This document shows, piece after piece, positions 1 to 64,000 of a stretch of DNA of 64,000 bases. This stretch comes from Deltaproteobacteria bacterium (GTDB lineage Bacteria > Myxococcota > Kuafuiibacteriia > Kuafuiibacteriales > Kuafuiibacteriaceae): positions 160,001-224,000 of the forward strand of contig JAVJQW010000017.1 of NCBI GenBank assembly GCA_040218735.1. The letters are read 5' to 3'. A model generated the notes under the pieces. The model searched no databases. It worked only from the letters and a program-made list of their open reading frames with translations, and had not been told where the DNA came from. The first letter of the stretch is position 1. Every line of letters starts with the position of its first letter. The translations under genes and the position numbers were made by a program.

Positions 1-1
1 C

Positions 2-451
2 GAAGATCTCGAAGCATCCGCGAAGATCCTCGAGGACGTCCCCGACCTCATGTCCGAGGTCACGTGTTACGGCCTCCTCGCGAGCGCGCGGTGCCGCGTC
101 CGCGACCTCGACGGCGCGATGGCGGCGGCGGCGCGCGCCGAGCAGGCGATCGGGACACGCGCGCCGACGGTGTTCCTGATGCTCCACGGCTACGAAGGCA
201 TCGTGGAGGTCGCCATCACCCGCCTCGCGGCCGCTGATCGCAAGGACAGGGGCGCGCGCGAGGCGGAGGCACGCCGGGCGCTGCGACGTTTTGCTTCCGC
301 GGCCCGCACGTTCGTCGTCGGCGCACCACGTGTTGCACGTTGGCGCTCTCGTTATTTCGAAGTGGTCGGCGACGTTGCGCGCGCGAAACGGTGGGGCACC
401 CGCGAGTCCACGCTCGCACGCGAGCTCGGGCTCCCCGTCGCTTCGCGCTGA
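2..451 (+). CDS. C-terminal fragment of a helical TPR-like protein (possibly the tail of an AAA-ATPase/adenylate cyclase); truncated by window edge
   Basis: Frame is open from nt 2 (EDLEASAKILEDVPDLMSEV...) to TGA 449-451; Ala-rich helical repeats. Confidence 0.5.
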   Translation, partial: EDLEASAKILEDVPDLMSEVTCYGLLASARCRVRDLDGAMAAAARAEQAIGTRAPTVFLMLHGYEGIVEVAITRLAAADRKDRGAREAEARRALRRFASAARTFVVGAPRVARWRSRYFEVVGDVARAKRWGTRESTLARELGLPVASR

Positions 452-505
452 GCGGCGCTCGAGACCCTTGCGATCGCCGGCGCCTGCTCCCACGATCGAC
501 GCAGC

Positions 506-2839
506 GTGTTACCGGCGAACGAAGTCTACTACTACGAGGTCGGTGAGGGCCGCTGGAACGGCAAGTTCTCGTTTCGTGTCGATGAATGGCGCGGCTTCTT
601 CGCCGCCAACCTGGGGTTGCAGGACCGACTGCTCGGAGTCCTGCTGCACGTCGTCGGCCTCCTGCCGGGCGACGCGATCATGTACGGCGAGATCGCGTGT
701 GACCCGCACGAGGGAGATTCGGGCGTCGCGCGTGTCGATGTTTCGGTGGAGCGCTTCGGTCTGGAGATCTATCGCCTCCGTGGCCACTACGCGCTCGTCG
801 ACGACGGCGTGGGCGTCGGCATACGGATCTACCAACGCTTCGGTCCGTACGGCTCGCCGCTCGAGAACGAGAAGGACGCGACCGCCGAGATCCTCGAGGG
901 CGGTTACCTCGGCGTCTACTACATGAAGATCCTCGGCGAGGACTGGGTCGGGAAGTACCGCCTGAACCCGAACCATCGCCGCCTCGAAGCCGAGTACAAG
1001 TGCGAGTGGGGGACGACGATCGAGATCATGGATCGCCAGGTCGCGGTGAAGCCCGAAACGCGCCGCGAGCGACTCCGCTACGAGACCCTCCTCGACGTCG
1101 CGCGCGAGCTCGAAGCGCTCGACCGCATCTACGAGGACGATGACGACGGACGCGCCCTCTTCACGTACGCCTACGGCGTCGTCACCCGGACCATCGCGTT
1201 CGAGCTCACGCAGACGGCCTTCGACGATCCCGACTGGGTCGTCGCCGTCGCGCGTGCGTTTGCGTGGCGCTACATCGCAGCAACCGAAGCCTACGACCGC
1301 GGCGACGCGCCGCCCGGCTGGGCGCGGGTGTTCGACGTCCTGAGAGAGCGGCGCCTCAGCGGCGTCGCCGAGATCGTCCTCTGCATCCTCGCGCACATCC
1401 TCTACGACCTCCCGTTTGTGTTGATGGAGGTCGGCCTCGTCGATCACCGCGGCGTACCTCGCACCGCCGACTATCACCTGATGAACGACGTGCTCTGTAG
1501 TTCGATCGAACCGCTACAGCAGCGCCTCGCCGCGCGCTACAGCCCGGTGTTCCTCGTGCTGGACAAGATCGGCTCGGACTTCGACGAGCTGTTGTCCCGC
1601 GCCGGCGTGACGCACATCCGCGCGCTCGCGTGGTACTCCGCCCAGCGCCTCGCGGACGGCGCACGACGGGCGGAGGTCATGGCCGAGCTCGAGGGACAGA
1701 TCGACGATGTCATCGACACGATCCTCGGCCGTGACTTCCCCACGCGTTTGACGATGCGCGTCGTGCATCGCTCACTCCGCCTGCTTCGACGGCGCCCGAA
1801 GTACCCGAACATGAGGAACTTCGTTCACGCCGATCGGCCGCAACGAACGCAGCGCGCTCCCGACCGCGAGGAGGATCTCCTCTACGGCATTCACACCGCA
1901 GTGGGCCTGAAGCGCAAGGGCGTGGACGCGCCGACGCTGCGGCGGGAGGTCTTGGACGCCGCCGAGCACACACCGTTGTCGCGGGCGCTGAACGACGTCG
2001 CGCTACGCCTCGCGAGCGTCCGCGACTGGGAGCGCGCGAAGACGGTGGCCAAGAGCTCCCAAGACTTCGCGTGGCGCCTCGGTGCGCTGCTCCCCCAGCT
2101 CTCCAGCAACGACGGAGTCCCCTTCGACGTCGACGCGCTGGGCCTCGACGACGCGTGGTCCAACGCGGTGAAGCACCTTCAGGCGGCACTGCAAGACGGC
2201 TTGCGCGACGGCTTCGACTCCGTGTCGGACGCAATCGAATCGGCGGTAGGAGCGCTCGACGCGGTCGGCGTCCCCGCCTCGGCGACGCTCGGCGGCTTCG
2301 ACGATCTGCGCGCTTCCTACGACCCGCTCACCGACACCTTCGTCGCGGAGGTGCCAGCGCTGATCCGCGTGCCCTTCGACGACATCAAGTGGCTGATCGA
2401 ACCGCAGAACTGGGCGCGACTCATCCCGCACATGCTCCGATCGGATTGGGTCGAAGGACCCCACGCCGACCGAAGCGGCATCCTCTACGAAGTCGTGAAC
2501 GTCTACCACCCGTTCGTCGACCGACACCCGCTCGTGATGGTGAACGAGCTCGCGGTCGAACAACACGACACCCCCGACGAACGCGTCGTGAAGTATCGTC
2601 TGCACAAGGCCATCGAGGGGGCGCTCCTCGTCGACGAGGGCACCATCTCGCTGAAGCGCATGCCCGCGAACGCGTCGCTGCTGTTGACCAAGAAGACGCT
2701 GAAGGTCGACGGCGGCCGGAACCCAGTGCTCTACGCGCTCCTCCGCACCAACCCGGACGGGCTCGCCTACCTCTTCACGTACTGGGTCAACACTGTCGCC
2801 CGTCGATTTGGCGGGCCGAATGGGGCCCCATCGGCGTAG
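506..2839 (+). CDS. Multidomain hypothetical protein with central DUF5995-like domain and possible C-terminal START/SRPBCC-like domain
   Basis: 777 aa, GC3-biased; motifs RALFTYAYGVVT, FDDPDWV..V...FA.RY, W..VF, AHI.YDLP resemble DUF5995; IEPQNWARLIP in C-terminal region. Confidence 0.6.
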   Translation: MLPANEVYYYEVGEGRWNGKFSFRVDEWRGFFAANLGLQDRLLGVLLHVVGLLPGDAIMYGEIACDPHEGDSGVARVDVSVERFGLEIYRLRGHYALVDDGVGVGIRIYQRFGPYGSPLENEKDATAEILEGGYLGVYYMKILGEDWVGKYRLNPNHRRLEAEYKCEWGTTIEIMDRQVAVKPETRRERLRYETLLDVARELEALDRIYEDDDDGRALFTYAYGVVTRTIAFELTQTAFDDPDWVVAVARAFAWRYIAATEAYDRGDAPPGWARVFDVLRERRLSGVAEIVLCILAHILYDLPFVLMEVGLVDHRGVPRTADYHLMNDVLCSSIEPLQQRLAARYSPVFLVLDKIGSDFDELLSRAGVTHIRALAWYSAQRLADGARRAEVMAELEGQIDDVIDTILGRDFPTRLTMRVVHRSLRLLRRRPKYPNMRNFVHADRPQRTQRAPDREEDLLYGIHTAVGLKRKGVDAPTLRREVLDAAEHTPLSRALNDVALRLASVRDWERAKTVAKSSQDFAWRLGALLPQLSSNDGVPFDVDALGLDDAWSNAVKHLQAALQDGLRDGFDSVSDAIESAVGALDAVGVPASATLGGFDDLRASYDPLTDTFVAEVPALIRVPFDDIKWLIEPQNWARLIPHMLRSDWVEGPHADRSGILYEVVNVYHPFVDRHPLVMVNELAVEQHDTPDERVVKYRLHKAIEGALLVDEGTISLKRMPANASLLLTKKTLKVDGGRNPVLYALLRTNPDGLAYLFTYWVNTVARRFGGPNGAPSA

Positions 2840-2850
2840 AAAGGAGCGAC

Positions 2851-3375
2851 GTGGCCCGCGTCCTGCCCATCGCCCTGGTGGCGACCGTCGCCGTCGCGTG
2901 CGGCGACGACCCGACCGACGTCACCTCAGACGAGCTCCAAGCCCACTGCGAGCGACGCTGCGAGTTCCAGGCGACGTGTGTCCCGGAGCTTCGCGACATC
3001 ATCCAGCAGTGCATCACGCAGTGCCGCGCGAGCTTCGACGACACCGAGGCCTTCACGCAGACCTGCACCGAGGCCGACGTCCGCATCCCGAACGACCCGC
3101 CCGGCCCGTACCTGGTGCACTCGGTGGTGACCTACCAGTCCTGCCTGATCGACCGCGGCTGCGACACGATGGCCGAGCCCTGTCCGGAGTCGCGCGAGCT
3201 CTGCCTCGACGACCTCGACCCCGCGATCCGCTGCCGACGCGATCGCTCGAAGGCGTACACGGCGTGCAGCGAGGATCACACCGCGTGCATCGTCGCGATG
3301 ATGGGCGACGTCTGCGCTCCGCGACTGCGCCGCTGTTACGATGAGGCGGCGCAACGCTTCATGGACTGCGGTTAG
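2851..3375 (+). CDS. Cys-rich lipoprotein
   Basis: AAGGAG RBS at 2841, GTG 2851; signal peptide ending VAVA-C; many Cys (CERRCEFQATC, CITQC). Confidence 0.75.
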   Translation: MARVLPIALVATVAVACGDDPTDVTSDELQAHCERRCEFQATCVPELRDIIQQCITQCRASFDDTEAFTQTCTEADVRIPNDPPGPYLVHSVVTYQSCLIDRGCDTMAEPCPESRELCLDDLDPAIRCRRDRSKAYTACSEDHTACIVAMMGDVCAPRLRRCYDEAAQRFMDCG

Positions 3376-5330
3376 TCGAAGTCGCCGACGATCAGCACGT
3401 CACCGCCGAGGATCCCGCGCGCCGCGCGCAAGCCCGACATCACCGCCGCCTCGACGCTCCCGACGTTCATGCCGGTGCGGGTCCAGTCGCCCGCGAGGTA
3501 GAGGTGACCGAAGCCCGACCGGTCGGAGGGGCGCCGGTGGCGGCCCGTACCGGGGAGCGACAAGACGTAGCGGTCCGAGGGGCGGACGTTCACGCGGTCG
3601 TAGCGGTCCACGATCTTCTCCGTCGCGAGCGCGCCGCGATCCATCGCTCCGGGGAGGAGGTGCGCGAGGTGATCGTGGAACCAGCGATCGGCGTCGCGCC
3701 GTTGACGCGCGGGCATGAGCGCCGGCTCTTCGTGGTCTTCGATCGATCCGACGAAGTAGGAACACGCGCGTGCGTCGGGGAACGACTCCACCTCCAGTAA
3801 ATGGGACATGTCGGCGAAGGTGTCGAGCGACTCCTCGTAGGCGGTCGCCACGGCGGGCCCCTGATCCCAGCCCATGTGCGCGTGCGGTGAGGACCACCAA
3901 ACTTGGACCGACTGCGTGGCCGTCGTCCCGATCTTCGCGAGCATCTCGCGCCAGCCCGGATCCACGCGTGACAGGGACTCGGTGATGGGTCCGAGCCCCC
4001 CGATCGAGATCGCGAGCACGACCTCGTCGAAGTCTTCACCGGCGCGCAACGTTCGACGTCGCTCGGATGGCACCGACGCGGGCGCCTCGAGGTCGAGCGC
4101 GGTCGGCTCGTCGGAGGCGATCTGCGACCACAGCGGTTCGTGCGGCCAACAGTCGAGCTCGCCGACGCGCACCAGCGGTTCGTAGTCCGCGCCGGAGGAC
4201 AGCTGGACCTGCTCGGTGACATCGACGTGTGTGACGACGCGTTGGGCATCGACGTGCACCGCGTCGACGCGGTGGAAGAACCTGAACTTCACGCCGCGGT
4301 CGCGCAACACCTTGTACATCGGCGTGAACACCGTCTCACCCATGCCTGCCGTCATCTTGAAGAACACCGAGCCGCGGAACGTGAGGTTGAGCCGGACCAG
4401 GCCGTTGAGCGCCGCGGCGGCGGAGCCTTCGTGTCCACTGTTGAACACTGCATCGCCGAGCCCCCGAGTGATGCAGGACTGCGCGGTCATCGGGCGCGCG
4501 CCGTGTTTTTGGAGCCAGTCCGGGTAGTGGTGGTGGTCGATGCGTTGGAGGTTCTCGAGCCAGTCCGCGTACGTGAGGTCTCGCGGGCGCCCGGCGGGCG
4601 GGACGAGGAGCCCCTCGCGGAGGATGCCAACGAGGTTCGAGACCATGAAGTCGAGCGTGAGGAGGAAGTGCCGCGTCGCGGCGTCGTCGAGTTTGTGACC
4701 GCGCGTGAGCCACGCGACGCGACGGATCCCATCGAGCGCGCTCGCTGCCACGCGATGTAACACCGGCGAACCGAACATCGCGGACCACGCGAGCTCGAAC
4801 GGTCTTCGAAAGATCGAATCGATCTGGGGCGGCCGAGCGACGGACGAAGGGCCCCACGGGACGTCGTCGTCCGCGGGCGTGAGGATGCGTCCGAGCCACC
4901 GCATCATCGCGCGCATGAGCTCGTCGGGTGACGCGACGTCGTCGTGCTCGCCCGGGCGAGTATCGAGCACCGGAAACGTCGTGGCCCAGTGGTGCCACTT
5001 CCCCGCGTAGCGTTCCTCGAGCACGGTGGTGTCGTGCGGCGCGAACGCGTCGTGCCAGTCGAGATCGAGCGCGCCGTAGCAGTCACGAATCACCCGGAAC
5101 GCGTTTTCGTAGCACCCCATCCACAGGTGCAGGCCGTGCTCCTCGATACGTTGGTGCTGCTCCGGGTTGCGGCTGCTCGCGCCCTTGCCACCGAGACGCC
5201 ACCCAATCTGGTACACCGTCACTTCATAGGCGTCGCGCCGCTCGGGGCGTGTGAGCTCGTAGGCGGCCGTCAGGCCGGCCATCCCGCCGCCGAGGATCAC
5301 AACCTTCTTCTTCGCCACGGTGGGCTGCAT
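3372..5330 (-). CDS. FAD/NAD(P)-dependent oxidoreductase (flavin amine oxidase/desaturase superfamily)
   Basis: N-terminal VVILGGGMAGLTAAYEL dinucleotide fold, RLGGKGAS, EEHGLH, C-terminal LYLAGDWT..G.N.G.VEAAVMSG; start placed at ATG 5330. Confidence 0.85.
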   Translation of the reverse strand: MQPTVAKKKVVILGGGMAGLTAAYELTRPERRDAYEVTVYQIGWRLGGKGASSRNPEQHQRIEEHGLHLWMGCYENAFRVIRDCYGALDLDWHDAFAPHDTTVLEERYAGKWHHWATTFPVLDTRPGEHDDVASPDELMRAMMRWLGRILTPADDDVPWGPSSVARPPQIDSIFRRPFELAWSAMFGSPVLHRVAASALDGIRRVAWLTRGHKLDDAATRHFLLTLDFMVSNLVGILREGLLVPPAGRPRDLTYADWLENLQRIDHHHYPDWLQKHGARPMTAQSCITRGLGDAVFNSGHEGSAAAALNGLVRLNLTFRGSVFFKMTAGMGETVFTPMYKVLRDRGVKFRFFHRVDAVHVDAQRVVTHVDVTEQVQLSSGADYEPLVRVGELDCWPHEPLWSQIASDEPTALDLEAPASVPSERRRTLRAGEDFDEVVLAISIGGLGPITESLSRVDPGWREMLAKIGTTATQSVQVWWSSPHAHMGWDQGPAVATAYEESLDTFADMSHLLEVESFPDARACSYFVGSIEDHEEPALMPARQRRDADRWFHDHLAHLLPGAMDRGALATEKIVDRYDRVNVRPSDRYVLSLPGTGRHRRPSDRSGFGHLYLAGDWTRTGMNVGSVEAAVMSGLRAARGILGGDVLIVGDFD

Positions 5331-5350
5331 ACCGACATCGGCCAGCGCGC

Positions 5351-5377
5351 TCAAGCCGCGCGCGGACACGCCGATCT
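5351..5377 (+). promoter_or_regulatory. Putative sigma28 (FliA)-type promoter of the PilZ gene
   Basis: TCAA-N15-GCCGATCT vs consensus TAAA-N15-GCCGATAA. Confidence 0.65.
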
Positions 5378-5391
5378 TCGATGGAGAGACC

Positions 5392-6276
5392 ATGCGCCAT
5401 CACCCACGATTCGAGCGTTCGTGCGATGTCTTCCTCCGCATCTCCGGACGCGCCGACCTCCAGAAAGCCCTCCTCAAGGACATCTCCAACGGAGGTTTGT
5501 TCGTCGAGGTCGCAGCTCCGCCCGCGTACGGCCTCGTCGTCCACGTGACGGTCGAGACCCAGACGGGCCCGCTCGAGCTGCCCGCCAAGGTTGTTCACGT
5601 GCTCGACCCGTCGACGGCGGAGGCGTACGGCCGCACGGCGGGGATCGGGCTGGAATTCGAGGGGCTGTCGGCGGCGCAGCGCGCCCAGCTCGAGACCTTC
5701 GTCGATGCGCTCGCCGTCGGCTTCGACGGCGAGGCGCCGGCGCGGCTCGTCCCGGACCCCAACGCGCCGATCGCGATTCGAGTGGCGACGCGCGTGCTGG
5801 ATCATTGTGAGCAGGACGACTTGTACGGCGCGCTCGGCGTCGAACCGACCGTCGCGCTCCACGCGCTGCATGATGCGATCGATGAGACCCTCGCGGTGCT
5901 CGCGCCCGACAACGACGTGTCTCCGGCGCTCGTCGCCCGCATCGGTCACGCGCGTTCGCTCGCGAAGCGCATCGCCGTCCTCATGCGTGACGACGACCGC
6001 CGCCTGCACTACGACTTCCGGCACGGCTACCTGCAGCCGGCGACGCGGCTCGCACACGCCTCAGCGCAGGAGGCCGAGCGCCTACGAAACGTTTGGCACC
6101 GTGTCTTTCACGGCGCGCTGAACGTGGCGGTCGGTCATGCGAAGGACGCGCTGCGCGCGGAGGCTCGCGCCGACTTCACGTCGGCGCTGGAGCTCGGGCA
6201 GGTGGCGCTGGAGTCGGACCCCTTCAACCTCGCGCTGAGGGCCGCGGTGGAGCGGTGGTCACAGCGCGCCGCTTGA
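5392..6276 (+). CDS. PilZ-domain protein with degenerate J-domain-like and TPR-like C-terminus
   Basis: RHHPR (RxxxR) and DISNGG (D/NxSxxG) c-di-GMP motifs; DDLYGALGV...LAPD...RRLHYD; GGAGA RBS before ATG 5392. Confidence 0.8.
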   Translation: MRHHPRFERSCDVFLRISGRADLQKALLKDISNGGLFVEVAAPPAYGLVVHVTVETQTGPLELPAKVVHVLDPSTAEAYGRTAGIGLEFEGLSAAQRAQLETFVDALAVGFDGEAPARLVPDPNAPIAIRVATRVLDHCEQDDLYGALGVEPTVALHALHDAIDETLAVLAPDNDVSPALVARIGHARSLAKRIAVLMRDDDRRLHYDFRHGYLQPATRLAHASAQEAERLRNVWHRVFHGALNVAVGHAKDALRAEARADFTSALELGQVALESDPFNLALRAAVERWSQRAA

Positions 6277-6288
6277 GGCGGCGCGGAT

Positions 6289-7293
6289 TCAGAAGAGCTC
6301 GATGGCGCCGGCGTCCATGTCGATCTGTTCGACGGGGGCCGACGTGGCGTTTTCGTCGGTGAGGAGCGAACGCAGGTGCGCGACATAGGAGGCATCGTCC
6401 GTCGCGACGGCCGCGTCGATCTTCGCGCGCGGCAGGACGCCGTCCATCTTGTCGAGGCGTTGCTCCACGTGGGCGAGGAGCTGCGTGACCATGTCTTCGA
6501 ACTGCAAGGAGCGAATGGCGGCGGCCGTGTCGTCGTCGACCTGGTGCGTGAGCTCCGAGACGCGGGAGAGGACGCCGGCGATCTCGTCATCCGTGTCCCT
6601 CAGCGCGTCGAGCATGTCGTTGACGCTGGTCTTGGCGTCGAGCGCGACGTTCATGTCCTGCGAGGCCATCTCGCCGATCGCGGTGCGGACCTCCGAGACG
6701 TGCTGGCGGGCGAACTCGATGCGCCCAGCGATCGCCTCGTTGAGGACCTTGGCGTCCTTCGCGAGGCTGCGCACTTCGCTCGCAACGACCGCGAAGCCCT
6801 TGCCCGCGTCCCCGGCGCGCGCCGCTTCCAGCGAAGCGTTGATCGCGAGGATGTTCGTGTCCTCCGCGATCGCGTCGACCTTGGAGATCAGGTCGAAGAT
6901 GTGATCCATCTGCCCGACCATCTCGTCGATCTTGAAGGCGATCGTGACGCTCTGCTTGGAGAAGTGGGCGACGACGTCGGCGAAGGTCTGCAGCACGACG
7001 GACGTCTGGTTGACGAAGTCGCGCATGTTGAGCGCAGGCGACCCCTCGGAGTCACCGTCACCGTCGGCGCTCAACTTGATGCCCTCCAGGAGGACGCTGA
7101 CTTCCGTGCGCTGCGCCCGCGTGCTGTCCGAGACGGACTGAAAGCTCGCGTAGAGCTGCCCGACCGCTTCGTTGAGGAGCTTGTTGGCGCGCTGAAGATG
7201 TCCGCGCAGGTCGGCGACCTCCCCCGTCTGCTTTTCGACGATGGCATCGAGGAGGTCTTCGACATGCGAGCGGTCGATTGCGGGTTCGCTCAT
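6289..7293 (-). CDS. Soluble methyl-accepting chemotaxis protein (no TM, no obvious sensor domain)
   Basis: [37 protein letters not shown] hairpin tip; LQFEDMVTQ; C-terminal IELF pentapeptide-like tail. Confidence 0.92.
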
Positions 7294-7306
7294 GGTCCAC
7301 CGTGCT

Positions 7307-7333
7307 CAATCGGACAGGCCCCCCGCGAGTTGA
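7307..7333 (-). promoter_or_regulatory. Putative sigma28-type promoter of the MCP gene
   Basis: Minus strand reads TCAA-N15-TCCGATTG. Confidence 0.55.
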
Positions 7334-7369
7334 GCCGAGGCGCCCGAGGATCTGAATTCTGTCCCCGAC

Positions 7370-7396
7370 TCATACCCGCCCTTCCCGCGCCGATAT
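7370..7396 (+). promoter_or_regulatory. Putative sigma28-type promoter of the cheA operon
   Basis: TCAT-N15-GCCGATAT, 13 nt before ATG 7410. Confidence 0.6.
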
Positions 7397-7409
7397 CAGG
7401 GCAGAAGAC

Positions 7410-9476
7410 ATGTCCGATTCACGCATCGAACAGCTCAAGGGCATCTTCTTCGAAGAAGCCGAAGAGGGCCTCGAGACCATGGAGCAGGGGCTCCTAGAGC
7501 TCGACGAAGGCTCGAAGGACCCGGAGCTCATCAACACGATCTTCCGCGCCGCGCACTCCATCAAAGGGGGGAGCGGCACGTTCGGCTTCAGCGAGCTGAT
7601 CGAGTTCACCCACAGCATGGAGAGTCTCCTGGACGCGATGCGCTCGGGCGACAAGGCGATCACCACCGAAGCGACCAGCGCGTTGCTCGAGTCGGTCGAT
7701 CACCTCCGCGCGCTCCTGACGGACGCCCGTAACAACGACCCGATCGACTCGGAGTCCAGCCGCCCCTACATCGACCGGCTCAACGCGATCCTCGGAGCGG
7801 ACGACGCGGCCCCGTCCAACGCCGCGGCCCCGGCTCAGGATGCCAGCGCCCGCGCGGCGGGCTGGAACATCGACTTCAAACCCCACCCCGACCTGATGCA
7901 GTCGGGCAACGATCCCTATCTGATCGTGCGCGAGATCACGGGCCTCGGCCCGGCCAAGACCACCGTCGATGTCTCCAACGTTCCGTCGTGGGACGTCCTC
8001 GACCCGGAGAACCTCTACCTCGGCTGGACGATCCGTTTGGAAGCGGCCGCTGAGGAACAACAGATTCACGACGCGTTTGCGTGGGTCGACGACCAGGCCG
8101 ACATCCGCGTCGAGCCGATCGAAGCGAAGCCCGTCGCCGCGCCCGAGGCCGCTCCGGCCCCGGAGGCGGCGCCCGAGCCGTCGCCGAAGAAGGCGGAGGC
8201 CGCCGCTCCCGCGAAGCCCCCCGCCGCCCCGAAGCCGCGCTCGGCTAAGGCCGGGAGTAGCTCGATCCGCGTGAGCATCGACAAGGTCGATGCCCTCATC
8301 AACATCGTCGGCGAGCTCGTCATCACCCAGTCGATGCTCGGTCAGATCGAAAAAGACTTCGACATGAGCAAGCTCGAAAAGCTGCGCGACGGTCTGTCGC
8401 AGCTCGAGCGCAACACCCGGGAGCTCCAGGAGAGCGTGATGCGCATCCGCATGCTCCCGATCAGCTCCGTGTTCAGCCGCTTCCCGCGCATGGTGCGCGA
8501 CCTCTCTCGCCAGCTCGAGAAGAAGGTGCACCTGGAGCTGTCCGGTGAGAGCACCGAGCTCGACAAGACGGTGATGGAGAAGATCGGCGACCCGCTGGTC
8601 CACCTCGTTCGCAACTCACTCGACCACGGCCTCGAGGCTCCGGCGGATCGACTCGAAGCAGGGAAGCCGGAGACCGGCCGCATCGAGCTGAACGCGTTCC
8701 ACCAGGGCGGGAACATCGTCATCGAGATCTGCGACGACGGACGTGGACTCCCCACCGACCGCATCCGCGAGAAGGCGATCTCGAAGGGGCTCATGTCGGC
8801 GGACGACACCTCCAGCTCGACCGAGAAGATTCACGACTTCATCTTCCACCCGGGCTTCTCGACCGCGAAGGAGGTCAGCGACCTCTCGGGGCGCGGGGTC
8901 GGCCTGGACGTGGTTCGCAAGAACATCCGCGCGCTCGGCGGCAGCGTCGAGGTGCAGTCGTCGCCGGGCGAGGGTACCAAGTTCACGATTCGACTCCCGC
9001 TGACGCTGGCCATCCTCGACGGCCAACTCATCAACGTCGGCGACGAGACGTACATCGTTCCGCTCGTCTCGATCATCGAGTCGCTCCAGATCGACGGCAA
9101 GCAGGTCAACGCGATCGCCGGCAAGGCCGAGGTCTATCGGCTCCGCGAGCAGTACATCCCGATCGTCCGCCTCTACGACCTCTTCGGAATCGAGGGCGGC
9201 GAGCGGAAGCTCGACGGGGGGCTCCTCGTCGTCGTGGAAGGCGACGGCCAACACGCCGGCCTGCTCGTGGATGACCTGCAGAACCAACAGCAGGTGGTCA
9301 TCAAGAGCCTCGACACCAACTACCGGAGGGTCGACGGCGTGTCCGGCGCGACGATCCTCGGCGACGGCACCGTCGCGCTCATCCTCGACATCCCGGGCCT
9401 GATCAAGTTCGCCAACGACCGCTCGCGACGGGCCGAAACGCCGCGCCTGCCTCAGGACAAGTTCGCCCTGAACTGA
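7410..9476 (+). CDS. cheA: Chemotaxis histidine kinase CheA
   Basis: Hpt IFRAAHSIKGGS, dimerisation LINIVGELVITQ, HATPase HLVRNSLDHG/DDGRG/GRGVGLDVV, C-terminal CheW domain. Confidence 0.98.
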   Translation: MSDSRIEQLKGIFFEEAEEGLETMEQGLLELDEGSKDPELINTIFRAAHSIKGGSGTFGFSELIEFTHSMESLLDAMRSGDKAITTEATSALLESVDHLRALLTDARNNDPIDSESSRPYIDRLNAILGADDAAPSNAAAPAQDASARAAGWNIDFKPHPDLMQSGNDPYLIVREITGLGPAKTTVDVSNVPSWDVLDPENLYLGWTIRLEAAAEEQQIHDAFAWVDDQADIRVEPIEAKPVAAPEAAPAPEAAPEPSPKKAEAAAPAKPPAAPKPRSAKAGSSSIRVSIDKVDALINIVGELVITQSMLGQIEKDFDMSKLEKLRDGLSQLERNTRELQESVMRIRMLPISSVFSRFPRMVRDLSRQLEKKVHLELSGESTELDKTVMEKIGDPLVHLVRNSLDHGLEAPADRLEAGKPETGRIELNAFHQGGNIVIEICDDGRGLPTDRIREKAISKGLMSADDTSSSTEKIHDFIFHPGFSTAKEVSDLSGRGVGLDVVRKNIRALGGSVEVQSSPGEGTKFTIRLPLTLAILDGQLINVGDETYIVPLVSIIESLQIDGKQVNAIAGKAEVYRLREQYIPIVRLYDLFGIEGGERKLDGGLLVVVEGDGQHAGLLVDDLQNQQQVVIKSLDTNYRRVDGVSGATILGDGTVALILDIPGLIKFANDRSRRAETPRLPQDKFALN

Positions 9477-9487
9477 AAGGACCGACC

Positions 9488-9994
9488 GTGGAAACTCAAC
9501 AAACGACTCAGATGGACGGGCTGGACGTCAACGCCGCGGAGGGTCAGCTCCTCACGTTCCTGCTCGCAGGCGAAGAGTACGGCGTCGACATCTTGAGGGT
9601 GCAGGAGATCCGCGGCTGGGACTCCGCGACGCGCGTCCCCAACACGCCGCGGTACATCAAGGGGATCATCAACCTCCGCGGGACGATCGTGCCGATCGTC
9701 GATCTGCGGGAGCGCTTCAACCTCGACCGCGTCGACTATGGTCCGACGACCGTCGTCATCGTGCTGAAGGTCGTCTCGGGCGAAACATCGCGAATCATGG
9801 GGATCGTCGTCGACGCGGTCTCCGACGTCTACAACCTGTCGTCGGAACAGCTGCGCCCGGCGCCGGACTTCGGCGGGAGCATCGACACGGAGTTCATCGA
9901 GGGTCTCATGACCGTCGAGGAGCAGATGATCATCGTGCTCGACATCGACCACCTCCTCAACTCAGGAGATCTCGCGGTGGCCGCTGCGGCGTGA
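9488..9994 (+). CDS. cheW: Chemotaxis adaptor CheW
   Basis: LTFLLAGEEYGVDILRVQEI, GIINLRGTIVPIVDLR. Confidence 0.97.
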   Translation: METQQTTQMDGLDVNAAEGQLLTFLLAGEEYGVDILRVQEIRGWDSATRVPNTPRYIKGIINLRGTIVPIVDLRERFNLDRVDYGPTTVVIVLKVVSGETSRIMGIVVDAVSDVYNLSSEQLRPAPDFGGSIDTEFIEGLMTVEEQMIIVLDIDHLLNSGDLAVAAAA

Positions 9995-10004
9995 GTGGAC
10001 GGCG

Positions 10005-10832
10005 ATGAAACAGGAGATTCGCTACCTGGATCGTGACTTCGACTGGATTCGGACGACGATCAAGTCGAAGACTGGCATCAACCTGGGCGAGGAGAAGCGC
10101 GACCTGGTCTACAACCGGCTCGCGCGGCGCGTCCGAGGTTACGGCCTCGCCGACTTCTCGGCGTACATCGACTACGTCACGAAGAACCCGGCGGAGGAGA
10201 TGGAGTCGTTGATCAACGCGATCACGACGAACGTCACCGCGTTCTACCGGGAGCCCCACCACTTCGAACAACTCACTCGGTTCATCCGGACGATCCCGGC
10301 CAACCACCGGGGCGGCCGCAAGCTGCGCGTCTGGTCGGCAGGTTGCTCGAGCGGAATGGAGCCCTACACCATCGCGATCACCATTCAAGAGGCCACGCGC
10401 GGTCAGAAGGGCTGGGACGCCAAGATCCTCGCGACGGATCTCGACACCGAGATCCTCCGAAAGGCGGCGGCGGGTGAGTACCGGGACAACGCGGTGAAGG
10501 ATGTCGACAAACCTCTCCGGTCTCGCTACTTCGTCGATGGGAAGGCAGCCAACCAGGGCCGGTCGAAAGTCACACCCGAGCTCAGGAATCTCATCACGTT
10601 CAAGCGCCTCAACCTCATGAGCCAGTGGCCCATGAAACACCCGTTCGACGTCATCTTCTGTCGAAACGTGATGATCTATTTCGACAAACCCACCCAGGCC
10701 TCACTCCTGGAGCGTTTCGTCGACCGTCTGGCCGTCGGAGGCCTCCTGTGCATCGGGCACAGCGAATCCATTCCGCCGTCGATGGACCGGTTGGAGTCCC
10801 TCGGAAAGACCGCCTTCCGGAAGGTCAAATGA
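10005..10832 (+). CDS. cheR: Chemotaxis methyltransferase CheR
   Basis: ITTNVTAFYREPHHF, RVWSAGCSSGMEPYTIA, DVIFCRNVMIYFD. Confidence 0.97.
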   Translation: MKQEIRYLDRDFDWIRTTIKSKTGINLGEEKRDLVYNRLARRVRGYGLADFSAYIDYVTKNPAEEMESLINAITTNVTAFYREPHHFEQLTRFIRTIPANHRGGRKLRVWSAGCSSGMEPYTIAITIQEATRGQKGWDAKILATDLDTEILRKAAAGEYRDNAVKDVDKPLRSRYFVDGKAANQGRSKVTPELRNLITFKRLNLMSQWPMKHPFDVIFCRNVMIYFDKPTQASLLERFVDRLAVGGLLCIGHSESIPPSMDRLESLGKTAFRKVK

Positions 10833-11470
10833 ACGTGGCCACGAAACAACCGGGGCCATGCCTGCCGGGTTTCGAAGCCATCCGCAGGTTCTGGGATGTG
10901 CGATGTGACAGCGTCGTCGCCCAGATCAACCCCGGAGAGTTCTACGTGACCCGCGGTGAGGAGCGAATTTCCACCGTGCTGGGTTCGTGTGTCTCGGCCT
11001 GTATCTGGTCTCCTCAGGCCGGGATCGGGGGGATGAACCACTTCATGCTCCCGCTCTCGGACGGCGACGTCTCGACGGCCTGGAAGAAGGTCGACGCCAA
11101 GAACGCGTCGACCCGCTACGGCGACTTCGCGATGGAGCGCTTGGTCAACGAGCTCATCAAGTACGGCGCGAATCGCCTCGACCTCCGCGTCAAGCTGGTC
11201 GGTGGCGGGATGATGTGGGCGTCCGAAGGCGGCATCGGTCAGCGCAACATCGAGTTCGCGAAGGACTACGTTCGCCGCGAGAACCTCCGCCTCGAGGGGT
11301 CCGATCTCGGCCTCCCGGTCGCGCGACGCGTGCTGTTCGACCCTCGGGCAGGGCGCGTCAAAGTGAAGAAGCTGGCCTCGGATGCCGCCGGTGCTCTGGC
11401 GAAACGCGAGCGCACGTACAAGCAACAGATCGCCAAGAAGCCCGTCGCGGGTGAGATCGATCTGTTCTGA
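10829..11470 (+). CDS. cheD: Chemoreceptor glutamine deamidase CheD
   Basis: [33 protein letters not shown]; ATGA overlap with the cheR stop fixes the start at 10829. Confidence 0.95.
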
Positions 11471-11487
11471 CTACGGAAGGAAGACGC

Positions 11488-12585
11488 ATGTCGAAGAAGA
11501 TCAAGGTACTCATCGTCGACGACTCGGCGCTCGTGCGGAAGCTCCTCACGGAGATCCTCGGCGGCGACCGTCAGATCGAAGTCGTGGGTACCGCCGCGGA
11601 ACCCTACGCCGCGCGCAACAAGATCAAATCCCTCAATCCGGACGTGATCACGTTGGACGTGGAGATGCCGAGGATGGACGGCCTTACGTTCCTCGAGCAC
11701 CTGATGCGGCTGCGTCCGATGCCGGTGGTGATGGTCTCGTCCCTCACCGAGCAGGGCGCCGACACGACGATGCGAGCGTTGGAGCTCGGCGCGGTCGACT
11801 TCGTGACCAAGCCGAAGATCGACCTCGCCCACACCCTCACGGACTACGCCGACGAGCTCCGCGCGAAGGTGAAGACCGCCGCGGGCGCACGGGTTCGCCA
11901 GCTCGCGCGCAAGCCCACGATGAAGGTCAACCCGAAGCACTCGGCGGACGCCGTGCTGAAGAAGGTCGACCGGCCGGTGCACTTCCGCACGACGGATCGC
12001 ATCGTCGCGATCGGCGCGTCGACGGGCGGCACCGAAGCCATCAAAGAGGTGCTGCTCGACATCCCGGCGGACTCACCAATCATCGTCATCGCACAGCACA
12101 TCCCGGAGAGCTTCAGCCTCGCGTTCGCGAAGCGGCTCGACAAGACCGTGGCCGTTCGTGTGTCCGAGGCGCGCGACGGCCAGCAGCTCCTTCCGGGACA
12201 CGCGTACGTGGCGCCGGGTGGGCAGCACTTCGTCGTGAAGCGCAACGGCGCGCGGTACGTCGCAGAGCTCAACAAGGGCCCCGCGGTGAACCGTCACCGG
12301 CCTTCGGTGGACGTGCTCTTCCGCTCCGTCGCGCAGAACGCCGGCCCCAACGCGATCGGCGTCCTACTCACGGGCATGGGCGACGACGGCGCCGCCGGGC
12401 TCCTCGAGCTCAAGGAGGCCGGAGCGCCGACGATCGCGCAGGACAAGAACACGAGCGTCGTCTGGGGCATGCCGGGCGAAGCCGTCAAACTCGGAGCCGC
12501 GATGGAGCAGCTCCCCCTACAAAATGTCGCCTCGCGCATTCTCGAAATTGCGCGTGGCAAGGCCTCGATGAAGCGAGCTGGCTAG
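11488..12585 (+). CDS. cheB: Chemotaxis response regulator methylesterase CheB
   Basis: Receiver VLIVDDS/LDVEMP; esterase [28 protein letters not shown]. Confidence 0.98.
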
Positions 12586-12587
12586 GC

Positions 12588-12614
12588 TCAATGTTGGACA
12601 CCATCAACCGATAA
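12588..12614 (+). promoter_or_regulatory. Putative sigma28-type promoter of cheY
   Basis: TCAA-N15-ACCGATAA in the short intergenic gap. Confidence 0.7.
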
Positions 12615-12628
12615 ATAGGTACAGCACC

Positions 12629-12991
12629 ATGGCTCACATTCTCGCAGTGGATGACTCTCCTTCGATGCGCGCGCTGGTTCTGGCGACGCTGGAAGACGCC
12701 GGACACCAGGTGACCCAGGCGTCCGACGGCGTCGAGGCCCTAGAGAAGGCCAGGTCGGGCGCCGTCAACCTCGTGCTCGCCGACGTCAACATGCCGAACA
12801 TGGACGGCATCACGTTGGTGAAGGAGCTTCGGGGCCTCGACACGTACAAATTCGTGCCGATCCTGATGCTCACCACCGAGGTGAACGCGGACCGCAAGAA
12901 AGCCGCGAAGGACGCCGGCGCGACCGGGTGGCTCGTGAAGCCGTTCGATCCCTCGCAGCTCCTCGCGACGATCGAACGCGTCCTCCCCTGA
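12629..12991 (+). CDS. cheY: Single-domain response regulator CheY
   Basis: ILAVDDS, LADVNMPNMDG, MLTTE, GATGWLVKPF; located in the che cluster. Confidence 0.92.
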   Translation: MAHILAVDDSPSMRALVLATLEDAGHQVTQASDGVEALEKARSGAVNLVLADVNMPNMDGITLVKELRGLDTYKFVPILMLTTEVNADRKKAAKDAGATGWLVKPFDPSQLLATIERVLP

Positions 12992-13019
12992 CCGGCCCGA
13001 ACCTGATTCGAGTTGCCGA

Positions 13020-13445
13020 TCAAGCGCTCGCGCTGAGCGCCGCTCGAGCGACGAGCCCCGCGAACACGAGCACCAACACCACTCCCACCGTGAAGATTCG
13101 CCGACGCGTCGGAACGTGATTGCGCGTGGTGTGGACGAGCGCGTGCGCGATGCGACTCGCCACGAACGCCCAGGCCACCCCAACGGCCCACCCATCCACG
13201 GCGTCCAGGACACACAGCGACAACGCCAACACGTAGAACAGCACCGGGACCTCGAACTGGTTCCGGATGCAGTTGTTCACTTGGATGACGTGGTCGGGCC
13301 AGGCGTCCTCGAACAGCGCTCGGCGCGCCTCGTTCACCTCGCCCGCGCGGGCCGCGCGTTTCTTACGGACGACCAAGACCACGTAGAGCACGATCGTCAG
13401 GAGCACCTGGACGACGAGCGGGAGAGTCAGCGATACGCGGCTCAC
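13020..13445 (-). CDS. MAPEG-family membrane protein
   Basis: NQFEVPVLFY, FVASRIAHALVH; several hydrophobic helices. Confidence 0.85.
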   Translation of the reverse strand: MSRVSLTLPLVVQVLLTIVLYVVLVVRKKRAARAGEVNEARRALFEDAWPDHVIQVNNCIRNQFEVPVLFYVLALSLCVLDAVDGWAVGVAWAFVASRIAHALVHTTRNHVPTRRRIFTVGVVLVLVFAGLVARAALSASA

Positions 13446-14134
13446 GACGCTCGCTTCTTGCCGACGAAGTAGATGCCGTAGCCGAACGGCGTGCGCGCGA
13501 GCTTGTCCTTCGGGATGAGGCCGTCGAGATACTTGAGCGGACCGAACACCGCGTGCGAGGCGCCGCGCGCCGCCTTGCGGGCGAGCCCCTCCCCTTCCAG
13601 TAGCCGCCCCGACAGGTACATCGCGCTCGTCGCGAGCGCGCTCATCGGACCGATGTGTGTCCCCGCCCGGACCTGGTCGAAGCCGCCGCGGTCGAACAAC
13701 AACCTCAGGCCCGCGAGCGTGAACCGCCAGTAGTCCTCGGGCTCGGGGTTGTAGGGCTGGAACATCCCGACCTCCAGGTGCACGAGGCCCCCGGTGCGCA
13801 GCACGCGATTGAATTCGGACACGACCTTCGCCGGGTCGTGGCAGAGGTTGAGCGTGCCCGTGCAGACCGCGAGGTCGTACGCCGCGTCGTCGAGCGGCAG
13901 CGCGTGGGCGTCACCGACGAGGTCGACGTTCGGACCCGGCGCGACGTCGACACACACCGCGTCGGGACGAATGCGCCGACCGCCGGCGCCGATGTCGCAG
14001 ATCTTCGCGTCCAGGGCCAACGCGGCGAGGGTGTCGTCCAGCGGACGTTCCACGCGCCACGTCGGCTCGAGGAGCCGCATCAACGGATTGGGATGGGGTT
14101 CGCGGTCGTCCGTCACCATCGCGGCGCGGACCAT
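13442..14134 (-). CDS. Class I SAM-dependent methyltransferase
   Basis: ICDIGAGG, GDAHALP, RVLRTGG motifs. Confidence 0.85.
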   Translation of the reverse strand: MVRAAMVTDDREPHPNPLMRLLEPTWRVERPLDDTLAALALDAKICDIGAGGRRIRPDAVCVDVAPGPNVDLVGDAHALPLDDAAYDLAVCTGTLNLCHDPAKVVSEFNRVLRTGGLVHLEVGMFQPYNPEPEDYWRFTLAGLRLLFDRGGFDQVRAGTHIGPMSALATSAMYLSGRLLEGEGLARKAARGASHAVFGPLKYLDGLIPKDKLARTPFGYGIYFVGKKRAS

Positions 14135-14144
14135 ACCATCGCGT

Positions 14145-14224
14145 GGGGTCCGGAAGGGCCCGCGCAGCGAGGCGAAGCCGAGCGAAGGGCCGCAGGCGAG
14201 CTTGCTCGCCGATAACGGCCAAGA
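14145..14224. repeat. Intergenic multi-hairpin (REP-like) element
   Basis: GGGTCC-GGAA-GGGCCC, GGC-GAA-GCC and GGCGAG-CTTG-CTCGCC stems fill the gap between ftsH and the methyltransferase gene. Confidence 0.5.
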
Positions 14225-16177
<1,953 letters not shown>

Positions 16178-16204
16178 CGTTCGTCTTCTTCCCGAACAGG
16201 AACC

Positions 16205-17263
16205 CTAAAGCTCCTGCGCGTCCAGCATTCTATGATTCAATGTCCAGAACACCCAAACTTCCTTTGTTGTTTCTCCAACTTCCGCGCCTGAAGCACGGAG
16301 GAGTCCGGGGATCCAGAGGACTTGCCCGTCGGCCTCGACCACCCACACCGCCGACCGGGCCTCGACGGGCACGCCGCCCTCGCGGAGGACGTCACGGACC
16401 TTGCGGTGGAACGACCGACCGAAAGGTCGGATACGGTCGCCCGGTCGGACCGGGCGGACGGTGAACGCGCCGATCGCCCCCGCGTCGAACACCGCCTCGG
16501 CGCGACCGTCCGGGACGGCGCCGCCCGACCAGCCTCGACGCTCGAAGGCGACGGGGTTCGGCGTGAACGAGGGTGCGACGGGTGCACGAACGGGTACATC
16601 GGCACTTTCGACTCGTTGTGAAACACCGTCCGCACTTCGCGCTAAACGCCCCCTCAGACCCGGCCGATAGCGGCGCTCCATCAACGGGAGGAGCTCTTTG
16701 CGGATCCGGTTGCGCAGATACCGCGGCTCCAGGTTCGAAGGATCGTCGCGCCAGATGAGCCCGTGGCGTTCGGCGTGCTTTCGAAGCACCGACTTCGGGA
16801 CGTCCAGCAGCGGACGAAGAATCGTGTCGCGTTGGCGCGGGATCCCCTTCGCGCGCCCCGTCCGGATCAGACTCAACAGGACCGACTCCGCCTGGTCGTC
16901 CTCGGTGTGGGCGGTGAGCACGAACGCAGCGTCGGCCTCGGATCGCATCCGAGCGAGCGCGGCGTAACGCGCGTCGCGCAGATCGGCTTCGGCCGCGGAG
17001 GCGGGCGTCACCCGCTCCGTGAGGAACGCGGCACCGATCGTGTCGGCGAACGCACGCACCGCCTCGGCGTCCGCGGCGGAGCCCGGCCGCACGCCGTGGT
17101 CCACGTGCCCGAGCACAAGCCGCCGCGCCCCATACAGAGTAGCGACCGCATCCGCGAGCACCGTCGAGTCGAGGCCGCCGGAGCACGCGACGAGCAGCCG
17201 CGTCTCTCCCCGGCGCGTCACGCCGAGCGGCTCGAGGGTTCGCTCGATGGCGGCGAGCAACAT
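16205..17263 (-). CDS. tilS: tRNA(Ile)-lysidine synthetase
   Basis: PP-loop ACSGGLDS, VDHG, TAHTEDDQAE, RPLL, DPSN, RNRIR; upstream of ftsH; start uncertain. Confidence 0.93.
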   Translation of the reverse strand: MLLAAIERTLEPLGVTRRGETRLLVACSGGLDSTVLADAVATLYGARRLVLGHVDHGVRPGSAADAEAVRAFADTIGAAFLTERVTPASAAEADLRDARYAALARMRSEADAAFVLTAHTEDDQAESVLLSLIRTGRAKGIPRQRDTILRPLLDVPKSVLRKHAERHGLIWRDDPSNLEPRYLRNRIRKELLPLMERRYRPGLRGRLARSADGVSQRVESADVPVRAPVAPSFTPNPVAFERRGWSGGAVPDGRAEAVFDAGAIGAFTVRPVRPGDRIRPFGRSFHRKVRDVLREGGVPVEARSAVWVVEADGQVLWIPGLLRASGAEVGETTKEVWVFWTLNHRMLDAQEL

Positions 17264-17316
17264 CGAGCCCGCAGCACACCCCGACGGGCACGCTGCGGGC
17301 AAGCGACCGTTCGCGC

Positions 17317-20300
17317 CTACGGCGCTTCGGTCATCGTCTCGACGTTGACGATCCGCAGCTTCCCGTCGGTGACCATCGCGGCGGTCGACCAGTGCCGCCC
17401 GTTGGCGAACTGGAACAACGTCGCGACGTCGGACGCGGTCCCGATCGCCGGCTGGTCGGCGGTGTCGATCGACGACTGCGTGATCTTGTACCCCATCGGC
17501 CGCGCACGGTTGCTCGTGTCGATCAGCGGCACGATGTAATACGGACGCATCACCGACCGCGGGAGGTCACCGAGCCGCGTGATCGCCCCGCCCTGACGCG
17601 TGACGATCGGAACGATCGAAGTCCCGGCCGGCGTGATCTGCCACGACGTCTGATCCATGTCGTCGCCCGCGGTGCGGTACGCCGTGACGTAGAAGGACGT
17701 GAAGTCCTCCTTCTGCACGTGGACCACGCGGACGTCGAAGCCCGGCGGGCTCGCCTGGTTCTGCGCCGTCGCGACCCGCGACACCGTGAGGCCGTCGGGC
17801 GAGATGTCGAACACCAACGGACGGACCCGGCCCGTCGACGTCCGCGTCGCGATGACCACGCGACCGTTCGTCGACGATCCCGTCGCAGAGGCCTCCAGGA
17901 AGGTGTCGGGCGAGACGTAGCTCCCCCGCTCGACGAGCGTGTCGTTCAGCGCGATGTCCCACGCGGTGACCTTCAGGTTCCCGGCCGGCGTGATAGCCGC
18001 GGTCACGAGCTCGGCGTCGACGCCGCCCGGGATCTTCGCGAGCTTCGCGAGGCTCACGGGGAAGCCGCCGTCGGTGTCCTTCAGGGTGATGTTCCCCAGC
18101 GGATCGACGCGGTAGCTGCTCAACGACAGGTCCCCCTTCACGTTCCGCATCACGGTCACGAAACGGGACGCGCTGATCCCCAACACCTCGACGCCGGAGC
18201 CGGAGCCGATGACCTTCCAGTCGTCCTCGACCACGCCGAACCCGACGCGTTTGTACGTCGCGACCTCCATCTGGTCGGCCTCCCCGCGAGTGGCGACGAC
18301 GAAGCGGCTGCTCGCCGGGAGCCGGTCGATCGCAACCTCGCTTGCATCGTGCGAGGTCGTCATGTCGTCGCGCGACGACAGGATCATCATCGGCAGACAC
18401 GACGGCGACGCTCCGGTCGCGAAGTCGAACGCGTACTTGAACAGCTCGTCGGCCTCGGGCGAGCCGCGTTTGCTGTTGATCGACAGCACCGCCTGCGCGT
18501 TGCCATCGAGCAGCGTCGCGAAGGACGTGGTGGCGCCCGCGCCGTTCTTCCCGAGCACCGCGTCGCCGCCCGCCCGCGCGACGTACGGAGGCTCGAAGCC
18601 CACCGCCGTCGCGCCGCCGTCGAGATCGAGGAGCCCGGTGTCGAGCATGACGTCGGTGTTCGCGGGCGAGAGGATGCCGCGGCCCTGCAGCGCTTCGAGC
18701 ACCGCGACCATGTCGTCGGCGGTCCCTTGCCAGCCGCCGGCGCCGCAGTTGCGCGACCATCCGTTCACGCGGTTCGGGTCGGCTTGCGTGTACGTCTCGC
18801 CGCCGAGCGGGAAGCAGGTGTCGCCGTCCATGCAGAACTGGAAGTACTTCGACTCCATGTCGTCCAGGCAGCTCGGCCCGTTCTCTACGACTTCGTCGAG
18901 CCAGAGCTCCTTGATCATCTGATCGAGATCCGGCGTCGTCGTGATGCCGGCGGTCGTCTGGTTCAGCACCCGGAGCGCCGTGAAGTTGGTGTTCACGTAG
19001 TCGCGCTTGCACTCGAGTCGACCGGGTGGCGGCGTCGGATCACACATCAGCGGCGCATCGGTGCTGAAGAAGTCCGAGCAGTCGACCTGGAGCGCGTCGT
19101 TCTCGCCACACCCCGGCGTGGTCGCGCCCGTCCAGCCGGACGTCTGCGTCATCAGGTTGTACGGCGTGCGCGCGGTGACCCACGCGGCGAGCGAGCCGTA
19201 CCCCGAGCCCGCGAGCTGCGGCGCGATCGAGCCGTTCAGGTTCAAGTCGCCGCGGTCGTCGAGCGCGAGCGTGGTCAGCGTCGTCATCAGCTTACCGACG
19301 CTCCCGTAGTTGATCACCGAGTCGCGCGTCATCGGGAGCGGCCCCGGCGCGAGACGTTTGTGCCCGTGGGCGCGCGAGAGGATCTGCTTGCCGCCCTGCG
19401 AGACCGACAGCTGGTAGCCGACGGCGCGGTGCGCGAGGTTGTCGTGCACACACTCGGCGAGGCGACCCATCTGATCCATCGTGAGCTTTCGGCTGTTGTC
19501 GACGTCGGTCTCCAGCTCGACGCCGACCATGAACGTCTGTCCGTTGCGGCGGTACGTGAGCACCTCGTCGTACGCGAAGCCGGTCGACGTCATCGACATC
19601 ACCGTCCCGGTCACGACCGTCGAGAACGGATCGAACGCCCGCAACATCGTGAACCCGTCGCGCCGGTAGAGGAGGAAGCCGTAGGTGTCGACGTCGACCT
19701 CGACGAACCGCGCGAGCTGGAAGCCGCTCCACAGCACCTGGTCGTACTTCACGACGGACTCGAGGCCGCTGCCGTCGATCGCCACGATTCGCGCGCGCCC
19801 CTCCTCGGTCGGTGACTGCCCGAACGACGAATAGGGGTCGCCGGCTTCCTTGTAGAGGACGCGGTAGACCTGACCGTCCACGTCGATGTGATCGGCGGTG
19901 CTCCACCCGGCCGACACCGTCTCGGCGCCCGCGAGGCCCCACGGGAACGCCGGGCGCTGCACCGCCGTTCCGCCCGAGAACGTGTCGAGCGCGAACTGGC
20001 GCGGCGTGCCCTGGTCGAACACGTCGAAGACGTTCTTGTGCTGCAACGCGGGCGTGTAGAGCGGCTTCGGGGAGGCGAGCTCGACACGCCCCTCCTTGTC
20101 GATCGGGTAGGCGAGCATCTTCCCGTCGGCGGGCTTGGCCAAATACAGGTGCGGCCCGGAGACTTCTTCGCCGACGCCGATGCCGCGCCACCCGGTACCT
20201 TCGACCTCGCCCTGTTGGACGACGCCGAGGCTCAGGCCCGTGTCGTCGAGGCCGAGCACGGTGAACTCACCGCTGCCGCCGGACATGACGATCAGATAGT

Positions 20301-20532
20301 CGGCGTCGCGCACGGTGTAGATCGCAGCGAGATCGTAGGAGGCGTCGCCCGCGGGGACGAGGGTCGTGTCCGTCGGTAGACCGAAGACACCCGTGGAAGA
20401 GATCGGACGGATTTCGACGCGCGCTTGCGTCGGCGCGGCGAGGGCCGTCGACGCCGACGTGCTCACGGCGAGCGTCGTGAGGGCCGCGAGCCAGCCGCGG
20501 CGAAGTGATGGAATCGAGGACATCGGGAACAC
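17317..20532 (-). CDS. Large secreted serine hydrolase (beta-lactamase/class C-like core) flanked by beta-rich domains
   Basis: Signal peptide ending ALA-A; SxxK YGSVGKLMT; YxN (DYVNTNF); KNG; beta-strand-rich flanks. Confidence 0.75.
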   Translation of the reverse strand: MFPMSSIPSLRRGWLAALTTLAVSTSASTALAAPTQARVEIRPISSTGVFGLPTDTTLVPAGDASYDLAAIYTVRDADYLIVMSGGSGEFTVLGLDDTGLSLGVVQQGEVEGTGWRGIGVGEEVSGPHLYLAKPADGKMLAYPIDKEGRVELASPKPLYTPALQHKNVFDVFDQGTPRQFALDTFSGGTAVQRPAFPWGLAGAETVSAGWSTADHIDVDGQVYRVLYKEAGDPYSSFGQSPTEEGRARIVAIDGSGLESVVKYDQVLWSGFQLARFVEVDVDTYGFLLYRRDGFTMLRAFDPFSTVVTGTVMSMTSTGFAYDEVLTYRRNGQTFMVGVELETDVDNSRKLTMDQMGRLAECVHDNLAHRAVGYQLSVSQGGKQILSRAHGHKRLAPGPLPMTRDSVINYGSVGKLMTTLTTLALDDRGDLNLNGSIAPQLAGSGYGSLAAWVTARTPYNLMTQTSGWTGATTPGCGENDALQVDCSDFFSTDAPLMCDPTPPPGRLECKRDYVNTNFTALRVLNQTTAGITTTPDLDQMIKELWLDEVVENGPSCLDDMESKYFQFCMDGDTCFPLGGETYTQADPNRVNGWSRNCGAGGWQGTADDMVAVLEALQGRGILSPANTDVMLDTGLLDLDGGATAVGFEPPYVARAGGDAVLGKNGAGATTSFATLLDGNAQAVLSINSKRGSPEADELFKYAFDFATGASPSCLPMMILSSRDDMTTSHDASEVAIDRLPASSRFVVATRGEADQMEVATYKRVGFGVVEDDWKVIGSGSGVEVLGISASRFVTVMRNVKGDLSLSSYRVDPLGNITLKDTDGGFPVSLAKLAKIPGGVDAELVTAAITPAGNLKVTAWDIALNDTLVERGSYVSPDTFLEASATGSSTNGRVVIATRTSTGRVRPLVFDISPDGLTVSRVATAQNQASPPGFDVRVVHVQKEDFTSFYVTAYRTAGDDMDQTSWQITPAGTSIVPIVTRQGGAITRLGDLPRSVMRPYYIVPLIDTSNRARPMGYKITQSSIDTADQPAIGTASDVATLFQFANGRHWSTAAMVTDGKLRIVNVETMTEAP

Positions 20533-20587
20533 TCCTTGGCGCCACGTTGGGTGTGGCTGCCTCGTGAGTGCGCCGCGTCGACCTCGC

Positions 20588-21973
20588 TTATTCGGCGTTC
20601 TGCAGGGACGCCATCGTGAACAGCTCCGGCCACACGTCCACGCCGCACGGCAGGTCCTCGCACCAGTCGAAGAAGCGGTTCACCATCTCGCGTCCGACGA
20701 GGATCGATCCGTGCTGCGGCGCGATCGTCTCCACGTCGAGCTGCCGCGCCGCCCTCGCCCACGCCCGCAGCGCGGCGCCCGTCGCGATGTAGCGCCGGTG
20801 GAAGCCGGCCATGTGCTCGACGTGCGCGTCGAAGTCCCTCACGACCGGGTCTTCCGTTCCCATCGACGCGCCGACGTCACCGGAGAAGAGGACCTTCGAC
20901 GTCGGGTCGTAGACGTGAAAGTTGCCGGGGGAGTGGAGGAAGTGCGCCGGGACGAGGATGAGTTTGGCGTCGCCGAGCTTCAGCACCATGCCTTCGTCCG
21001 GGATGGGGTGCAGCCGACTCTCGAGGAGGCGATCGATCCCGAAGTGCGGCAGGAACCGAACCCACAGGCGCGACACGTAGGCGTCGGCGTCGGTGTCCAT
21101 CAGCCACGCGTTGAGCGACGTGCCGATGTCCGGGTCCTGGTGGGACAGGAAGATGTGATCGAGGCGCCCCTTGCCGAGCCTCAACATCGTCTCCGCGTAG
21201 ACGTCCGGGTAGACCTTCGGCCCTCCGGGATCGAGGACCATGCCGTGGCCGTCGTGCACGATCAGGAACTGGTTCGCCTGCACCGCGAGGCCGCGTCCGA
21301 AGTCGTGCAGCCACACGTTGCTGTGCACGCCGTCGTCGTACAGGGACGCGCCCGCTTCGAGGTTCTCGAACGCGACGACGGAGCGACGCTCCGGTTCGTC
21401 CGAGAGCGTCCGCGCGTCGATGAACGACGGCTCCGCCGGCTCCTCGGGCTCGGGCGGAGGCGACTTCACGAGCGCCGCCAGCGCCTCGCGATCGCCGGCG
21501 GCGGACAGGTCCGCCTCCACGTTCGCGAGCTGCGCGCAGAGCACCTCGTCCTGGTCCTCGCGGAGCGCGCGTTCCACGAACGGGAAGAGGATCTCGTCCT
21601 CCTTGTCGACGTGTGCGCGGACCAGCGCGACGTAGTGGGTCGCGCTGTCGTGTAACAGCGCGCTCGCCGAAGGATCCCCCTCCGCCGCCTCCGGCAGGGC
21701 GCGTACCGCCGCCTTGAGGTACGCGCGCGCCATGAAGTGCTCCTTCGTCATCGCCTCCAACGCGCCGTGCACCATCTCGCGCAGCTCACCGCGCACCACG
21801 GGGAAGAGGACCTCCTCCTCCTTCTGCTGGTGCACACCGTCGACGAAGCGTTCGAGGAGGGTGAGGAGGCGCTCGATCTCGGCGTACGCCGGCGGTGCAA
21901 TCGCGAGCTCGAGGCGGTCGAGCGCCGAGCGGATGAGCACGTGCTCGTCGCGGAGCACATCGAAGGCCTTCAT
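20588..21973 (-). CDS. Hemerythrin domain fused to ODP-type metallo-beta-lactamase-fold di-iron domain
   Basis: N-term LRDEH, HQQKEEEVLFP, EH, HVDKEDEILFP; C-term QANQFLI, LDPGG, SHQDPD, PAHFLHSPGN, LFSGDVG, IAPQHG. Confidence 0.88.
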   Translation of the reverse strand: MKAFDVLRDEHVLIRSALDRLELAIAPPAYAEIERLLTLLERFVDGVHQQKEEEVLFPVVRGELREMVHGALEAMTKEHFMARAYLKAAVRALPEAAEGDPSASALLHDSATHYVALVRAHVDKEDEILFPFVERALREDQDEVLCAQLANVEADLSAAGDREALAALVKSPPPEPEEPAEPSFIDARTLSDEPERRSVVAFENLEAGASLYDDGVHSNVWLHDFGRGLAVQANQFLIVHDGHGMVLDPGGPKVYPDVYAETMLRLGKGRLDHIFLSHQDPDIGTSLNAWLMDTDADAYVSRLWVRFLPHFGIDRLLESRLHPIPDEGMVLKLGDAKLILVPAHFLHSPGNFHVYDPTSKVLFSGDVGASMGTEDPVVRDFDAHVEHMAGFHRRYIATGAALRAWARAARQLDVETIAPQHGSILVGREMVNRFFDWCEDLPCGVDVWPELFTMASLQNAE

Positions 21974-22071
21974 GGGCGCGATGGGATCCAAGCCACGTGC
22001 CGCGGCACACGCCGACGAATCCCGCGCGGGTCCGTTACGAGGTCGTGATCAGGAGCTACGCGGCGGTAACG

Positions 22072-22935
22072 TCAGTGGACGTACGCGAGCTTCTGCCCGG
22101 TGAGCTTGCGGTAGGGGACGGCGAGGCGCGCGCGGAGCTTCTTCTTCACGTCGACCTCGATCTGCCGAATGCGCTCGCGCGACAGGTTGTACTTCTCGCC
22201 GAGCTCCGCGAGGGAGGCTTCTTCACCTTCGTCGGCGAGGAGGCGCTGCTGCAGGATGTCGCGCTCACGCGGTCCGAGCTTCGACGACTCGCGCTCGAGG
22301 AGCGCGGCGTAGCTCGACCACAGCTGCGCGCGCTCGACGCGCTCCTCCTGCGTGGCGTCTTCGTCCGGGATGCGATCGAGCCACGCGGTGGACCGCTCGT
22401 CGGCGCCCTCGGCGTTGAGGGATGCGTCGGTCGAGCTCACGCGCGTGACGAGCGCGGACGCCTCGTCCTCGGTGATGCCGTACTCCTCGGCGAGGCGTTC
22501 GAGGGCGTCGCCCTCACCGACGAGGCCGACCCACCGCGCGTGGTCGCGGCGCACCTTGAAGAAGGTGTCGGTCTCCAGCGCGCGACCGCCGACGCGGACG
22601 ATGCTTCGGCCGCGCAGCATCTCGCGCACGACGTAGGCGCGGACCCAGTGCTCGGCGTAGGTGGCGAAGCGGAGGCCACGCTCCGGCTCGAACTTCGCGA
22701 GGGCGTGGACGAGGCCGAGGTTACCGGCGGCGATGAGATCCGACATCGACGCGCCGTAGCCGCGATAACGCATCGCGACGTGTACGACCTGCTTGAGGTG
22801 CGCGCGGGCGAGTCGTTCCGCCGCGCGCTTGGAACCGCTCGCTTTGTAGAGGGTGGTCAACTCCAACTCCTCCTCGCGGCTCAGGCGAGGTGTGGCGAGC
22901 GCGCTCGCAATGTAGTGCGACGTCGACGATCCCAT
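22072..22935 (-). CDS. Sigma-70 family sigma factor, RpoH/sigma32-like
   Basis: GGAGG RBS; DLIAAGNLGLVHALAKFEPERGLRFATYAEHWVRAY; LGEKYNLSRERIRQIE. Confidence 0.9.
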   Translation of the reverse strand: MGSSTSHYIASALATPRLSREEELELTTLYKASGSKRAAERLARAHLKQVVHVAMRYRGYGASMSDLIAAGNLGLVHALAKFEPERGLRFATYAEHWVRAYVVREMLRGRSIVRVGGRALETDTFFKVRRDHARWVGLVGEGDALERLAEEYGITEDEASALVTRVSSTDASLNAEGADERSTAWLDRIPDEDATQEERVERAQLWSSYAALLERESSKLGPRERDILQQRLLADEGEEASLAELGEKYNLSRERIRQIEVDVKKKLRARLAVPYRKLTGQKLAYVH

Positions 22936-23087
22936 CGGCCACCTCCTTCGGTCGTCAGGATGTGACGTTCGAGGTGAGACCACACGCGATACTTTTTCAT
23001 GGTGAGCATGAGCGCTGCACATGCCGCCCGTGAATCGACCGCGCGCGGCACTTGACGCCCTTTGTACCCGCCGATGACATGCGCAAC

Positions 23088-24746
23088 ATGAGCGACGCGC
23101 CCGTGATTCACCCCCCGACCGGAACGAACCTGAGCTGCAAAGGGTGGGTGCAGGAAGCCGCATTCCGGATGATCCAACACAATCTGGATCCCGACGTCGC
23201 GGAGCGCCCGGAGGACCTCGTCGTGTACGGAGGCACCGGACGCGCGGCGCGCGACTGGCCGAGCTTTCATCGAATCCTCGACGCGCTGAAGGACCTCGAG
23301 AGCGACGAGACGCTGCTCGTCCAGAGCGGCAAGCCGGTCGGTGTCTTTCGCTCGCATGAAGACGCGCCGCGCGTGTTGATCGCGAACTCGAACCTCGTCG
23401 GGAAGTGGGCCAACTGGGAGTACTTCCGCGAGCTCGAGAAGCAGGGCCTGATCATGTACGGGCAGATGACGGCCGGCTCGTGGATCTACATCGGCACGCA
23501 AGGCATCTTGCAAGGCACCTACGAGACGTTCGCCGCCGCCGGTCGCAAACACTTCGGATCCGATGACCTGTCCGGGCGCTTCATCCTCTCCGGCGGGCTC
23601 GGCGGCATGGGCGGCGCGCAGCCGCTCGCGGCGACGATGCTCGGCGCGGCGTACCTCGGCATCGACGTCGACCCGCACCGGATCCAGCGGCGCCTCGAGA
23701 CACGCTACCTCGACGAGGTCGCGGATGACCTCGACGACGCGCTCGCGCGGATCGACAAGGCCCGCGCCGACAAACGCGCGCTCTCCGTCGGGCTGTGCGC
23801 CAACGCCGCGGACGTGTACCCCGAGCTGCTGAAGCGCGGCGTCATCCCGGACCTCGTGACCGACCAGACCAGCGCACACGATCCACTGAATGGATACGTG
23901 CCGAACGGCAAGTCGTTCGAAGAGGCGCTCGCGTGGCGTGACTCCGATCCGACGGGTTACTCGGATGCGTCGAAGGCCGCGATGGCGACGCAGGTCGAGG
24001 CGATGGTCGAGCTCGGCAAGAAGGGCGCGCACGTCTTCGACTACGGCAACAACATCCGCGCGTTCGCGCAGGAGGCGGGCTACGCCGACGCGTTCAGGTT
24101 CCCGGGCTTCGTGCCCGCGTATATCCGCCCGCTGTTCTGCGAGGGTCAGGGCCCGTTCAGGTGGGTCGCGCTCTCCGGCGATCCCGCGGACATCACCGCG
24201 ACCGAGGAAGCGCTCCTCGAAGCGGTCCCCGACGTGCCGCACCTCCGCCGGTGGATCGAGCTGGCGCGCGAGCGTGTGCAGTTCCAGGGCTTGCCGTCGC
24301 GCATCTGCTGGCTCGGGATGGGGCAGCGCGCCCGCGTCGGCCTCGCGTTCAACGAGCTCGTGCGCTCCGGGAAGGTGAAGGCGCCGATCGTGATCGGCCG
24401 CGACCACCTCGACTGCGGCAGCGTCGCTTCGCCGAACCGCGAGACCGAGGGGATGAAGGACGGCAGCGACGCGATCGCGGACTGGCCGATCCTCAACGCG
24501 ATGATCAACGCCGTGAACGGCGCCTCGTGGGTGTCGTTCCACCACGGCGGCGGCGTGGGGATCGGGTACTCGCTGCACGCCGGAATGGTGATCGTCGCCG
24601 ACGGCACCGACGCCGCGGCGCGACGCCTCGAGCGTGTGTTGACTTCGGATCCGGGCATGGGGGTCATCCGGCACGTCGACGCCGGCTACGACGAGGCGAA
24701 GGCGTGCGCGGAGCGCACCGGCGTGAAGATCCCCTCGGCGCGTTGA
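23088..24746 (+). CDS. hutU: Urocanate hydratase
   Basis: [68 protein letters not shown]. Confidence 0.99.
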
Positions 24747-24748
24747 GC

Positions 24749-25666
24749 GTGCGGGTGCTGCTGCTCGCGCTCCTGGCCGCGGGCTGCACGAAGACGCCGA
24801 AGACGTGCGGCCCCGACGTCTACGGCGTCGCCGCCTACGACGCGCTCCTCGGGGTCACCTACGACGGCGGACCGGCGCTCTACGCGACGAACGTGGCGGG
24901 GTTGCTCGCGGGCGAAGGCGCCGCGCTGGCGACCGCGCTCGAGGCGGCGGCCCAGGTACATCCGAATCCACTGAATGGACCCGCGCGCGTCGCGCTGCAG
25001 AACGACGTGTGGGGCGTGCTGCAACGTGTGGCCGCCCACGAGACCTCGTCGTCGACGAAGGCGGCGATCCTGGCGAGCGCGCACGCGCTGGTGCAGCGGC
25101 TCGCGCTGCCGGCCTCCGTCCTCGAATCGATGGACGGGACCGCGGCGCCGAAGACGATCGCCCGGTTCCTCCCGGGCTTCGAGGAGCACGACACGGAGCA
25201 CGTCGTGCTCGGACACGAACACCTCTACGGGCTGCGCCGGCTGTTTCGGATCTACGTCGACGGCGATCACGTCGCGTTGGTCGGGCAGCTGGTCGCCATG
25301 GACACCGAAGCGCGGCCACACCTCACGAACGTGTTGTCGGAGATCGAGCGGCTCGACTTCGAGGTCACGGCGCCGGCCGAGCCGCGCGCGGTGGAGCTGG
25401 TGCGCGCCCGGGTGTTCGAGCTCGATCGTCGGCGCCTGCGGTGCCGAGGTGAGGGCCTCGTGGAAGTGGGCCATGTGCCGCACGTCCCGGGGCTCGGCGC
25501 GAACGGCTTCCTGGCGCGCTTCGGCGCGTCGCAGGATCTCGCTTCTTTGCCCTGCGCGTCGTGCCACGACGACGGCAACCGGATGTCCCTGCCGATCCCC
25601 GGAAATTCCGCCACGCGGCACCGGCGGCTCCTCGGGGAGCTCGCCGACGCTTACCCCGAAAAGTGA
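24749..25666 (+). CDS. Hypothetical lipoprotein with a C-terminal CxxCH motif
   Basis: VRVLLLALLAAG-C lipobox; CASCH near C-terminus; abuts the hutU stop (TTG 24743 is an alternative start). Confidence 0.65.
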   Translation: MRVLLLALLAAGCTKTPKTCGPDVYGVAAYDALLGVTYDGGPALYATNVAGLLAGEGAALATALEAAAQVHPNPLNGPARVALQNDVWGVLQRVAAHETSSSTKAAILASAHALVQRLALPASVLESMDGTAAPKTIARFLPGFEEHDTEHVVLGHEHLYGLRRLFRIYVDGDHVALVGQLVAMDTEARPHLTNVLSEIERLDFEVTAPAEPRAVELVRARVFELDRRRLRCRGEGLVEVGHVPHVPGLGANGFLARFGASQDLASLPCASCHDDGNRMSLPIPGNSATRHRRLLGELADAYPEK

Positions 25667-25693
25667 GGACGATCGGCGGCCGGATCGCGTAGG

Positions 25694-26020
25694 ATGTTCG
25701 CGATGCCTGGCATGATCGACATGGTCCCGGGCCCCGACGGGGTCTTCAGGATGAAGGAACCCGGTACGGCGCTCGCTCGGGTCGCGAACCCATCGACCGT
25801 CAGCACCGCACGCGCGACGGCAGGAGCCGGCGGGCGCGCCGCCGCCTCGGGCCTCGGGGGCTTCCTCCGGAGCGCCGTCAGCTGGGTCGCGCGCCTGTCG
25901 ACGCCGGGGAAGATCCTCCTCGCGGGCGCGGCGATCATCGGGGTCTCCAAGCTCGCCAACCGCGACGCACCGCAGGCCGCCCATCTCGCGGGTGCCTACC
26001 CGACGATGCCCTACGTATGA
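25694..26020 (+). CDS. Small hypothetical protein with amphipathic/hydrophobic segments
   Basis: 108 aa; GLGGFLRSAVSWVARL and ILLAGAAIIGV; ATGA overlap with the next gene. Confidence 0.55.
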   Translation: MFAMPGMIDMVPGPDGVFRMKEPGTALARVANPSTVSTARATAGAGGRAAASGLGGFLRSAVSWVARLSTPGKILLAGAAIIGVSKLANRDAPQAAHLAGAYPTMPYV

Positions 26021-26475
26021 GCCACGAAGTCACCGAAGAGCAGCTCGCGAACGTTCACCCGTTTGCGATGTGGGTCATCGACCAGCTCGACCTGCGCAAG
26101 GGCCAGCCCGACGAAGTCTTCACCGACGAAGACGTGCTGGAGCTCGCGAAGGGCCTCGAGAACCTCCTCGGTGACGAAGAGCTCCGACTCGCCGTCGTCT
26201 CGCTCCTCAACCTCGCCGCCACCCTCCAGACCAACGGATCGCCGAAGACGGCCAGGAAGTTGTACGACCTGGTAGAGCGACCGAAGGTGCTCGACGCGCT
26301 GAAGGCGCTCAACGCCTCACGCGGCGAGCAGAGCGAACGTGAAAAGATCGAGGGACAGCGCAAGTTCGAGAAGATGTCGGGGAGCGGCGACAAACCCAAA
26401 CCCGCGGCGGTCGGCGAGGAACGCCCGAAGGACACCGTCACGCTCGACAAGCTCCAGTTTCCGCGACGTTTGTGA
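26017..26475 (+). CDS. Hypothetical helical protein
   Basis: 152 aa, normal composition and codon bias, coupled to the upstream ORF. Confidence 0.7.
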   Translation: MSHEVTEEQLANVHPFAMWVIDQLDLRKGQPDEVFTDEDVLELAKGLENLLGDEELRLAVVSLLNLAATLQTNGSPKTARKLYDLVERPKVLDALKALNASRGEQSEREKIEGQRKFEKMSGSGDKPKPAAVGEERPKDTVTLDKLQFPRRL

Positions 26476-26521
26476 CGCGCGCCGCTGTCCTCCCGGCCCT
26501 GGAATACGCACAATCGACGCC

Positions 26522-27883
26522 GTGAGGTTCGTAGCACCGTGGGCGCTCCTGCTGGTCGCCGGTTGCACGGCGGACGTCGGTGAGTTGTGCGGCGGACCGC
26601 TACACGAAGTCACCGAGCCGGTCGTCGTCCCGCGGTCGGCCGACGTCCTGTTCGTCGTCGACAACTCACGGTCGATGGCCGAGGAGCAAGAAGCGCTCGC
26701 GCGCAGCTTCGGTCGTTTCATCGACGCCGTCGCGGGCTCGGGTGAGTACCGCATCGGCGTCATCTCCACCGACATGTCGTTCGACTTCGACGACGAGGGC
26801 GAGGTCGGCGGCTACTCGGAGTTCATCTACGACGTGCGTCACCCGCACGGGATCGTCGGCGTCGACGATCAGCAGTGCGCGCCCCTCGTTCCCCGCACCG
26901 AGCACGGTTGTTTCCGCGGGCGCGGGGCGGAGCGCTTCGTCGACTCCACGATGGGGGATCGCAACGCTCAGATCGCGCGCTTCGCCCAGAACGTTCGCGT
27001 GGGGACGTGCGGCTCCGGCTTCGAGCTCGCGTTCCAGGCGCTCATCCGCGCGCTCGACGAACGCGAAGGCTGCAACCAAGGTTTCTTCCGCGAGGATGCG
27101 AACCTCGTGATCATCTTCGTCTCCGACGAGGACGACAACGGCCAAGAGCCCATCGCGCTCTACGCGGAGGAGCTCGAGCGCCGGGTCGACCTGAGGCGCA
27201 CGCGCATCGCCTCCGTTATCGGCGCGGTCGACGGCGAGGCGAGCTACTGCAACCCCGACACGGCCGAGGTGTGCGGCGACTTCTGCGCCGAGCTGAACCC
27301 GAACGGCTCGGGCTTCCCGTGTTCGTTCGCCACCTCGGGGACGTGCCCGTTCGGCGAGATCTGTCTGCCGATGGGCGCGGGGCAGGAGCCTCGCTGTGTG
27401 TTCGACGACGAAGGCGCGACGTTCTGCGCGAGCTGCTCGCGTTTCATGACCGACGGGTGCTGCTCCGCCGAGCCGGGCCGTCGCTACGTCGAGCTCGCGC
27501 GAGAGATCGAGCGCCGCACCGTCGCCGCGAACCCGGAGCTCGTCGCGACGGGGTGCTCGGGCGGCACGGACTCCCTGTGCCTCGTCGACACCATCTGCGC
27601 GACGGACTTCGGCGACACCCTCGCCCGCATCGCGCGCGACCTCGTCGCGTCAACGGACTACACGCTCATCCCGCCCGTCGAAGGACCGCGGCGCATGGTC
27701 GTAGACCTCGTCGGCCCGCGCTTCGACGACGGCGAGCGCCGCCTGCAGATCGACACGGACTACCGCCTCAGCGACGACGGCTCGATCGTCTCGATCCTCA
27801 TCCCGACCGAGCCGGAGGACACCGTCCGCATCCGCTACCGCAACTCGATCGACATCCCCGGCAAGAACTGCCTCCCGAACTGA
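26522..27883 (+). CDS. Cys-rich vWA-domain lipoprotein (myxobacterial type)
   Basis: LLLVAG-C lipobox; DVLFVVDNSRSM (DxSxS MIDAS), IGVISTD, FFREDANLVIIFVSDEDD; Cys-rich insert. Confidence 0.82.
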   Translation: MRFVAPWALLLVAGCTADVGELCGGPLHEVTEPVVVPRSADVLFVVDNSRSMAEEQEALARSFGRFIDAVAGSGEYRIGVISTDMSFDFDDEGEVGGYSEFIYDVRHPHGIVGVDDQQCAPLVPRTEHGCFRGRGAERFVDSTMGDRNAQIARFAQNVRVGTCGSGFELAFQALIRALDEREGCNQGFFREDANLVIIFVSDEDDNGQEPIALYAEELERRVDLRRTRIASVIGAVDGEASYCNPDTAEVCGDFCAELNPNGSGFPCSFATSGTCPFGEICLPMGAGQEPRCVFDDEGATFCASCSRFMTDGCCSAEPGRRYVELAREIERRTVAANPELVATGCSGGTDSLCLVDTICATDFGDTLARIARDLVASTDYTLIPPVEGPRRMVVDLVGPRFDDGERRLQIDTDYRLSDDGSIVSILIPTEPEDTVRIRYRNSIDIPGKNCLPN

Positions 27884-27902
27884 CGCACACCGACGACCGC
27901 CG

Positions 27903-29129
27903 TCAGTTGCAGACCTCGATCGCCTCGACGGTCGCGTAGCCGCTCGCCGGGATGCCGTTGATCACCGCGGCGTAGTTGTAAGCGAGGACGCCGTCCTCGA
28001 AGGCGAGGGCGTGCGGCGGGAAGGCGAAGTCGCAGCACAGGCACGGCGCGACCACCCGGCTGACCTCGACCTCGCGGTCGAGGGGGAGCTTCGGGTTCCA
28101 GAGCCTCAGCGTGCCGCGGTTGTTGCCGCCGCAGAGCGCGTCGGGGTCGGCGTAGTGGATGTACGCGACGACGCCGTCATCGATGCGCGCGACGGAGATG
28201 ATCCCGCCGCCCCCGTCGCGCGTGAAGTACTCGCCGTCGATCGACACTTCGATGCGCCGGCCGAACTGCGGGTTGTCGCCGTTGCACGTCGCGACGACGT
28301 CGCCGTCCTGCGCGTCCGCGACGGCACAGTCGTCCCCGAACGCGAGCTCGATCGGCGCGCGTGTGTCGAGGTGGAAGCCCTGGACGCCGTCGCCCGTGAA
28401 GAAGATGCGGTCGCCGTCGAAGATCGGCGTCACGCCCGTGGAGGTCGGCGGCGTGGTGAAGAACGGGCGCGCGGCGCCGGCTTCGTACACGTCGATCGGG
28501 AGCCCTCGACCCGTGCGTTCGCCGAAGACGGCGATGCGACGTCCCCCGTAGACGGCAGCAAAGCCGCGGCCACGGTCGGTGATCGCCTGTGCACCGGTCT
28601 CGGGGGTCCACGCGAAGAGCGCGTCGGTCAGGAAGATGGCGCCGGTGCGGTCGATGAACTGGGGCTCGGCGCCACCCGTGTCGTAGGGCGTGAACGCATC
28701 GTTCGGGATCGCCGCGAAGCGCACCGAGGACTCGGCGCTCTCCCCGTAGTAGAGCGACACCCCCGACTCCGACCACGCGATCACGCCGTCGCGCGCGTCG
28801 AGGATCCGGCGCTCGCCGCCTTCGCTGACGAACGGTTGCTCTCGGCCGTCGTCCGCATCGATGACCGCGATCCCCTGCCCTGCCCTGTACTGCCGATGGA
28901 CGTAGACCTTCCGCGCGCTGACGTAGGCCGCGTCGAACCCGACGTCCTCGATGAAGTGCGACGCCGCGACATACCGATCCACGGCGCAGCTCGGCCCGGT
29001 CGGTCCGGTGGGGCCCGTCGGTCCGGTCGGCCCCGTCGGTCCGGTGGGCGCCTTCGTCGTGCTCTTCAGCAGGTCGGAGCGACCGCAGCCCGCGGCGAGG
29101 AGTAGAACGACGAGCCACCGAAACATCAT
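27903..29129 (-). CDS. Lipoprotein with Gly-Pro-Thr linker and beta-propeller-like body
   Basis: LLLAAG-C lipobox; PTGPTGPTGPTGPTGPTGP. Confidence 0.75.
   Translation of the reverse strand: MMFRWLVVLLLAAGCGRSDLLKSTTKAPTGPTGPTGPTGPTGPTGPSCAVDRYVAASHFIEDVGFDAAYVSARKVYVHRQYRAGQGIAVIDADDGREQPFVSEGGERRILDARDGVIAWSESGVSLYYGESAESSVRFAAIPNDAFTPYDTGGAEPQFIDRTGAIFLTDALFAWTPETGAQAITDRGRGFAAVYGGRRIAVFGERTGRGLPIDVYEAGAARPFFTTPPTSTGVTPIFDGDRIFFTGDGVQGFHLDTRAPIELAFGDDCAVADAQDGDVVATCNGDNPQFGRRIEVSIDGEYFTRDGGGGIISVARIDDGVVAYIHYADPDALCGGNNRGTLRLWNPKLPLDREVEVSRVVAPCLCCDFAFPPHALAFEDGVLAYNYAAVINGIPASGYATVEAIEVCN
28993..29049 (-). repeat. 9-bp coding tandem repeat (Gly-Pro-Thr, about 6 units)
   Basis: Collagen-like (GPT)n with synonymous codon variation. 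Confidence 0.8.
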
Positions 29130-29276
29130 GTTCTAACTACCGCGTCGGCCGGCCATCCGGCACCCGGCCTTCATTCACGTAGGATCGTCGCGCCGATTCC
29201 TACACAAACGTCGCTCCCGTCGCCAAATCTCCAAGGCCCACCGTGTGCGTGCCACTTGCTCACGCGGGGCCCAACC

Positions 29277-30308
29277 ATGGCCTACCAAGCTGAGTACATC
29301 TGGATCGACGGCACAGAGCCCACCCCGCTGGTGCGCTCCAAGACCCGCATCATCACCGACGCCCCGACCAAGGATCCGGGCGCCCTGCCCCAGTGGCAGT
29401 TCGACGGCTCGAGCACCAACCAGGCGCCCGGGCGTGACTCCGACTGCATCCTCGAGCCCGTGCGCGTCGTCCCCGACCCCGTGCGCGGCGGCGACAACAT
29501 CCTCGTCCTGTGCGAGGTCCACGCGCCCGACGGCACGCCGCACGCGAGCAACCGCCGCGCGCTCCTCCGCGCTGCGTTGGACGCGGGCGCCGAAAAGTCC
29601 GAGGCGTGGGTGGCCTTCGAGCAGGAGTACACGTTCTTCGACGGCTCCCGCCCGATGGGCTTCCCGGCCGAGCGTCGGTTCCCCGCTCCGCAGGGGCCGT
29701 ACTACTGCGGCGTCGGCGCCGACGAGGTGTACGGTCGCGAGATCGTCGAGGAGCACACCGCCGCGTGCATGCGCGCCGGGCTCTCGATCTGCGGCATCAA
29801 CGCCGAGGTGATGCCCGGGCAGTGGGAGTTCCAGATCGGCGGCCCCGGCGTGGGTCCGCTCGAGGCGTCCGACCACCTGTGGCTCGCGCGCTGGCTCCTC
29901 TACCGGGTGGGCGAGAACTTCGACATCTCCGCGACGCTCGATCCCAAGCCGGTCCCCGGCGACTGGAACGGCGCCGGGATGCACACGAACTACTCGACCG
30001 CAGCGATGCGCATCGAGGGCGGCCGCAAGGTCATCGAGGACGCGTGTGAGAAGCTCCGCGCGAACCACGAGAAGCACCTCGCGGTGTACGGCCACGGCAA
30101 CGAAGGTCGACTCACCGGCCTCCACGAGACGTGCTCGTACCGTGAGTTCCGCTGGGGCGTCGCCGACCGCACCGCGTCGATCCGCATCCCGCGGTCCGTC
30201 GCGACGGACGGCTTCGGCTACCTCGAGGATCGTCGCCCGGCCGCGAACGCGGACCCGTACAACGTGTGCAACGCGCTGCTGCGCTCTACGCTCGACCTCT
30301 GGCCGTAA
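29277..30308 (+). CDS. glnII: Glutamine synthetase type II
   Basis: ~343 aa; [67 protein letters not shown]. Confidence 0.95.
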
Positions 30309-31056
30309 GCGCTTCCAACACCCTGCGCAACGCGGGCGGGTCTTGGACCCGGTGGCTCGCCCGCGTCGCGCCCTCCCCCACCTTCACCGTCAACGCACCT
30401 TCGCGCCCCGCGAGGGATTCGAACGCGTCTTCGTCGGTGACGTCATCCCCCGCGTAGAAGACCGACTTCGCGCCGAGCTCGTCCGCGAGCGCGAGGAGCG
30501 CCGTACCCTTGTGCACGCCGCGCGGGCGCGCCTCGACCACACGTTTACCTCGGACCAGCTCGAGCGGGGCCCCCGCCATCACCTCTGTGAAGCGGCGCTG
30601 CGCCTCGACCTCGTCGTCGGGCGCGCAAGCCCGCGTGTGCATCGCGAGGCCGGACGACTTGTCCTCGATCCACGCACCCTCGATCGACGCCACCGCCGCC
30701 TTCGCGGCGACGCGGCGTTCTTCGATCTCCTTCGCGGTCGCCTCGTCGAGCGCGTGTGCTTCGAGCGCTTCGGCCGGCGTGTTCGGCGCGCACCGTTCGT
30801 GACCGTGCAGACCGATGCGCCACACGTCCGGCATCCGCAGGAGCGCGTCGACGCTCTTCACGTCGCGGCCTGTCACGATCGCGAGCGTGTGCGTCGAGGC
30901 GAGGCGTTCGAGGATCGGCCGCGTCACCTCCGGCAGCGCGGCGTCCTCCGGGCGGTCGACGATCGGCGCGAGCGTACCGTCGAAGTCGAGCGCGACCAGG
31001 TGCAAGCCAGGTTGCGCGAGCCAGGCCGCGACGTCGGCGTCGCTGGGGCCCTTCAA
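30286..31056 (-). CDS. otsB: Trehalose-6-phosphate phosphatase
   Basis: HAD motif [32 protein letters not shown]; TTGA overlap with the otsA stop. Confidence 0.93.
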
Positions 31057-32507
31057 ACGTCGATCCCCGCGGAGGCTTGCGCGGCGCGGAGGCTCTCGCC
31101 GAGCCACCATCCGATGTCACGCATCGCCACGCGCGTCCGCAGCCGACGCATCCGCGCGCGCTGCTCGTCGGGGTGCATCTTCAGCGCGAAGTCGAGCGCG
31201 GTCGCGACGTCGCTGATGCTGTACGGGTTCACGAGCACACTGTCGCGGCCCAGCTCTTCACCCGCGCCCGCGAACTCCGACAGTAGGAGCACACCGTCGT
31301 CCTCGATGCGGCTCGCGACGTACTCCTTCGCGACGAGGTTCATGCCGTCGCGCAGCGGCGTCACCAGCGCGACGTCCGCGGCGCGGTACTGCGCGATGAG
31401 CTCGTCCTTCGGCAGCCCGCGGTACTGATAACTCACCGGCGTCCAACCGAGCCGGCTGTACTGACCGTTGATGCGACCGACCGTCTCGTCGACCTTGCGC
31501 TTGAGGTTCTTGTAGTCCTCGACCGCCGTGCGGCTCGGCACGGCGATCTGCACGAGCGAGACCTTGCCGCGGTAGTGCGGGTGTCGCTCGAGCAGCCGTT
31601 CGAACGAGTAGAGCCGCTCCAGGATCCCCTTCGTGTAGTCGAGGCGATCCACGCCGAGGATGATCTTGTCTCCGCTCACCTTGCGCCGGATCTCGGCGAC
31701 CTGCTGCTCCACCTTCTCGGAACGCGCGACGCGCTCGTGCTCGGCGACGTCGATGCCGATCGGGAACCAACCGACCTGCGTCGACCGCCCCTGCCACAAC
31801 ACCTGTCCCGACGCCTCGTCCACCTGCGCGCCGAGGATCTCCGAGCACGCGGTCATGAAGTTCTTCGCGTAGTTCTTGGTGTGGAAGCCGACGAGGTCCG
31901 CGCCGAGCAAGCCGAGCAGCACGTCTTCGCGCCACGGCAACACCCGGAACACCTGCGACGCCGGGAACGGCACGTGGTGGAAGTACGCGATCGCGCCGCC
32001 GTTCGACCGTCGCTCACGCACCATCCGCGGCGCGAGGCAGAAGTGGTAGTCCTGGATCCACACCAGGTCGCCCTCGCGCGCCTCCGCGGCGACCGCGTCC
32101 GCGAAACGCGCGTTGACGCGCTGGTAGACGTCCCAGTCCTGCTCCTGGAAGTCACACCGGTCGAGCAGGTAGTGACACAGCGGCCAGAGCGCGCGGTTCG
32201 CGAAGCCCTGGTAGTACCGCCGCACTTCGCTCTGCGTCAGCGGGACACTTCGGAAGAGGAACGACGGCGCGTCGCCGCCCGGGACGCGCGTGCGCGTGGG
32301 CTCCTTCGACTCCGGCTCCCACGCGACCCAGACCCCGTCCTCCTGGGTCATCACCGGCGTCAGCGCGCTGACGAGGCCGCCGGGTTTCTGCACCCAACGC
32401 TCGGAGCCGTCCTTCGCCTTCTTGCGCGTGAACGGCTCGCGGTTGCTGACGAGGACGATCCGCGGCCGCGCTTCGGTCACGCGGCGGGGTTCGGACGAAC
32501 GCTGCAT
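31053..32507 (-). CDS. otsA: Trehalose-6-phosphate synthase
   Basis: [51 protein letters not shown]. Confidence 0.96.
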
Positions 32508-32578
32508 CTCGAAGTCGATGGCGTGAGGTACCAGTCTCGTTTGGCGCCACGCAACGGCGTGTGTTTCGATGCCGTGAC

Positions 32579-34444
32579 ATGGACATCGTCACTGCGATGC
32601 GTCTGCTCACCAAGACGTTCGATATCGGCCCCGAGGGCTCGACGCCGCCCCCGGGACTCGACGCGCACGGTCTGATCGGCGACGGCCTCACGTGCGCCCT
32701 CGTCCGCGTGGACGGCGCGATCGACTGGCTGTGTTTCCCGCGCTTCGACTCACCGAGTGTCTTCGGCGCCGCGCTCGACGAGGAAGACGGCGGACGCCTC
32801 CAGGTCGCACCGAAGCAGCGCCCGTTCACCTCGCGCCAGAAGTACGAACCCGAGACCAACGTGCTCGAGACCCTCTTCGAGGTCCCCGGGCAAGGCGCGG
32901 TGCGCATCACCGACTTCATGCCGTGGATGGACGACGACCGCGCGTCCTACCACGAGGTCCACCGACGCATCGAAGGGGTGTCGGGGACCGTGCCGTTGGA
33001 GATCATCTTCGACCCGCGCTTCGACTACGCGCGCACCCGCCCGAACATCGAGCGCAGCCCGCACGGCGCCGTCGCGCGCCACGGCCGCGACACGCTGTGC
33101 CTCGCGCTGCGCGAGGACGTCGCGTCGACGATCGAGGAGCGCAAACAGGGCGGCGTGAAGTTCGAGACGAGCGTGCGCCCCGGCGAGCACCACTGGGTGA
33201 TCGCGTCGTGGGGCGGCCCGACCGTCGCACCGCTCCCGCAGTACCGCGCGTGGGAGCTACTCCGCGCGACGCGTAAGTCGTGGCGCCACTGGATCGCCAA
33301 CGGCTTCTCGTACGAGGGGCCGTGGCGTCACCACGTGATGCGATCGGCGCTCGTGCTGAAGCTCCTCCAGTACGCACCCACGGGCGCGATGGTCGCGGCG
33401 CCGACCACGTCGCTCCCGGAGTGGCTGGGCGGCGAACGCAACTGGGACTACCGCTACGCGTGGACGCGCGACTCCGCGATGAGCGTGCGCTCGATGAACC
33501 GCATCGGCTACGGCCCGGAGGCGCAGCAGTTCTTCCACTTCGTGCGCGACGTGCTCGACACGACGCCACACGTCCCGGTGATGACGACGATCGACGGCGC
33601 GCCGGTGCCCGAAGAAGAGATCCTCGAACACCTCGCGGGCCACCTCGGCTCACGCCCGGTGCGCATCGGCAACGGCGCCAAGTCGCAGACGCAGCTCGAC
33701 TGCAGCGGTTACCTCCTCGACGCCGCGCACGTGTACGAACACACCGGCGGCTCGCTGACGCTGCGCGTGTGGCGGCACCTCGTCGAAGCCGTCGACGAGA
33801 CGTGCCGGCGTTGGTCGGATCCGGACCACGGCATCTGGGAGCCGCGCCGCCCGCCGCGCCACAACGTCCACACGAAGCTCATGGCGTGGGTCACGCTGGA
33901 CCGCGCGCTCGACATCGCGCCGCTGTTCGGCGGCATCGCGCAGGAGGCCACCTGGCGCACCACGCGCGACGCCATCCGGGACGCCATCCGCTCGGAGGGC
34001 ACCACGGCGGACGGGAAGTACTACCGACCGATCCTCGGCGACGGTCACGACGAAGACGTCGACGCCGCGCTCCTCGTGATGAACCGCTACGGCTTCACCG
34101 AGCGCGGCGACCCACGAAACCTCGCCACCATCCGTCACATCCGCGACGTGCTCACGGAGAACGGGTTCATGCGCCGCTACATGAGCAACGACGGCGTGCC
34201 GGGTCACGAGGGTGCGTTTGTACTGTGCGGGTTCTGGCTCGCGGAGGCGCTCGCGCTGGAGGGCGCGATCGACGAAGCGCTCGACGTCTTCAACCGCCAC
34301 ATCGACGCGACGAACCACCTAGGGCTGCTCGCGGAGGAGGTCGACGCCAATACGCTGCAGGGGCTGGGCAACTTCCCGCAGGCCTTCAGCCACCTGGGGC
34401 TGATCGACGCGGCGTACATCCTCAACCGCTCCCTCGAACACTAG
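32579..34444 (+). CDS. Glycoside hydrolase family 15 (trehalase/glucoamylase-like)
   Basis: IDWLCFPRFDSPSVF, VAAPTTSLPE, RNWDYRYAW, GIWE, EGAF, GNFPQAFSH. Confidence 0.93.
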   Translation: MDIVTAMRLLTKTFDIGPEGSTPPPGLDAHGLIGDGLTCALVRVDGAIDWLCFPRFDSPSVFGAALDEEDGGRLQVAPKQRPFTSRQKYEPETNVLETLFEVPGQGAVRITDFMPWMDDDRASYHEVHRRIEGVSGTVPLEIIFDPRFDYARTRPNIERSPHGAVARHGRDTLCLALREDVASTIEERKQGGVKFETSVRPGEHHWVIASWGGPTVAPLPQYRAWELLRATRKSWRHWIANGFSYEGPWRHHVMRSALVLKLLQYAPTGAMVAAPTTSLPEWLGGERNWDYRYAWTRDSAMSVRSMNRIGYGPEAQQFFHFVRDVLDTTPHVPVMTTIDGAPVPEEEILEHLAGHLGSRPVRIGNGAKSQTQLDCSGYLLDAAHVYEHTGGSLTLRVWRHLVEAVDETCRRWSDPDHGIWEPRRPPRHNVHTKLMAWVTLDRALDIAPLFGGIAQEATWRTTRDAIRDAIRSEGTTADGKYYRPILGDGHDEDVDAALLVMNRYGFTERGDPRNLATIRHIRDVLTENGFMRRYMSNDGVPGHEGAFVLCGFWLAEALALEGAIDEALDVFNRHIDATNHLGLLAEEVDANTLQGLGNFPQAFSHLGLIDAAYILNRSLEH

Positions 34445-34530
34445 AAGACGGCGAGGAGGGCGCCGAGCGCGAGCGCGAGTCCGACGTCGAAGGCCATCCA
34501 GCCGAGCGAGCGGTTGCGGAGGTCGATCAT
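34441..34530 (-). CDS. Putative 29-aa membrane peptide (MIDLRNRSLGWMAFDVGLALALGALLAVF)
   Basis: Single hydrophobic C-terminal helix; sigma54-like promoter directly upstream. Confidence 0.5.
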   Translation of the reverse strand: MIDLRNRSLGWMAFDVGLALALGALLAVF

Positions 34531-34542
34531 GCCCGTGACCAA

Positions 34543-34558
34543 CGCACGGCGTGTGCCA
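34543..34558 (-). promoter_or_regulatory. Putative sigma54 -24/-12 promoter
   Basis: Minus strand TGGCAC-ACGCC-GTGCG (GG-N10-GC); GTGTCATGACAC palindrome and GACAC repeats upstream at 34592-34638. Confidence 0.6.
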
Positions 34559-34648
34559 GCCTGAATCACGCGTCCGCGGCGATTCGACGCCGTGTCATGA
34601 CACGACGGTCGTGACACAGCGACACAAAGCCCGGACACGCTTCGACGC

Positions 34649-36157
34649 TCAGCGCACCTGTTGCAGCAACCAGCCGTAGATGTCGTGGCCCGCGGACAGA
34701 TCGTAGGTCTGTGTCCACGAGTCGTGCGGGACGCCCGGGTAGGTGGTGAGGATGGCGTCGTCGCGCACCGGGCACGCGATGAGGTTGTTCATCGCCTGGA
34801 TGGTGCCCTGCGGGCTGACGACGGTGTCGCCCGTCCCGTGGAAGCCCCAGATCGCGACCGCGCCCAATGCGCAACCTGCGTTGCTGAACGCGTTGCGTCC
34901 GTCGCCCGCGATGAGCACCGCGCCCGCGACCTGACTGTCGAGGTGCACGCCGAGGTAGTTCCACGAGCCGATCGCGCCACAGCTCAGGCCGGTCAGGTGC
35001 ACGCGGTTGGGGTCGACGTTGTAGTTACTGACCGCCCACGCGATGAACGACTGGATCTCCGAAACGCCGGGGCAGCCACCGCCGGGGTGCTGCGGGGACA
35101 GCACGACCCACGGCCGGCTGTTCGGCCACTGGTCGTCGTCGATCAAACGCGGCGGGCCGTTCACGAGGACGCGGAAGAGGTCCGTCGATCCGTTCCCGTT
35201 CTCACCGACGCCGTGCCAGAAGACCATCAGCGGGTACGGCGCGCCCGACGCGTTGTAGTTCGGCGGGAGGTACTCGTAGAAGCCGTTGCCCGCGCCGGTG
35301 GTACCGAGGGGGCGCGCCGTGTGTCGCGTCGATGAGTTGCCGCCGCCGACCATGCCGCCGTCCCGCGGGCCACCGACGCCGCCGTCGAAGGACGAGCTGC
35401 CGATCGCGGGGATTGCAGTCTCCGCTTGGGAGGGGCTCGACCACAACAGGCGAATCACCGCGTCGAAGCCGGAGTCGTAGTACTCGAGCCGGATGTCGTA
35501 GGTCTGACCGGCCGTGAGCATCATCGTGCCGGTGTCGCGGGTGACACCGTGGTCGGTCCAGTTGTCGATGACCGCGTTGCCGTTGACGAAGAGGCGCACG
35601 CCGTCGTCCGACTCGGTGATGAACGTGTAGGTCTCCGAGTAGTCGGCCTGCACCGTCGCGGTCCAACGGATGGAGAAGTTGTCGACCGGGACGCCGGGCT
35701 GCGGCGAGCCCGCGCCCCAGTTGAAGTCGATGAACGCATCCTGGCGCGTCTCGATCGGCGAGCCGCCGAGCGCGGTGCCGAGGTAGACCTGCCCGTTGAA
35801 GAGCGCCTGGACCCCGCCGTCTCGCATGTTCTGCGGACCACCGTCGCGCGGGGGTTGCACACCACCGTCGCGCGGACCGGCGTCACGCACCGGGCCGGCG
35901 TCACGCGGCGGACCACCGTCGCGCGGCGGGCCGGCGTCGCGGTTGGGATCGAAGCCACCGTCGCGCGGCACGCCGCCGTCGGTGAAGCCCGCGTCGACGT
36001 TCGGGCCCCCGTCGCGCGGCACGGCCGGGCCGCCGTCGCGGTCGCCGGGCAGGATGATGATCTTGCCGCCGCCTCCGTCCCGAGCGTCGCCGTCTACGTC
36101 ACCCGCGCACCCCACGAACAGGAGACACGCCACCGCGATCGAGAACCGAACGGACAT
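34649..36157 (-). CDS. Lipoprotein: DGG-repeat linker, PA14 domain, alpha/beta-hydrolase (esterase/peptidase) domain
   Basis: LLFVG-C lipobox; (RDGG/DAGP)n; DNFSIRW..YTF..SDDGVRLFVNG..IDNW; HGVGE, GLSCGA, FHGTGDTVV, HDSW. Confidence 0.85.
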   Translation of the reverse strand: MSVRFSIAVACLLFVGCAGDVDGDARDGGGGKIIILPGDRDGGPAVPRDGGPNVDAGFTDGGVPRDGGFDPNRDAGPPRDGGPPRDAGPVRDAGPRDGGVQPPRDGGPQNMRDGGVQALFNGQVYLGTALGGSPIETRQDAFIDFNWGAGSPQPGVPVDNFSIRWTATVQADYSETYTFITESDDGVRLFVNGNAVIDNWTDHGVTRDTGTMMLTAGQTYDIRLEYYDSGFDAVIRLLWSSPSQAETAIPAIGSSSFDGGVGGPRDGGMVGGGNSSTRHTARPLGTTGAGNGFYEYLPPNYNASGAPYPLMVFWHGVGENGNGSTDLFRVLVNGPPRLIDDDQWPNSRPWVVLSPQHPGGGCPGVSEIQSFIAWAVSNYNVDPNRVHLTGLSCGAIGSWNYLGVHLDSQVAGAVLIAGDGRNAFSNAGCALGAVAIWGFHGTGDTVVSPQGTIQAMNNLIACPVRDDAILTTYPGVPHDSWTQTYDLSAGHDIYGWLLQQVR

Positions 36158-36204
36158 CGCTCGGCATTGTCCACACATTCGCCTCTGCGACCAAGCTCGG
36201 GAGG

Positions 36205-36408
36205 TTACTCGAACGCCTTCTTCGCCTTGTCGAGCGCATCCCCCGCGGCATCCATGGTCTTCCCGACGGCGTTCCGCTCCCAGTAGAAACACAGCGGCCC
36301 CGCCTCGGCCTTGCAGTCGGTGCCGACATCGTCCGCCTGCGAACGACCGACCACGCCCCACGACAGGACCGCGAGCAACACGAACAACACCAACGCGACC
36401 TTCTTCAT
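36205..36408 (-). CDS. Small secreted protein
   Basis: MKK + hydrophobic signal ending SQA; AGGAG RBS; two Cys. Confidence 0.7.
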   Translation of the reverse strand: MKKVALVLFVLLAVLSWGVVGRSQADDVGTDCKAEAGPLCFYWERNAVGKTMDAAGDALDKAKKAFE

Positions 36409-36415
36409 GACGCTC

Positions 36416-38065
36416 CTACTTGGCGCGCTCCGTCAGCCAACCGACGAGGTCCTTCAGCACCTCCGGCGACCACCGACGCCCACGATCCGCGTACGCCTCG
36501 AGCGTGGACGGCCCGGGCGTCGACTTCATCAGGTGATCGACGTCCGCGAACACGAACAGCTTCGCCTGACGACGCTTCCGCTTGTTGATCGCCTTCTCCA
36601 TCGCCTGCGCGTCGTCCTTCCACGAAGTCTCGAAGTCCTTCAGCCCCTGGAACACCGCGATCGGCTCTTCGACCTTCACCAGCTCACCGTCGACGTTCAA
36701 CTTCGACGCGCTCATCACGCGCCCCTGCGCCTCGCGGTACAACGCCACGATGCGCTGCGGGACCTGCGTCTCCGCAGCCGCGCTCCCGGAGAACAACGAC
36801 AACAGCACGTTCATTCTCCGCACCGCTTCGTCCGGCTTCGTGTCGTGTAGCTTCACCTCGCGCTCGGCGAGCACCTCGGGCACCGCGCGATAGGGCGTCG
36901 ACACGAGCACCAACCCCGCGAGCTCGACACGCTGCGCGACGAGGATCGCCTCGATCGCACCGAAGCCGTGCCCGATGACGAACAGCTTCTCCGGGTCCAC
37001 GCCCTTCTGCCGCTTCAGGAAGTCGAGCATCGCCTCCGCGTCGGACGCGCGCTGCTGCACGGTGACCTTCGACGGCTCGATGTCCGTCCGCGACGTCCCG
37101 ACGCCGCGATCGTCGAGGCGCAACACCGCGAAGCCCTCCTCCGCGAGGTGGTCGAACAGCTCCCACCGACCGTAGTCGACGGTGTGTCCGAAGCCGTGGC
37201 GGTTCGTCGCCGGCAGATCACCGAGCACCACCACGCCGGGCGCCAGCCCGTTCGACCAGCGCGCGCGGAGCGTCGGCACCGACAACACGCCGGCGTAACG
37301 ACCCTGCTCCACGTCGACGAGCACCTCGCGGTCCTCCCACGTCGCGGAGCGCGGGCGCTCGTAGCTCGCGGGTTGCGGCACGGGGAGCAGGCGCGGCGGA
37401 TCACTCGGCTTCGCCTCCAGCACGTACTTGCTCCCGTCGGCGCGCTCGAACGTCTTCACGTAACCGCGCGCGTCGAACGTCGCCTTGCCGCCCGGGAGCT
37501 GCACGACGGTGTTGCGGCTCGCGTCCGCGAAGACCTGCACGGGGACCGCCTCGGGTTCACCGGTCGACGGGATCCAGGTCGCGATCTTCCCGCTCTGGCC
37601 GGGCTCGAGCCCCGACTGACGCACCGCCGCGGCGATCGCGAGGAGGTCGTCACGACCGAGCATCAACGCACGCGACGCCACGTCGTACGGGACCTTCCGC
37701 TGCGCGATGTCGGTGATGATGCTGAGGAAACCGTCACGCGCCGCGACCTGCAGACGCCCCTCCACCGAGGACAGCCGCTTGTACGCGAGGAGTGATCCGT
37801 CCTCGCGCGTCGTCGTCGCGTACTCGACCGTCGCCGCGGCCGGGTCGCCGTAGGCCACGCGCGTCACGAGCTCGAGGCGCCCGTCACCGCGGGACACGCG
37901 GCCGTGCGCGCGACCGAGCGTACGCCCGGCGCCGTCCTGCAGGACGTACGTGACGACGTCCCCGTCCGCGAACGCCTCCCCGCCCGACGCGGGCTTCACG
38001 TCGACGTCCGGCGTGCTGCCTCCGCACGCGAAGAGAACAGAACAGGCGATCGGCAAGTAGCGCAT
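36416..38065 (-). CDS. Lipoprotein with alpha/beta-hydrolase C-terminal domain
   Basis: VLFA-C lipobox; GFAVLRLDDRGVG, VIGHGFGA, QGLKD, VDHLM; TGATG coupling to hbd. Confidence 0.82.
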   Translation of the reverse strand: MRYLPIACSVLFACGGSTPDVDVKPASGGEAFADGDVVTYVLQDGAGRTLGRAHGRVSRGDGRLELVTRVAYGDPAAATVEYATTTREDGSLLAYKRLSSVEGRLQVAARDGFLSIITDIAQRKVPYDVASRALMLGRDDLLAIAAAVRQSGLEPGQSGKIATWIPSTGEPEAVPVQVFADASRNTVVQLPGGKATFDARGYVKTFERADGSKYVLEAKPSDPPRLLPVPQPASYERPRSATWEDREVLVDVEQGRYAGVLSVPTLRARWSNGLAPGVVVLGDLPATNRHGFGHTVDYGRWELFDHLAEEGFAVLRLDDRGVGTSRTDIEPSKVTVQQRASDAEAMLDFLKRQKGVDPEKLFVIGHGFGAIEAILVAQRVELAGLVLVSTPYRAVPEVLAEREVKLHDTKPDEAVRRMNVLLSLFSGSAAAETQVPQRIVALYREAQGRVMSASKLNVDGELVKVEEPIAVFQGLKDFETSWKDDAQAMEKAINKRKRRQAKLFVFADVDHLMKSTPGPSTLEAYADRGRRWSPEVLKDLVGWLTERAK

Positions 38066-38916
38066 CAGTACTGATAGAAACCGCGTCCGGACTTCTTGCC
38101 CAGCCACCCGGCGTCGACGTACCGCCTCAGCAGCGGCGCCGGCCTATACTTGCTGTCCCCGAGCCCCGCGTGCAGCACCTCCATGATGGAGAGGCACGTG
38201 TCGAGGCCGATGAAGTCGGCGAGCTGAAGCGGCCCCATCGGCTGGTTCGTCCCGAGCTTCATGCCGGTGTCGATGTCCTCCGGCGTGCCGAGCCCTTCCT
38301 GCAGCGCGACGACCGCTTCGTTGATCATCGGCATCAGGATCCGGTTCACGATGAACCCCGGCTGATCGTCGGCCTTCACCGTCGTCTTGCCGAGCTTCTC
38401 CGCGAGCGTGCGCGTCTCCTGCAGCGTGATCTCGCTGGTCTGAAGCCCCGGGATGATCTCCACGAGCTTCATCACCGGCACCGGGTTCATGAAGTGCATC
38501 CCGATGAAGCGGTCCGGCGACTTCGTCGACGCCGCGAGCCGAGTGATCGAGATCGACGACGTGTTCGAAGCGAGGATCGCGGAGTCCTTCACGACCCCGT
38601 CCACCGCCTGGAACACCTTCTTCTTCACGGCCTCCTTCTCGGTGACCGCCTCGACCACGAAGTCGACCTCCGCGAGCCCCTCGATCGACGCCGCGCCGCT
38701 CACGCGCGCGAGGATGTCCGACTGATCGTTCGCCGTGAGCCGACCCTTCGACACCAGCCGATCCAACCCGGACCGAATCTTCTCGATGCCCGACTCGACC
38801 GCGGCCTCGTCCACGTCACACAGCACCACGCGCAAGCCAGCTTGCGCGCTCACCTGCGCGATCCCCGCACCCATCTGGCCGGCGCCGATGACGCCGATCC
38901 GCTCGATCCCCGCCAC
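38065..38916 (-). CDS. hbd: 3-hydroxybutyryl-CoA dehydrogenase
   Basis: IGAGQMGAGIA, LASNTSSISIT, GMHFMNPVP, PGFIVNR, PMGPL. Confidence 0.95.
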   Translation of the reverse strand: MAGIERIGVIGAGQMGAGIAQVSAQAGLRVVLCDVDEAAVESGIEKIRSGLDRLVSKGRLTANDQSDILARVSGAASIEGLAEVDFVVEAVTEKEAVKKKVFQAVDGVVKDSAILASNTSSISITRLAASTKSPDRFIGMHFMNPVPVMKLVEIIPGLQTSEITLQETRTLAEKLGKTTVKADDQPGFIVNRILMPMINEAVVALQEGLGTPEDIDTGMKLGTNQPMGPLQLADFIGLDTCLSIMEVLHAGLGDSKYRPAPLLRRYVDAGWLGKKSGRGFYQY

Positions 38917-38919
38917 GAA

Positions 38920-40095
<1,176 letters not shown>

Positions 40096-40130
40096 TGTGC
40101 GCCGCAATATCCGAGCGCTCCGAGGCCTTG

Positions 40131-40511
40131 TCAACGTCGATCGGAACGTCGGTCGAGCGCGGCGAGCTCCGCTTCCGAGAAGACGCGCGAACGCGTGAGG
40201 AACCGCATCCCGGTGGGTGACTCCAGCGAAAAGCCCGCGCCGCGGCCCGGGACGGCGTCCAACACGAGCTGCGTGTGGCGCCACCGTTCGAACTGCGCGC
40301 CGCCGATGTAGACGGGGGTGTCCTCGATCGCACCGAGGAGCACGTCGCGCTCGCCGATCTTGAACTCACCCTCGGGGAAACACATCGGCGCGCTGCCGTC
40401 GCAGCACCCGCCCGACTGGTGAAAGATCAGCGCACCGTGCCGCGCGCGGAGCCGAGCGATCAGCTCGCGCGCGGCGTCGGTCGCGACCACCCTACGGAGG
40501 TCTGTCGCCAC
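40131..40511 (-). CDS. DUF779-family protein
   Basis: FHQSGGCCDGSAPMC, GRGAGFSLE; typical partner downstream of this ALDH type. Confidence 0.9.
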   Translation of the reverse strand: MATDLRRVVATDAARELIARLRARHGALIFHQSGGCCDGSAPMCFPEGEFKIGERDVLLGAIEDTPVYIGGAQFERWRHTQLVLDAVPGRGAGFSLESPTGMRFLTRSRVFSEAELAALDRRSDRR

Positions 40512-42031
40512 TAGAAGAAGCCCATCGGCTTGGCCGCGTAGCTCACCAGGAGGTTCTTGGTGCGCTGGTAGTGACCGAGCATCATCTTGTGGTTCTCGCG
40601 ACCGATCCCCGACTGCTTGTAACCACCGAAGGCCGCGTGCGCGGGGTACAGGTGGTAACAGTTGGTCCACACACGACCCGCTTCGACGGCGCGTCCGACG
40701 CGGTACGCGGTGTTCGTGTCGCGGGTCCACACGCCGGCGCCGAGGCCGTACAACGTGTCGTTGGCGATGCGGATGGCGTCGTCGGTGTCGTCGAACGAAG
40801 TGACCGAGACGACCGGGCCGAAGATCTCCTCCTGGAAGATGCGCATGTCGTTCGTGCCTTCGAACACCGTCGGCTGCACGTAGTAGCCGCCGGCGAGGTC
40901 ACCCGACAGCTCGGCGCGCGCGCCGCCCATCAGGACCTTGGCCCCCTCCTGCTTCCCGAGCTCGAGGTACGAGAGGATCTTCATGAGCTGATCGTTCGAC
41001 GCCTGCGCGCCGACCGTAGTGTTCGGATCCAGCGGGTTGCCCGGCACGTGTTTCTTCGCGCGCTCCACCGCCTTGGCGACGAACTCGGCGTAGAAGCTCT
41101 TCTGGACGAGCGCGCGCGACGGACACGTGCAGACCTCCCCCTGGTTGAGCGCAAACATGCCGAAGCCCTCGAGGCTCTTCTCGGCGAAGTCGTCGTCCTT
41201 CGCGAAGACGTCGTCGAAGAAGATGTTGGGTGACTTGCCCCCGAGCTCCAGCGTCACGGGGATCAGATTCTCCGACGCGTACTGCATGATCAGTCGCCCC
41301 GTCGTGGTCTCGCCCGTGAACGCGATCTTCGCGATCCGGTTCGAGGTCGCGAGCGGCTTTCCGGCTTCCACGCCAAAGCCGTTGACCACGTTCAGCACCC
41401 CCGGCGGGAGCAGGTCCCCCACCAGCTGCATCAACTTCAGGATGGTCGCCGGCGTCTGCTCCGCCGGCTTCAGCACGACCGCGTTCCCCGCGGCGAGCGC
41501 GGGCGCGAGCTTCCACGCCGCCATCAGGAGCGGGAAGTTCCACGGGATGATCTGGCCGACCACGCCGAGCGGCTCGTGGAAGTGGTACGCCACCGTGTCG
41601 TCGTCGAGCTCGGAGAGCGAACCCTCCTGCCCGCGGATGCAGCCCGCGAAGTAGCGGAAGTGATCGACGGTCAGCGGGAGGTCCGCCGCGAGCGTCTCGC
41701 GGACCGGCTTGCCGTTGTCCCAGGTCTCGGCGATCGCGAGCGCCTCGAGGTTGTCCTCGATGCGTTGCGCGATCTTCTCGAGGATGTTCGCGCGCTCGGT
41801 GACGGACGTCTTGCCCCACGAAGTCTTCGCGCGGTGCGCCGCTTCGATCGCGCTCTCGATGTCCCGATGATCGGAACGCGGGATCTCACAGAACGCCTGC
41901 CCGGTGACCGGCGTGATGTTCTCGAAGTACTGACCGCCCGCGGGCGCGACCCACTCCCCGCCGATGTAGTTGGCGTAGCGCGCGTCGAAGTCGACCTTGG
42001 ATCCGTTCTGATTGGGTGGTGTGTAGCTCAT
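40511..42031 (-). CDS. aldB: Aldehyde dehydrogenase (AldB/ExaC type)
   Basis: [50 protein letters not shown]. Confidence 0.93.
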
Positions 42032-42055
42032 GGTGCCTCCTGAGCGCAGCCCTAG

Positions 42056-42071
42056 AGCAACCGGCGTTCCA
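42056..42071 (-). promoter_or_regulatory. sigma54 promoter of the aldehyde dehydrogenase operon
   Basis: Minus strand TGGAAC-GCCGG-TTGCT; divergent sigma54 activator gene; imperfect palindrome TGTAGCG-TTT-CGCTGCA at 42103-42119 as candidate enhancer. Confidence 0.8.
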
Positions 42072-42205
42072 CTCGATGGAACGGTCGGCTCTCCCGATGA
42101 CCTGTAGCGTTTCGCTGCAACTGCTTCGACGCGATACGTAGCGGCGCTTCAGCCGCGTCAGCGCCGGTTGCGGAGGGCTCCGCGTGCGTGGTTTCTTGAA
42201 GCGAC

Positions 42206-44032
42206 GTGCTGACCCTCTCGATCGAACGCGACGTCGCCGAGCGCTTCCCCATCCCCGATGAGCGCGCCGAGCCGGTGTTCGAACGTTGGCGCCGCGCCGT
42301 CGATTTGGTCGTCCGCTCCGACGGCCCCGCGCACCCCGAAGGCGTCGATGGGAGCGCGCTCGCCGTGCGGCGCGAACGACTCGAGACGACGTTTCGCCGC
42401 GACGATCTGCTGACGCCCGTACCGCGCGAGCTCATCGAGGCCGGCTACTCCGCGATCATCGCGGACGCCGACGGCTACATCATCGACGAGGCCACCAGCG
42501 ATCTCTTCGCCGGGACCGCGACACACGTTCGCCTGGTCCGCGGCGCGCGGTGGAGTGAAGCGACGCGCGGCACCAACGCGATCGGCACCGCGATCACCGA
42601 GGCCCAACCGATCGCCGTCGTCGGCGACGCGCACTACGAACGTCAAAACCGATCGCTCGTCTGTTACGCCGCACCGATCCGCGATCCGCGCGGGCGCGTG
42701 GTCGCCGTCTTCGATGTCACGTCACGCGTCGAGAACGCGAGCCCGTTGGTCGGTCCGCTCGTCACCGCGATCGCCGGCGCGCTGGAGCGCTCGCTCCACG
42801 AGGCGGCGTTCGCGCGGGCGGCGCCGGGCGGCCTCGCGACGTTGGAGCGCCTCGTGGAGATGGCGCCGGGGCGGGCGTGGCTCGTCGGCGCGGACGGACG
42901 TGTGCGGGCCGCGAACAGCGGGCGGTTCGGTGGGACCTTCGAGCTCGGTTGGTCGGAGCTGGAGCGCGCGATGTCGACGGACGGCGCTGCGATCCTCCCG
43001 AGCACCGACGAACGACTCGAGCTGCAGCCGGTGCCCGGCACGGACGGTGAGCCGATCGCGGTCGTCTGCTTCTCGCGTGGCGCGGCGCGACCGCGGGCTC
43101 GTTCGGTGCACCCGGCGTTCGACACGATCGCGGGGACCGACCCGGCGCTCGTCGACGCGCGCGCGCTCGCTTCACGGTTCGCGAGCTCGAACCTCCCGGT
43201 GATGCTCTTGGCCGAGACCGGCTCTGGCAAAGAGCTGTTCGCGCGTGCGCTCCACGCCGCGAGCTCACGCGCCGACGGGCCGTTCGTCGCGGTGAACTGC
43301 GGCGCGCTCGCGTCCTCGCTCTTGGAGTCGGAGCTGTTCGGTCACGCGCCGGGGGCATTCACGGGCGCGTCCGCGAAGGGCCGCGACGGAATGATCGGCG
43401 CCGCCTCGGGCGGGACGCTGTTCCTCGACGAGGTCGCGGAGATGTCGCCCGAGCTGCAAGCCTCCCTGCTCCGCGTCCTCGAGGACGGGTCGTACCGTCG
43501 CCTCGGCGAGACGTCGGTGCGCCACACGGACGTCCGGATCGTCACCGCGACGTGCCGAGATCTCCCTGCGATGGTGGAGTCCGGCGCGTTTCGCAACGAC
43601 CTGTACTACCGGCTGCGCGGGACGACGATTCGGCTCCCCTCCGTGCGCGCGCGGACGGATCGCATCGAGCTCGCGCGACACCTCCTCGAACGCCTCGCGC
43701 TCGAAGCGGGCCGTCCGGTGCCGCGGCTCGGTGAGAGCGCGCGCGAGAAGATCGAGGCCCACGATTGGCCGGGGAACGTGCGCGAGCTGAAGATGGCCTT
43801 GGCGCACGCGCTGGTCCTCGCGGACGACGTCATGGAAGCGGAGCACCTCCCGGACGACGCCCCCGTCACGCAGGCCCCCGTGTCTCACGCACCGCCGTCC
43901 CGGAGCGACGCGGAGCGCGAAGCGTTGGCTCGCGCGCTGGCTCAGGCGGACGGCAACCTGAGCGAAGCCGCTCGGATCCTCGGCGTGGCGCGAACGACGC
44001 TGTACCGCATGAAGCGGCGGCACCGACTCTGA
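42206..44032 (+). CDS. Sigma54-dependent activator, AcoR-like (GAF-AAA-HTH)
   Basis: [15 protein letters not shown]; [34 protein letters not shown]; Fis HTH. Confidence 0.93.
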
Positions 44033-44035
44033 CGT

Positions 44036-45184
44036 TCAACCCGCGCGTCGGGTCGCGGGACGATTCGGCGTCAGCTCGACGACCTGCGTGGTCTGGAAGA
44101 CGTAGCGCTCGATGTACTGGAGGATGTCCGCCTGCACGGCCTCCGGGAGCAACAGGATCACGACCGGCGCGTGGCTCGCGATGATCTCCCAGAAGATGAT
44201 CGCCTCCAGGTAGCCGTCCTCGATCGCGTCGAGCAGGAGCCCCTCGCTCACGCCGAGCTCTTCCTCGTGCGCGCGGCGAACCGCGATCGACGCGGCCTGG
44301 TTGATCAGGCACTCGCGGTGCATCTGAAGGCGCAGCGGATCCTCGTCGACCGGAGAGCGTCCGCGGCACTCGTCTTCGTACGCCCAACACGCCATACACG
44401 CCGCGAGCGCGAGCCAGCGGAGCCCTTCGTCCTTGTCGAAGCGCATCTCCACGCGTCGGTGCGCGACGCGCTGGATCTTCACGGGCGGCGCGAGCCTCCC
44501 GTCGCGAACCCGGAGGCTCAGCTTCGCAAGCGCGGCCTGGAGGCGTTCGAGCACCGCGGGGTTGTCGCGGTTGATCATGAACGCTCGCGTGAGCACCGAC
44601 TTCGAACGACCGTAGTCGCCGAGCTGGTAGTACGTGTCGCCGAGGAACAGGAGCGCCTGGTAGTCGATCGGGTTGATCGACAGCGCCTTCTCGAACGCCA
44701 CCTCCGCGCGCCGGTAGTCACCGAGCTGGTACAGCGAGTTGCCGAGGTACGTGTACGCCTTGAAGTACTCCGGCGCGAGCTCCACTGCGCGCGCGTAGAT
44801 CGTTCGCGCCGCTTCGAAGTCACGCGCCTCGCACGCGCTCGTGCCCGCGTCGAAGAGCGCTTCCACCTCCGGCCCCGGGCGACTCGACTCGAGGTGCGGC
44901 CGTCCGTCGGGGCGACGCTTCACTTCGACGAACGGATCCATCGGCCCCGTGTTCTTCGACGGGCGCGACATCAACGCTGGGACCTCCTGCCGGGCGACAG
45001 GCATGTCCGAGATGGGCACGTACTCGATGCCGCTCGCGGCGAGGATCGCAGCGATCTGGTCCGGCCTGAACAGCCCCGACGTCTCGTCCGTGTTGGTGTC
45101 GAGCGGCGGCGGCGCAGGGGTGCTGCTCGCGCAGGCCGTCAGTCCGACCGCGAGCACCACCGCTGGAATGCACCGAATCACCAA
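44036..45184 (-). CDS. TPR-repeat lipoprotein
   Basis: GLTA-C lipobox; AYTYLGNSLYQLGDY and ALLFLGDTYYQLGDY TPRs. Confidence 0.82.
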   Translation of the reverse strand: MVIRCIPAVVLAVGLTACASSTPAPPPLDTNTDETSGLFRPDQIAAILAASGIEYVPISDMPVARQEVPALMSRPSKNTGPMDPFVEVKRRPDGRPHLESSRPGPEVEALFDAGTSACEARDFEAARTIYARAVELAPEYFKAYTYLGNSLYQLGDYRRAEVAFEKALSINPIDYQALLFLGDTYYQLGDYGRSKSVLTRAFMINRDNPAVLERLQAALAKLSLRVRDGRLAPPVKIQRVAHRRVEMRFDKDEGLRWLALAACMACWAYEDECRGRSPVDEDPLRLQMHRECLINQAASIAVRRAHEEELGVSEGLLLDAIEDGYLEAIIFWEIIASHAPVVILLLPEAVQADILQYIERYVFQTTQVVELTPNRPATRRAG

Positions 45185-45258
45185 AAATAGCGTAGCACGC
45201 GCCTGAAAATACCCGTCGGCCGCGCAACAAGATCGGCGCGCGTGCCGAAAACCTCGAT

Positions 45259-46383
45259 GTGATCAAGCTCTCCCCTTCGGCGATGACGTGGTGGCCGGAC
45301 CTCGTCGACCACGTGCTCCCGGACTCCGTGCGCGCCGGAGACGCGTTCGATGTGCTGTCGGGACGCTTCGCGATCCAGACGTGGGCGCAGCTGAATCCGC
45401 TCGTGGAGGTCGGCGACGCGATCGGCGTGCGCCGCGCGCGCGATCAGGACCTCACGTCGTCCGGCCTCGGATTCGAGATGATGATCTCCCACCAAGGTGA
45501 CTTCTCGAACGCGCTCGTTCACCTCCCCGCCGCCGACGACCCGGTGTGGCAGACGGGCAAGCTCCCGGTGGTCATCGACGCACACGGGTTCTCCGACGCC
45601 CCCCGCGCGCACTCGAAGCGCTCCAAGATCTCGCAGGCCGCCGTCGAGGGTGGTGCCGTCGCCGTCGCGCTCGGCGGGAGCCGCCACCTGGAGGGCGCGC
45701 CGATCCTCCTCGTCCGCTCGCACGACGGCATGGACAGCCAGCCCGGCAAACCGATGAAGCCGACGGACGGTCCGGAGCAGATCCGGTTCGTGCTGTCCGA
45801 GCTCGAAGCCAAGGTGAACGACTTCGCCGCGCGGAACGGGTTGCCGTCCGTGAAGCTCGACGTCGACGAAGCGGTCATCGACGGCTTCTCCAACGGCGGC
45901 GCGCTCACGGCGATCGCCGTCGCGAGCGGCGCCGCGAAACACGGCGTCTCGTTCTCGGGCCCCACCAGCCCGCAGATCCGCGACCTCGTCCCGCCCGGCC
46001 CGGTGAACATGATCTTCGTCGCGGGTGAAAACGATCCGCTCGTCCCGCCGCAGGGACGCACCGGCCCGATGCAGGCCGACTTCCTGGCGCCGGCCGAGGC
46101 CGCGCAGATCTTCGCCGACCACAACGGCACGGGCCCGCTGAGCGGCGACGACCTCCCGCCGTTCCTGGCGAAGCTCGTCCAGCCGGGCGTCACGGTGACG
46201 GCGACCGGCGATCGCGAGAAGGGCCTCGTCGCGTACGTTCACGTCGAAGGCATGGGCCACGCGGTCCCAGGCTCCGACCCGATGATCTCGAAGGACGTCG
46301 ACCCGCGGATGCGACTGCACTCGTCGGACAAGTTCTCCGGTGCCGAGCTCGTTCAGGACTTCGCGAGCTGGGTGCGAAGCTAA
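45259..46383 (+). CDS. Alpha/beta hydrolase (esterase/PHB-depolymerase-like)
   Basis: PVVIDAHG, GFSNGG, AGENDPLVP, GMGHAVPG (S-D-H triad); no signal peptide. Confidence 0.75.
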   Translation: MIKLSPSAMTWWPDLVDHVLPDSVRAGDAFDVLSGRFAIQTWAQLNPLVEVGDAIGVRRARDQDLTSSGLGFEMMISHQGDFSNALVHLPAADDPVWQTGKLPVVIDAHGFSDAPRAHSKRSKISQAAVEGGAVAVALGGSRHLEGAPILLVRSHDGMDSQPGKPMKPTDGPEQIRFVLSELEAKVNDFAARNGLPSVKLDVDEAVIDGFSNGGALTAIAVASGAAKHGVSFSGPTSPQIRDLVPPGPVNMIFVAGENDPLVPPQGRTGPMQADFLAPAEAAQIFADHNGTGPLSGDDLPPFLAKLVQPGVTVTATGDREKGLVAYVHVEGMGHAVPGSDPMISKDVDPRMRLHSSDKFSGAELVQDFASWVRS

Positions 46384-47225
46384 GCCGCCGACACGAGCTT
46401 CGGCGTCGCTGCGCCGAGGAACTGGTCCGGATCCTCGATCAACTTCTGCAGCCCCTCCAACGCGATCGCGCAGGTGAGCCCGTCCTCGACGCGCTCGTCG
46501 AACGCGTACTTCACTTCGACGATCTTGCGGACCTCGGTGCCCTCGTCGGTCGGCACGACGCGATCCTGCACGCGCCCGATGGTCGCGAAGAACGGACAGT
46601 TCCCCCACTCGTAGAGGTGATGGTACGCGGCGTCGAGGCCGACGCTCCCGAGGTTCGCGACGAACAGCGAGCAGAACATCCCGTCCGGATCCACGAGCGC
46701 ACCCGGCAACCAGCGACGACGCTGAAGCCACATCGCGAAGCGCGCGAAGAGGTTCACCAAGAACCCCGGCACCATCAGGAACAGGTCGTACTCCTTCTCG
46801 GCCGTCGTCTTCTCGCTGCGCCCCTTGTCGACCATCGCGACCACGCGGTCGTGCACGCGGATCGGATCGTCGTCCGGCTCCATCGGCACCTTGAGGAGCA
46901 CCACCTTCGCGTCGGCGGTCATCGCCTTCTTCACCGAGATCGTCAGGTGCACGCCGTCGCGCTGGTACATCCGGTACCCCGCGACGTAGCGATTCAGGTT
47001 CGGATTCGCGTGCAGGAGGCGCCCGGCCGCCGCGAGGTACACGTGCAAGAGCGTGAGGTGCTTGCCGGTCTGTTCGCGCTGACGTTCGAGCCACGCGCGC
47101 GTCTTCGTGAGATCCAGGGTCTGCGTGAAGTACACCGCCGCGCCGTTCCGGTCGGGCGAGATGTGCAGGTACATCCGGCGGTAGGGGGCGACGAGCTTCG
47201 TGACGTCTTGGTCTTTCGCGTACAT
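46380..47225 (-). CDS. Stand-alone 2-oxoacid dehydrogenase E2 catalytic-domain-like acyltransferase
   Basis: PNLNR, ANLGSVG, FDERVEDG (cf. DHRxxDG); no lipoyl domain. Confidence 0.8.
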   Translation of the reverse strand: MYAKDQDVTKLVAPYRRMYLHISPDRNGAAVYFTQTLDLTKTRAWLERQREQTGKHLTLLHVYLAAAGRLLHANPNLNRYVAGYRMYQRDGVHLTISVKKAMTADAKVVLLKVPMEPDDDPIRVHDRVVAMVDKGRSEKTTAEKEYDLFLMVPGFLVNLFARFAMWLQRRRWLPGALVDPDGMFCSLFVANLGSVGLDAAYHHLYEWGNCPFFATIGRVQDRVVPTDEGTEVRKIVEVKYAFDERVEDGLTCAIALEGLQKLIEDPDQFLGAATPKLVSAA

Positions 47226-47244
47226 CGGTTCTTCGTCCTTCTCT

Positions 47245-48381
47245 TCAGTGGATTTCACTCTTGCGCCAACGACGCAGCGATCGCCGAAAGCTCTCCGCGC
47301 TCGCGAAGCCGAGCATCTCGGCGGCGCGTTCGGCCGGGACCCCTTCCCGGAGCAGCCGCTCGGCGCTCTGCTGGCGGAGGCCGTCGACGACCTTCGAGAA
47401 CGTGGTGCCCTCGTCGCTCAGTCGCCGCTGCAGAGTGCGCGGCGTGATCGCGAGGTGCTCCGCGACGCGCTCGAGCACCCGGCCGGCGACGCGGCTGCGC
47501 CGCGCCCCCTGGGCACCTCGCTCGCTTCCTCCCTCACGCGAGGGCGCGAGCTCGAGCACCCGGCCGGCGACGCGGCTGCGCCGCGCCCCCTGGGCACCTC
47601 GCTCGCTTCCTCCCTCACGCGAGGGCGCGAGCTCGAGCTCCAGGTCGTCGTATCCGAGCTGCTGCTCCACGACGTGACAGACCGTCGCCACGAACGACGA
47701 CGACTCGGGGCTGCGCTCCGCCGCCTGCTGCGCGAGGAACTCGTGCACGACCGGGTCCGACGACGTCAGCGCGAGCGCGGAACCCTCCGCACCGAGCGCG
47801 AAGCCGCAGCTGTCGGCGCCGTAGGTGATCGGACACAAAAAGTAGTCGTCGAGGCGCGCCGCGTCGCTCGGCGCTTCGTGTGCGAACCACACGCGCTCCA
47901 ACTCGATGGGGGCCGCGGCGACCAATCGAATCGCGCGCACCACGAACGCGATCGAAAACTCGTTCTGCAGCGCGCCCAGCCCCGAGCTCGATCCGAGGAC
48001 GAGGTACCGGAGCTCGACGCCCGCATCGACGTCCGACACCTCGAAGCGCCCGACGGGGTTGATCTGCCCGCCGTACCGCGCGAGCGCACGCAGCGCCTCC
48101 GCGACGGTCGGCGCGGTGCGCGCGAGGAGCTCGACGAGGCCGTACGTCCCCTCCGGGATCGCCTCCGCGAGCGTGAGGCCGAACGACGGATCCTTCCGGC
48201 GAACCGCCACGTCCTGGATCAACCCGCGCACCGACGACAGCGGCACCGTGCAGGAGCCCATCGCCGCGCTCTCGGGGAGGTGGTGCTTCGCGAGCAGCGC
48301 GGCGCGCTCGTCCGCGTTGGCGTTCGACAGCGACAGCAGCACCGGCGTGAGTCGGAACGTGAAGAGCGGGTCGCTTTTCAT
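47245..48381 (-). CDS. AraC-family regulator carrying an in-frame 54-aa repeat insertion
   Basis: YGLVELLARTAPTVAEAL ligand domain; VAEHLAITPRTLQRRL and AEMLGFASAESFRRS HTHs. Confidence 0.85.
   Translation of the reverse strand: MKSDPLFTFRLTPVLLSLSNANADERAALLAKHHLPESAAMGSCTVPLSSVRGLIQDVAVRRKDPSFGLTLAEAIPEGTYGLVELLARTAPTVAEALRALARYGGQINPVGRFEVSDVDAGVELRYLVLGSSSGLGALQNEFSIAFVVRAIRLVAAAPIELERVWFAHEAPSDAARLDDYFLCPITYGADSCGFALGAEGSALALTSSDPVVHEFLAQQAAERSPESSSFVATVCHVVEQQLGYDDLELELAPSREGGSERGAQGARRSRVAGRVLELAPSREGGSERGAQGARRSRVAGRVLERVAEHLAITPRTLQRRLSDEGTTFSKVVDGLRQQSAERLLREGVPAERAAEMLGFASAESFRRSLRRWRKSEIH
47470..47638. repeat. Perfect 81-bp tandem repeat x2 (+7 bp) inside the AraC CDS
   Basis: Units start at 47470 and 47551; CTCGAGC recurs at 47632; encodes ELAPSREGGSERGAQGARRSRVAGRVL x2. 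Confidence 0.95.
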
Positions 48382-48412
48382 CGCGCCCGGACCGTGCCAC
48401 GCGAAGGCCAGG

Positions 48413-49633
48413 TCATCCAGCGCGCAGCGCGGGGGCATCGGCCTCCTCCTTCAGACCCGCGAGCTCGGCGAGCAGGTGCTGGGCGACGTCGGTCGAGCGA
48501 ACGAGCTGCTCGGGGTCGACGTTTTCGACGGTGTCGCTCGGGTGGTGGTAGCCGCGCGGCGCGTGCTGCTCGGGGTCGATGCAGGTCAACGCGATCGCGC
48601 GATAGCCGTACGCGAGGAACGGGAGCGCGTCCGTGCCCCCCGCGGGGACGACGTACTTCGGCACGGCCGGCTGTCCGGCGTTGGCGGCCGCGGCGTCGAC
48701 GGCGGCGACCAGCGAGGCGGGCCGCTCGATGCGGTACAGCTCGCCCTCCTCCAGCGCGAACAGGTCACCGTTGCTGAGGGTGTCGAGGATGATGATCTCG
48801 GTGTCGTCGCGCGACCACTCGCCCTGCATCGCCTTCACCAGCGCGTAGGCGCCACCGGTGCCGGCCTCCTCCGCGCCCGTGAATCCGAAGACAACCTCCA
48901 CGTCGTCCGCGGCGCGCTGCGCCCACGCCTCCGCGAGCACGACCTGGGCCGCGCAGCCGGTGAGGTTGTCCGCCGCCCCCGGGACGACTTCGTTCTGCAA
49001 GACGACTTGCGCATTGACTAGGAACACGAGCACCGCGGGGATCAACAGCACGTAGCCCGGCCAGCGCGGGAGCTCGAAGAGCACGGACGCGACTTCGAAC
49101 GCCGCCGCCAGGACGACGCCGACCAGCGGCAACGCGAGCTGCTTCTGCAGGAACGGGAGGAACGACGGGGGCGGCGCGGCCATCACCTTCAAGACCTCGG
49201 GACGGAAGAGGAAGCCGGTGTACGCGGAGTCGACGTGGGCGAGGAACACGAGGCGACGGCGCATGGGGCCCTTCGCCGGGCGCGTCGCGAGGAGGTTCTG
49301 GCTGGAGACCTTGGGCCAGAGGTGCCTGAGGATCAGGCCGCGGCGTGTCGCCTCCGAGAAGAAGCTCACCGCGACCAGCACGTGGCCCGCGGCGGCGAGG
49401 TAGGCCCATGGGAGGGCGGCGAAGGCGAGCGCCAACCCGAAGTGCAGCGCGAGGCTCCCGTAGATGTGGCGGGGGTAGCGGAACGCGTGCCACGAGACGT
49501 CGTAGCCGGCCTTCTCGAGGCGCGCTGCGATGGCGTCCTGCGCGGCGCGCTCGTCCGGAGTGCCCGTGAGGCGCGTGCGGGCGATCCCGCCCAGCCAGCG
49601 GAGGGTGGAGACGACGTCGTCGGAGGCGCGCAT
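48413..49633 (-). CDS. Membrane-embedded M28-family metallopeptidase
   Basis: LAHVDS, PGAADNLTG, TGAEEAG, ILDT, GTDA, YHHPSD; internal TM helices. Confidence 0.85.
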   Translation of the reverse strand: MRASDDVVSTLRWLGGIARTRLTGTPDERAAQDAIAARLEKAGYDVSWHAFRYPRHIYGSLALHFGLALAFAALPWAYLAAAGHVLVAVSFFSEATRRGLILRHLWPKVSSQNLLATRPAKGPMRRRLVFLAHVDSAYTGFLFRPEVLKVMAAPPPSFLPFLQKQLALPLVGVVLAAAFEVASVLFELPRWPGYVLLIPAVLVFLVNAQVVLQNEVVPGAADNLTGCAAQVVLAEAWAQRAADDVEVVFGFTGAEEAGTGGAYALVKAMQGEWSRDDTEIIILDTLSNGDLFALEEGELYRIERPASLVAAVDAAAANAGQPAVPKYVVPAGGTDALPFLAYGYRAIALTCIDPEQHAPRGYHHPSDTVENVDPEQLVRSTDVAQHLLAELAGLKEEADAPALRAG

Positions 49634-49706
49634 GTACCGAGGGTGGGATAGCCGCCCACGCCCCGCCCAGAACCGCAGGCGACAAATCGGGGAGCCGACG
49701 CGCCAC

Positions 49707-49788
49707 TTGCGACTCCTGCAACTCGGGGCGCCGCGCGGGTTCACTTGCGGGTGGGTGCAAGAGATCCGGTGTCGGCATGGCCTTTGCT
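49707..49788 (+). promoter_or_regulatory. Enhancer pair + sigma54 promoter cassette (copy 1)
   Basis: TTGCGACTCCTGCAA (49707-49721), TTGC-N8-GCAA (49745-49760), CGGCAT-GGCCT-TTGCT (GG 49774-5, GC 49786-7). Confidence 0.8.
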
Positions 49789-49800
49789 CAGCAGCCACCG

Positions 49801-52746
49801 GTGAGCCGGATCAATCGACGCGAGTTCAGGACCCTCTCCGACCACAACGGTCGGCTGAACATCAACCGGATGCCTCCGCGGTTGATGCGGTCGCTCGAGT
49901 CGCACGGCGTCAGCCGCGCCGAGCTCTCCCGAATCGCCGGCGACGACCACGTCATCTCTGGGCCGGAGTTCAACGCGCTCTTCGACGCGCTGACGGCGCG
50001 CGCAGAACGCGGGGGCAGCGGCAACGACCGCGGCGTGAGCGAAGACCTCTTCAGCTCCCTCGCGTCCCGCATCGAACGGGACGGCGCGACCGAGCGAACG
50101 TCGGACTCGACCCGCTCCACCGTCGGCATCGGCGGGCGCGTGTCGGCGCGTCCCGGGACGGTCGAGACCGACGACGGCACGGCCAACCTGGACGAAGCCG
50201 CCGACCTCGAAGGCCGCACCGACGGCCAGCAGGCGTGTTGGTTCGTCGCGATGCTCCAGTGCATCGCCGAGTTCTTCGTCGAGACGATCGGCGGCGGCGA
50301 CTACATCCGCACCGCCGAGCGCGACGAGGCGCTGGGACGCGAGCTCGGTCGAAACCACGGTGAGTCGCTCCGCGCGATCCTCGACGAGCCGGGCGGCGAA
50401 GACGCCATCCGCGCCCAACTCCAGTCGCAGCGCCCGGAGGGCACCAGCGAGAACGACTGGAACCAGACCGTGAACCAGGTGATGCGCGGCATCCGCGCCG
50501 AGATCGCGAGCGGGCCCGATCTCCCCGACGACGTGGCGCCGTCCGCCGACCTCCTCGTCCGCGACCGCGCCGCCGTGCTCTACGCCGCGAACGACGACGC
50601 CGCCGCGCGCGCGGAGCTCGGCGCGACCGTCGAAGCGCTCGCGCAGAGCGGGCTGTCGACCGAGACGCAGCTCGCCTTGCTGAACCAGTGGGAGTCCGCC
50701 GGGCGTCCCGCCGAGTTCCGCCAGCAGCTCGAAGGTGTGACGCAGGCGCTGGCCGGGCGGAGCGAAGCCGTGCAGACCGCCGCGCGCGAGCAGCTCGACG
50801 CCCACCCCGAGCGCTTCGGTCGGCTCAGCGGTTTGATCCGATCGACCGGGTTCGGGAGCGACCGCATCTCGGACGACGCGCGCATCGCCGCGCTCCGCAC
50901 CACGGGCACGGACACCGCGGAAGCGGTCGCGAACCTCGACCGCCTCGTCGCCGCGGACGGCTTCGAGCGCGTCTCCCCCGAGGTCCAGACCCGCTACGTG
51001 AACATGATGCTCGACGAGTCGGTCGACGCCCGCGAGAAGACGCGCTCGCTTCAGCTCCTCGACGGCGCGCAGACCGGCGACATGGCCGGCATCAACAACG
51101 TGCTCTTCGGCGACGCGACGCTCCAGGCGGGATCGCAGGGCGACGAGGTTCGCCTCGTGCAACGCTACTTGCGCGGCCTCGGCTACGACGGCGTGCTCGG
51201 CATGACCGAGGGCAACACGTTCGACGCGGGGACGACGCGAGCCGTGGAGGCGTTCCAACGCCGCGCCGGCCTCCTCGACGGCAACCCGCCGGCCGCCACC
51301 GCTGGCGTCGTGAACCAGGCGACGATGCGCGCGATGGTGCACGCGCTCCACGCACGCGGGATGGACGCGAACGCCTTCCGCTTCACGACGGACCTGAGCC
51401 TCAACCGCCCCACGCGCGCGACCGACGGTCCGTGGCGCGCGACGCAGCGGTGGACGCCCGCGCTCCAGCAGGAGTTCGAGCAGTTCGCGGACGCGTACGT
51501 GAAGGCGCGCATCCCGCGGCACCCGAACGGACAGGCGCGGCTCCCCGAGTGGGGTGAGCGCGTCGACTGCGCGGACCTCTCGTACGAGGCGTTGATCCAG
51601 TTCGCGCGTCAGCGCGGCCTCCCGATCTCCCTGAGCAACGGCCAGACGACGTTCACGCACCGCAGCCGCGGACCGATCGTCGGACGCGTGCAGAGCGCGA
51701 TGGGCGCGATGCACCTTCGCCAGAACACACGCCCGCTCGGCGAGGGTGAGCTCCCGCGCCCCGGCGACCTCGGCAACATGGACTGGGACCAGAGCGTCGG
51801 CGACGGGCACGACAGCCGCTACTGGCACTCCCACAACATCGTCGACTTCGACCCGCTCTTCCACGAGGCGACGGTCGTCTACGGCAGCCTCGACGACCTC
51901 GTGAAGGAGAGCGCGCTCCAGCGCTTCAACGGGACCGACTACAACCTGACGATCCACGACATCCGCGAACGCGAGATCATCGACGCGATCAACGACGACA
52001 GCGGGCAGAACCGCCAGCAGCCGCGCGCGGAGCAGGAGCGCCGCGTGCGCGAGCTGTTGGAAGGGCACCGCACGGACGCGAGCCGACCCGTCTCGGACGC
52101 CGACGTGAACCGGTTCATCACGATGGTCTCGAACGACGCGAACCTGCACCGCAACGCGCCGACCGCCGTCTCCACGCGCGACGACGCGTTCACGAGCCTG
52201 GTGGAGGGCGGGCGGACCTGGGCCGACCCCACCGCGCGGGCCGCCGCGGTCGCGGACCTGAACCAGCGCTTCGGTGCGCGCTTCACGGAGGCCGACATCG
52301 ATCGCCTCGTCACGGTCTCGAACAGCCGACCGCCGCGCGGCATGACGCGACGGCAAGCGGTGACGCAGGAAGCGGCGCGCCTCGTCGCAGCGCGTGTCCC
52401 CGAGGGCCGTCGCGAGGGCGCGGCCGACGCGCTCCTCGCATCGACGCGGGGCGCGGTGCGCTACCACGCGGTGCGCGACGCCGTGTCGGACCCGGGGCTC
52501 AGGAACACGGCACGCGCCGACTTCAACCGCACCTTCGGCGCGCGCGTGACGGACCGCGACATGGTATCGATCCTTCGGGCCGGTGACGGGAGTGCACGAC
52601 GAGTGGCGGAGGGCATCGTGGCGCGACGTGGCGTCCCGGCCGAGCGCCAGGCCGAGGCCGCGCAGGCGCTCCTCGACGCCGTCGATGGCTCGCGCCGGTT
52701 CCGGAGGTGGGATTTCGATGCGTTCAACGCCGCTCGCGGCCATTAG
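49801..52746 (+). CDS. Peptidoglycan-binding-domain protein with putative papain/NlpC-P60-like Cys-His hydrolase domain
   Basis: LQAGSQGDEVRLVQRYL..LGY..FDAGTTRAVEAFQ..GVV..AT (PG_binding_1); RVDCADL, PRPGD, WHSH; no signal peptide; start moved to GTG 49801 because ATG 49777 lies inside the sigma54 box. Confidence 0.75.
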   Translation: MSRINRREFRTLSDHNGRLNINRMPPRLMRSLESHGVSRAELSRIAGDDHVISGPEFNALFDALTARAERGGSGNDRGVSEDLFSSLASRIERDGATERTSDSTRSTVGIGGRVSARPGTVETDDGTANLDEAADLEGRTDGQQACWFVAMLQCIAEFFVETIGGGDYIRTAERDEALGRELGRNHGESLRAILDEPGGEDAIRAQLQSQRPEGTSENDWNQTVNQVMRGIRAEIASGPDLPDDVAPSADLLVRDRAAVLYAANDDAAARAELGATVEALAQSGLSTETQLALLNQWESAGRPAEFRQQLEGVTQALAGRSEAVQTAAREQLDAHPERFGRLSGLIRSTGFGSDRISDDARIAALRTTGTDTAEAVANLDRLVAADGFERVSPEVQTRYVNMMLDESVDAREKTRSLQLLDGAQTGDMAGINNVLFGDATLQAGSQGDEVRLVQRYLRGLGYDGVLGMTEGNTFDAGTTRAVEAFQRRAGLLDGNPPAATAGVVNQATMRAMVHALHARGMDANAFRFTTDLSLNRPTRATDGPWRATQRWTPALQQEFEQFADAYVKARIPRHPNGQARLPEWGERVDCADLSYEALIQFARQRGLPISLSNGQTTFTHRSRGPIVGRVQSAMGAMHLRQNTRPLGEGELPRPGDLGNMDWDQSVGDGHDSRYWHSHNIVDFDPLFHEATVVYGSLDDLVKESALQRFNGTDYNLTIHDIREREIIDAINDDSGQNRQQPRAEQERRVRELLEGHRTDASRPVSDADVNRFITMVSNDANLHRNAPTAVSTRDDAFTSLVEGGRTWADPTARAAAVADLNQRFGARFTEADIDRLVTVSNSRPPRGMTRRQAVTQEAARLVAARVPEGRREGAADALLASTRGAVRYHAVRDAVSDPGLRNTARADFNRTFGARVTDRDMVSILRAGDGSARRVAEGIVARRGVPAERQAEAAQALLDAVDGSRRFRRWDFDAFNAARGH

Positions 52747-53338
52747 CTTCTGCCTCGTGGCGAGCGTCGCGCTCGCCAAGGACGACACCCCCGACGCGCG
52801 AGGTTTCTCGAAGTCGTCGCCGTGGCACCCCTTCACGAAGTCGAGGACCAACCTGTCGCAGAAGTGCGGCGCCGAGATCTCCACGTTCCACCTCCTCCGC
52901 GACGACCGCGACTGGATGGAGCTCAGCGGCCAAGACCGCTACCTGTGGACCCCCGTCGGTCGCTTCGTGAACCGCGGCGACGGGTGGAAGACGATCGACG
53001 ACGACGCGTGGGACGCCGTTCGCCTCTCGGGGCGATCGCTGCGCGAGCTCTTCGGCGCGCCGCTGGTGCCCGACACCTGGACCATCGCGAAGCACACACA
53101 CGAGGGCACCGCCGTGCACTTCACGCTGGAGGACGGCAAAACCGAGCTGGTCTACGACACCCTGGCCCAAACGTGGCGCGCGCAACGCCCGGGCTGGCGC
53201 GTCACCGAGCTCACGCAATTCGACGGGCGCAAGCTCCCGACGAAGGTCGTCTTCGACGACGGCTGCACGCTGCGACGCGGCTACGAGGTACCGCGGGGGG
53301 AGACGAAGCTCCCGACGCGCGACGAGCTCCCTCTGTGA
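52718..53338 (+). CDS. Secreted/periplasmic hypothetical protein (candidate immunity protein)
   Basis: GGAGG RBS, ATG 52718 overlapping the upstream stop by 29 nt; signal peptide ending ALA-K; two Cys in the mature part. Confidence 0.7.
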   Translation: MRSTPLAAISFCLVASVALAKDDTPDARGFSKSSPWHPFTKSRTNLSQKCGAEISTFHLLRDDRDWMELSGQDRYLWTPVGRFVNRGDGWKTIDDDAWDAVRLSGRSLRELFGAPLVPDTWTIAKHTHEGTAVHFTLEDGKTELVYDTLAQTWRAQRPGWRVTELTQFDGRKLPTKVVFDDGCTLRRGYEVPRGETKLPTRDELPL

Positions 53339-53934
53339 AGAAGAACGACCGCTCGGATCGCGCGCTCGGCATCCGCGCGAGCCGGTGTGTCGCCGCGAAG
53401 ACGTTGGACCTCGACGGGCCCCACGCGCGCTTCGCGCAGGACTACCAACCGACGCCCCCCGAGATCCTCGACGACCTGCTCGTGGATCTCGACGTCGCGT
53501 TCGACGCGTACACCTTCGTCGATCTCGGCGCGGGCAAGGGGCGGGTGTTGTGCCTCGCGACGCAGTGGCCGTTCTCGCGGGTCGTCGGGGTGGAGCTGTC
53601 ACGAACGCTCGTGGCGCAGGCGGAAGAGAACCTCGGGGGCTACGCCGCCGAGATCCGACACGGCGACGCCGCCGCGTTTGTCTTCCCGGCGTCGCCGCTC
53701 GTCGTCTTCATGTACAACCCGTTCGACGCACCGGTCGTTCGCGCCGTGCTCGACAACCTCGAGCGCTCGCTCGAGGAGCACCCGCGCGACGTGCGCATCC
53801 TCTACTTCGAGCCGGTGCACGACGCCGTCGTACGCGAGCGCTGGTGGATCGAACCCGAGCGCGCCGCGCCGCGGTGGGCGCGTTACACCGCGAGCTTCGG
53901 TCGTGCGAACGGGCGTGCAGCCTCCAGCGCGTAG
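53335..53934 (+). CDS. Class I SAM-dependent methyltransferase
   Basis: YQPTP, FVDLGAGKGR, GVELS, GDAA, FMYNPF; GTGA overlap with the upstream gene. Confidence 0.85.
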   Translation: MKKNDRSDRALGIRASRCVAAKTLDLDGPHARFAQDYQPTPPEILDDLLVDLDVAFDAYTFVDLGAGKGRVLCLATQWPFSRVVGVELSRTLVAQAEENLGGYAAEIRHGDAAAFVFPASPLVVFMYNPFDAPVVRAVLDNLERSLEEHPRDVRILYFEPVHDAVVRERWWIEPERAAPRWARYTASFGRANGRAASSA

Positions 53935-55268
53935 GCCAGACCGAACAACACGTCCTCGCGTCCGACGTGCGCTGCGAAGTGCATCCCGATCGGGAGGCCA
54001 TCGTCCGTCAGGCCCGACGGCACGGACATCGCGGGCACCCCGGCGATGCTGTGGATCGGCGTGTACCCGGCGAGGCGTTGCGTCTGGTGCACGAGCTCCT
54101 CGCGGGACTTGGTCGGCGCGAGGGTCCCGAGCGGCGGAGCCGGATCGGGGGTCGTCGGGCACAAGAGCACGTCGAAGGCCTCGATATACTCGAGATACTT
54201 CGCTGCCGCGGTCGCCGTGGCGGCGCGTGCCTTGTCGAGCGCGTCGGGAGGCTGCTGCCCGAACCACGCGAGGAGCTCCAGCGTGAACGGTTCGAGATCG
54301 TCAGCACCGAGCGTGCGGCCCACGAGGCCTTCGACCATCGCCTTGAAACCCGCGACGCTGGCCCCCGCCGCGACGAAGAAGGCGTCCCGGATGTCGGCGC
54401 CCTCGACGCGCGGAGCGTCGGCCTCCACGACCTCGTGGCCCAGCTCCGAGAGCAACGCGACCGTCGAGTGCAGCGACCGCGTCACGGCTTCGGACGCGGC
54501 TCCGCCGAGGAGCGTCGTCCCGTAGAAGCCGATGCGGAGCCGGCGGTCGGAGGGTTCGAGCACGAGCGGCATCCGTTCGATCGCGTCGCCTTGTGTCGCG
54601 TGGAGGAGCCGCGCGCTGTCGCGCACCGTTCGACTGACGCAGTGCTCGGTGAGCATCCCCAGCAGATCAGCCGCCTCCATCCCCGTGGGGAGCGTTCGAC
54701 CGCGCGTGGGTTTCATCCCGAACAGCCCACACGCTGCGGACGGGATGCGGATCGATCCACCCCCGTCGCTCGCGTGCGCGAACGGCACGTACCCGGCGGC
54801 GACCGCCGCCGCGGATCCTCCCGAGGAGCCCGTCGCGGAGCGCGCGAGGTTCCACGGGTTCTTGGTGGGCCCGTGCAGCAGCGTCTCCGTGCTGCCGAGC
54901 AACCCCAGCTCTGAGGTCGTCGTCTTGCCCAGTGTGACGAGGCCGGCCGCGTCGAACGCGGCGCTGTACGGCGACCCCTGGGGCGGCACGAAGCGCGCGA
55001 GCGCGCGGGAGCCGCAGGTGTTGGGCAGGCCGGGGTACGCGAGGAGGTCCTTCAGGAGGAACGGCACCCCCGCGAACGGGCCTTCGCTGACGTTCGCCGC
55101 GGCAGCGCGCGCGCGCTCGAAGTCGTGCGCCGCGAGCGCGCCGATCGTGGGTTCGAGCGCCTCGATGCGTTCGATCGCGGCGTCGACGAGCTCGACGGCG
55201 CTGACCTCGCGCTTGCGAACGAGGTCGGCCATGGCGGTGGCGTCCAGTGTTTGAAAGTCAGCTTGCAT
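53883..55268 (-). CDS. Amidase (amidase signature family)
   Basis: GVPFLLKDL, GKTTTSE, GSSGGSAAAVAAG, SDGGGSIRIP. Confidence 0.94.
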   Translation of the reverse strand: MQADFQTLDATAMADLVRKREVSAVELVDAAIERIEALEPTIGALAAHDFERARAAAANVSEGPFAGVPFLLKDLLAYPGLPNTCGSRALARFVPPQGSPYSAAFDAAGLVTLGKTTTSELGLLGSTETLLHGPTKNPWNLARSATGSSGGSAAAVAAGYVPFAHASDGGGSIRIPSAACGLFGMKPTRGRTLPTGMEAADLLGMLTEHCVSRTVRDSARLLHATQGDAIERMPLVLEPSDRRLRIGFYGTTLLGGAASEAVTRSLHSTVALLSELGHEVVEADAPRVEGADIRDAFFVAAGASVAGFKAMVEGLVGRTLGADDLEPFTLELLAWFGQQPPDALDKARAATATAAAKYLEYIEAFDVLLCPTTPDPAPPLGTLAPTKSREELVHQTQRLAGYTPIHSIAGVPAMSVPSGLTDDGLPIGMHFAAHVGREDVLFGLAYALEAARPFARPKLAV

Positions 55269-55884
55269 TTCTCACCCACTCCTTGAAGCCCGCGATCCCC
55301 GCGAGCTGGTAGCTCCAGAACGCCGCAAAAGCGCGGCGGATGTCGGCCTCGTCCTCGTGGTTCTCGAGGATCGAGACGATCGCGCGCAGCGACGTCGTGA
55401 AGATGTTGTCGAGCGTGAACCGGATGGTCTTGCTCACCACGATCCCGGGGACCTCGTGCCGCAGCTTCGCGACGGTGAGGGCGACGAGGCGCTCCACGAA
55501 CCGCGCGCCGAAGTCGGCGTAGGCCGAGCCCTCGGCGCGATCGAGCAGGACCACCACGCGGAGGCGGTGCTCGATCCAGAACGCGAGCATCGACTCGGCG
55601 TCGCCTTCGGCGCGTGCGTCGAGCTGGCCGAGATCCTCGAGCTCGACGAGCGAAGCGACACGACGATCCACGAGTCGCATCAGCTCGTCGGCGAAGGCCT
55701 CCGTGAAGACGCCGTAGAACAGCGCCTCCTTGTTCTCGAAGTACCGGTAGACGTTGCCGGTCGAGATCTGGGCTGCCTTGGCGATCGCCCCCATCGTCGC
55801 GCCCGCGTAGCCGCGCTCCGCGAAGACACGCTCCGCCGCCTCGACGATGCGCTGCTCGACCTCGGCTTTACGTCGCTGCACCAC
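55258..55884 (-). CDS. TetR-family transcriptional regulator
   Basis: IVEAAERVFAERGY.GATMGAIAKAAQISTGNVYRYFENKEALF. Confidence 0.93.
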   Translation of the reverse strand: MVQRRKAEVEQRIVEAAERVFAERGYAGATMGAIAKAAQISTGNVYRYFENKEALFYGVFTEAFADELMRLVDRRVASLVELEDLGQLDARAEGDAESMLAFWIEHRLRVVVLLDRAEGSAYADFGARFVERLVALTVAKLRHEVPGIVVSKTIRFTLDNIFTTSLRAIVSILENHEDEADIRRAFAAFWSYQLAGIAGFKEWVRNAS

Positions 55885-55913
55885 CCAAAAATGAACATGT
55901 CATTCATTTTTGG
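55885..55913. promoter_or_regulatory. TetR operator palindrome overlapping a sigma70-like promoter
   Basis: CCAAAAATGAA-N7-TTCATTTTTGG (perfect 11-bp arms) directly before the tetR start; minus-strand TTGACG-N17-CATGTT. Confidence 0.8.
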
Positions 55914-55927
55914 ATTCGTCAACGGGG

Positions 55928-56009
55928 TTGCGACTCCTGCAACTCGAGCGCCCCGCGCCCGGTCACTTGCAGCGGGCTGCAAGGAGCGCGGCCTGGCCCG
56001 CATCTTGGA
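55928..56009 (+). promoter_or_regulatory. Enhancer pair + sigma54-like promoter cassette (copy 2)
   Basis: TTGCGACTCCTGCAA (55928-55942), TTGC-N8-GCAA (55967-55982), TGGCCC-GCATC-TTGGA (GG 55995-6; -12 is GG, not GC). Confidence 0.72.
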
Positions 56010-56021
56010 ACGTTGGCCCCC

Positions 56022-57176
56022 ATGGGCACTCCAGACGTGCGCCGGGGCCGATCGACGCTCCCGATCCATCAGCCGACGGTCGCGCGACCGAACGTCACGC
56101 GCACCGGGCCTTCGGCGCCCGACGCGCCGGCGGTCGAGGGGCCCCGCGGACCGCGCTGGTCCCAGACCCCCGCGTGGGCGGAGCGAGCCGGCGCCGCGAA
56201 CGAGGGCGGCGGCGCAGAGCCGACCTACCAAGGCCCGCCCGCGGCGCGCCTCGGTGCGGGGAGCGAACGCCCCATCGCCGACGACCCGCAGCGTGCACGT
56301 CCCGCCGATCGCCCCGCCGACACCCCCGGCATCGGCGCGCGCACCACGCGCACGAAGGACACGAAGGACCCGCCCACGGCGCAACGTAACTTGCCGCCGA
56401 TCCGCTACGACTCCGCGGACGCCGGAGACTTCTACTGCGAGCACGTCTTCCACGTCGCGCAGCGCGAGGCGCTCGCGTCGTCGAGTTCCGTGATGCGCAA
56501 CGGCCAGGGTGAGCGGCTCGTCGGCTTCATCCACATCCCGCAGGACAGCCAGGCGACGCAGGCTCCGGACCCGACGCCCACGGACGCGGAGCAGGCGGCC
56601 CGACACGCCCAGACCCGGCAGGTGGTCGGCGCGGGCATCGCCGGCTACTTCGACGAAGCGCGCACGCAGACGGACGGCCCGGTGCGCATCATGCTGAGTG
56701 GGTTCGGGACGTTCGGCTCGTTCACCAACAACCCGTCGGGGGACTTCGTCTCGCACCGCGCGAACATCGACGCGGCGATGGAGGAGGCCTTCGGCGCGAA
56801 CCTCGTCGGACGACCGCCGGCGAACGCGGACATGAACCAACCGCTGACGTACCGCGTGCGCCAGCAGGACGGAACGGAGCGCGAGGTGCAGATCCGCGCG
56901 GTGAGGCTATCGGTGGACGATGCGGCGCTCGACCCAGCGCGCGCCGGATCGATCCCCCACACCATGCGGGACTTCGCACCGCACGCGGTGATCTCGATGG
57001 GTCTGCGGCCCGGGAGCCAGACGCACTACGACGTCGAGAACCACGCCGACGACGGCGGCCTCGCGACCGGGTCGAACGGCACGTCCACGCACCAACGCGG
57101 ACGTGCCTCTTCGACCGACTACGCCAACCGCAGCCTCGAGCGCGCGATCGAGAGCGCCCGGCAGACCGCGCCCTAA
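56022..57176 (+). CDS. Circularly permuted pyroglutamyl-peptidase I (C15)-like protein with disordered N-terminus
   Basis: DAGDFYCEHVF and GFIHIP precede IMLSGFGTFGSFTNNPS, PHAVISMG and YDVEN. Confidence 0.78.
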   Translation: MGTPDVRRGRSTLPIHQPTVARPNVTRTGPSAPDAPAVEGPRGPRWSQTPAWAERAGAANEGGGAEPTYQGPPAARLGAGSERPIADDPQRARPADRPADTPGIGARTTRTKDTKDPPTAQRNLPPIRYDSADAGDFYCEHVFHVAQREALASSSSVMRNGQGERLVGFIHIPQDSQATQAPDPTPTDAEQAARHAQTRQVVGAGIAGYFDEARTQTDGPVRIMLSGFGTFGSFTNNPSGDFVSHRANIDAAMEEAFGANLVGRPPANADMNQPLTYRVRQQDGTEREVQIRAVRLSVDDAALDPARAGSIPHTMRDFAPHAVISMGLRPGSQTHYDVENHADDGGLATGSNGTSTHQRGRASSTDYANRSLERAIESARQTAP

Positions 57177-60100
57177 GGCAGGTACGAGACGCGGCTGTAC
57201 GCGCCCTGCGACCACATCCGGTAGACGTCGCGGTTCACGTCGGTGTTCGGCGCGCCCACGCGCGTCGTCACCGGGAACGAGCCCGACACGTCCGAGACCC
57301 AGACCTCGTCCGCGCCGGCGGTCGTGAACGCACCTTCGAAGATCAGGCGCTGGCCATCCGCGGTCCAGAACCAGTCCCAGTTCCCCGCCCAGCTCGTGCT
57401 CATCGAAGCGTCGCTGGTCGTCGACACCGCGTTCGGGTGCACCTTGCGCTGCGGGCCCGGCGCCGAGCCGCTCACGTTCACGACGTACAGCTCGTACGTG
57501 CTCGACAGATCGAGCGTGCCGACGTAGGCGATGCGGTTCCCGTCCGGCGACCACTGGAACGACGTCACGTCGTTCGACGTGGTGAGCGCCGGCGTGTTGA
57601 CGCGGATCGATGCGTAGGGCGGGCCCTCTTCGAGGTCGACGAGGTACAGCTCCTCCGCACCGTCGAGGCTCAAGTCACCGATGTACGCGATGCGGGAGCC
57701 GTCGGGTGAGAACTCGTAGTCGAGCTTCGCGTCGGCGCCCATCTCGAGCGTGGACAACCCGTTCGTCGCGGACAGCTTGTACCGCGGCTGCGGGAGCGAG
57801 CCCGAGACGTCGACGATGTACAGCTCCTCGGCGAGGTTCACGTCGAGGTCACCGCGCATCGCGATGCGCTGGCTGTCGGGCGACCACTTCGCGCTCGTCA
57901 GCACGAGGTCACGCACGGGCGTCTCGATCGTCGCGCGCTGCCACGCGCCGGGGACGCTGCCGCTGATGTCGACGATGTAGAGCGCGTACGCGAAGTCGAC
58001 CTCCTGGTCTGCGATGTAGAAGAGCTTCGTGCCGTCGGGCGAGACACTCCAGTACTGCCAGTGGTCCGTCGTCGTGCTGATCTGCACGCCGCCGAGCGCC
58101 ACCATCGGACCGCTCACGACGATCGGCGTACCGAGCACACCACCGGTGGTGTCGACCCAGAACAGCTCGTTCTCGCTCGCGATGTTGAAGTCCGCGTTGA
58201 AGATCAGCGCGCGTGAGTCCGGCGTCCACTGGAAGTTCCCGTTGATGTCCGTCAGCGACGCCGGGTTCGAGAAGACCGGCGTGAGCGGGCCTGGCGCACC
58301 CCCGGCGGGGAGCGCGGAGAGGTCGACGAAGAAGAGCATGTCGTCCGACGACACCTCGTCGGCGATGAACGCGATCTTCGTGCCGTCCGGCGAGAAGTGG
58401 TAGTCGGGCAGGTACACCTCGGTCGCCGAGGAGACGTACGCCGAGCTCACGCGCACCGCCTGTCCAGGCGCCGCGGGGTTCGTGACGTCCACGACGAACA
58501 GCTCCTCCGCGAGGCTCGTGGTGACGTCGGCGCGGAACGCGAGCTTGGTGCCGTCGGGCGACCAGCGAAGGTCGACCGCGGACTGCGCGCCCGAGAAGCC
58601 GAGCCCGCCACTCACGACGATCGGCTCGCTGGGCGTGCCGCTGCGGAGGTCGACGACGTACACGTCGTCTTGGGCGTCGACGGTGAGGTCGCCGATGAAC
58701 GCGAGCGCGTTGCCGTTCGGCGAGAACGCGACCGAGAACGTGGCGTAGTCGACGTTGCCGCCGCTGACGGGGGCCGCCGGCATCGCGGGGATCGGCGTGG
58801 GCACGCCGGGCGTGCAGACCTCGCCGAGGACGATCATGTCGGACGCGCTGACGACGAAGTCACCGACCGCCGCGACCCAGCGTTGACCGCCAGGAAGATC
58901 GGCGACGTCGATCGTGAAGGTGCGCTCGTCGGTCAGGCCGAACGTGTCGGTGAGACGAATCGTGAAGTTGTACGAGGAGGCCGTCGCGCCCGTGGGCCCG
59001 CCCAGCGTCGCCGAACGCGACCCCGACCCCAGCACGATGCCGGGCGGCAAAGCGCCGTTCACGACCGACCACTGGTAGCCGCCGTTGCTGCCGCCGGTGC
59101 CCTGGATGATCGTGCGGTACGTGCTGCAGAACGGCGCGTCGGGCACCGTCATCGTGGTGATCGTCGGGAGCGTCGACGGGGGATCGACGGTGATCTGCAC
59201 GGGCACCGACGCCGTCGCGTTGTTCCAGTCGTAGACCGTGACCGTCGCGGTAAACGTGCCGAGCTGCAGCGCCGCACCGCTGATGACCGTCGACGGCGAA
59301 CCAGGCACCTGCAGCGTGAGGCCGTTCGGCAACGCCCCGCTGCTGACGACCCAGTTGTACTGACCGAACCCATCCTGAGCGGTGAGCATCGCCGAGTACG
59401 CTTCACCGCCCACGGCGTTCGGGAGGACGATCGTCTGACCGCCGCCCACGATCGTGATCGGGAAGACCTGCTCGGCCACGTTCAGGATCAGGGTCTGATC
59501 GTCGGAGCCACCGCGCGCGTCCGTTACCTCGATCTGAATCTCGAAGGTCCCGAACTCCGTCGGTGTGCCGACGATGCGCGTCGACGGACGGCCCCCGGGC
59601 TCGAGCGTGAGGCCCGCCGGGAGGCGGCCGTTGACGATCGCCCACGTGTAGTCACCCGCGCCGTTCAGCGCGGCGATCGTCGCCTCGTACGCCGCGCCGA
59701 CCATCGCCGGCGGCAACGAGATCGTCGTGATGCGCACGGCGGGCGGCGGCTCGGAGATCTCGAGGAAGAACGTCTTGCGAGCGCGCTGGCCCTCGGCGTC
59801 CTCCGCCTCCACCTGAACCGTGAACGTGCCGGACTCCGTCGGTGTGCCGGACAGACGCGCGGTCGTGTCGTCGACGCGCGTGAGCGCGAGGCCGGGCGGG
59901 ATCTGCCCGGCACCGCGACGGAAGACGGTCCCGCCGACGCCGCCCATCACTTCGATCGTCGCGTCGTAGGGCTGGCGCTGTTCGGCCGTGGGGAGCGAGG
60001 TCGTCACGAACACGAGCGGCAACGTGTCGTCGACGATCTCGATCGTGTAGCTCTGCCGCGCGCTGCCGCTGTCGTCGTCACGCACTTCGATCGTAAAGGT

Positions 60101-60670
60101 GTACGACCCCTCCGAGCCCGCCGGGAGATCGCCATACAGACGTGTGCTCGGCGTACCCGTCGCCTCGAGCATCAGGCCGGCCGGGAGCGTCCCCGACGCC
60201 ACGCGCCAACGGTAGCCGTCGTTCGATCCGCCCGTCGCTTCGATCGTCGCGTCGTAGGTCGTGCGCGTCGCGGCGTTCTGCAAATCCAGCGTACGGATCG
60301 CGAGCACCGGCGGCAGGTCGCCCACCACGATCGTGAAGGGCCGCGCGTCCTTGGTGCCGACGCTGTCCTCGACCTCCACCGTGAAGGTGAATGAGCCCAG
60401 CTCGGTGGGCGTACCGCTCAGTCGCGTCGCCGGGGTGCCGGACGTGCGGAGCGAGAGACCGTTGGGGAGCGCGCCGGACGTCACCGACCACTTGTAGTCG
60501 GTCTCCGTCCCGCCGCTCGCTTCGATGGAGGCCGCGTACGGGGTCCCGATCTCTGCATCGGGTACCGTCTCGGTCTCCAAGACGATCGCCACCGGCGGGG
60601 CCACGGGCTCGGTGCCCGAGCAAGCCGTCAGGAGGACGATAGGAACAGCCAGAAGGGGGAGTTGCTTCAT
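57173..60670 (-). CDS. Large surface lipoprotein: ~6 putative Ig (He_PIG) repeats + TolB/PD40-like beta-propeller
   Basis: LLTA-C lipobox; repeated Y.W.V.SG.LP.GL.L...SGTPT..G.FTFT; repeated [WF]SPDG.[KR]IA[FY]. Confidence 0.85.
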   Translation of the reverse strand: MKQLPLLAVPIVLLTACSGTEPVAPPVAIVLETETVPDAEIGTPYAASIEASGGTETDYKWSVTSGALPNGLSLRTSGTPATRLSGTPTELGSFTFTVEVEDSVGTKDARPFTIVVGDLPPVLAIRTLDLQNAATRTTYDATIEATGGSNDGYRWRVASGTLPAGLMLEATGTPSTRLYGDLPAGSEGSYTFTIEVRDDDSGSARQSYTIEIVDDTLPLVFVTTSLPTAEQRQPYDATIEVMGGVGGTVFRRGAGQIPPGLALTRVDDTTARLSGTPTESGTFTVQVEAEDAEGQRARKTFFLEISEPPPAVRITTISLPPAMVGAAYEATIAALNGAGDYTWAIVNGRLPAGLTLEPGGRPSTRIVGTPTEFGTFEIQIEVTDARGGSDDQTLILNVAEQVFPITIVGGGQTIVLPNAVGGEAYSAMLTAQDGFGQYNWVVSSGALPNGLTLQVPGSPSTVISGAALQLGTFTATVTVYDWNNATASVPVQITVDPPSTLPTITTMTVPDAPFCSTYRTIIQGTGGSNGGYQWSVVNGALPPGIVLGSGSRSATLGGPTGATASSYNFTIRLTDTFGLTDERTFTIDVADLPGGQRWVAAVGDFVVSASDMIVLGEVCTPGVPTPIPAMPAAPVSGGNVDYATFSVAFSPNGNALAFIGDLTVDAQDDVYVVDLRSGTPSEPIVVSGGLGFSGAQSAVDLRWSPDGTKLAFRADVTTSLAEELFVVDVTNPAAPGQAVRVSSAYVSSATEVYLPDYHFSPDGTKIAFIADEVSSDDMLFFVDLSALPAGGAPGPLTPVFSNPASLTDINGNFQWTPDSRALIFNADFNIASENELFWVDTTGGVLGTPIVVSGPMVALGGVQISTTTDHWQYWSVSPDGTKLFYIADQEVDFAYALYIVDISGSVPGAWQRATIETPVRDLVLTSAKWSPDSQRIAMRGDLDVNLAEELYIVDVSGSLPQPRYKLSATNGLSTLEMGADAKLDYEFSPDGSRIAYIGDLSLDGAEELYLVDLEEGPPYASIRVNTPALTTSNDVTSFQWSPDGNRIAYVGTLDLSSTYELYVVNVSGSAPGPQRKVHPNAVSTTSDASMSTSWAGNWDWFWTADGQRLIFEGAFTTAGADEVWVSDVSGSFPVTTRVGAPNTDVNRDVYRMWSQGAYSRVSYLP

Positions 60671-60780
60671 CGCGATCCGCGATAGGCGGCTAAATCGATC
60701 CAGAAGAAAAGATGTAGGTGTTCACTTTTCAACTTTTTCGTTGATGACTCGTCGAAGCGCGAGCCAGCGCGCACGCCCTT

Positions 60781-61467
60781 TCACCGTAGGCTGGCGAAGC
60801 ACTCTGACCGAATCCGCTCGGTCTGCGGCGACTTGGGAAACGCGCGCTCGAACGCGGTCATCCGGGATTCGGCGTCCGCCGTCTTACCCAACCGGCACAG
60901 CGCGATGATGGTCAGCGCCTCGCGCTCCTCCCGGAGCACCCCCCTCGTGAAGATTTTGCGGTGTTCGGCCAGCGGCGCGAGCGCGTCGGCCGGACGGTCG
61001 TCGGCCATCGCCCGCTGCGCCCGTCGCATCAGGACGAGCTCCTCCGCGAGGCCCCCCGTGGTCGCCTTCTCCTCGACCGACGGTTTGCGCCGACGCCGCT
61101 TCTTCTTCGGCGCCGGGCGCGCGCGCGGAACGTCGGGCGCCGCGACCGCGATCGTCGCGCCGGTGGTCGGGCGTGGGTCCGCCCTCTCGATCGGCGGAGC
61201 CTCGGCGATCGGCGTCGGTGCTTGGCGCGTCAACCCGATCACCGCGACGGTCCCGATCAACACCAGCGCGCCCAACCACCACACGACCTTGCTGCCCGCG
61301 AGCACCGCGGACGTGGCGGAGGGCGGTAGATCGATCGGCGGCGCGACGCCCGCTTCGATGCTCGCTTCGAGGCGCGCGCGCGTCAGGGACTTCGACGCCT
61401 CGGATGCGGCGACGTCCTCGCGCTCGGCTTCGATCAAGGCGCGGAGGGGATCGTGTTCGTGCGTCAT
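60781..61467 (-). CDS. Putative anti-sigma factor (single TM, C-terminal TPR-like)
   Basis: ATGA overlap with the ECF sigma gene; TM; LAEEL.L..A..A..EERE.L.I.ALC.LG..F...FP.SP pattern. Confidence 0.75.
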   Translation of the reverse strand: MTHEHDPLRALIEAEREDVAASEASKSLTRARLEASIEAGVAPPIDLPPSATSAVLAGSKVVWWLGALVLIGTVAVIGLTRQAPTPIAEAPPIERADPRPTTGATIAVAAPDVPRARPAPKKKRRRRKPSVEEKATTGGLAEELVLMRRAQRAMADDRPADALAPLAEHRKIFTRGVLREEREALTIIALCRLGKTADAESRMTAFERAFPKSPQTERIRSECFASLR

Positions 61468-61982
61468 GCCGACCTCCTCGCTTCCGCCTTGCGCTCACGC
61501 TCGACCGCGCGTTCGAGCTCGAGTCGCGCCGCGCGCAAGCGCGAGTACACCGTCGGCAACGCGAGATCGAACGCCTCCGCGATCTCGGGCGCCGTCATGC
61601 CCTCGAGCTCGGACAGGATGAACACCGTCCGCTTCTTGTCGTCGAGCGCACCGAGGAGCCGGTGCAGCGTTTGGGCGGCCTCGCTCCGCGCGTAAGCGTC
61701 AGTCGTCGCATCCGGCGTCGCCGCCGCGTATGCGTCCTCGCGCCGCTCCTTCCGCATCCGTGTCCGGCGATACCGCTGCGCGATCCGCAGCGTGATCGCA
61801 AACAGCCAGGTACGGATCGACGATCGCCCCTCGAACTCCTCCAGCCTGCGGTGCGCGACGAGGAAGACGTCGTGCACGGCGTCGTCGACCGAAGCGTCGT
61901 CCACGCCGAGGCGCAGCGCGCTTCGGAACACAAACCCGTGGTGCGCCTCGTACACCTCTTCGAATGTGGGCCGCCCCTCCAC
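61464..61982 (-). CDS. ECF RNA polymerase sigma factor
   Basis: AAGGAG RBS, GTG 61982; DDAVHDVFLVAHRRL..FEGRSS.RTWLF; EIAEA..TVYSRLRAAR. Confidence 0.92.
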   Translation of the reverse strand: MEGRPTFEEVYEAHHGFVFRSALRLGVDDASVDDAVHDVFLVAHRRLEEFEGRSSIRTWLFAITLRIAQRYRRTRMRKERREDAYAAATPDATTDAYARSEAAQTLHRLLGALDDKKRTVFILSELEGMTAPEIAEAFDLALPTVYSRLRAARLELERAVERERKAEARRSA

Positions 61983-62086
61983 TCGCTCCTTCGTCCCCGC
62001 CCGCGCGCCAATCCATCGACGAATCTGCGCCGCGCCCACATTTTGCGACGGTTTGGGGGGCGCGCGGCAACTCACCCAACCCGTCG

Positions 62087-62872
62087 ATGACTCGCTGGAT
62101 CACCTTGCTGCTCGTCCTGGCGGGCTGCGCGGCGCCTACGGAGGCGCTCGAGTGCACGTCCGACCTGGACTGCCCCGCCGAAGAGCGTTGTTCGACCGGG
62201 GTCTGCGGTCCACCGACCGACGGCCCGGTCGACGCCGGCCCCCAAGTCGCCTCGGACGCCGGTAGCCACGCCGTAGCGGACGCGGGCGTCGTCCCGGACG
62301 CAGGGCCCCAGGCACGCCCCGACGCTGGAGTCCGGGTCCCGTCGGGGCCTCCACCCTTCCGGCCTCCGCCCGCGTCCCCTCTGTGTATGGGGACCACGAC
62401 CTCGACCTGCGCCTGCGCGGACGGCCGCGACGGCGAGCGGCGCTGCCGCAGCGACGACTCCCTCGGCGCGTGTGTCTGCGGCGACACGGAGGAGGACCGC
62501 ATCGCCCGGGTCCGCGGCGGCATCGTCGGCTTGTGGGCGGGGACGCGCTTCACCGTGTGGGACGGCGAACAGCTCGTCTGGGTCGCGTTCCGCGCCGACG
62601 GGACGCAGGGATCCGAGTGCGTCGGCGCGTGCCTCACGTTCTTCTGGCCCGAAGACGGCACCCCGACCCCGAACCGCACCTACCGCATCTACGACGTCAC
62701 CGCGGACGACACGGGACGCGGCGACCTGAGCTTCGCCTACGCGTCGTTCACCCGCGCCCTCGCGCTGGAACGCATCACGATCAGCGCGGACGAAGACCGC
62801 ATGACCTTCGAAGCGCGGCACGACGAGATCGCCCACCCGCTCCTGTTCGACCTCGTCCGCTACGCACCGTGA
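62087..62872 (+). CDS. Cys-rich lipoprotein with DAG-repeat linker
   Basis: VLAG-C lipobox; CTSDLDCPAEERCSTGVC; DAG repeats; CAC.DG..G..C. Confidence 0.8.
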   Translation: MTRWITLLLVLAGCAAPTEALECTSDLDCPAEERCSTGVCGPPTDGPVDAGPQVASDAGSHAVADAGVVPDAGPQARPDAGVRVPSGPPPFRPPPASPLCMGTTTSTCACADGRDGERRCRSDDSLGACVCGDTEEDRIARVRGGIVGLWAGTRFTVWDGEQLVWVAFRADGTQGSECVGACLTFFWPEDGTPTPNRTYRIYDVTADDTGRGDLSFAYASFTRALALERITISADEDRMTFEARHDEIAHPLLFDLVRYAP

Positions 62873-62952
62873 CTAGGCTGAGGCCGGTCGCGCGAGCGAC
62901 GGGTCCGAAGACTGTGCCAAGCCGTCCCGCGCAGCGGGCCGGCGTTATGGCC

Positions 62953-63744
62953 TAGAAGGCCGTATCGGCTAGCCGGCGGGGGAGTGCCCAGGCTCGACTT
63001 CGCTTTCGGCGACGGCCGGGGACCTCTCCTCCGGTCAGAAGCCGTTCGTCTCGCCGGGTGTGGCCCCTCGGCTTCGCTGATGGCCGCGGTGGGCGAGCCG
63101 AACTCATTCCCTACGGAGAGGTCCCCGCCCGCCGCCATCGCTCCGCGTGTCGAGTTGCCGCTCACCAGCGATCCGATGGGTGGTGAATCGCCGCGCCCGA
63201 TGTCTGCGCTCCGCTACGCGCGTTGCCCAAACCCAGCGCGTGCATCGGCGTGCTCTCGTGCTGATCTGCAGTCCTACTGCGTTGGGATCAGGCAACGCGA
63301 ATAGCGGAGCGCAAGGGGCGGGCGCTCCGATTCCGAAAGCCGAGCCGCTCCGCCGAGCGCAACGTGCCTTGCCCATCGCGAACGCGGGGTCCCCGTGTCG
63401 ATCGATGGCCCAGCAAGCCGAACCGAGGTCGGCGTGCCCGCCGCCGGAGCGGAGCGAGCGCCTGGGCAGCATGTCGCATCACCTCCGCAATGGCGCGAAG
63501 CTCCTTGGGTCACCCACCCCCATCGGATCGCCGAGTGAAGGCAACTCGACGCGCGGAGCGCTGGGGGCGGACGGGGACGCTCTGGAGGGAATCAGTTCGG
63601 CTCGCCCGCCGCGGCAAACAGCGAAGCCGAGGGGCCACACCAGGCGAGACGAACGGCTTCTGACCGGAAGAGCGTCCCCGGCCGACGCCAAAAGCGAAGC
63701 CGGACCTGGGCACTCCCCTACCGGCAATCCGATACGGCCTCCTA
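62953..63744. repeat. Long imperfect inverted repeat with structured interior (candidate large ncRNA or non-autonomous element)
   Basis: 62953-63186 is the reverse complement of 63510-63744 with ~30 differences by manual alignment; nested hairpins at 63193-63325 and ~63345-63452; no credible ORF. Confidence 0.9.
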
Positions 63745-63999
63745 TGGGAAGCGCAGCTCGATCCACAGGCCGCTGCGGGCGCCGAAGCGGCCCATGCGAA
63801 CGTTCACGCCCTCGATCTCGTAGCGCGGGCGCACCCACGACACGACGCCCTCGAGATCGAGCATGAACGCGAGGTTGTTCGTCACCACGAACGACAACCC
63901 CGTCGACAAGGTCGAGCCGCCCCAGAAGCTGCGCACCGGCGCGACCTCTTGGCTGACGGAGTCGGCCGCGAACCGCCCGAGCTGGAGCCCGATGCAGAT
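63742..63999 (-). CDS. C-terminal fragment of a probable outer-membrane beta-strand protein; truncated by window edge
   Basis: Frame open from the edge; amphipathic beta strands ending GLWIELRFP. Confidence 0.6.
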   Translation of the reverse strand: MCIGLQLGRFAADSVSQEVAPVRSFWGGSTLSTGLSFVVTNNLAFMLDLEGVVSWVRPRYEIEGVNVRMGRFGARSGLWIELRFP

Positions 64000-64000
64000 G

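Follow-up and report, generated by a model that had tools for sequence, protein, structure and literature searches.

A sigma-54-type promoter cassette shared by two genes suggests a genus-level regulon of probable exported toxins

Two unrelated genes with the same promoter cassette

Why would two genes whose products show no detectable similarity to each other carry the same upstream sites at the same distances? The genes are P0001 (positions 49,801 to 52,746, + strand; 981 amino acids from GTG) and P0002 (56,022 to 57,176, + strand; 384 amino acids from ATG), and both lie in the window (the whole 64,000-nt stretch of DNA that was analysed). An earlier note on this DNA had rightly described the two proteins as unrelated in sequence and had proposed that they belong to a dispersed, co-regulated set of exported enzymes. 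The explanation that we favor, with some but not strong confidence, is a genus-level sigma-54 regulon of probable exported toxins, with one presumed activator and a presumed export route.

The cassette begins with box 1, the 19-mer TTGCGACTCCTGCAACTCG, which starts at 49,707 (site 1; 49,707 to 49,725, + strand) and again at 55,928 (site 2; 55,928 to 55,946, + strand) and is found at only these two places in the whole genome. It has the form TTGC-N7-GCAACTCG and is a putative binding site for an activator of the enhancer-binding protein (EBP) class. After a spacer of 23 nt (site 1) or 24 nt (site 2), which ends in TCAC in both cases, there is a second palindrome, TTGC-N8-GCAA (box 2; 49,745 to 49,760 and 55,967 to 55,982, + strand). 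Last comes a sigma-54-type -24/-12 element (CGGCATGGCCTTTGCT at 49,773 to 49,788 and TGGCCCGCATCTTGGA at 55,994 to 56,009, + strand), with transcript starts predicted near 49,799 and 56,020. We read the 19-mer, box 2, and the -24/-12 element directly at both sites, in agreement with the earlier note, and its two offsets are exact when recomputed: in both copies, 67 nt separate the first T of box 1 from the -24 GG, and the start codons (GTG at 49,801 and ATG at 56,022) each lie 14 nt past the -12 base, too close for a ribosome-binding site to fit in between. At site 2, a GG at -12 replaces the near-invariant GC, which counts against our reading. We also looked for a sigma-70-like promoter and for Rfam families in the region and found neither. 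Within the window, TTGC-N7-GCAACTCG with at most one mismatch has four matches versus 0.29 expected, and none of 100 shuffles reached four.

Promoters this close to a start codon are not confined to the cassette. Across the genome, 107 of 703 matches to the sigma-54 promoter motif are followed, 12–15 nt downstream, by the first start codon of a plausible open reading frame (ORF), while any other single motif-to-start distance from 0 to 79 accounts for 0–11 cases. So the layout with 14 nt and no ribosome-binding site, which had been noted as a feature of the two sites, is indeed present at both but is a genome-wide trait of sigma-54-type promoters. At the box-1 genes, where the promoter abuts the start codon, the mRNAs would be leaderless or would have a leader of about 2 nt. 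Our literature search found no report of systematic sigma-54 leaderless transcription. A close parallel is reported for Deinococcus-Thermus (PMC12340547), in which -10 regions that adjoin ORFs give leaderless mRNA; there too, the promoter element keeps a constant, short spacing to the start codon across the genome, but the promoters are of the sigma-70 type rather than the sigma-54 type.

Box 1 recurs at a fixed distance from the promoter

The earlier note held that confinement of the motif to these two sites would count against a regulon. When we scanned the 11.6-Mb genome of this uncultured myxobacterium with its literal pattern, only the two window sites matched. By requiring box 2, the pattern asked too much: that box is restricted to the promoters of the two window genes and to the orthologous promoters in a sister species (G001), and the other box-1 sites lack it. 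Without box 2, TTGC-N7-GCAACTCG lies 67 nt (seven sites) or 68 nt (one site) before a sigma-54-type GG at eight sites, and there are three weaker sites that match 9–10 of the 12 box positions (a level also reached by chance, which counts against them). Among 77,275 loose GG-N9-TG[CGT] sites, with offsets from 40 to 120, perfect 12/12 boxes occur six times at offset 67 and twice in total over the other 80 offsets. The proposal of a dispersed regulon therefore survives in this form, and the cassette, at about eight to eleven genes, likely marks a co-regulated set of toxin-like proteins.

Could box 1 instead serve a repressor or an architectural protein as its operator, or be left over from duplication of a promoter together with the 5' end of a gene, so that it says little about co-activation? 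Three members have paralogous 5' ends, which would allow a promoter to have been duplicated along with the N-terminus. Enhancer sites often tolerate variable distance, and a rigid 67-nt spacing is unusual. Beside site 2, an AT-rich palindrome (55,885 to 55,913, unstranded; CCAAAAATGAA-N7-TTCATTTTTGG) that abuts the start codon of tetR and ends 14 nt before box 1 is likely a TetR operator, and it is kept in G001. But five box-1 genes lack the N-terminal domain of the paralogues, and identity among the seven offset-67 sites is 0.76 in box 1 and 0.63 in the promoter versus 0.32 in the spacer, which is at background (flanks, about 0.3). This contrast between box and spacer indicates conservation of a binding site, not recent duplication. 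Also, the position of box 1 is within the usual range for EBP sites, and a 15-bp palindrome would fit a dimeric helix-turn-helix protein. We consider these alternatives to be rather improbable.

Conservation in the sister species is consistent with an activator site. In G001, both orthologous sites retain the two boxes and the -24/-12 element, while the spacers diverge; the encoded proteins are 75% (P0001) and 74% (P0002) identical. At site 1 the G001 element is CGGCACGGGCCTTGCT; at site 2 all 16 of 16 bases of the element are identical and the flanks differ. Box 1 of the site 2 orthologue lies 65 nt from the GG by hand count; at the other site this distance is 67±1. Between the promoter motif and the GTG or ATG, 12 nt are kept although the bases in between differ. 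In a pattern scan across the order, there were six matches in G000 and four in G001 (none in the controls) and 0–1 in each of the other 18 genomes (controls, 0–3). We propose that the window sites are part of a genus-level sigma-54 regulon.

The linked proteins resemble exported toxins

Conservation in the protein alignment extends to the very first residue, in keeping with the start codons given above. (A 989-aa version of the P0001 ORF starts at an upstream ATG at 49,777, and we mark its numbering below.) Residues 1 to about 100 of P0001 form a family domain with no match in Pfam or NCBIfam, followed by a GIGGRVSARP motif at about residues 110–119, a PG_binding_1 domain (454–519, 989-aa numbering), a putative Cys-hydrolase region with an invariant Cys (about 549–786, 989-aa numbering; its fold is not settled), and C-terminal repeats. 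In P0002, a Pro/Arg-rich N-terminal region, which includes GIGARTTRT near residue 103, precedes a domain like a circularly permuted pyroglutamyl-peptidase (C15) in which Cys, His, and Glu are conserved. Two parts of the earlier description need amendment. A long low-complexity N-terminus had been ascribed to both proteins; P0001 does have a low-complexity linker, but a predicted folded helical domain precedes it. A C-terminal Cys-hydrolase domain is supported for P0002, but in P0001 the candidate region is central.

The earlier note had seen no Sec or Tat signal in either protein. Both indeed lack a hydrophobic N-terminus, and this extends to the whole set: none of the 11 box-1-linked proteins has one, versus 47 of 101 other sigma-54 genes of the leaderless type (Fisher p = 0.0024, although paralogues within the set are not independent). 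The N-terminal domain of P0001 is shared with a 2,559-aa Fic protein and a 921-aa protein, and five members have a GIG…ARP motif at residues 103–122. Besides the PG-binding and putative Cys-hydrolase modules of P0001 and the permuted C15 peptidase of P0002, the set includes Fic, a PGAP1/lipase-like hydrolase, and RTX repeats. Immunity-like genes lie downstream of some members. P0001 itself is followed by a 206-aa ORF (52,718 to 53,338, + strand) that overlaps its end by 29 nt and has a Sec-type signal peptide. It is kept directly after the P0001 orthologue in G001 (46% identity), and we found no family match for it; it is a candidate periplasmic immunity or partner protein.

These products might be co-regulated yet remain in the cytoplasm, as part of a stress or developmental program such as cell-wall remodeling during differentiation. 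A folded structure is predicted for the N-terminal domain, cytoplasmic roles are possible for Fic and peptidase domains, and nearby Ser/Thr kinases and FHA-domain EBPs fit developmental signaling, in which such proteins take part in Myxococcus. On the other hand, PG_binding_1, which is present in P0001 and in seven of the 10 scanned family members of other genera, has no cytoplasmic substrate; P0001 is coupled to a partner with a signal peptide; and RTX repeats and lipase-like hydrolases are typical of extracellular proteins. A cytoplasmic set without dedicated export seems unlikely to us, and export as toxins or lytic enzymes is the most likely fate of the products.

In the exported-toxin regulon that we favor, the eight clear and three weaker promoters would drive products without Sec signals, several of them with a helical domain of about 100 residues or a Pro/Arg-rich region, then GIG…ARP near residue 105–120, and then varied toxin or enzyme modules. 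Conserved N-terminal modules fused to varied C-terminal enzyme or toxin domains are also seen in polymorphic toxins, such as the Tae/Tai amidase pairs of type VI secretion systems (T6SS) and the Salmonella SPI-2 effectors with a shared N-terminal translocation domain. As in Tae/Tai pairs, a small signal-peptide ORF (here, with a putative immunity role) is coupled downstream of a peptidoglycan-directed member, P0001. Those systems differ in that the N-terminal domain here matches no Pfam or NCBIfam model and the delivery machine is only a candidate.

A candidate activator

The genome has one match to rpoN and 103 matches to PF00158, about 90 of them strong. The shared upstream site, rpoN, and the many EBPs fit the earlier picture of sigma-54 promoters activated from paired palindromes, but the pairing is peculiar to the two window genes. 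In the mechanism that we infer, a single EBP would bind box 1, which begins 67 nt upstream of the -24 GG and thus spans roughly -92 to -74 relative to the predicted start of transcription. From this position it would switch on sigma-54 RNA polymerase at the promoter next to the start codon. Our best candidate for this activator is an EBP with an FHA domain, presumably controlled by a Ser/Thr kinase: one FHA-EBP gene lies tail to tail with a perfect box-1 target, and two more are inside a locus with an SctV paralogue (see below). At four of the 11 box-1 sites, none of the 90 EBP genes is within 15 kb, which counts against this reading; with about 90 EBPs in the genome, proximity is weak evidence for the activator's identity in any case. 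The window's own EBP looks dedicated to the neighboring aldehyde dehydrogenase.

NtrC/NifA-type promoters are similar in having a -24 GG and -12 GC, a palindrome about 80–90 nt upstream, and rpoN with many EBPs. They differ from the promoters described here, where the box distance is fixed at 67 nt in seven of eight sites and the promoter abuts the start codon with no leader or ribosome-binding site. The upstream activator site of NifA is TGT-N10-ACA, and we know of no named activator site that matches box 1.

Links to export machinery

Sec-independent export of the box-1 products is plausible, and a machine derived from a type III secretion system (T3SS), with its SctV gate and paralogues, is the best-linked candidate. 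The genome encodes a non-flagellar SctV/SctU/SctR gate, 4–5 extra SctV paralogues, and a flagellar system. One SctV-paralogue locus, which also encodes a family member, has a perfect box 1 in its divergent promoter region; it is the sole machinery locus with one and the only physical link to export machinery. Several observations count against this candidate. Box 1 is missing from the non-flagellar T3SS core cluster of this contig, although sigma-54 promoters are present there. No other core T3SS genes were seen near the SctV-paralogue locus, a needle-protein match there is below its cut-off, and the predicted folded N-terminal domain is unlike classic disordered T3SS signals.

We think it quite improbable that the products are instead cargo of a contractile injection system or leave by lysis or in vesicles. 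Four phage-sheath-family genes are present, no chaperone genes were seen adjoining members, and the disordered N-terminal regions look like the signals by which cargo is packaged into extracellular contractile injection systems. However, no perfect box-1 site was seen near the sheath genes (there is a two-mismatch variant near C9:546574), the only perfect box 1 at machinery is the one at the SctV-paralogue locus, and a search of the genome for TssC did not find it, so no link to a T6SS was found.

Sigma-54 and EBPs control secretion in other bacteria, via HrpR/HrpS and hrpL (the T3SS of Pseudomonas syringae), VasH (the T6SS of Vibrio cholerae), and CtcC (Chlamydia). There too, an EBP-dependent class of promoters drives secretion-related genes; here, in contrast to the hrpL relay, the effector-like genes carry the enhancer themselves, with no intermediate sigma factor. 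Within the same phylum, a "needleless" T3SS* of Myxococcus xanthus works together with the Kil Tad pilus to lyse prey (PMC12075869); the portion of that article drawn on here mentions only potential T3SS* effectors and names none. A non-flagellar SctV/U/R/T gate with no adjoining secretin gene is a feature in common; the extra SctV paralogues and the flagellar system set the present genome apart. A role in predation is speculation. The SctV-paralogue loci also carry sigma-54-type promoters, and in G001 a box-1 cassette directly precedes the calpain-like gene of the SctV-paralogue operon, again with 12 nt to the ATG.

Two window promoters share a sigma-54-type cassette

An earlier note had described a shared sigma-54 cassette upstream of two genes, those for P0001 (49801-52746, plus strand) and P0002 (56022-57176, plus strand). 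On direct reading of the sequence, every element that it described is present at both sites. The 19-mer TTGCGACTCCTGCAACTCG begins at 49707 (site 1) and at 55928 (site 2), with no third copy in the genome, and it contains a putative activator site of the TTGC-N7-GCAA type (box 1). A GC-rich spacer of 23 or 24 nt, with TCAC at its end, leads to box 2, which has the form TTGC-N8-GCAA (49745-49760 at site 1 and 55967-55982 at site 2). We defined a sigma-54 promoter as GG at -24 and GC at -12, with 10 nt separating the doublets. The element at site 1 (49773-49788, CGGCATGGCCTTTGCT) matches this pattern fully. The element at site 2 (55994-56009, TGGCCCGCATCTTGGA) retains GG at -24 and has GG in place of GC at -12; with this deviation, we rated the pair as sigma-54-type promoters. 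The first T of box 1 is 67 nt from the GG at both sites, and the start codons (GTG at 49801 and ATG at 56022) each lie 12 nt past the end of the 16-nt promoter motif. If up to one mismatch is allowed, the box-1 pattern TTGC-N7-GCAACTCG has four matches in the window, versus 0.29 expected. We found no Rfam families or sigma-70-like promoters in the region of both sites.

P0001 lies between an M28 peptidase gene (48413-49633, minus strand) and a small ORF (52718-53338, plus strand). Next come an amidase gene (53883-55268) and a tetR gene (55258-55884), both on the minus strand, and then P0002. Immediately next to the tetR start codon, at 55885-55913, is an AT-rich palindrome, formed by a perfect inverted repeat of 11 bp around a 7-nt centre. 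It stops 14 nt short of box 1 of site 2 and is retained in the sister species G001, from the same genus. The palindrome is likely to be the TetR operator. TetR bound there could modulate P0002, and the tetR mRNA may itself be leaderless. Convergent with P0002 is a gene for a protein of 1,165 amino acids with six He_PIG Ig-like repeats and a PD40 beta-propeller (57173-60670, minus strand).

Box 1 recurs at a fixed distance from sigma-54-type promoters

The earlier note had proposed that the two sites belong to a dispersed regulon, and it had said that finding its motif at these two sites only would refute this. Across the whole genome, the literal pattern did match only the two window sites, so we relaxed it by omitting box 2. 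Two further large ORFs in the genome have N-termini that match the first ~120 residues of P0001; upstream of both there is a box 1 and a sigma-54-type element that ends 12 nt before the start codon, but no box 2. Scanning the genome with box 1 alone identified eight sites, with a distance from box to GG of 67 nt (seven sites) or 68 nt (one site). Genes with box 1 encode, besides the window proteins, a 2,559-amino-acid protein with a Fic domain, a 921-amino-acid protein, an 818-amino-acid protein whose N-terminus is like that of P0002, a PGAP1/DUF676 lipase-like hydrolase, an RTX-repeat protein, and a 149-amino-acid protein. The proposed dispersed regulon thus gains support from the eight sites once box 2 is not required, while the pattern in its literal form is confined to the window pair.

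As a control for the spacing, we considered 77,275 loose GG-N9-TG[CGT] sites and box offsets of 40 to 120. Perfect (12/12) boxes were found six times at an offset of 67, versus twice in all at the other 80 offsets. Three weaker sites (C21:441512, C46:133803, and C70:147004, in coordinates of the genome's contigs) have good promoters at offsets of 66-68 and 9-10/12 box matches, a level that chance also produces. Among the seven sites with an offset of 67 (the offset-68 site was excluded), pairwise identity is 0.76 for box 1 and 0.63 for the promoter, versus 0.32 for the spacer and about 0.3 for the flanks. This implies that the binding sites are conserved and that no segment was copied. Box 1 has the features expected of an enhancer site: it is a conserved palindromic upstream site that recurs at putatively co-regulated genes.

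The window corresponds to C23:160001-224000 of the genome, which has 11.6 Mb, 68.8% GC, and 70 contigs and belongs to an order represented by 20 species genomes, all in one family. In G001, both genes are on a single contig, with protein identities of 75% (P0001) and 74% (P0002). Both orthologues have retained the two boxes, the -24/-12 element, and the gap of 12 nt before the GTG or ATG, while the spacers have diverged. At site 2, all 16 promoter bases are identical, and the site-1 promoter is nearer to the consensus than in the genome under study. The protein alignments are conserved from residue 1, which fixes the start codons. At the G001 site-2 orthologue, the distance from box to GG is 65 nt (counted by hand), so this spacing is not absolutely rigid. 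The shared cassette is confirmed by direct reading, and all of its elements are retained in G001.

Across the order, the box-plus-promoter pattern was found six times in the genome under study and four times in G001 (control, 0 in both), and 0-1 times in each of the other 18 genomes (controls, 0-3). A half-site pattern gave the same picture. In the other genera box 1 is at background level, and some genes related to P0001 by their N-terminal domain have a TGCAA[CG]TC half-site ~57 nt upstream of the GG (by eye). A search for related loci across a collection of genome contigs found only two. Recurrence in the two sister species and near-absence from the other 18 genomes indicate that the cassette is dispersed within the genome and genus-specific. 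Within the scope of in silico evidence, it is well supported that the window sites are part of a real, genus-level regulon of sigma-54 and an enhancer-binding protein (EBP).

Start codons abut sigma-54-type promoters throughout the genome

The earlier note had also listed, among the features of the cassette, a start codon 14 nt after the -12 base and the lack of a ribosome-binding site. Both sites have this arrangement, but it is common to many sigma-54-type promoters in the genome and does not mark the cassette. The genome has one match to PF04552 (rpoN) and 103 matches to PF00158 (EBPs), about 90 of which are strong. A stricter promoter motif had 703 matches, and for 107 of these, the start of a long, high-GC3 ORF (taken as its first in-frame start) lies 12-15 nt downstream. 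The numbers at 12, 13, 14, and 15 nt were 34, 37, 22, and 14, versus 0-11 for each of the remaining distances in the range 0-79. In raw pattern counts, spacings of 12-15 nt outnumber those of 24-27 nt by 88 to 9 in this genome and by 52 to 4 in G001. Elsewhere in the family, the excess is ~1.3- to 4-fold, and most of the 21 genomes sampled from the phylum's other families show a ratio of ~1. Since reversed-pattern controls in the genome under study gave 58 and 42, the ORF-filtered count of 107 is a stronger figure than the raw counts. Judging from these pattern counts, the start-abutting geometry is strongest in the genus, weaker across the family, and absent from most of the other families sampled.

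We considered an mRNA to be leaderless if it has at most ~5 nt from the transcript start to the start codon and no Shine-Dalgarno sequence. The window promoters are predicted to start transcription near 49799 and 56020 and so to give leaders of ~2 nt, and the genome is predicted to make sigma-54-dependent leaderless mRNAs on a large scale. Our literature search, which took in passages of PMC12754779 and PMC3616915, found no report of systematic leaderless transcription from sigma-54 promoters. Together, the fixed 67-nt module and the more than 100 start-abutting promoters suggest that sigma-54 transcription can couple routinely to leaderless translation.

One other leaderless-type sigma-54 gene (C24:88628 onward) has a TVGIGAPMPARP motif at amino acids 15-26. 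It is without box 1 and has a GTGCGCGCAC palindrome upstream in its place.

P0001 belongs to a family with a conserved N-terminal domain

The N-terminal domain of P0001 (the N-domain, ~100 amino acids) has no match in Pfam or NCBIfam. A structural model (pLDDT 77) predicts that it is folded, with two helix-loop-helix units and short paired strands. The best Foldseek hits were calmodulin-type, with E values of at least 0.45, so an EF-hand-like fold is a lead only. A profile of the N-domain had 34 matches in 12 of the 20 genomes of the order. We inspected the upstream regions of 30 of these, leaving out four without loci. For 12 genes, there is a GG-N9-TGC element with its GG 27-31 nt before the start codon; another gene has this element at 36 nt, with a Shine-Dalgarno sequence, and a loose pattern read by eye points to a plausible element 43-108 nt upstream for a further seven. 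The remaining genes are inside operons or have no element. We scanned 10 of the 13 complete or near-complete N-domain ORFs from other genera, and seven of these are proteins of ~490 amino acids with the N-domain, PG_binding_1 (amino acids 135-197), and then ~300 residues that match nothing known.

P0001 itself has PG_binding_1 at amino acids 454-519. For the region beyond (amino acids ~549-786), there are only seven homologue clusters among 1.84 billion representatives, and an invariant Cys opens helix 74-89 of the predicted model. In the Atlas, the structural neighbours of this region are, among others, NlpC/P60 and CHAP proteins, at TM-scores of 0.38-0.47, and Bdellovibrionota proteins annotated as hypothetical (0.57). 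Our own model of the catalytic region is poor (pLDDT 64) and gave no fold match, and there is no Pfam match. We describe the region as a putative papain-like (NlpC/P60-CHAP) hydrolase, a fold that the poor model does not confirm. Searches of the P0001 and P0002 sequences against solved structures found nothing meaningful. Overall, the N-domain precedes several kinds of C-terminal sequence: a Cys-hydrolase-like region, Fic, unknown regions, or PG_binding_1 followed by an unknown region. Polymorphic toxins have such an architecture, in which one N-terminal module is conserved and the C-terminal domains vary.

P0002 is a permuted relative of C15 peptidases

P0002 has a disordered-looking N-terminus that is rich in Pro and Arg, and its remaining part is distantly related to pyroglutamyl peptidase C15. 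Of 30 homologues, eight have PF01470; the Atlas score for P0002 is 0.91. Three motifs are invariant in 20 aligned sequences: FYCEH (with the Cys), GF[IL]H[IV]P (with the His), and VE (with the Glu). We take these to correspond to the Glu-Cys-His triad of the canonical C15 enzymes, and by alignment P0002 retains all three catalytic residues. The Cys (FYCEH) and His (GFIHIP) segments precede the GFGxFG…NPSGDF segment and the Glu. Because the Cys and His segments come ahead of a segment that is canonically N-terminal, the domain is circularly permuted with the triad intact, an arrangement that is new for this known enzyme fold. P0002 lacks the canonical order and falls short of the curated thresholds, with no Pfam match and an NCBIfam score of 19.9 bits (cut-off 201.75). 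The permuted family (amino acids 130-387 of P0002; window 56400-57173) has ~20 close relatives, mostly metagenomic, with a long N-terminal extension.

Features shared by the box-1 proteins

None of the 11 box-1-linked proteins has a hydrophobic N-terminus, versus 47 of 101 products of other leaderless-type sigma-54 genes (Fisher test, p = 0.0024, which counts paralogues as if they were independent, and they are not). P0001, P0002, and three more of the linked proteins have an [ST]xGIG[GA]…ARP motif at amino acids 103-122; a loose form of this pattern matches mostly off-frame noise. The N-domain and the GIG…ARP motif are candidate tags for sorting or processing.

The small ORF at 52718-53338 shares 29 nt with the end of P0001 and encodes 206 amino acids with a Sec signal peptide and no family match. 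Its counterpart directly after the P0001 orthologue in G001 is 46% identical, far below the 75% of P0001 itself. Similarly, a lipoprotein-like small ORF lies downstream of the 818-amino-acid member, and two small coupled ORFs lie downstream of the Fic protein. Judging from gene order, these are arranged as in toxin-immunity pairs, and the 206-amino-acid protein is a candidate immunity protein.

Candidate activators are FHA-domain EBPs

The window also contains an EBP gene (42206-44032) that is transcribed divergently from an aldehyde dehydrogenase gene; this EBP has a paralogue with 46% identity elsewhere in the genome. We rejected it as the first choice for the box-1 activator: the adjoining aldehyde dehydrogenase gene, which it probably serves, has its own sigma-54-type promoter, and upstream of the EBP gene there is only the half-site-like CTGCAACTG. 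The promoter of the aldehyde dehydrogenase gene (TGGAACGCCGGTTGCT, minus strand, within 42032-42100, by eye) is followed by an ordinary leader and a Shine-Dalgarno sequence, so that the pair is a conventional sigma-54 unit beside the leaderless ones.

Our candidates are instead EBPs with FHA domains. One, encoded at C21:312018-313355, is convergent with a target gene that has a perfect box 1, and two more (C70:158252-160087 and C70:159829-161016) are encoded in an operon on contig C70. Genes for Ser/Thr kinases abut a box-1 site on contig C24 and are also present at the C70 locus. A chain from Ser/Thr kinase to FHA-EBP to box 1 may thus operate. Another EBP gene, near two box-1 sites, seems to be disrupted at C24:65750-65880, where 13 nt of its Walker A region are duplicated in tandem (by eye).

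Possible export by a T3SS-derived route

We rejected a type VI route because a search with PF05943 did not find TssC in the genome; four genes of the sheath family are present. The type III export component FHIPEP has seven matches. These cannot all be injectisomes, as the one on C59 is the flagellar FlhA, beside flagellin and FliF genes. C23:323241 encodes SctV (824 bits versus an NCBIfam cut-off of 692), the copies on C41 and C70 are also above the cut-off for SctV, and those on C38 and C9 are just below. The C23 gene is grouped with SctQ-like, FliO, SctR, SctT, and SctU genes, ~80-100 kb past the end of the window, so the export apparatus that a T3SS substrate requires is encoded in the genome. 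This cluster has two leaderless-type sigma-54 promoters without box 1, and we found no secretin near it. For the box-1 proteins, we identified no chaperone gene.

On C70, the divergent promoter region of the SctV paralogue contains a perfect box 1 and sigma-54 elements. The adjacent operon encodes a calpain-like peptidase (C70:151268-152203, Peptidase_C2 family), a beta-helix protein, a protein with the N-domain and PG_binding_1, a HEAT protein, a Ser/Thr kinase, the two FHA-EBPs, and a protein with a sub-threshold needle match (E = 1.3e-3). In G001, a box-1 cassette lies directly before the calpain-like gene of the corresponding operon, 12 nt from the ATG. The C70 paralogue has no further core T3SS genes around it, so we do not consider it to be an injectisome.

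Myxococcus xanthus has a needleless T3SS* that is required for prey lysis (PMC12075869); as excerpted, that paper mentions "potential T3SS effectors" and names none. Export of the regulon's products is plausible. With box 1 and a family member at an SctV-paralogue locus, and no TssC found, a T3SS-derived route is the best-linked candidate, and these gene associations hint at its use. Overall, we view the whole as a variant of a sigma-54/EBP regulon combined with polymorphic toxin-like effectors. The promoter signature leads to a small set of signal-less, toxin-like proteins and so gives a concrete candidate list for related organisms.

A further-reaching reading, which we consider improbable, is that this lineage has rebuilt both gene expression and attack around sigma-54. 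More than 100 genes would be transcribed leaderless, straight from their -24/-12 promoters. One kinase-controlled activator of the FHA type would work through a rigid 67-nt enhancer-promoter module, and this module would switch on a tagged family of polymorphic toxins with immunity partners. The toxins would exit by a needleless, T3SS-derived gate, with each SctV paralogue selecting a set of cargo. If so, P0001 and the proteins related to it would be the first effectors of the T3SS type to target bacterial peptidoglycan, and they would be the effectors that are so far missing from the picture of myxobacterial prey lysis.

Outside complete T3SS clusters, the genome has four full-length SctV paralogues and one partial one (C41:146084, C70:143580, C38:16372, C9:330842, and C16:73260). 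Leaderless-type sigma-54 promoters are present at the C9 and C70 loci at least.
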